Source: Planctomycetota bacterium (GTDB lineage Bacteria; Planctomycetota; GCA-002687715; DRQF01). Taken from it: a stretch of DNA of 21,604 bases. The stretch covers positions 1 through 21,604 of the forward strand of contig JAZGFI010000221.1 in assembly GCA_036479435.1 (NCBI GenBank), read 5' to 3'. Position numbers and translations under genes: made by a program. The notes beneath the pieces are model-generated. The model made no database searches. It had not been told where the DNA came from and saw only the letters and a program-made list of their open reading frames with translations. Shown here one piece after another: positions 1-21,604 of this stretch; the stretch's first letter is position 1; each line of letters opens with the position of its first letter.

Positions 1-11
1 GGATCGGGCAT
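1..11 (-). CDS. Probable 5' start (MPD...) of a third gene of the DUF6603-like operon, truncated by the window edge
   Basis: The minus strand reads GAAGGGGCT-TGA-ATC-ATG-CCC-GAT-CC. An ATG lies 3 nt after the stop of the 1147-aa ORF, with a purine-rich SD-like stretch upstream. Only 3 full codons are visible. Confidence 0.4.
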
Positions 12-14
12 GAT

Positions 15-3000
15 TCAAGCCCCTTCGTCAGAGTCGATGGAGTTGATGAGGTTGGCGCCCTTATAGGCGACTCGAATAGCGTTCTGCAGTAAGACACGGG
101 CGACAACGCTGCTGCTCGACGGCGGCCACGCCACACTGTCTGGCGGCGGGTCGGAACGCGTCTCAGAGATCTGAAATGAGTTTCCACCGGTCAAGATGAA
201 CTGGTCATTGCTGAGTTGAACATCGTCCCAGTCGAGGTCGTTGCGTGCTTCTATTGCGGCCGGCGCATCCTGGTCGGCAGCATCGAGCCCAAAACGTGGG
301 GCGGTCGGGTTCTCGGCGATGAAGAACCACCACTTGCCCGCCTCAACTTCTTCCTTCGTCAAGTTGAAGCCGACCAACATGATGTCGGGGCTTAGATGGG
401 CTTGGAACAACACGCGACCTAGATCACTGGCGATGCTTTCGTCCGAACTGGCACTGGGATTGGGTGCTTTGAAAATCGGAGTCTGGTCATCCGAATTGCC
501 CTGCTGGAGGGCCATCATGATGGCGTCGGGATAGCGTTTCACGAGTTCGCCGCGAACGACAAACACCACGAAGGGTTTGTTGCCGAGGGCGAGGTGATTG
601 CCAAGGCGCGTGGGACCGAAGCGGTGGATCGGACCGGCGAGATCGTCGCGGTCGTCTTCCCAGAATCTTTTGAAGTAAGTGCCCCGTTGATCCGTGGGGT
701 AGCCACGCCAAAGAAGTTCACGCCCCATCTCGTCGGAAAGCCCGAGGAAAAAGGCCTCAATGAAGGCGGGATTAGACTCGAGCAAAGTGACGAAATTACT
801 TTTGGCAATCTTACCCAGGCCCGGCACCAGCCAATCTCGATCGTAGGCATCGAGCGCTTCAAACATGGGTCGGTCGAATTTGGGCGCGGCCATAATGGGG
901 CGCACTTGCCGGTCGCTAAACCAATCCGGCGGGAGCCAAGCGGGGATGCGTTTCAAGAGCCCCTCGATCAGACTTGTAAACGTGACGGCGGGCTCCACCT
1001 GCGCCAGCAAAGTGCTTTTACTGATTGCGAGACCCTGTCGTTGTCGAGGTGCAGGTAGGGTCTTGATGCCGAGGTCCTGGACGGCTTCTGCGAGCTGCAG
1101 CGACAGGCTGCGAAGGCTGATCTGGGCGCTGCTTTTGAGAGCGTTGCTAAGAGCGCTCGAATCTTGGGAACCAAACCCCGCAAGTAGATCTCGCCTGCGG
1201 CCAAGGTTGGCGTCGAATGCTCGCCTGAACTGCGGGCGGTTTGAGAGGGGGCTTGAGGCCGCTAGACCGCCGGGCAACAAAGGGCCCAGGCGACGTCGGC
1301 GCGGATTGATGATGCGAACATCGTTGCCGCGAGGGCCCACGTTGAGATCTGGGAGCACATCGTTCACGCGATCCAAGATTGGCTTACTCAAGCGTTTCAG
1401 ACCGGGAATGCCGCTGGTTGCGAGTCCTGCCACCAGGCCGCCCAAGGATTCGGTCTGAATGAGATCAGGGTCGCGACCTTCGACCGCTTCAATGATCGGA
1501 CGGATGCGGCCCACAAGCTTCTCCGCTCCGATCTTTCCGGGGTTGATGTGACCGCGCGGGACCTGCCAGGTGTTCACGGGGGCGAGCAACTGGTCTGAAA
1601 GCGTCGCCTCGTTTCTAAGCGTCGCTTGGCGAGTCTCAAAGGTGGCACGCGCACGATTATGAGAGACTTTGAGAACTTCGCCGAGCACCTCATTCGAGAT
1701 GGTCGATAGAGTCTCTGGACTAATGCCACGCACGCCATCGGGTTCCGAGTAGGGCCGCCTGGAATCGATGAGGCCGGCTTCGTCGGCGACTTGGCCGAGA
1801 GGCGCCTGCAGGGCGAAGTCCTTCGCGAATTGTCCCAAGGCCCCGCGGGGTTGAGTCGCGCGACGAAAGCTCCACTTCAGCGCGGCCGGTGCCGTGAAGC
1901 TTTTATTGATCGCGGCGGCGAGCGTCAGATCGTCGCCTTGAATCTTCAGCTTCCCGTGGACGTTTTGAGTGATCTGAGCGAGGCCTGAGAAGGAAATCTT
2001 CGCTAGGTGCTTGCTGTGAATCGACGTGGATAGATAGCGGGCGAATTGCAGTAAATGCAAACGACGGTTAGCTCGGTCGATGCCACCCACTTGGGCCCAA
2101 GCGGACTGCATGAGCGCCTCTTGGTCTTTCTGCACGACGCGGGTGCCGAGTCCAGCAACGATGCGGTGTACCGGAGTCGTATTGAGTTGTTGGAACCAGT
2201 CAAAGTCGCTGATGCCGTCGACTCGGCTAGCCCCGCGGTGAAATCGTCCGTAGATACGCGGACCGATTCTGGGCAAGTCATCGGTGGCAAGATCCGAATT
2301 GAGAGTTTGCTCGTCGGGACGGTTGATACGTGCTCGGAGGGCATGGCGATCCGCCGCCTCCCATTCGGCGTTGTCGTCAGGGCTATTCGGCGGGGCGATG
2401 TTGGGCGAAAAGATGGCGCATTTTAGAACTTGGACGCGACCCGGAGCTTGGGGATCGAGGTTGGGCAAGTCCCCCTTGGGATGCGCGGCGTCGATGAACC
2501 GTCGACCTACTTCCCAGGGTGCGAGAATGGGCTTGAGTTTGCGCGAAAGCTCCTCGAAGGCGCCGCCCTTTGCGGTCCGAAAACGCCAATGGTCGTAGAC
2601 GGGAAGCGTGATCTCTTGCGCGTCATCGCCGAGAGTTCTGATCCATGCTTTATTCAGGGTGCCGCCAGGCAGGTTGAGGCCGGTTTTCACGCCGCAATCA
2701 TATGTGGGAACCAGGCAAGCGACGTAGTTCTTGCCATCCTCAAGGCGCCGTGGGCACAGCAAGCGTGCGAGGTTGACGGGGGCGTAACCTTCACCGAGGC
2801 GATCTTTGAGACTCGGAGTGGCGAGGTCGCTGCCGAGCCCGAAACTCCCATCGGGGCGGATGCTCACCGAAGGGTCGCTGCCCGTGTCGCCAATAACTTG
2901 GGCATGGGCAAAGGCCCAGGCGTTGCTGAGGGGTTGTAATTCACCCTTGATGGTCTTGACGCGCACAGGAAATCCCGAGGGCGCCGACGAAAACGCAGCG

Positions 3001-3458
3001 TGCTTACTTTCGAGAACGACCAGGGTCATCCAAGGGTCAAGGCGCTCTTGCTGTGCACCGGCCGCGGGGAAGGGTGTGTAAAGCCAGGGTAGCTCTGGAC
3101 GATCGAACTCAATATGGGCCAGAAAGCCCTCCTCGGCATCACTCGTGTCGGGGGCCGGGTAGCGCTTGATGACCTGGGATTTCTCAATGCCAAGCACATC
3201 GCTGGGGCCGCGGAGGGTCAGCGTCTTAGCCACGGGGACGCTGCGACCTTCGTCGTCTTCGATATCGACTTCGACGCTTACTTTAGCTCGCAGCTCGCCA
3301 CTGGCGGGTGCTTGCACGATGGCTGAGAATCCCTGGCGCACCCAAGGGAGGTAGGTGTAGACCCCGAGCTGGGTGTATTCTGGTTTGTAGATCGTCTTGG
3401 CGATGGAGGCAAAGGCATCGTTGACGAAGTTTGCGCTTTGCGAGAATGATCCGCTCAT
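15..3458 (-). CDS. Large hypothetical protein (1147 aa), partner of the DUF6603-like protein
   Basis: Long ORF whose ATG overlaps the upstream TGA (ATGA at 3455-3458). Motif-like blocks include YLPWVRQG, EFDRPELPWLYTP, LPVYDHWRFRT, ELLWRGYPTDQRGTYF, VRGELVKRYP and PRFGLD; I recall these from hypothetical proteins encoded next to DUF6603 genes. No signal peptide or obvious catalytic motif. Confidence 0.85.
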   Translation of the reverse strand: MSGSFSQSANFVNDAFASIAKTIYKPEYTQLGVYTYLPWVRQGFSAIVQAPASGELRAKVSVEVDIEDDEGRSVPVAKTLTLRGPSDVLGIEKSQVIKRYPAPDTSDAEEGFLAHIEFDRPELPWLYTPFPAAGAQQERLDPWMTLVVLESKHAAFSSAPSGFPVRVKTIKGELQPLSNAWAFAHAQVIGDTGSDPSVSIRPDGSFGLGSDLATPSLKDRLGEGYAPVNLARLLCPRRLEDGKNYVACLVPTYDCGVKTGLNLPGGTLNKAWIRTLGDDAQEITLPVYDHWRFRTAKGGAFEELSRKLKPILAPWEVGRRFIDAAHPKGDLPNLDPQAPGRVQVLKCAIFSPNIAPPNSPDDNAEWEAADRHALRARINRPDEQTLNSDLATDDLPRIGPRIYGRFHRGASRVDGISDFDWFQQLNTTPVHRIVAGLGTRVVQKDQEALMQSAWAQVGGIDRANRRLHLLQFARYLSTSIHSKHLAKISFSGLAQITQNVHGKLKIQGDDLTLAAAINKSFTAPAALKWSFRRATQPRGALGQFAKDFALQAPLGQVADEAGLIDSRRPYSEPDGVRGISPETLSTISNEVLGEVLKVSHNRARATFETRQATLRNEATLSDQLLAPVNTWQVPRGHINPGKIGAEKLVGRIRPIIEAVEGRDPDLIQTESLGGLVAGLATSGIPGLKRLSKPILDRVNDVLPDLNVGPRGNDVRIINPRRRRLGPLLPGGLAASSPLSNRPQFRRAFDANLGRRRDLLAGFGSQDSSALSNALKSSAQISLRSLSLQLAEAVQDLGIKTLPAPRQRQGLAISKSTLLAQVEPAVTFTSLIEGLLKRIPAWLPPDWFSDRQVRPIMAAPKFDRPMFEALDAYDRDWLVPGLGKIAKSNFVTLLESNPAFIEAFFLGLSDEMGRELLWRGYPTDQRGTYFKRFWEDDRDDLAGPIHRFGPTRLGNHLALGNKPFVVFVVRGELVKRYPDAIMMALQQGNSDDQTPIFKAPNPSASSDESIASDLGRVLFQAHLSPDIMLVGFNLTKEEVEAGKWWFFIAENPTAPRFGLDAADQDAPAAIEARNDLDWDDVQLSNDQFILTGGNSFQISETRSDPPPDSVAWPPSSSSVVARVLLQNAIRVAYKGANLINSIDSDEGA

Positions 3459-6403
3459 GCGAGGGCTCCGGGGGCGACAAGCTCGAGCTCGGCATCGATG
3501 TTCAAGGCGGTGTGAGCGTCGGCGAGTTCAATTGCGGTCGTGTAGTTGTAGGAATTGGCCTCGGCACTAACCGCGCCAAGGTCTTCGCGGAATCTCAAAA
3601 CGCGGTCTTTGGACGAGCTAAGTTCGATCTCATCAACGATCTGTTGGGCGTAGGCGTTGCCGCGATTGCGCGCCCCTATAGAAACGGCTCCGGCTCTTAC
3701 CGCAGCACCTTTCATGCGTGCGTTCATGAGCACGGCATGAGGGGGGCTCAGGAAGTGCCATTGCCGGTCGGGTCGAAGAACGGCAGTTTCCCACTCGTAG
3801 CTCACCGAACTCGAAGGACCACAACTTGGAGCTGATGTGGCGACGACTTTCATCCCCGCGGGCATGCTCTCGAATGAGGGCCGCGAAACCTGTTCGTCCT
3901 CGCTCAACTCCATGAATTGTCCCGGTGCGAACAGGTCTTCGGCGTGAGACACCAGATTGGCGTCGACGCCTTCGAGTCTGACCGCGGCGAGATTGACGCG
4001 CTTGGCGTCGGGGCGGCTTTGGCCGATACGTTCGATGTTGGTTTCGAGCGGGAGTTTCGCCTGCTTGACCTCAAGTGAGCCTAAGGGGTGGACGAGCAGT
4101 GGCGTTTGATCGTCTTCGATGAGCTTGACCAATGTCTCGGTGCCAGCGGGCAGAATCGGTTTCCAAACTTCGTCGTCCTCAAGCGCCTCGGCGACCACTC
4201 CGATCGCCGATATGGAGGGCAAGGTGCTGCTGTCAGAATCACCCCAAGTGAAGGGCCCGAGGTCGAACTCGATATCCCACCAGAGCACAGAGACGCTCGC
4301 GTAGCCTTCGATGGACCAAGGGTTCGTGCCCTTGAGGGTGCCTTTGAAGTCAACTCCGAAAAGATCGAAGCCGAAGGCCGAGATGGATAGGCCCGCCGTG
4401 ATGCGAACTTCGAAGTAAAAGCGCGGCGCCCATCGAAAAAGGGCATCCAAGGTAAGCCAGCCCTTGCCTTTTACGGGGCCGAGCTTGGCGTTGAGATGGA
4501 TGCCAGCCCCGAACTGCAGGGAGTTGGTAGTGATGGCAAAGTAACCTTCGGCGCGCAGCGACAGCCATTTGGCGGGCGAAAGGTCGACCGTGATCTTGCG
4601 AAGGCCCTGGAGGACGGCGGGAGCTTCATAGCCGGGGAAGAATCCTCCGACACTGATGGCAAAGTCCGCACCACCGGCCCAACGGATGTAGATTCCCATG
4701 TCGCCGCTAACGGAGATTCCCGCGAGCTTGGAATTACTGATGCCAATGAGCACCAGCATGTACTCAGGCGTGAATTCGCCGTAGACCTCAGCCTTCAGGT
4801 CGACGATCTTAAGGCCGTCCGGGACCTTCGTTGAAGGCACCCCGATTTCGATCGCGCCGAGGATGATTAGTTTTGGATCAGGCAACGAAAGGATGATGCC
4901 AACCTTAGCTTTGACAAAGCCAGCCTGAGATCCCCATCCCAACTCTCCAATGGGGCCCACCGCAAAGGCACCTTCTTGGGCGGGGAAGACCTTTTTGACC
5001 TTCTCAAGAATCGTGTTGGCAGCGTCGATGGGGTTTTTGGGAAAGAGCAAAGTCGCGGCCGTGCCGTCGCGAATGCCCTTGCGCAACTCATCCGTCGAGA
5101 CGCGACGTTCGACCGCCAAGATGCCGCCCAAGCCGTTGAGCGTGAAGCCCAATCCGAGATCAATCGCCGGTGAAAACTGGACCGACAAGATGACCACGAA
5201 GGAGAAGGGATCGGTGACCATCAATCCGATAGCGGTGATGCGGAAGTCGCCGATCTTCAAATCGAGAATGCCGCTGTACTCGTTGTCTTCGCGTCTGATG
5301 AATCCGCCGCCGCTGACGATGCCCGCATTGACCCGAACGCCAAGACCGTCCGGAAGCCGCGGTGAAAACTCGAGGTGGTCATTGCTGGCTTCATCCCAAC
5401 GCACGGTCACCCCGGCGCCTTCAACGACGATGCCCAGGGCGTCGCCGAGTTTCGCGGCTAAAGTCGCGGTGACTTCAAAGCGATCGTCGGCTTCCTCTTC
5501 ATCTTCGTTGGGGAGAGCGATGGCGAATTCCCGAAGCTCGATTCCCGGGAAGGAGAAACTGACGGGTAGAGTGAGTTTGCGGTTCTTGCCCGGCCCAAAG
5601 GTGAGGCCGTCATCGGAATCGAGCTGGATCATCGTCGATTCGGCCGTTGGATTGGCACCATTAGGAATGACTTTTTCGAGCAACTTATCTGAGCGCAGAC
5701 CGGCTTGCATTTTGGTGCGGAAGCGTAGGCCCACATTGGCTTTGTCTTTGTAGTTGAAGAACGCGAGGAGCGTCATCTGTTGGAGATTGAAGACGCCGAA
5801 ATCCCGGTGATCGATTTGGGCGATCTCAAAGCGAAGCTCTTTGTTGGCGCGATCGAAAGTAAGGGCATCTCCCAATTCTTGGGAGGCGTTGTTCATGCCG
5901 AATAGTTGCTCGACGATATCGTCAAAGGCGCCGCCAAGGCCCGCCGCCACGTCGCGGAAGGGCGCTTTCCAAGGCTCGGTAATGCCCTCGATTGCGTTTT
6001 TGATTGCCGGCTGAACGACGCCGGCGGCGTTTTTGGATAGCTCGGTTGCGACGATGGTCAAGGCTTCGTCCGAGGCGATCATTAGAAAGGCCAGCTCGGT
6101 CGCGGCACGGCCCGCTGCCTCGATGGTGAAGGGGTCCGTCTGCAACTCGGTCGCCATGTTTTGCGCTGCCACCTTGGCCGCGTTGATCTTGGGCGTGATG
6201 AGCGGGATGACGGGCTGAACCACACCGCTGAGGTTGTCGACGTCGTCTTTTAGTGAGTCCCATGCCGGGCCGCTCGGGGCATCTGTGAAAATGGAAGTGA
6301 TAAACGAACCCGAGTCACTGAAAGTCGTTCCCACGAAGTTGGAGGCTCGCGTTTCGCCAAACGCCAACACTCCTTGCACAAGACCAGTCCATACGTCCGT
6401 CAT
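3455..6403 (-). CDS. DUF6603-like beta-strand-rich large protein (~982 aa)
   Basis: Start revised from TTG 6478 to ATG 6403 (MTDVW...), which has a GGAGAGG SD upstream. The protein has an N-terminal helical region, then long runs of amphipathic beta strands (GGGFI, LGLGFTLNGLGG, SVGGFFPGY, YFAITTNSLQFG, FDLFGVDFKGTLKGTNPW) and a C-terminal VHPLGSLEVKQ...FAPGQFMELS...PSFESMPAG block, all matching my recollection of DUF6603 proteins. Confidence 0.8.
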   Translation of the reverse strand: MTDVWTGLVQGVLAFGETRASNFVGTTFSDSGSFITSIFTDAPSGPAWDSLKDDVDNLSGVVQPVIPLITPKINAAKVAAQNMATELQTDPFTIEAAGRAATELAFLMIASDEALTIVATELSKNAAGVVQPAIKNAIEGITEPWKAPFRDVAAGLGGAFDDIVEQLFGMNNASQELGDALTFDRANKELRFEIAQIDHRDFGVFNLQQMTLLAFFNYKDKANVGLRFRTKMQAGLRSDKLLEKVIPNGANPTAESTMIQLDSDDGLTFGPGKNRKLTLPVSFSFPGIELREFAIALPNEDEEEADDRFEVTATLAAKLGDALGIVVEGAGVTVRWDEASNDHLEFSPRLPDGLGVRVNAGIVSGGGFIRREDNEYSGILDLKIGDFRITAIGLMVTDPFSFVVILSVQFSPAIDLGLGFTLNGLGGILAVERRVSTDELRKGIRDGTAATLLFPKNPIDAANTILEKVKKVFPAQEGAFAVGPIGELGWGSQAGFVKAKVGIILSLPDPKLIILGAIEIGVPSTKVPDGLKIVDLKAEVYGEFTPEYMLVLIGISNSKLAGISVSGDMGIYIRWAGGADFAISVGGFFPGYEAPAVLQGLRKITVDLSPAKWLSLRAEGYFAITTNSLQFGAGIHLNAKLGPVKGKGWLTLDALFRWAPRFYFEVRITAGLSISAFGFDLFGVDFKGTLKGTNPWSIEGYASVSVLWWDIEFDLGPFTWGDSDSSTLPSISAIGVVAEALEDDEVWKPILPAGTETLVKLIEDDQTPLLVHPLGSLEVKQAKLPLETNIERIGQSRPDAKRVNLAAVRLEGVDANLVSHAEDLFAPGQFMELSEDEQVSRPSFESMPAGMKVVATSAPSCGPSSSVSYEWETAVLRPDRQWHFLSPPHAVLMNARMKGAAVRAGAVSIGARNRGNAYAQQIVDEIELSSSKDRVLRFREDLGAVSAEANSYNYTTAIELADAHTALNIDAELELVAPGALA

Positions 6404-6460
6404 GCCGATCGCCTCTCCGGTTGCGCGCCCTGTCTGAACAAGACGCATCCGTCCTAAGAG

Positions 6461-6479
6461 ATTGACCACAAGGGTCAAT
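6461..6479. promoter_or_regulatory. Perfect inverted repeat ATTGACC-N5-GGTCAAT, candidate operator upstream of the DUF6603-like operon
   Basis: 7-bp arms at 6461-6467 and 6473-6479, about 60 bp upstream of the ATG at 6403. Each arm contains a -35-like TTGACC. Confidence 0.4.
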
Positions 6480-6707
6480 TAGGCGGCGCGTCCTTTGAGA
6501 TTAGCGGTGGCGGCGCGAAATCCCGTCCTCAAAACTTGGACAGGATCTCGCAAAGAAGCTCGAAAAAGTGGCGGTAACCCGAATGAACTCGAGATGCGAT
6601 TTTGTTCAAACGGAGTCTGTGACTTCGAAGGTCAAGGCGATCGCTTGCCAGAAAGTGATAGTGCTAGAGCTTCGTTCGATTGTGGCGGCGGTGGCGTCCG
6701 CAAGATG

Positions 6708-8429
6708 TTAGAGACCTTGGATTTCGGTGGCGTCGGTTGCCGTGAAGAAGGGGTTTCCAGATTGAGCGCTGGGGGCCAGAACGAAGCCCTGGAACATGAT
6801 GCTGAATCCGGAAAGGAAGACGGGCATGACATAGAGCATGGTGATGCCGTCATTGGGAAGAAGGCTTGGAGGAAAAGGGGAGGCGCTTCCGTCGAAGAGA
6901 ACGATGACGGCAAAGGCCTCAAAGGGGGAGGGGTTCACCCAAGCTTCTGGGAAGCCGAGGGGTTGAGTGATGGAGGTTCCCGTCATCTTAGGTTGGGCCA
7001 CGAGCAGTGGGATGGTGTTTTCGTAATCGCGGCGCGAGCCGAAGAAGACCTCGAGCAGGTCGCCACCGTTGGCAGTTTTGACGTCCGGAAAACGCGTTGG
7101 GGAGCCGTTGACGCCGGTCGCAATGACCAAGTCGCTGCCGGAGCCAGGATAAGTCGACGCCGGAAAGGAGTAGATCAAGACACTGCCGCTGTCGATGAGT
7201 CCGTTGGGATCGGCGAAGGGCGAGCCCGCGATGATCTCGGGTATTCCGTCTCCAGTGATGTCGCCAATGGATGCGAAGCGGTCTTGAATGTTGGCGAAGG
7301 CTTCGGGCCCCTTGGCTTGGTGAAAAAGCGTGCCGTCCGAGCCTGAGAACACTGATAGAACGCCAAACGATCCAAAGTCTTTGGCCCCAACAATGAGCTC
7401 ATTGATGCCGTCGCCATTGAGGTCGCCAGCGGAACTAACCGTGGTGCCAAAGGAATCTCCCGGCTGCTCGCCGAGGAACTGGAATAGTATCGATCCATCC
7501 TGTCCGGAATAGACCGTGGCGCTGCCGGAACTCGCGGGACTGAGGCTATCGGTGGAAGTGCCCACGCAAAAATCGCTATGGCCGTCCCCGTTGATGTCGC
7601 CAAGGCCGGTCACGGACTTGCCGAAGGGTTGCCCGGAAGTGGCGCTGCTTAAAGTGTAGAGCACTGAGCCGTCGAAGCCAGAGAACACGCGGGCGTATCC
7701 GTCAGGCGTGGTCGCAATGGCTTGAGTTCCACAGATCACATCGTCGAAGCCGTCGTTGTTGACATCACCGGCACCGGCGACCCGGTAACCGAGGCTCTCA
7801 TTGCTGTTGCCCATGAAAGTGTGGATAAGCGTGCCGTCAAGACCAGAGTAGATGCTGACGGTTCCCGAACTGGAACCGTTCGCTTCGTCTTTGAAGGCTC
7901 CAATGACGATGTCTGGGCGTCCGTCGCCATTGACGTCGCCGGCCGATGCCACCGACCAACCGAAGAAGTCGGAGTTGTCGTCGCCGTTAAAGGTGTACAA
8001 GGCCGTGCCGTCGAAGCCGGAGTAAACATAGACGCGTCCGACTCCGAGGCCATTGGGGTAGCCGTGGGAGCCCACGATGACATCGTCAAATCCATCGTTA
8101 TTGACATCGCCCGCCGCTGCGACTGAAGTCCCCATGAAGGCCGCGGTACTCTCGCCCGAAAAGCTGTAAAGAACGCTGCCATTGGCACCGGAATAGACCC
8201 TCGCGCGGCCCGCACTTGCAAACGCTGAACTCTCGTTCTGGGCGCCGATGATGTAGTCGGCGATGCCGTCGTTGTTGACGTCACCTGCTGCCGACGCTGA
8301 GAACCCGAACCTCTCGCCCGCGGTCGAGCCGTCGATTCGAAGGAGTTCAGGTGTCCGTAGCTGAGCCATCACTGAAGCACTGGTGAAGATGATAGCGGCG
8401 ATAAGTAGGTATCCGTGGCGCATGAGCAT
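6708..8429 (-). CDS. Secreted FG-GAP / integrin-alpha-like seven-repeat beta-propeller protein with C-terminal domain (~573 aa)
   Basis: Start revised to ATG 8429 (or 8423), giving the signal peptide MLMRHGYLLIAAIIFTSASVMA-Q. Seven FGxSV(A)xxGD(V/I/L)NxDGxxD/E repeats carry DxNxDG Ca-binding loops. A ~145-aa non-repeat C-terminal domain follows. Confidence 0.9.
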   Translation of the reverse strand: MLMRHGYLLIAAIIFTSASVMAQLRTPELLRIDGSTAGERFGFSASAAGDVNNDGIADYIIGAQNESSAFASAGRARVYSGANGSVLYSFSGESTAAFMGTSVAAAGDVNNDGFDDVIVGSHGYPNGLGVGRVYVYSGFDGTALYTFNGDDNSDFFGWSVASAGDVNGDGRPDIVIGAFKDEANGSSSGTVSIYSGLDGTLIHTFMGNSNESLGYRVAGAGDVNNDGFDDVICGTQAIATTPDGYARVFSGFDGSVLYTLSSATSGQPFGKSVTGLGDINGDGHSDFCVGTSTDSLSPASSGSATVYSGQDGSILFQFLGEQPGDSFGTTVSSAGDLNGDGINELIVGAKDFGSFGVLSVFSGSDGTLFHQAKGPEAFANIQDRFASIGDITGDGIPEIIAGSPFADPNGLIDSGSVLIYSFPASTYPGSGSDLVIATGVNGSPTRFPDVKTANGGDLLEVFFGSRRDYENTIPLLVAQPKMTGTSITQPLGFPEAWVNPSPFEAFAVIVLFDGSASPFPPSLLPNDGITMLYVMPVFLSGFSIMFQGFVLAPSAQSGNPFFTATDATEIQGL

Positions 8430-8634
8430 GTTTGGGTCTCGGTTTTGATTTGGACGTGGTGCTAGGGTGGCGGGAGCTAAGGGTGGAAACGCGGTGCGGC
8501 AGCGAGGCCGGTGAAAGAAGAGCCAGGTTTTTTGGTTGGTAACAGCGAGGTACGATCGCAGCGTACACCATCGTCGGCGAAAGCTCAAACCATAAGGAGC
8601 CAGAAGCCGGGGCTAAGCCAATCTGGAGGAATTG

Positions 8635-10251
8635 ATGGCAGAAATCCTTGCAGAGACGTTTCTAGGCTACGTCAACCTTGAACCCGAAGAAGCAACAAGT
8701 TTGGGCTGGATTGGAGTCGAGACGGCGTTGCGTGACATGAGCGAAGACGGCGAAGCTCGCCGGGAGTCGTTTTATCGTGAAGTCCTTTCAGATCTTGCGC
8801 GCCTGGAAAAAACGCGCCATTCAGTCGACGAGGAACTAGACCGCAAGACTCTGCGTCGTCACGCCGAGTTTGAACTCTTCGCCATAGAACTGGGATTTCA
8901 GTGCGCGAATCCTCAGTGGGCTCTTTATCCCTTTGTCATGACTCGCTATCTCGCCGCCCAGGGTCCATCGAGTTCCGCCGAAGCGCTGGTGGAACTCGAT
9001 GGACCCTGGCGCGAGCGAGCCCGCCAAGTCGCGGTGTTTTTGAAGGAACACCAAGGACAACTGCTGAGAGCCAAGGATGCCGGCCAAGTAGCGCACGCGT
9101 CCTTCATCGAGTCCCTTTGCGATGTTGAGCTGCCAGCGGCTCGCCGGTTCTGGGCGACATTGGAGGCAGACGCGAGCGAAGCCGTCGACGAGCACATTGA
9201 ATTCCTGCGGCGCGAGCTTCTTGTCGTCGCCCCCGAAACGTCACGACTGGGTTCGGAAGACTACGCGGAGCGGCTGCGGCTCAGTTATTGCATCGAAACG
9301 CCGCTTGGGGACATAGTAAAGGTAGCGCAAGCGTCGTTAGCCGAAACGCAGGCCGAGATGCTGGCCTTGGCACAAGCCTTGGACTTGCCGCGACGGCCAA
9401 ACACATTTGCCGACGTGGTCGCCCTGATGGGCGAAATGCAGAACAGAACTTTGGCTGAGATCGCTTTGGACACAAAGGGTGTCGAAGAACACTACCGCGA
9501 AATCATGAGCAGAGTCATGAACCACATGGTGGCCATCAAGGAGTTTGAAGCCATCGAAGTCGATGAGCTGGGAATGGATGTCTACCCCGAGGGCATGCGC
9601 GATCGCGGGGCGGGCACGAATTGGCCGGCCCCTTTGCTGAAGCGTTCAGGGCGCGGTCAGTTTGTGATTCATCCCGAACCGGCCGCACATTCGATGGCAT
9701 GGGATCATGTCTTGGCGGTTCATGAAGGAGTGCCGGGCCATTTTCTGCAGTCGCGCGGATTCCAAGGGAAGTTTTCGGAGTCCAAGGCCCCGGTGCGCTT
9801 TCTAGCGGTCGCGGATGATGTCGCGATTCCGCGACTCAACATGTGCGCGATGCTGAATATTGAGGGCTACGCCGTCTACGCCGAAGAGTGTGTGCGTCGC
9901 TCGGGATTCTACGAGACCGAGCAAGAGCTCTTCGCCCTGGCGGCCCATGCCCTCCGCGCCGTGAGGGTGGTCGCCGAGATGCAGTTTCATCGCGGGGAGT
10001 GGAGCAAGGCTGAAACCGAGGCGTACGTGTTAGAGAACTCGGGGATTTCCAATGCCCATTGGGAGTTGGAGCGCTACCAGCGCTGTCCCTTACAGGCCGT
10101 GGCCTACTTCTTCGGAGCCCAGGAATTCTGGAGGCTTCGCGAGCAACTTGAGCTGAGTCGCGGTGAGTCCTTCTCGGCGGCAGCCTTTCATGAAGAGATC
10201 ATGACTTACGGGCCAGTCTTGCCGCAAGACATTGCGAACGTGATAACTTGA
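8635..10251 (+). CDS. DUF885 family protein (putative zincin-like metalloprotein)
   Basis: GGAGG SD at 8625-8629 before ATG 8635. Family motifs AVHEGVPGHFLQ, EGYAVYAE, LRAVRVV, ELERY..P.QAVAY..G and FHEEIMTYGPVLP. No signal peptide. Confidence 0.88.
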   Translation: MAEILAETFLGYVNLEPEEATSLGWIGVETALRDMSEDGEARRESFYREVLSDLARLEKTRHSVDEELDRKTLRRHAEFELFAIELGFQCANPQWALYPFVMTRYLAAQGPSSSAEALVELDGPWRERARQVAVFLKEHQGQLLRAKDAGQVAHASFIESLCDVELPAARRFWATLEADASEAVDEHIEFLRRELLVVAPETSRLGSEDYAERLRLSYCIETPLGDIVKVAQASLAETQAEMLALAQALDLPRRPNTFADVVALMGEMQNRTLAEIALDTKGVEEHYREIMSRVMNHMVAIKEFEAIEVDELGMDVYPEGMRDRGAGTNWPAPLLKRSGRGQFVIHPEPAAHSMAWDHVLAVHEGVPGHFLQSRGFQGKFSESKAPVRFLAVADDVAIPRLNMCAMLNIEGYAVYAEECVRRSGFYETEQELFALAAHALRAVRVVAEMQFHRGEWSKAETEAYVLENSGISNAHWELERYQRCPLQAVAYFFGAQEFWRLREQLELSRGESFSAAAFHEEIMTYGPVLPQDIANVIT

Positions 10252-10322
10252 ATCTCAGGTGCGGGCTCTTGAGCTCGAAGCTTTATCCTCTGACTGTTTC
10301 TCCTCCTTGTGGAGTCTTTGCG

Positions 10323-12437
10323 ATGCGCTTGCTGTTACTTGCGGTGGTCTTTTTGAGTTGCAAGGTCTTGCTGGCTCAAGATGCGTCGTTCGCCGAGGGC
10401 ACGATAGAAGTAGGAGACCGGGCGTTGCCGTATCGTCTGCTTTCGCCGCCCAAGGTAGAGCCCGGCAAGCGCTATCCCCTGATCTTGTTTCTACACGGCA
10501 TGGGTGAGCGAGGCGCTGATAATCGCGCCCAACTCAAGTACCTTCCCACGCTGATGGCGGCAAAGGATCGGCAAGAGAAGAACCCTTGCTTTCTGTTGGC
10601 ACCGCAATGCCCCAAAGACTGCAACTGGAATGCTGTCGATTGGCGTAATATGCGCGCGCGGGGACTCGGCAAGAAAACTTGGTCTCAGCTTGCCGTCATC
10701 GAAGCGCTCAAGAAAGTCGTGCGTTCAAACCCCGTTGATGTCGACCGCATCTATTTGACGGGTCTTTCCATGGGTGGTTTTGGCGCTTGGGAACTTGCCG
10801 CTCGTCATCCCGATTGGTTCGCAAGCTGTGTTCCGGTCTGCGGTGGTGGTGATCCGAAGTTTGCGAGTCGTTTGCTGGGGATGCCTATTTGGGCTTGGCA
10901 TGGGGCGGCTGATCGCGTGGTCCCGCCATCGGCGTCGCGGGTGATGGTGGAGGCTCTAGGCGAGTATGGGTCGTCGCCCTTGAAGTTCTCTGAATTGGAA
11001 GGCGTAGGGCACAACTCTTGGACGGTGGCTTATGGCGATGACGGCGCGATCGACTGGATGTTCGAGCACTCCCGCAGCCTCAAACGAAAACTCGCGGGTC
11101 TTGAGATGCTGCGTCGAACACCGTTGATCCGAAAAGGCGAACGCATCGCCTTTTTAGGCGATTCGATTACCCAAGCCGGGGCTGGTCCGGGCGGCTACGT
11201 TGATCTCATCAAAAAAGTCCTCGCCGCAAGGGGCGATTTGGAAGATGTCGTGGTCATCGGCGCGGGTATCAGCGGGCACCGAGTCCCCGATCTCGAAAAG
11301 CGCCTTGAAAGGGATGTTTTGAACAAGGGTGCGACTTTGGTGTTTATCTACATCGGCATCAATGATGTTTGGCATTCCAGGTCGGGCCGCGGCACCTCCG
11401 CTGAAGATTTCGAGGCTGGCCTCATTCGAATCATCGATCGGATAAAAAAGTCGGGGGCCACCGTCATCCTCGCCACGCCGACCGTCATCGGCGAACGCGC
11501 GACTGGCCGCAACGAGCTCGATGAGATGTTGGATCAATTTTCGGCCATCAGCCGCAAGGTCGCGGCGCAGGCGAAGGTCACTACCATGGACCTCAGAACC
11601 GAAATGACCGATCACCTCGCCGTTCTCAACGCGAGCGATCTCGCCAAGGGCATCTTGACGACGGACGGCGTTCATCTGAATGCGGCGGGAAATCGATTCT
11701 TAGCCGACCGCACGGCGCGCAGCATGGTTGAGGCCCTTGAACGCCGTGGACCGAAACTTTCGCGCGCCGCAATCGACGGTGCTGGCTGGAAGAAATTGAC
11801 CTTGGCAGACTTCATCAACGTCAACGGCACCAAAGAAACCTGGACCGAACGCGACGGCAGTATCGTCTGCAGCGGCATCCCTCTCGGCGGTGCACGGTCC
11901 AAGATCAAGTACCAGAATTTCGAATTGGTCTTGGAGTGGAAGCACCACCGGCACGCGGGTAACTCCGGTGTGTTTTTGTGGTGCCCAGAGTCAGCCTTCA
12001 CCGATCTTCCGCCCAAAAAGCTGCCTCGCAGCGGCATCGAAGTCCAAGTCTTAGACTTGGGCTACGAAGAAAACTGGGAGAAGTCGAAAGGCTCACCGTC
12101 GAATTGGTTCACTAGCCACGGCGACGTCTTTCCGGTTGGAAGCGCCAAGATGACGGCGCTGACGCCTCAGATCGAGTACTCACGGCCCGACGGTGCGACC
12201 TATACCGTTGGTAACGCCAAGAGTTCGCGCAGCTTCCCGACGAAACGCCTGACGCGCTCGGCCGGACAGTGGAATCACTACTACATCCGCGCCATCAATG
12301 CTGAAGTACGACTGTGGGTTAATGGCGAAGAGGTGAACGGCGGTACTCAATGCTCGCCGTCCACAGGCTACCTCGCCCTTGAGTCCGAAGGTTCCACGGT
12401 TGAGTACCGCAACATCAGATTGCGAGAGTTGCCCTAA
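10323..12437 (+). CDS. Secreted tri-domain protein: alpha/beta-hydrolase esterase + SGNH/GDSL hydrolase + DUF1080 (3-keto-glycoside hydrolase-like) domain (~704 aa)
   Basis: Start revised to ATG 10323 (GGAG upstream), with signal peptide MRLLLLAVVFLSCKVLLA-Q. Domain 1: YPLILFLHG, GLSMGG nucleophile elbow, WHGAAD, GVGHNSW. Domain 2: FLGDSITQ, GISG, IGINDV, DGVHLN. Domain 3: YQNFELVLEWK, GNSGVFL, EVQVLD, GQWNHY, GYLALESEG, YRNIRLREL. Confidence 0.9.
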   Translation: MRLLLLAVVFLSCKVLLAQDASFAEGTIEVGDRALPYRLLSPPKVEPGKRYPLILFLHGMGERGADNRAQLKYLPTLMAAKDRQEKNPCFLLAPQCPKDCNWNAVDWRNMRARGLGKKTWSQLAVIEALKKVVRSNPVDVDRIYLTGLSMGGFGAWELAARHPDWFASCVPVCGGGDPKFASRLLGMPIWAWHGAADRVVPPSASRVMVEALGEYGSSPLKFSELEGVGHNSWTVAYGDDGAIDWMFEHSRSLKRKLAGLEMLRRTPLIRKGERIAFLGDSITQAGAGPGGYVDLIKKVLAARGDLEDVVVIGAGISGHRVPDLEKRLERDVLNKGATLVFIYIGINDVWHSRSGRGTSAEDFEAGLIRIIDRIKKSGATVILATPTVIGERATGRNELDEMLDQFSAISRKVAAQAKVTTMDLRTEMTDHLAVLNASDLAKGILTTDGVHLNAAGNRFLADRTARSMVEALERRGPKLSRAAIDGAGWKKLTLADFINVNGTKETWTERDGSIVCSGIPLGGARSKIKYQNFELVLEWKHHRHAGNSGVFLWCPESAFTDLPPKKLPRSGIEVQVLDLGYEENWEKSKGSPSNWFTSHGDVFPVGSAKMTALTPQIEYSRPDGATYTVGNAKSSRSFPTKRLTRSAGQWNHYYIRAINAEVRLWVNGEEVNGGTQCSPSTGYLALESEGSTVEYRNIRLRELP

Positions 12438-12460
12438 GCCGACATCGCCGAAAACGTAGT

Positions 12461-14086
12461 CTAACGACCGAACAGAAGCTCGAGGCCGTTGGTCGTTGTA
12501 GGCGCGGGGGATAGCTCGGCGGCCTGAAGGTAAAAGCGAAAGCCGAACAAGGTGGGCTCTCGAAGGTTTTCGAAGGCGCGAAAAATGCCGGTGCTATCGG
12601 CCATGAGGTTGGCGGTGAACAACAGGTCGTTGGGAGTGGGGGAAACGTAGAGCGGGAATGGCGTGCCGCCGATGATCGAGTCGGTCGGTGCTAAACTCAC
12701 GGCCACGAGAATCGCAGCGCTTGGAGTGGCGCCGCTGACGACAATGTCGCCGTGCTCAGGAGTGTCGAGGCGTGGCTCCCAGCTGAGTGACAGGGCACCA
12801 GGTGCCGTTCCGTAGGTGTTGGCTCCCATGATGGAGGAGGCAGTAACCGTAACCGCCGCTCCCGCTGCCGCGTCAAAGTCGCACCACAAGAACTCGGCGA
12901 TTCCGTCGCCGTTGACATCAGAGATGATCGAAGAACGGATCGGAAGGTCGGCCAAGATCGTGCCGTCGCTGCCCGAAAAGACACGGCGCGCAAATTCGAT
13001 GTGGATGCCTTGTGAGGACGAAAAGACCTCGTATCGCGTTGTGAAATCTGCAACCCCATCGCCGTTGATGTCGCCGATGGGGTTGTAGCGATCTTGGGAA
13101 TAGATGCCGGTGCCGAGAGTGATACGCGAAAACAAGAGCTGTCCTTGAGCGGAGTGCATCCCCAGCCAGCCGATACCAGAAAGGGCGTTGTTGCGGTCGA
13201 CGCCGTGGACCAACAAGTCGTCGCGACCGTCGCCATCGACATCGCCCACGTTCGATAGTTGCTTTCCGTAGAGATCACCCGCGGTCGCTCCGCTGACCGT
13301 CGCGACGAAGGTTCCGTTGAAGCCGCGAAAAACGTGGACATGTCCGTGGCTTAGCGGCAGGTTGTCAACGCTGACAAGGATTTCGGGAAAGCCATCGTCG
13401 TCGCCGTCGTCACCCCAGTCGAGGCTCATGAAAGTTCCGCTGGGGCAAGAGACGGACTGAAGCACGGCACCCGTGGCGCCGCTTCTTACCTCAGCGTAGG
13501 CTCCGGCATTGATGCCAAGGCTTTGACCAATGAGCAGGTCAAGCACGCCATCTTGATCAAAGTCCTTGCCGCAGCGAATCTCAGCTCCGTAGCCCGCCAC
13601 TGGAGAGGCGAGCGGTTCCCAATGGTGGACGGTTGAACCGTCAAACCCGGAAAAGATGAAGACGTCGGAACGGAAACTCGTACCGCCAAGGCCGCTCGTT
13701 GGCTCAAGGTCGTTGGCAATGGCAAGGTCTGCAAAGCCATCGCCATCGACATCACCCACATCTATGGCTTGAACGTCGCCAAACTCAAGGTCGGTCACGT
13801 TGAAAGGGCCGTGCAGGTGGATGGATGCGCCCGTCATTCCCGACCGAACATCGACGTAGTTTTCGATCGCGACCACTGAGGTGGAGCCGGGAGCCGTGAA
13901 GATGGTTTTTCGCAGGACCATCGCGAAGTCGTGTCTCCCGTCGCCATCGACGTCGCCGAGGGCACAGGCATCAACCAGCACCTCATCCGCGGCCAAAGAA
14001 AACTGGTACTGGATGGGTAGGGACTGCCCCTGGGCAAGATCGAGCAGGATCACGACAAGCAGCAGGACGGAGCATCGCGCGAACAT
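12461..14086 (-). CDS. Secreted FG-GAP/VCBS repeat beta-propeller protein with C-terminal domain (~541 aa)
   Basis: Start revised to ATG 14086 (GGGAG SD upstream), with signal peptide MFARCSVLLLVVILLDLAQG-Q. About seven degenerate GDVDGDG-type repeats and SGxxG turns. The C-terminal domain ends FGFRFYLQ...TTNGLELLFGR. Confidence 0.85.
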   Translation of the reverse strand: MFARCSVLLLVVILLDLAQGQSLPIQYQFSLAADEVLVDACALGDVDGDGRHDFAMVLRKTIFTAPGSTSVVAIENYVDVRSGMTGASIHLHGPFNVTDLEFGDVQAIDVGDVDGDGFADLAIANDLEPTSGLGGTSFRSDVFIFSGFDGSTVHHWEPLASPVAGYGAEIRCGKDFDQDGVLDLLIGQSLGINAGAYAEVRSGATGAVLQSVSCPSGTFMSLDWGDDGDDDGFPEILVSVDNLPLSHGHVHVFRGFNGTFVATVSGATAGDLYGKQLSNVGDVDGDGRDDLLVHGVDRNNALSGIGWLGMHSAQGQLLFSRITLGTGIYSQDRYNPIGDINGDGVADFTTRYEVFSSSQGIHIEFARRVFSGSDGTILADLPIRSSIISDVNGDGIAEFLWCDFDAAAGAAVTVTASSIMGANTYGTAPGALSLSWEPRLDTPEHGDIVVSGATPSAAILVAVSLAPTDSIIGGTPFPLYVSPTPNDLLFTANLMADSTGIFRAFENLREPTLFGFRFYLQAAELSPAPTTTNGLELLFGR

Positions 14087-14231
14087 GGAAGGTCTCCCCA
14101 AAAGACCAAAGAAGGGTCATGATCTCGATAGAAACGGGAACCCAGTTGTTGCAAGCCCTTTGAGAAAAACAACGCTAACTCAAAGATACTCGGTATGTGC
14201 CCGCTTACGGGACCATCACCGACAGATCATG

Positions 14232-15155
14232 TCATGACCTAACCACGGGCAAGTGCACCTTGAGCTCGAAGTGTTCATAGCCCTGAGCGAAAGGTTTGCC
14301 GATCCAGGCCTCGAAACAGGGTTGATCCGCCGGCAGATAACGACTATTGGGAAGCCAGGTGCGAAACAGCCAATCAATCGCGCGTAACTCAAGGTCGATA
14401 CCACCCCGTATCTCAAGCTCAGCGACCGTCATGGCGGGAAAGTCCATCCGGCCGATCTCGCCCGAGAGTTGTACGTCCGGCACCTCGACGCCAACGTCGT
14501 AACGGCAATCGGCCAAGGGAACGACCTCGGGATCCTCCCACATATAGCCCAGCCATTGACCGCCATCGAGATTGCGCTCTTCGGCCCAGGCCATCAGTTT
14601 CTGTGCGGCATCGCTCACGACATCGGGGCGATAGGGGTCAAAGACCCGCAGGTAGGCCACGCAGCGCGGAGGCAACTCGCGGATAGTGGCGGCGAAGCCA
14701 TCGGGGTTCTCGCCAGCGGGAAGACGCTTCAACCGCTCTGCAATCTTGGGATCGCCGCTGGAGTCTTGAAGTTCTTGCCGCCGTTGGTCGCGGTACGATT
14801 CGAGGTCGAAGGCACTCGGCGGGACGCCGAAACGCTTTTTGAAACTGCGCGAGAAATCTGACGATGAAGCAAATCCGCAGCTGTGCGCTACTTCCGTTAG
14901 CGAAAGAGATCTTTGGTGGCTCATCATGAACAGTGCGCGTTCTAAGCGAACTCGGCCGACGAACTGGTTGAGCGTTTCTCCCACCAGACTCTTGAACACG
15001 CGATGAAAATGAAAGGGCGAAAACAAGGCGACGGCCGCGACGTCCTCTAAGCGAAGGGCTTGGCTCAAGTTGCGCAATATGTAGTCGATGGCGCGGTTAA
15101 CTCGTTCGACGTAGTCGAGCGGGGCCGGGTCTGAGTTTTCGTTCAAGTTTCGCAA
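14232..15155 (-). CDS. AraC-family transcriptional regulator with C-terminal GyrI-like ligand-binding domain (Rob-like architecture)
   Basis: N-terminal double HTH (LEDVAAVALFSPFHFHRVFK; LTEVAHSCGFASSSDFSRSFKKRFGVPPSAF). C-terminal GyrI-like region (EDPEVVPLADCRYDVGV, WLFRTWLPNSRY, PCFE). The TTG start is uncertain. Confidence 0.92.
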   Translation of the reverse strand: MRNLNENSDPAPLDYVERVNRAIDYILRNLSQALRLEDVAAVALFSPFHFHRVFKSLVGETLNQFVGRVRLERALFMMSHQRSLSLTEVAHSCGFASSSDFSRSFKKRFGVPPSAFDLESYRDQRRQELQDSSGDPKIAERLKRLPAGENPDGFAATIRELPPRCVAYLRVFDPYRPDVVSDAAQKLMAWAEERNLDGGQWLGYMWEDPEVVPLADCRYDVGVEVPDVQLSGEIGRMDFPAMTVAELEIRGGIDLELRAIDWLFRTWLPNSRYLPADQPCFEAWIGKPFAQGYEHFELKVHLPVVRS

Positions 15156-15291
15156 GGTATGACAATCTTACTCGAAATGGGAATGGCAGTTGCCCCAAGT
15201 AGAGGGCCTGTTCCAATGGCTTTGCTACGATGCCTTAGTTCGTTGCTCAGGAGGGTCAGCTTTGAATTCGTTATGGCGCGAGAGGTCGCAG

Positions 15292-16683
15292 ATGTGTTGT
15301 CGTCCGTGGAGCCTCTTAATCGTTTTGATTTTCGTTTCGCTTTCCTGCAGCGAACCGTCGGGGCAGGCTGGAGATGCCGCGCATTCTGAAGGCGACCAAG
15401 ATGAGCTGAGCGAACTTATCGTACTGCTTGGATCAGACTCGGAAACGATGGCTCAAATCGAAACCGTACTGAAACAGTCGGTGCGAGACTCTGAGGGCGT
15501 GACGGCGGTCAAGGCAAGGTCCGGCGTGCCGTCTCGCTGGTTGATTGTTGAACTAGATGATAGGAGGCTGCAACGTTCTGGCGTCCAGCCGAGCGAAATC
15601 CTGAGGATCGTTTTCGAAGCGGAAGAACGACTGGGTTCCCCAGAGTCGAGTCAAGGGAAAGACCGCGAGATACTAGGGAACCTTGCCCTTACGACCAAGG
15701 GAGACTCAACCCTGCTCTTGCGCGACGTCGCCCGGATAACGGTGGCAAAAGACCCGAATAACAAGGTGGCGTGGTGGCAAGGCAAGCCAGTTGTGGTCCT
15801 CGACGTTTTCCGAAGGACAAGGGCCAACGCCGAGACGCGGAGCCAACTCCAAAGCCGTATCGTTGACGCGTGCGACAAGCTCAAAGACGAGGTCTTGATC
15901 CTGGCGGCCGAAGAACTTGCGATCATCGACTTCGAGTTCGCCGCGGGCACGTCAATCTATAGGTTTAATGCCCTGGCCGGGGAGATTGAGGCCTTCTTTA
16001 CAGCCGAAGATTCCCCGCTGGTGGAAGTTGATGCTAAGAACGGTGTTATCCGCGTGGTCACCAAGTCAGAGGCCTTCGGCGCGATCAACCAGATCTTAGC
16101 TCGCTTGCCAGGAGCTTCTTTGAAGACAGTTCTGCTTGGGCGTTCGAGTCGAGGGCGTCGCGTCGGATTTGAGATTGAAGGAGAGGCGCCGGCGGCAATT
16201 CGAGAGGTCCGAAAAAGACTAGTTGATGAGATGTCTAGAGTCGACGGTGTCCTGACTTTTCCTACCGTCCAACCTGAAGATTTCTTGCAAACCGAGACGG
16301 TGATTGACGAAAAAAAGGCAGCGCAGTTCGGACTGACCCGATCCGCCATCATGCAGTCGATTCAGTTGAATACCGGCGGCATTCGCTCCCCTCAGAGCCG
16401 CGTGCTCGTCGGCTACTTCGGGACCGGCTTTGATCTCCAGTCTCTCAAAGGCATGCACATCTCGACTCCAGCAGGCACGGCCGTGCCCTTGGCCTTGGTT
16501 GCGACCATGCAGTCACGAAAGATGGCGGTGTCTGAACACCAGGTCGGAATCCTAAAAGCCCGCGTGGGAGTCCTTTTGAACGGAACTGGCTCTGTCGATC
16601 GGCGCCTGAAAGCGGTTCGAGCGGCGGTGGTGGCACTTCCCTTGCCAGAGGGCTTGCGAATCACCGAGGTATCATCGAACTGA
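15292..16683 (+). CDS. Exported (probably lipo-) protein consisting only of AcrB/CusA-like RND periplasmic subdomains, with no transmembrane domain (~463 aa)
   Basis: Start revised to ATG 15292 (GAGAGG SD), giving MCCRPWSLLIVLIFVSLSC, a hydrophobic stretch ending in Cys. RND ectodomain-like motifs: EGVTAV..LIVELDDRRLQRSGV, LLLRDVARI, GKPVVVLDVFRRTRANA, AGTS, FEIEGE, MSRVDGV, IDEKKAAQFGLT, ISTPAGTAVPLALVA, LPEGLRI. No hydrophobic helices after the leader. Confidence 0.75.
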   Translation: MCCRPWSLLIVLIFVSLSCSEPSGQAGDAAHSEGDQDELSELIVLLGSDSETMAQIETVLKQSVRDSEGVTAVKARSGVPSRWLIVELDDRRLQRSGVQPSEILRIVFEAEERLGSPESSQGKDREILGNLALTTKGDSTLLLRDVARITVAKDPNNKVAWWQGKPVVVLDVFRRTRANAETRSQLQSRIVDACDKLKDEVLILAAEELAIIDFEFAAGTSIYRFNALAGEIEAFFTAEDSPLVEVDAKNGVIRVVTKSEAFGAINQILARLPGASLKTVLLGRSSRGRRVGFEIEGEAPAAIREVRKRLVDEMSRVDGVLTFPTVQPEDFLQTETVIDEKKAAQFGLTRSAIMQSIQLNTGGIRSPQSRVLVGYFGTGFDLQSLKGMHISTPAGTAVPLALVATMQSRKMAVSEHQVGILKARVGVLLNGTGSVDRRLKAVRAAVVALPLPEGLRITEVSSN

Positions 16684-16813
16684 CACCTGTGACGGCGATA
16701 GGCGGCGATGCCCTTATGCTCGATGGACCAGCGCGTCGATAAGGCCCGATGGCCCATCGTCGGTTTTGCACCTTGAGCCACGCCCTGACGGCCACGGCAA
16801 GGAGCTGAATCCA

Positions 16814-17011
16814 ATGGCGACCATGGTCTTCTCAGTATTCTTCGGCGCCATCGGTTTCGCCTACTTCATCTACGGAAAAAAGCAGCAACGCATGGTGCCT
16901 CTCGTCGCGGGTCTCGGCCTCTGCGCTTTTCCTTACGTGGTTCCCAATCCCTACGCCGCAGGCATCATCGGCATGGTCCTGACGGCCGCGCCCTGGCTGA
17001 TTCGTGAATAG
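16814..17011 (+). CDS. Small integral membrane protein (65 aa, 2-3 TM helices)
   Basis: AAGGAG SD at 16799-16804 before ATG 16814. The FGAIGFAYFIYGKKQ...GLGLCAFPYVV pattern resembles a widespread small membrane hypothetical family (recollection). Confidence 0.8.
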   Translation: MATMVFSVFFGAIGFAYFIYGKKQQRMVPLVAGLGLCAFPYVVPNPYAAGIIGMVLTAAPWLIRE

Positions 17012-17271
17012 TCCCGGCTGGGTTCGGTCGACCGGTTCTTTCAGTATTTGAAAGCACAATTCTCTCCTCGCCCGTCCTACTTGAGCCACGCGAGGCCATC
17101 ACCCCAGGGCACCACAGGTGTTAGCCCTAGCGATTGCGGACTATCCTTAAGGCAGTGCCTGACGCTTGTAGTAGTAGTCAGCCGCCATCTGAGTCTGGAT
17201 GCTGCTATCGCCACGGAAGATTGCGCACGATCGAAAGCAAGACAAAGGCCACTAAGTTGACTTGTTGAACC

Positions 17272-18723
17272 TCAGTTTGCGGAGACTCGAAGCGCGGCCT
17301 TCACACCGGCGGCATAAGCCGGGTCGGCCCGTTCGAATTGCTCCAGCATGCGGACTTGGACGCTGTCCGCTGCGTGGACGAGCCCCGAGGCGATGTTGTT
17401 GAAGAGTTGTCCTTGCTGATCCTTGTTCATGATGCGGAACAGATCGCCCGCCTGACTGAAGTTGTCTTCGTCGCGGTTGTCGTACCAAGCCAAAGCGGCT
17501 TGCTGCTCGCTGGGGAAAGGAGGCTCCTCGGTCGTGGCGCTGGGGCGAGGCGCGCCCGATGAGCCCTGGTCGTTGGGGAAAAAGTTGACGGAGCTATCCG
17601 CGCTTCGTCCTGTTCCGGCGAACTGGCCATCACGTTGGTAATGGTTGACGTCGCAGCGCGGGGCGTTGATGGGGATGTCTTGGTAGTTGGCGCCAAGACG
17701 GTAGCGGTGGGCGTCTGGATAGGCCATCAGCCGACCCTGTAGCATGCGATCGGGAGATACACCCACGCCCGGAACGAGATGGCTGGGGCTGAAGGCGGCC
17801 TGTTCGGTCTCGGCGAAATAGTTGCTGACGTTGCGATTGAGAGTGAGAGTGCCGACCTTGATCAAGGGATAGTCGGCGTGAGACCATACTTTGGTGACGT
17901 CGAACACATTGAATTTTGCGTGCCGCGCCTGTTCTTCAGTCATCACCTGGATGTTGACGTTCCAGCTGGGGAAATCGCCGCGATCAATCGCTTCGACGAG
18001 GTCTTGCTGTCCGCCGTGGCTTGGCATTCCCGCGGCCTCTGTATTGGTCAGGCACTTGATCCCCTGATTCGTCTTGAAGTGCCACTTGACCCAGGTTCTT
18101 ACACCTTCGTTGTTCCAAAAGCTGAGCGTGTGAGAGGCGTAGCCGTTCATGTGTCGATACGACGCGGGGATGCCGCGGTCGGACATCAAGATCGTGACTT
18201 GGTGCAAGGACTGAGGGCTGTTGGCCCAAAACTCGTACATGGCCGCAGGGTCGGGCATGTTGCTTCGGGGGTTTTTCTTTTGGCTATGTACGAAGTCTGG
18301 AAACTTGATGGGGTCTCTCAGAAAAAACACCGGCGTGTTGTTGCCGACCAAATCCCAGTTGCCTTCAGCGCTATAAAACTTTAGCGCGAAGCCCCGAGGA
18401 TCGCGGGCGAAGTCACTTGAGTCCTGGCCGCCGCCGACAGTTGAAAAGCGGGCGAAGACCTCGGTTTCTTTGCCCTCGCCCCGCAGGCAATCAGCAATGG
18501 TGTACTTCGAAAGGTCGCGCGTTAGTCGAAAGACTCCGTGTGCCCCCGTGCCCCGTGCGTGAACGACGCGCTCGGGAATGCGCTCGCGATTGAAGTGCGC
18601 GAGCTTCTCGAAGAGATGGACGTTGTCCATGCCGAGGGGACCCTGCGGGCCCATAGAGCGGCTCGTGTCATCATGGGGGACGGGCGAGCCGTTCCCGGTG
18701 GTGAGTCTTTTTTCCTGTGACAT
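17272..18723 (-). CDS. katA: Monofunctional small-subunit heme catalase (~483 aa)
   Basis: Active-site signature FNRERIPERVVHARG, plus RFSTV, RDPRGFALKFY, WDLVGNNTPVFF and the proximal heme-ligand motif RLMAYPDAHRYRLG. Start revised to ATG 18723 (GGAG SD; MSQEKRLTT). Confidence 0.97.
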   Translation of the reverse strand: MSQEKRLTTGNGSPVPHDDTSRSMGPQGPLGMDNVHLFEKLAHFNRERIPERVVHARGTGAHGVFRLTRDLSKYTIADCLRGEGKETEVFARFSTVGGGQDSSDFARDPRGFALKFYSAEGNWDLVGNNTPVFFLRDPIKFPDFVHSQKKNPRSNMPDPAAMYEFWANSPQSLHQVTILMSDRGIPASYRHMNGYASHTLSFWNNEGVRTWVKWHFKTNQGIKCLTNTEAAGMPSHGGQQDLVEAIDRGDFPSWNVNIQVMTEEQARHAKFNVFDVTKVWSHADYPLIKVGTLTLNRNVSNYFAETEQAAFSPSHLVPGVGVSPDRMLQGRLMAYPDAHRYRLGANYQDIPINAPRCDVNHYQRDGQFAGTGRSADSSVNFFPNDQGSSGAPRPSATTEEPPFPSEQQAALAWYDNRDEDNFSQAGDLFRIMNKDQQGQLFNNIASGLVHAADSVQVRMLEQFERADPAYAAGVKAALRVSAN

Positions 18724-18802
18724 CGTCGTCTCCGTTGATTGGGGGTTCGGCCTCGATCTCTTCGTGGCGCCTGCGTGCTCCTCTATCATCGCTTTCGTCG
18801 TT

Positions 18803-18850
18803 CATTAGTCAAATCGCAAGTTTTGATGAACGTGATAAGTTTTGCAGATG
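18803..18850. promoter_or_regulatory. AT-rich candidate LysR/OxyR-type regulatory region upstream of catalase
   Basis: AT-rich island CATTAGTCAAATCGCAAGTTTTGATGAACGTGATAAGTTTTGCAGATG in GC-rich DNA. It contains ATAAG-N-AGAT with T-N11-A spacing and a direct repeat AAGTTTTG at 18818 and 18837. Confidence 0.35.
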
Positions 18851-19330
18851 AGGGTGCTGGCGATAGCTAGGTGGGTGATGTGTCCGAGTCTGACGGGGCG
18901 TTTCAGGCAGCTTGAGCCGCCCAGAGTCGATAGGGCCATGCCGAAGCGATGACGGCCATCAGGCCCATTGTGCTCAGATCCTCGAGGCCATTTAGTCCAC
19001 TGCCTCTTGTCGTTCCACAGTAGACAGAGGATGTGTTTCACCTCATGCTGCGCTTGTAATGTAGGGCGAGAGAGTGTGCAATAACTACCTAGCGCGAAAT
19101 CCATTGTTCCGGCCCGTGCATTCCCGATGGCTCGCAGTTTTTCGCTATCGATCTTCCTGAGAAACTTGACGCTGGTACTGCCGTCATCAGACGCTCGTTC
19201 GATAGGTTGATGGCCGTGGATCATGCCATCGGCATCGACTCCTCCTTCAACGGGGAATTCTATTTATGTCAGCGGTCGGATAGGAGCATCCACCCCAAAC
19301 TCTATCTGGATAGAAGACGGGCTCGTGTCT

Positions 19331-20845
19331 TTAGTGCCCCTTGCCTCCGACGACTTGGAACACGCCGTTTTCGTCGGGCTCGAGCTCGTAGTGGAACCAG
19401 CGCTTAGTATCGCTGCCCTTTTCGTTGCGGAATGCAATTACGGCCTTGTTTCCGTCGGTGCGGAGATTGATTGCGCCGTAGACGCCTACGTTGCGCCGGA
19501 ACAGCTCGTTGAGGATGGAATGGCGTTGATCTTCGAGGGCCTTCTTTTTGATTGTGTCAGTTGCCTTGTCAATCTTCTTGACGAGATTGTCGAGTTTCTT
19601 GCGCAGTTTTGGGTCCTCGCGCTCGCGAGTTGAACGCAAGAGTTCGGTGCACAACACTAGAGGGCGATGTCCACGGCCCTTGCGGCCGAGAAGGCCGAGT
19701 AGGTCTGGTCGTGGATGAACATGGCTTTCTTCGTCACCTGAGGAAACGATGAACCCGGCCGGAGCGGTGGCTTGTAGGAACTCGTCGGTGACATCGGATG
19801 AACCGTGATGGCAGCTTTTCATCAGATCGACACCGAAGCGGTTGGATGCTTTCGCGATCATCTCTTCGGTTTCCTCCATCGTGGTGGGCGCTTTACCATC
19901 GTTGCCGTAGTGGCGAATCAGGAAGTGTTCCGCCGGTAGGTTGAGGTCTCCGCCGAATAGCACCGAGAATTCGCGGTATTGCAGCCGCAGCAGTATTGAG
20001 TGTCCATTTTTGGTCTTACCGCGATCCATCGCTTTTGCAGTGAGGGTCTTGGCGAAGGTGCGCAATCCTCGCTTGCCGTTGGGCGCCTTTTCGGCGACTG
20101 GTCCCAGCACTTCGATCGTGAATTCCTTGTTGTCCGAGGGCCCGAATCCGTGCATCCACGTGCGACCGTCCTCCTTCTGACCGTGGTGACTGGACAACAT
20201 GCGGACGTCACCGAAGCGAGAGCTCGTGAGCGCCTCCCAAATAAGTTTCGGATAGCGTTTGCGGCCGCGTGTCGTTTTGTCCTTGTAGAGCCTCTTTGCG
20301 GACGACTTCGTCGGATGGATGTCGGTCAGGTAACCCTTCTGAATGGGCCCCAGTAGGTCCTTGCCGGTCCGCTCGAGGAGGCCGTTGTGGTAGACGTATT
20401 CGAAAGAGATCTTTTGGTTCGTGAAGATGTCCTGGAAGCCCTCGTAGTGATCGGCGTCGGGGTGTGTGACGACCGCGGCGTGGAACCTAAATTTCTTCTT
20501 GAAATCGCGAAACCGCCAATTCAGGAATCGGTTCATATTGTCACTGATTCCCGCGTCGATGATCATGATTTTTTCTTTCGAGCCGGTGGCCGGTGTTGTG
20601 AGGATACAACCATCGCCCTGGCCGACGTCGAGGAAGATCATCTCGCAGAGCCGCTCACTCTGGTAATCGTCTTTTTTGATCGCGAACTTGTTGCGACCCC
20701 ATCGCACTTCGGACCACTTTTGGTCGATGTCGTCGCCAACGCGCAGCCAGTCGCCCCAAAGAAGCTGCTTCTGTTTCTTTTTCCGGGTTGCACAATCGTA
20801 GAGATAGACAACGGGACCCTTCGCGTAAAAGACGTTGCTAGCCAT
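19331..20845 (-). CDS. ComEC/Rec2-like metallo-beta-lactamase-fold hydrolase with small N-terminal SH3-like module (504 aa)
   Basis: Motifs FLDVGQGDG, IIDAG, THPDADHYEG, N..SILLRL..FSVLFGGDL, KSCHHGS and HVHPR. GGAG SD before ATG 20845. No signal peptide and no ComEC membrane domain. Lys/Arg-rich. Confidence 0.85.
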   Translation of the reverse strand: MASNVFYAKGPVVYLYDCATRKKKQKQLLWGDWLRVGDDIDQKWSEVRWGRNKFAIKKDDYQSERLCEMIFLDVGQGDGCILTTPATGSKEKIMIIDAGISDNMNRFLNWRFRDFKKKFRFHAAVVTHPDADHYEGFQDIFTNQKISFEYVYHNGLLERTGKDLLGPIQKGYLTDIHPTKSSAKRLYKDKTTRGRKRYPKLIWEALTSSRFGDVRMLSSHHGQKEDGRTWMHGFGPSDNKEFTIEVLGPVAEKAPNGKRGLRTFAKTLTAKAMDRGKTKNGHSILLRLQYREFSVLFGGDLNLPAEHFLIRHYGNDGKAPTTMEETEEMIAKASNRFGVDLMKSCHHGSSDVTDEFLQATAPAGFIVSSGDEESHVHPRPDLLGLLGRKGRGHRPLVLCTELLRSTREREDPKLRKKLDNLVKKIDKATDTIKKKALEDQRHSILNELFRRNVGVYGAINLRTDGNKAVIAFRNEKGSDTKRWFHYELEPDENGVFQVVGGKGH

Positions 20846-21000
20846 GACCTGTTTGCTCCCGAAATCAATGATGAGGGTGGTGTAACTTCTCTTCTGTACT
20901 TTCCACTTCGGCCTCTCTTCTCAGCTGCGGCGAATCCATCGCTTGGGCGCAGCTTGCGTTTGCCAGTCTCGGCAGGCCCTCCTGTTCCATGCCCGTACCC

Positions 21001-21197
21001 GGGCATGGTGAGAAGTTTGAGTTGAAGGAACGAGCCATTTCCTGCTTCTTATTAGTACTACTACTTCAAGGAACACGAAAATGACTCGACCCGAAATTGA
21101 TCCTACGGCGATGGATAGCGTTTTGGAACTACTCACCGAAAATGGTGTCACCGGCGTAGCCAAGCCCCCGGTGTCAGAGTGTTTGTCCCTGACCTAA
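21001..21197 (+). mobile_element. Probable truncated IS256-family element: left end plus transposase N-terminal remnant
   Basis: Short ORF 21081..21197 (MTRPEIDPTAMDSVLELLTENGVTGVAK...*), not in the ORF track, with an AAGGA SD. It resembles IS256 transposase N-termini (VLELLTENG..G.A) and then degrades. The upstream GGCATGGTGAGAAGTTTGAGT resembles IS256-type terminal repeats (recollection). Confidence 0.5.
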
Positions 21198-21262
21198 AGT
21201 CGGTGGGCCCCGGCGAAGATCGAGACTCATTGCAGGACTCTTTATTCGCCGCCGCAGAAGGC

Positions 21263-21280
21263 TTCCCCCAAATGGGGGAA
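21263..21280. repeat. Perfect inverted repeat TTCCCCCA-AA-TGGGGGAA
   Basis: 8-bp arms directly visible. No adjacent U-tract, and the function is unknown. Confidence 0.5.
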
Positions 21281-21604
21281 CAAACTTTGATCAACTGTTC
21301 ATGTTAGTGGGCCCAGATCCATGAGGCATCCATCGCCGAAAGTTGAGCGCGCGTCGGCTCGGGGGCAAAGGCACCCCAGGCTCCGTCGAGAGGGCGGCCC
21401 ACGACCTCGGTCTTTAACACCGAGTTGTTTCGGCCCCGCGCCGCCCATTTCTTGTCGCTGCGAAAAAGGGTCTTGCCGCCAGCGATTCCGCATCGAGAAA
21501 AAGTGACTGAGGCGAACCTCCCGTAACCCTCATTTCGAGGCCGTTTTCAACGACTTTTGTTTCGTCGTAGACAAAAAGCAAATTCGCATCCACTTTGATC
21601 TAGA

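Follow-up and report, generated by a model that had tools for sequence, protein, structure and literature searches.

A 12.8-kb operon of four coupled genes (A, B, C and D) in a Planctomycetota genome may, as we tentatively propose from sequence comparisons, encode, in full, the chassis of a nanomachine that is common to bacteria and haloarchaea, belongs to an undescribed class and has folds absent from solved structures; it would bind the envelopes of other cells through a trimeric, fibre-bearing subunit D, deliver or present exchangeable hydrolases through subunit A and stand apart from Tc toxins and phage-tail machines as a delivery system of its own. The locus is a stripped-down copy, without the add-on enzyme or binding tips that are common in relatives, and would represent the minimal form of this class.

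A four-gene operon assembled over three contigs

The window analysed, 21,604 nt in length, is the whole of contig C221, and the operon extends beyond it (Table 1). The first 127 bases of C221 are an exact overlap with contig C12, the end of which overlaps contig C275 by 127 bases, and the ends of the three contigs were not found in any other contig of the genome. All of C12, with both flanks, is contained without a difference in a public contig of 24,637 bases, although this contig may be the source of the same DNA and is thus not independent support. The initial annotation had described two ORFs of ~1000 aa joined by an ATGA overlap, both confirmed here, and a probable third gene, and had recommended retrieving the sequence to the left of the window. 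Its third start, the ATG at 9-11, 3 nt past the gene B stop, is real, and the overlaps led to the rest of gene C and then to gene D, the fourth gene that its three-gene operon had missed. The junctions A/B, B/C and C/D measure -4, +3 and -1 nt. The reading frame of gene C runs uninterrupted for 1545 codons over two contigs, and third codon positions account for 32 of the 40 strain variants listed within it (6 more exist outside these 40).

Table 1. Positions of the operon features, in window coordinates unless another contig is named.
Feature	Position	Strand	Remark
SD-like GGAGAGG	6412..6418	(-)	8 nt 5' of gene A ATG; sequence
Gene A, 982 aa	3455..6403	(-)	start ATG 6403; three-part layout
DUF6603 (PF20248) match	3896..5545	(-)	gene A residues 287-836
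ATGA overlap, A stop/B start	3455..3458	(-)	sequence
Gene B, 1147 aa	15..3458	(-)	ORF; no family
Gene C start	1..11	(-)	continues on C12 (L001 117-3696 +) and C275 (L002 13692-12508 -)
Gene D, 579 aa	L002 12508-10769, outside window	(-)	TGATG overlap with gene C

The mechanical ORF of gene A begins at TTG 6478 (1007 aa). We place the start at the ATG instead, because the upstream SD-like motif, the start used in the ESM Atlas and the N-termini of homologues agree on it. No match to a sigma-70 promoter or a terminator was found at 6300-6800, and no RNA holder is listed for the locus.

Gene A is a member of the DUF6603 family, as had been suggested (E 4.6e-99; 332.7 bits, with a Pfam gathering cut-off of 27; model positions 7-501 of 502), whereas B, C and D belong to no family. 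Subunit A consists of amphipathic helices (residues ~1-190), a Gly-rich amphipathic beta-meander of ~530 residues (~190-720) with a helical insert near 435-475, and a soluble C-terminal part, and its beta-moment lies at 1.0-1.6 across most of 200-700. With a pTM of 0.48, the ESM Atlas model of A is of low confidence, and the nearest entries outside DUF6603 match it with a TM of at most 0.30 by query. By a simple hydropathy check, which is not a trained predictor, A, B, C and D showed neither signal peptide nor membrane helix (the initial annotation had already seen no signal peptide in A and B): no 19-residue window exceeded 1.82 in A or 1.41 in the other three, and none of the N-termini was signal-like. 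No function of DUF6603 is on record in the literature searched, where neither the family name and accession, with spelling variants, nor a concept search for such a system retrieved a paper; this literature comprised main texts, few of them from subscription journals.

For B, C and D, no known family, solved fold or paper was found. B comprises a beta-sandwich base, to which its N- and C-terminal parts both contribute, a helix of 55 residues (429-485) and, at ~490-800, a helical excursion that varies; C has an N-terminal coiled coil and three conserved blocks. Few His or Cys residues are conserved in the core subunits (A-D), and paralogy among B, C and D was rejected (hhalign probabilities 0.1-0.2%). 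A Foldseek comparison had also been recommended, and the whole chains of B and D matched no solved structure (for D, against the PDB at E 0.001). A further fold search gave at best Z 7.6 for B, on a three-helix piece (637-705), with Z of at most 4.9 to Ig-type sandwiches on a second look, and at best Z 5.4 for D, all in a helical insert (116-225), with Z 2.5 on a second look; against viral structures, D reached at best E 1e-3 with a TM of 0.06. These searches used whole-chain models, so that single domains are barely covered by them. The suggestion that this is an undescribed system is supported, as A-D match no known system by family, defence, phage or PDB searches.

Conservation, spread and add-on domains

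The order A-B-C-D is kept in 49/49, 50/51 and 31/31 loci with enough flank, and the junctions lie within -8 to +15 nt in 47/51, 46/51 and 34/36, the A/B junction being -4 in 30 and -1 in 11 of 51 loci; these loci were fetched with B and include several near-duplicates. Searched for independently, A and D turned up in the same 4 genomes among 301 from the phylum. The locus survey, a check advised at the outset, thereby bears out that DUF6603 genes have the same partners across distant taxa, co-occurring in a fixed order. One natural protein, a single sequence of 2261 aa, fuses B and C. Given the fixed order, the coupling and this fusion, it is reasonable to infer that A, B, C and D form a stoichiometric complex, as originally proposed. 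A complex prediction for three copies of D (residues 43-375), with a score of 0.00 and an uncertain fold, speaks neither for nor against association. Covariation in D (Neff 216) is noisy, with hints of residues 60-70 touching 302-323.

Many bacteria and some archaea carry the cassette, in a scattered pattern that takes in monoderms, diderms and haloarchaea. Its spread is patchy: it was found in none of five genomes of the same family that were searched, and it occurs on 14 plasmids. Integrases and transposases are often neighbours, and some loci are decayed. A D-less second class of the cassette was noted besides the four-gene form. No fixed fifth gene was detected, with no neighbour family in more than four loci, mostly duplicates. 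A 1091-aa Gly-rich/TIG protein encoded 6 kb downstream was rejected as a member, as its matches (at least five, all weak) lie in cassette-free genomes. A viral origin was likewise rejected, with no relative in IMG/VR by the patterns used; the one 'phage' record, MT835531, contains genes for LexA, AlkZ and a ComEC-like protein and has the look of a bacterial chromosome fragment.

In relatives, binding domains of peptidoglycan, glycan and Ig type, or else collagen stalks, are fused into the subunits. A recognised extra domain is present in 13 of the 23 long D homologues scanned: PG_binding_1 (2), IPT/TIG (5), collagen (2, one shared with TIG), PA14 with F5/8, P-domain, WD40, LTD and DUF2934. The LTD is found on a haloarchaeal D, a Streptomyces B has an FG-GAP insert, and a haloarchaeal C carries the label 'BGTF surface domain'. 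Both collagen runs, present in only two of the D homologues collected, start directly past the D core. Collagen needs three chains, and a D trimer is suggested by the combination of the two.

A coupled, exchangeable hydrolase gene often adjoins the cassette in relatives. It encodes PhoD in Salinigranum and a 33%-identical PG-binding relative in Streptomyces, a phospholipase D (PLD) in genome G032, a protease-like pair in G200, a protein with S8 motifs (read by eye) in G215 and, after D, an S8 protease in Nocardia. Such a payload is not obligatory, because in 15 of 25 distinct loci the start of A is not flanked by a gene on the same strand, and the copy described here is bare: neither a coupled enzyme nor a recognised binding domain was found at this locus. 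The rule that a long A always has an upstream enzyme was also discarded, as it holds in six loci but fails in L082, whose upstream gene has the opposite orientation.

A possible delivery particle and its alternatives

Our preferred reading, to which we assign a probability of about 0.45, is that a leaderless particle binds cell surfaces and brings a hydrolase there, following a Tc-like logic without detectable Tc homology. Expressed in a fixed ratio from a single coupled operon, the four proteins would come together in the cytoplasm as one large structural particle. Without an export signal, this particle would exit through lysis or some other non-classical pathway. The scaffold would consist of B, C and D and could present domains that bind cell walls and glycans on its surface loops and at its ends, with D probably sitting in threes as a spike base, and the long amphipathic beta-sheet of A would engage a membrane, or enclose or hold cargo. 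In many relatives the payload would be the exchangeable PhoD, phospholipase D, S8 or trypsin-like protease, making the whole family a putative target-binding delivery device against the envelopes of other cells, and the present genome would encode a bare chassis that acts through A alone or takes cargo encoded elsewhere.

Tc (ABC) toxins combine a TcA translocator with a TcB-TcC cocoon holding a variable enzyme (PMC6795518, 10.1101/590430, PMC10847048). The cassette shares their logic, with several giant subunits that lack leaders, binding parts that vary, an enzyme that can be exchanged and a release that is probably without a classical export signal. It differs in that its enzyme is a separate gene, the type of its binding modules suggests microbial walls and glycans as targets, and lysis genes are not conserved. 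Membership among Tc-like toxins, proposed initially, finds no sequence match: Pfam detected no SpvB, RHS or TcA family in A-D, and their profiles retrieved from PDB sequences no TcA chain at E 10 and no known toxin or injection part. No Tc chain is listed among the structural matches of B and D, modelled as whole chains, although long models can miss single domains. In one metagenome locus (L070), an SpvB-family gene lies just upstream of A, as a separate neighbour only.

Extracellular contractile injection systems and tailocins are patchily distributed, leaderless particles of bacteria and archaea with swappable fibres and effectors. Unlike these, the cassette has only four core genes, and no tube, sheath, spike, baseplate or ATPase was found among the core or conserved neighbours; PHROGs gave no match to A-D below E 0.08, and none was found among 108 neighbours by Pfam.

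Against the delivery reading count the bare state of this copy, the finding that no holin, lysis or secretion gene is a conserved neighbour, and the fact that proteases, PLD and PhoD also fit intracellular conflict or scavenging. In the conflict case, the four proteins would act as a sensor or scaffold that, upon infection, switches on the coupled enzyme, be it a protease, a phospholipase or a phosphatase, and the leaderless, patchy, plasmid- or integrase-linked and sometimes decayed loci, together with effector-type hydrolases that vary among loci, are in keeping with this. We consider this anti-phage role, also raised initially, unlikely, as PADLOC gave no significant match (only LmuB at E 0.025, on the coiled coil of gene C), the NCBIfam defence models matched none of A-D, no NTPase or nuclease domain is recognised in the core and the fused domains are of extracellular types; moreover, genes for housekeeping, transport and mobility, rather than defence genes, make up most of the 108 neighbours scanned.

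The amphipathic sheet of A leaves room for lipid handling, another of the roles raised initially. In a lipid-handling or nutrient-scavenging machine, likewise an unlikely alternative, the sheet would form a lipid groove of the AsmA/TamB/VPS13 or apoB type and the coupled phosphodiesterases and proteases would digest biomass caught by the binding domains. The N-terminal amphipathic helices of A, its resemblance to these beta-groove bridges in the long hydrophobic meander, and PLD and PhoD partners that act on phosphoesters fit such a role; however, none of 32 A homologues matched the AsmA, TamB, Chorein or vitellogenin families at E 0.1, A has three obligate giant partners and no membrane anchor, no transporter is a conserved neighbour, and the cassette occurs in monoderms, diderms and haloarchaea. 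A protein shell, lattice or surface layer, serving as an enzyme compartment or adhesion structure with no offensive role, would suit large structural subunits that are poor in conserved His and Cys and tolerate inserted domains, as well as the weakly Ig-like sandwiches of B and the probable three-fold D. We regard it as similarly unlikely, since a surface layer would call for signal peptides, four different giant subunits in roughly equal supply ill suit a one-protein lattice and no capsid or shell family of PHROGs was matched.

Judged by the size of the D family, which comprises 4,870 clusters at 50% identity, the cassette ranks among the larger multi-gene systems of prokaryotes that still lack an explanation. 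The bare four-gene copy described here, free of inserts and payload, offers the simplest object for study, one that would reveal the action of the conserved core alone.

Operon structure and assembly

The window corresponds in full to contig C221 of its genome. The four genes lie in tandem in the order A-B-C-D, forming an operon of about 12.8 kb. The initial annotation had proposed that two giant genes are coupled by an ATGA overlap and that a third probably follows, and both points hold: the stop of A and the start of B share positions 3455–3458, and an ATG 3 nt past the stop of B opens gene C, which runs for 1545 open codons across joined contigs, its end overlapping by one base with gene D (579 aa). 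The first 127 bases of the window are an exact overlap with contig C12, which joins C275 in the same manner, and the ends joining C221, C12 and C275 were found on no other contig of the genome. C12 and both flanks are also spanned by one public contig, which may be where this DNA came from and is thus not independent. Each of B and D has also been recorded on a contig 812,161 bases long. Strain variants in C fall mostly at third codon positions (32 of the 40 listed). Given that GC3 in the four operon genes (0.64–0.70) resembles that of four other window genes (0.66–0.73), the operon is not visibly foreign.

The last 31–61 bases of the window are a repeat element, seen again at the termini of seven to eight further contigs. 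The 1091-aa protein encoded beyond D had no full-length relative in 300 genomes of the phylum searched with that query.

Features of the window, its flank and related loci (positions refer to the window unless a locus is named)
Feature	Location	Strand	Description
Gene B	15–3458	minus	1147 aa; start overlaps stop of A
Gene A	3455–6403	minus	982 aa; ATG start with Shine-Dalgarno-like GGAGAGG
FG-GAP repeat protein	6708–8588	minus	ends 305 bp before gene A, same strand; not conserved as a neighbour
FG-GAP repeat protein	12461–14101	minus	
AcrB/AcrD/AcrF-family match	15190–16683	plus	497 aa, fragment-like; far below the 1021-position model
Metallo-beta-lactamase-fold protein	19331–20845	minus	hits models of Avs1a, ComEC and 6A-MBL weakly and under their cut-offs
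Right end of window	21478–21604		127-base overlap with contig C224
1091-aa protein	L002 (piece of C275):1701–4976	minus	lies 6 kb past D; contains a collagen-like stretch rich in Gly and an IPT/TIG (CoaZ) repeat; a HExxH motif at the C-terminal end was recognized by eye; signal peptide not evident
SpvB-family gene	L070:1926–3134	plus	402 aa; its end lies 145 bp upstream of a DUF6603 gene on one metagenome contig
Second-class DUF6603 locus	L104:10616–20000 and L105:3–1529 (G215:C5)		1322-aa DUF6603 gene, 972-aa gene and third long gene

Conservation and spread of the cassette

Relatives of B (533 among 8,000 candidates scored) and D (778 by candidate scoring) are numerous, and a D profile search returned 4,870 clusters at 50% identity. 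Scanning metagenomes with B confirmed at least 575 of at least 659 stretches, from which 66 loci were kept; the gene-order counts combine these with two genome loci. The loci were fetched via B, and several are near-duplicates. A precedes B in all 49 loci with more than 1 kb upstream, C follows B in 50 of 51, and D follows in 31/31 with more than 6.5 kb downstream, which supports the expected co-occurrence of the DUF6603 gene with its partner. The A-B, B-C and C-D junctions lie within −8 to +15 nt in 47/51, 46/51 and 34/36 loci, respectively. As an unbiased check, separate searches of 301 genomes of the phylum with DUF6603 and D profiles retrieved the same four genomes, and the three besides that of the window carry A-B-C-D in order. 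Neither profile matched in five same-family genomes searched, nor did DUF6603 in 14 control genomes.

D also matches 14 plasmids, whose hosts are Actinomycetota, Pseudomonadota, Gemmatimonadota and haloarchaea. Nine of the ten opened carry A-B-C-D in order, with B and C split in those of Rhizobium lusitanum and Halobellus, and one, from Streptomyces anthocyanicus, retains only D, adjoining IS5 elements (these three are loci L011, L084 and L083); the cassette therefore decays. Locus L010 (MT835531.1), deposited as 'Bacteriophage sp.', is probably bacterial DNA rather than phage; its cassette has LexA, ComEC-like, AlkZ and STAND regulator genes as neighbours.

Subunit anatomy and variation among relatives

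A matches DUF6603 in Pfam, as the initial annotation had recognized, while B, C and D have no match in Pfam, NCBIfam or PHROGs and no significant one in PADLOC. Profiles of A–D found no relative among PDB sequences, only coiled-coil-type rows. No signal peptide is apparent in A–D, as the initial annotation had noted for the first two, nor is a membrane helix. Conserved His/Cys residues are few and scattered, with none in D, and on this basis a structural role is more likely, though such sparseness does not exclude an enzyme.

In A, amphipathic helices extend to about residue 190, followed by a Gly-rich meander and a soluble tail; throughout most of 200–700 the beta-moment is 1.0–1.6 and mean hydropathy is positive. 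Its Atlas model is of low quality (pTM 0.48), and the nearest non-DUF6603 Atlas rows reach TM 0.30 by query, one with a 33% Porin_4 share. B is predicted confidently (pLDDT 84.5): its N- and C-terminal parts join to form a base containing two sandwiches that are weakly Ig-like (Z up to 4.9), and a long helix and a variable helical excursion lie between those parts. D (pLDDT 82) is predicted to be beta-rich with a helical insert; segments 23–66 and 302–326 are among its most conserved, yet low-confidence in the monomer model, suggesting that their folding may depend on a partner. Whole-chain searches of the B and D models against solved folds gave no match.

One relative is a natural B-C fusion of 2261 aa. 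Extra domains, terminal or internal, occur in 13 of the 23 long D homologues scanned: peptidoglycan-binding, IPT/TIG, PA14 with F5/8, P-domain, WD40, lamin-tail, DUF2934 and collagen. Collagen repeats directly follow the D core in two homologues, which would imply that three D chains lie alongside one another. Inserts occur in B and C as well (FG-GAP; a 'BGTF surface domain' label). Many loci have an adjoining hydrolase gene whose type varies: PhoD, phospholipase D, a protease-like pair with a cysteine cluster, or S8 after D; a gene before A in one locus we take to be S8, from motifs read by eye. The clade of the window's genome differs, its A being short; in 15 of 25 distinct loci, no gene on the same strand adjoins the start of A, and among the other ten, A is long in three and the adjoining gene resembles a spurious frame in five. 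No conserved neighbour family was found, the 108 neighbours scanned being mostly housekeeping, transport and mobile genes.

At the second DUF6603 locus of G215, another genome of the phylum, the 972-aa gene distantly matches the N-terminal domain of B (hhalign E 0.0019, probability 14%); the third long gene begins like C but has no profile match, and no D was found.

Possible function and relation to known systems

The reading we favour, with a probability of roughly 0.45, is that A–D form a leaderless four-subunit particle whose exchangeable hydrolase would be brought to other cells, the window copy being its bare form. The four subunits would assemble into one particle, released without a classical signal; a B-C-D scaffold would display wall- and glycan-binding modules, and a sheet in A would engage membrane or cargo. 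Assembly, release, the D trimer and antagonism are what we infer here. Against the particle stand the window copy, which has neither payload nor recognised binding domain, the lack of a conserved lysis or secretion gene among cassette neighbours, and the lack of homology between A–D and known delivery systems. A lipid-handling or scavenging machine appears unlikely. An intracellular conflict or anti-phage system seems about as doubtful, and a shell or lattice is slightly less probable still.

Tc toxins are made up of TcA, TcB and TcC, together with an enzyme that varies (PMC6795518, 10.1101/590430, PMC10847048). The suggested Tc-like apparatus survives as a possible likeness in logic, several subunits plus a variable enzyme, but not as membership, since the core genes have no TcA, SpvB or RHS match by sequence. 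Genes of contractile injection systems are likewise absent from the cassette. A may bear some likeness to AsmA/TamB/VPS13 grooves.

DUF6603 (PF20248) is named in no paper of the literature searched (main texts; supplements may list such genes). The cassette is real and conserved, has no description in that literature, and falls outside each of the systems tested; the initial annotation had called it a strong candidate for an undescribed system. To this, the window locus adds a minimal four-gene form of the cassette.

Follow-up and report, generated by a model that had tools for sequence, protein, structure and literature searches.

The periplasmic head of an RND permease is usually regarded as functional only as a trimer seated on its membrane motor. 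What, then, is to be made of a gene that encodes the head on its own? Such a gene lies in the 21,604-nucleotide stretch of DNA analysed here (the window), where an open reading frame encodes a protein, P0001, whose parts can be laid out as follows.

15280–15285, plus strand: Shine-Dalgarno-like GAGAGG, with the ATG 6 nt downstream (from sequence)
15292–16683, plus strand: TM-less RND headpiece gene P0001, 463 aa, a single intact ORF
15292–15348, plus strand: predicted lipoprotein signal peptide, residues 1–18 plus Cys19 (pattern match), probably of RND TM1 origin
15349–15402, plus strand: low-confidence acidic linker, residues 20–37, at the site of PN1 in relatives
15403–15525, plus strand: first half of PN2, residues 38–78 (predicted model and domain mapping)
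15535–15750, plus strand: DN docking subdomain, residues 82–153, its trimer loop reduced at about residues 114–122 (nucleotides 15631–15657)
15766–15906, plus strand: second half of PN2, residues 159–205 (predicted model)
15907–15915, plus strand: PN2–PC1 junction, about three residues replacing TM2–TM7 (predicted model and span lengths)
15916–16137, plus strand: PC1, residues 209–282, a complete fold with a short beta2–beta3 hairpin (predicted model)
16156–16671, plus strand: first half of PC2 (residues 289–324), DC (residues 330–412) and second half of PC2 (residues 421–460)
14232–15155, minus strand: divergent AraC/GyrI-like regulator gene, 136 nt from the headpiece gene

RND permeases have 12 TM helices in two repeats and a length of about 1,000 residues. 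TM2–12 are absent from P0001, in which about three residues join PN2/DN to PC1/PC2/DC, and the stop codon falls at the expected start of TM8, the second half of PC2 ending at residue 460 of 463. The preliminary description of this DNA had proposed just such an arrangement (an intact frame with a Shine-Dalgarno sequence and a Cys-ending leader, PN2/DN running straight into PC1/PC2/DC and a stop where TM8 would begin), and both the sequence and the predicted model bear it out. The RND similarity on which that description depended is also found by profile search, the porter and docking subdomains being homologous to those of RND permeases. The best match of the predicted structure, in which pLDDT is below 50 over residues 1–35, is to the engineered soluble AcrBper structures.

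P0001 is one of a family. An exhaustive phmmer search returned 12 matches (the query, six proteins of 554–585 aa, four full pumps and one chance match) and further members were added by genome searches (G273; G403, 2 of 41 genomes; the G401 set, 6 of 61 including G401; the G402 set, 5 of 51 including G402). There are 18 distinct full-length members including P0001, 16 of them with loci; beyond these lie three more proteins, one full-length and two incomplete at the N-terminus. Members are 463–593 aa long and 16–55% identical to one another, all 18 match PF00873, and all begin with a leader beyond which there is no TM helix. They also have common cut points: the span equivalent to AcrB 310–680 (the TM2–7 region) measures 96 aa in P0001 and 93–117 aa in 18/18 members, compared with 338–516 aa in 58/58 pumps, whilst 17 of the 18 end at or just past the end of PC2 and the G318 member about ten residues before the others. 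The proton-relay region is absent, the whole of TM2–7 and TM8–12 having gone.

In a tree built on 16 rows the members form one clade (support 100/99), omega is about 0.05–0.1 in two subclades, indicating purifying selection, and clade-specific Cys pairs are present, new pairs having arisen separately in two clades. The comparison with same-length homologues and the dN/dS analysis that had been suggested earlier thus yielded 17 more full-length proteins and omega well below 1; together with the common cut points, the single clade and the Cys pairs, these results uphold the view that the protein was repurposed rather than left to decay. The notion of a unique short form or a misassembly fails, given the 18 members and a locus that is identical in contigs from two studies. 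The headpiece gene has a patchy spread: within its phylum at least 3 of 401 genomes have it, none was found in 40 relatives of the source genome (G000), and there is one copy per genome in the genomes examined. The family is likely to be spread over two phyla. The G401 and G402 genomes are 9–10 Mb in size and the loci 70–73% GC; the Enterobacterales and Rickettsiales labels of the genomes carrying L047 and L048 look doubtful given 9–10 Mb and ~70% GC.

Amongst solved structures, the family profile finds its best matches in the HME-RND pumps CusA, CzcA and ZneA (TIGR00914; CusA E 1e-60, ZneA 2e-58), with MdtB matched at E 3e-59. CusA/CzcA/ZneA are also the nearest group in trees, the short and HME rows grouping at 91/93 (not starred; 98 in a quick tree), which weakly places the family beside CusA/CzcA pumps. 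Unlike those pumps, the family has no proton relay and lacks cusB/cusC-like neighbours. The HAE-1 pumps AcrB, MdtB and MexB (PF00873, NF033617) are about twice as long as the headpiece proteins, which cannot transport; P0001 scores 38 bits against NF033617, for which the cut-off is 1250. Members have either no database name or, in some cases, that of 'multidrug efflux pump subunit AcrB'. A search of titles and abstract openings, which took in few subscription journals and no supplements, found no description of a natural TM-less RND headpiece, the available part of PMC4446572 giving general background only. This is a real and apparently undescribed family, derived from an RND permease yet without its defining features.

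The earlier proposal of a clean loss of both TM blocks and PN1 holds for the former, with the same cut points in 18/18, but not for the latter, which is private to P0001: here the PN1 span is 17 aa compared with a median of 80, the deletion falling on a subdomain border, whereas a profile built from pumps alone recognises PN1 in 16/18 members. In the closest relative that profile does not recognise the segment in the PN1 region; the segment after the leader in that protein (L046:4262–4500) is helical and unlike PN1. As for the leader, an export signal had been thought to have been gained. The pump profile, however, matches from model position 10–14 in five members, so that the leader occupies the place of TM1, and the lipobox Gly, which 83% of members have, lines up with G23 in TM1 of AcrB; TM1 has therefore probably been converted into the leader, as judged from the alignments. 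Lipoprotein export by the Sec/SPII route is marked by a basic N-region, a hydrophobic stretch and a lipobox Cys. This pattern fits Cys19 of P0001, where the residues at -3 and -2 are other than the commonest ones, and is found in 12/18 members and 0/58 pumps. Export is predicted for the family, as is a lipid anchor for most members, with the mode of anchoring varying.

Does the headpiece still form a trimer? In AcrB the protruding loop of DN contributes 46.9% of the subunit interface, and deletion of 17 loop residues gives a folded monomer (PMC3230630, in extract). In the family this loop is 16–35 aa long in 18/18 members and in pumps 38–44 aa (58/58), ranges that do not overlap, although in member P0005 it is near full length at 35 aa; the corresponding stretch of DC is mostly retained. 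The family thus resembles the AcrB delta-loop mutant in the loss of the loop, the mutant differing in being a laboratory-made, full membrane protein (PMC3230630). PN1 lines the centre of the trimer whilst PN2, PC1 and PC2 face outwards as walls of both drug pockets, PN2 and PC1 having a common beta-sheet (PMC8277102, in extract), which makes a direct PN2–PC1 link structurally natural. With PN1 and the DN loop gone, both central trimer contacts are lost in P0001. By analogy the headpiece proteins are likely to be monomeric, and the shortened DN trimer loop of 18/18 members tells against the earlier idea that headpiece trimers might dock onto TolC.

Within the family, nearly all columns at or above 60% conservation are scaffold positions common to pumps, and the 18-member alignment has no ligand residue conserved family-wide and no His, Met or Cys column. 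PC1, which supplies a wall to each of the two pockets, has the lowest conservation of any part (20%), and DN and DC, though present in 18/18, show no extra conservation. The AcrB Phe pocket is not kept, in a region where the PC1 alignment is weak. We take the periplasmic metal site of CusA to be M573/M623/M672; Met is absent from these columns in 18/18, the PC1 alignment again being weak there. A G-x-P-x-H motif in a PC1 loop (e.g. in the L080 member) is common to G425, G419, G418, G423, G484 and P0084–P0086, and is a candidate lineage-specific ligand residue site.

A scan of up to three called genes per side at 15 other loci (63 proteins; three loci reach contig edges) found no adaptor, channel or RND family amongst the neighbours (0/63), 17 of which lack a Pfam family, and none of the ten in the source window is an adaptor or outer-membrane factor. 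The earlier remark that no MFP or OMF gene is adjacent is therefore correct here and extends to the other loci. In one clade the headpiece gene is translationally coupled to a gene for a sulfatase-like lipoprotein (three loci) or for a ~300-aa secreted Cys-His-Glu protein (one locus). The secreted protein (L047:3577–4479, L080:2847–3749, L081:4470–5363, L082:180–1082) has no Pfam family, has invariant GDCDSK, H and EP, and resembles a transglutaminase-like cysteine enzyme. In G402, G479 and G423 its gene lies on a different contig from the headpiece gene; it is present in 4/5 further genomes tested, but was not found in G000. Compared within one set of four genomes, the headpiece is 39–52% identical and an adjacent secreted protein 64–71%, so the headpiece evolves faster.

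Several full RND pumps are encoded in each of eight carrier genomes inspected (carriers being 80–92% complete where stated), and adaptor homologues are present in the source genome at the C103, C118, C130 and C206 loci. The headpiece proteins group with no own-genome pump in trees, and the best own-genome match of P0001 is 26% over 135 aa. Two full pumps of G000 (C118:5163–8834 and C206:50537–54193; ~1,200 aa) have internal insertions.

Within the window, the AraC/GyrI-like neighbour is a possible regulator of the headpiece gene, although it is not conserved beside other members. Downstream of the headpiece gene lie an imperfect inverted repeat (~16705–16765) and then a gene for a small hydrophobic protein of 71 aa without a family (16796–17011, plus strand). 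Elsewhere, a 1147-aa ORF without a Pfam or NCBIfam family (15–3458, minus strand) shares 4 nt with a DUF6603 gene of 1007 aa (3455–6478, minus strand), the two possibly forming an undescribed operon. Two secreted FG-GAP repeat proteins (6708–8588 and 12461–14101, both minus strand) apparently have a common type of C-terminal tail, the gene at 10248–12437 (plus strand) encodes a fusion of alpha/beta hydrolase, GDSL esterase and 3-keto-disaccharide hydrolase, and a 504-aa MBL-fold protein (19331–20845, minus strand) gives weak matches, below cut-offs, to the Avs1a and 6A-MBL anti-phage models.

What might the headpiece do? Our tentative preference, which we put somewhat short of an even chance, is for a monomeric, envelope-anchored binding protein that would bind a small ligand within the clefts separating its porter subdomains. 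A single deletion in a pump, probably from the CusA/CzcA side, would have fused PN2 to PC1, with a stop codon arising ahead of TM8 and TM1 becoming the signal peptide. Having no TM domain, the headpiece cannot pump, and with the DN loop cut, and PN1 at the trimer axis also lost in P0001, it would not trimerise. The parts left, PN2, PC1 and PC2, face outwards and in pumps form the walls of the access pocket and the deep pocket; with these walls retained, the headpiece, whether periplasmic or on the cell surface, would serve to buffer a ligand, to carry it or to present it, and the ligand probably differs between lineages. The precedent is AcrBper, which lacks TM helices and yet folds and binds drugs (PMC8617272, in extract), and this, together with the varied anchoring and docking subdomains without extra conservation, favours the binding protein. 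AcrBper binds drugs as a trimer, however, so that binding by a monomer is extrapolated from it (PMC8617272). AcrBper is man-made, still has both PN1 and the DN loop, and is trimeric in its crystals, whereas the headpiece family is natural, exported and only ~15% identical to it, with a short DN loop and no Phe pocket. The reading is weakened by the lack of a conserved ligand residue and of the known metal and drug residues, and the retention of DN and DC in 18/18 might be more than a pure ligand binder needs.

That retention would suit a modulator of pump assembly, in which the monomer either parks adaptors as a decoy or caps unfinished trimers by accepting the DN loop of a protomer, the main rival explanation, which we regard as rather unlikely. 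The subdomains that face outwards are retained, as are the two docking subdomains, losses being confined to elements of the trimer centre; the DC side is kept and the DN loop lost; and the single headpiece copy in each genome examined is accompanied by several full pumps in the eight inspected carriers and, in the source genome, by adaptor homologues. The headpiece gene never adjoins a pump or adaptor (0/63), however, has no affinity with own-genome pumps, and evolves faster than an adjacent secreted gene, DN and DC being no better conserved than the rest. Taken furthest, this explanation would make the headpiece the first natural 'pseudo-pump', a motorless monomer that regulates tripartite efflux as a built-in dominant-negative RND subunit, parking adaptors or capping protomers and accepting a neighbour's DN loop whilst giving none; we think this unlikely.

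It is also unlikely, in our view, that the fold has been re-used as an envelope scaffold or receptor for a non-efflux partner, be it a protein, a polymer or the neighbouring secreted enzyme. Conservation almost confined to scaffold positions, the translational couplings in one clade and the separately arisen Cys pairs would suit this, but coupling is limited to close kin, the neighbours of other members are unrelated, and the secreted protein is unlinked in three genomes and was not found in the source genome.

Could P0001 instead be a decaying copy of a real family, minus PN1 and perhaps its function? PN1 is absent in P0001 alone and unrecognisable in its closest relative, the two sit on a long branch, the 40 relatives of G000 yielded no copy, and codon adaptation of P0001 lies at the 9th percentile of the genome. 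Against this, the frame is intact, the subdomains are complete with the deletion at a subdomain border, P0001 shares 30% identity with its relative across 432 aa, pN (0.48) being lower than pS (0.72), and the sequence is the same in both studies; we find decay very doubtful. Finally, a split pump with its TM-only partner encoded elsewhere is highly improbable, since, although the cut points coincide exactly with TM borders, no TM-only RND half was found amongst the 12 source-genome ORFs matched by TM or periplasmic profiles (weak TM-only matches: three proteins of 757–923 aa; two contig-end fragments), no short TM-only frame recurs in five other carriers, and it is by way of TM2 and TM8, which connect to the porter domain, that pumps couple energy (PMC8277102).

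Whichever role applies, the family is natural, selected and monophyletic, a head freed from its motor and retained for another job. In the literature searched, the soluble form is a crystallographers' construct, of which the headpiece family is the natural counterpart, offering small, soluble and probably monomeric proteins for studying the porter and docking domains alone. Database entries labelled as AcrB pumps yet unable to transport affect counts of resistance genes. And if the headpiece does prove to modulate pump assembly, it would represent a new way of controlling how efflux pumps are put together.
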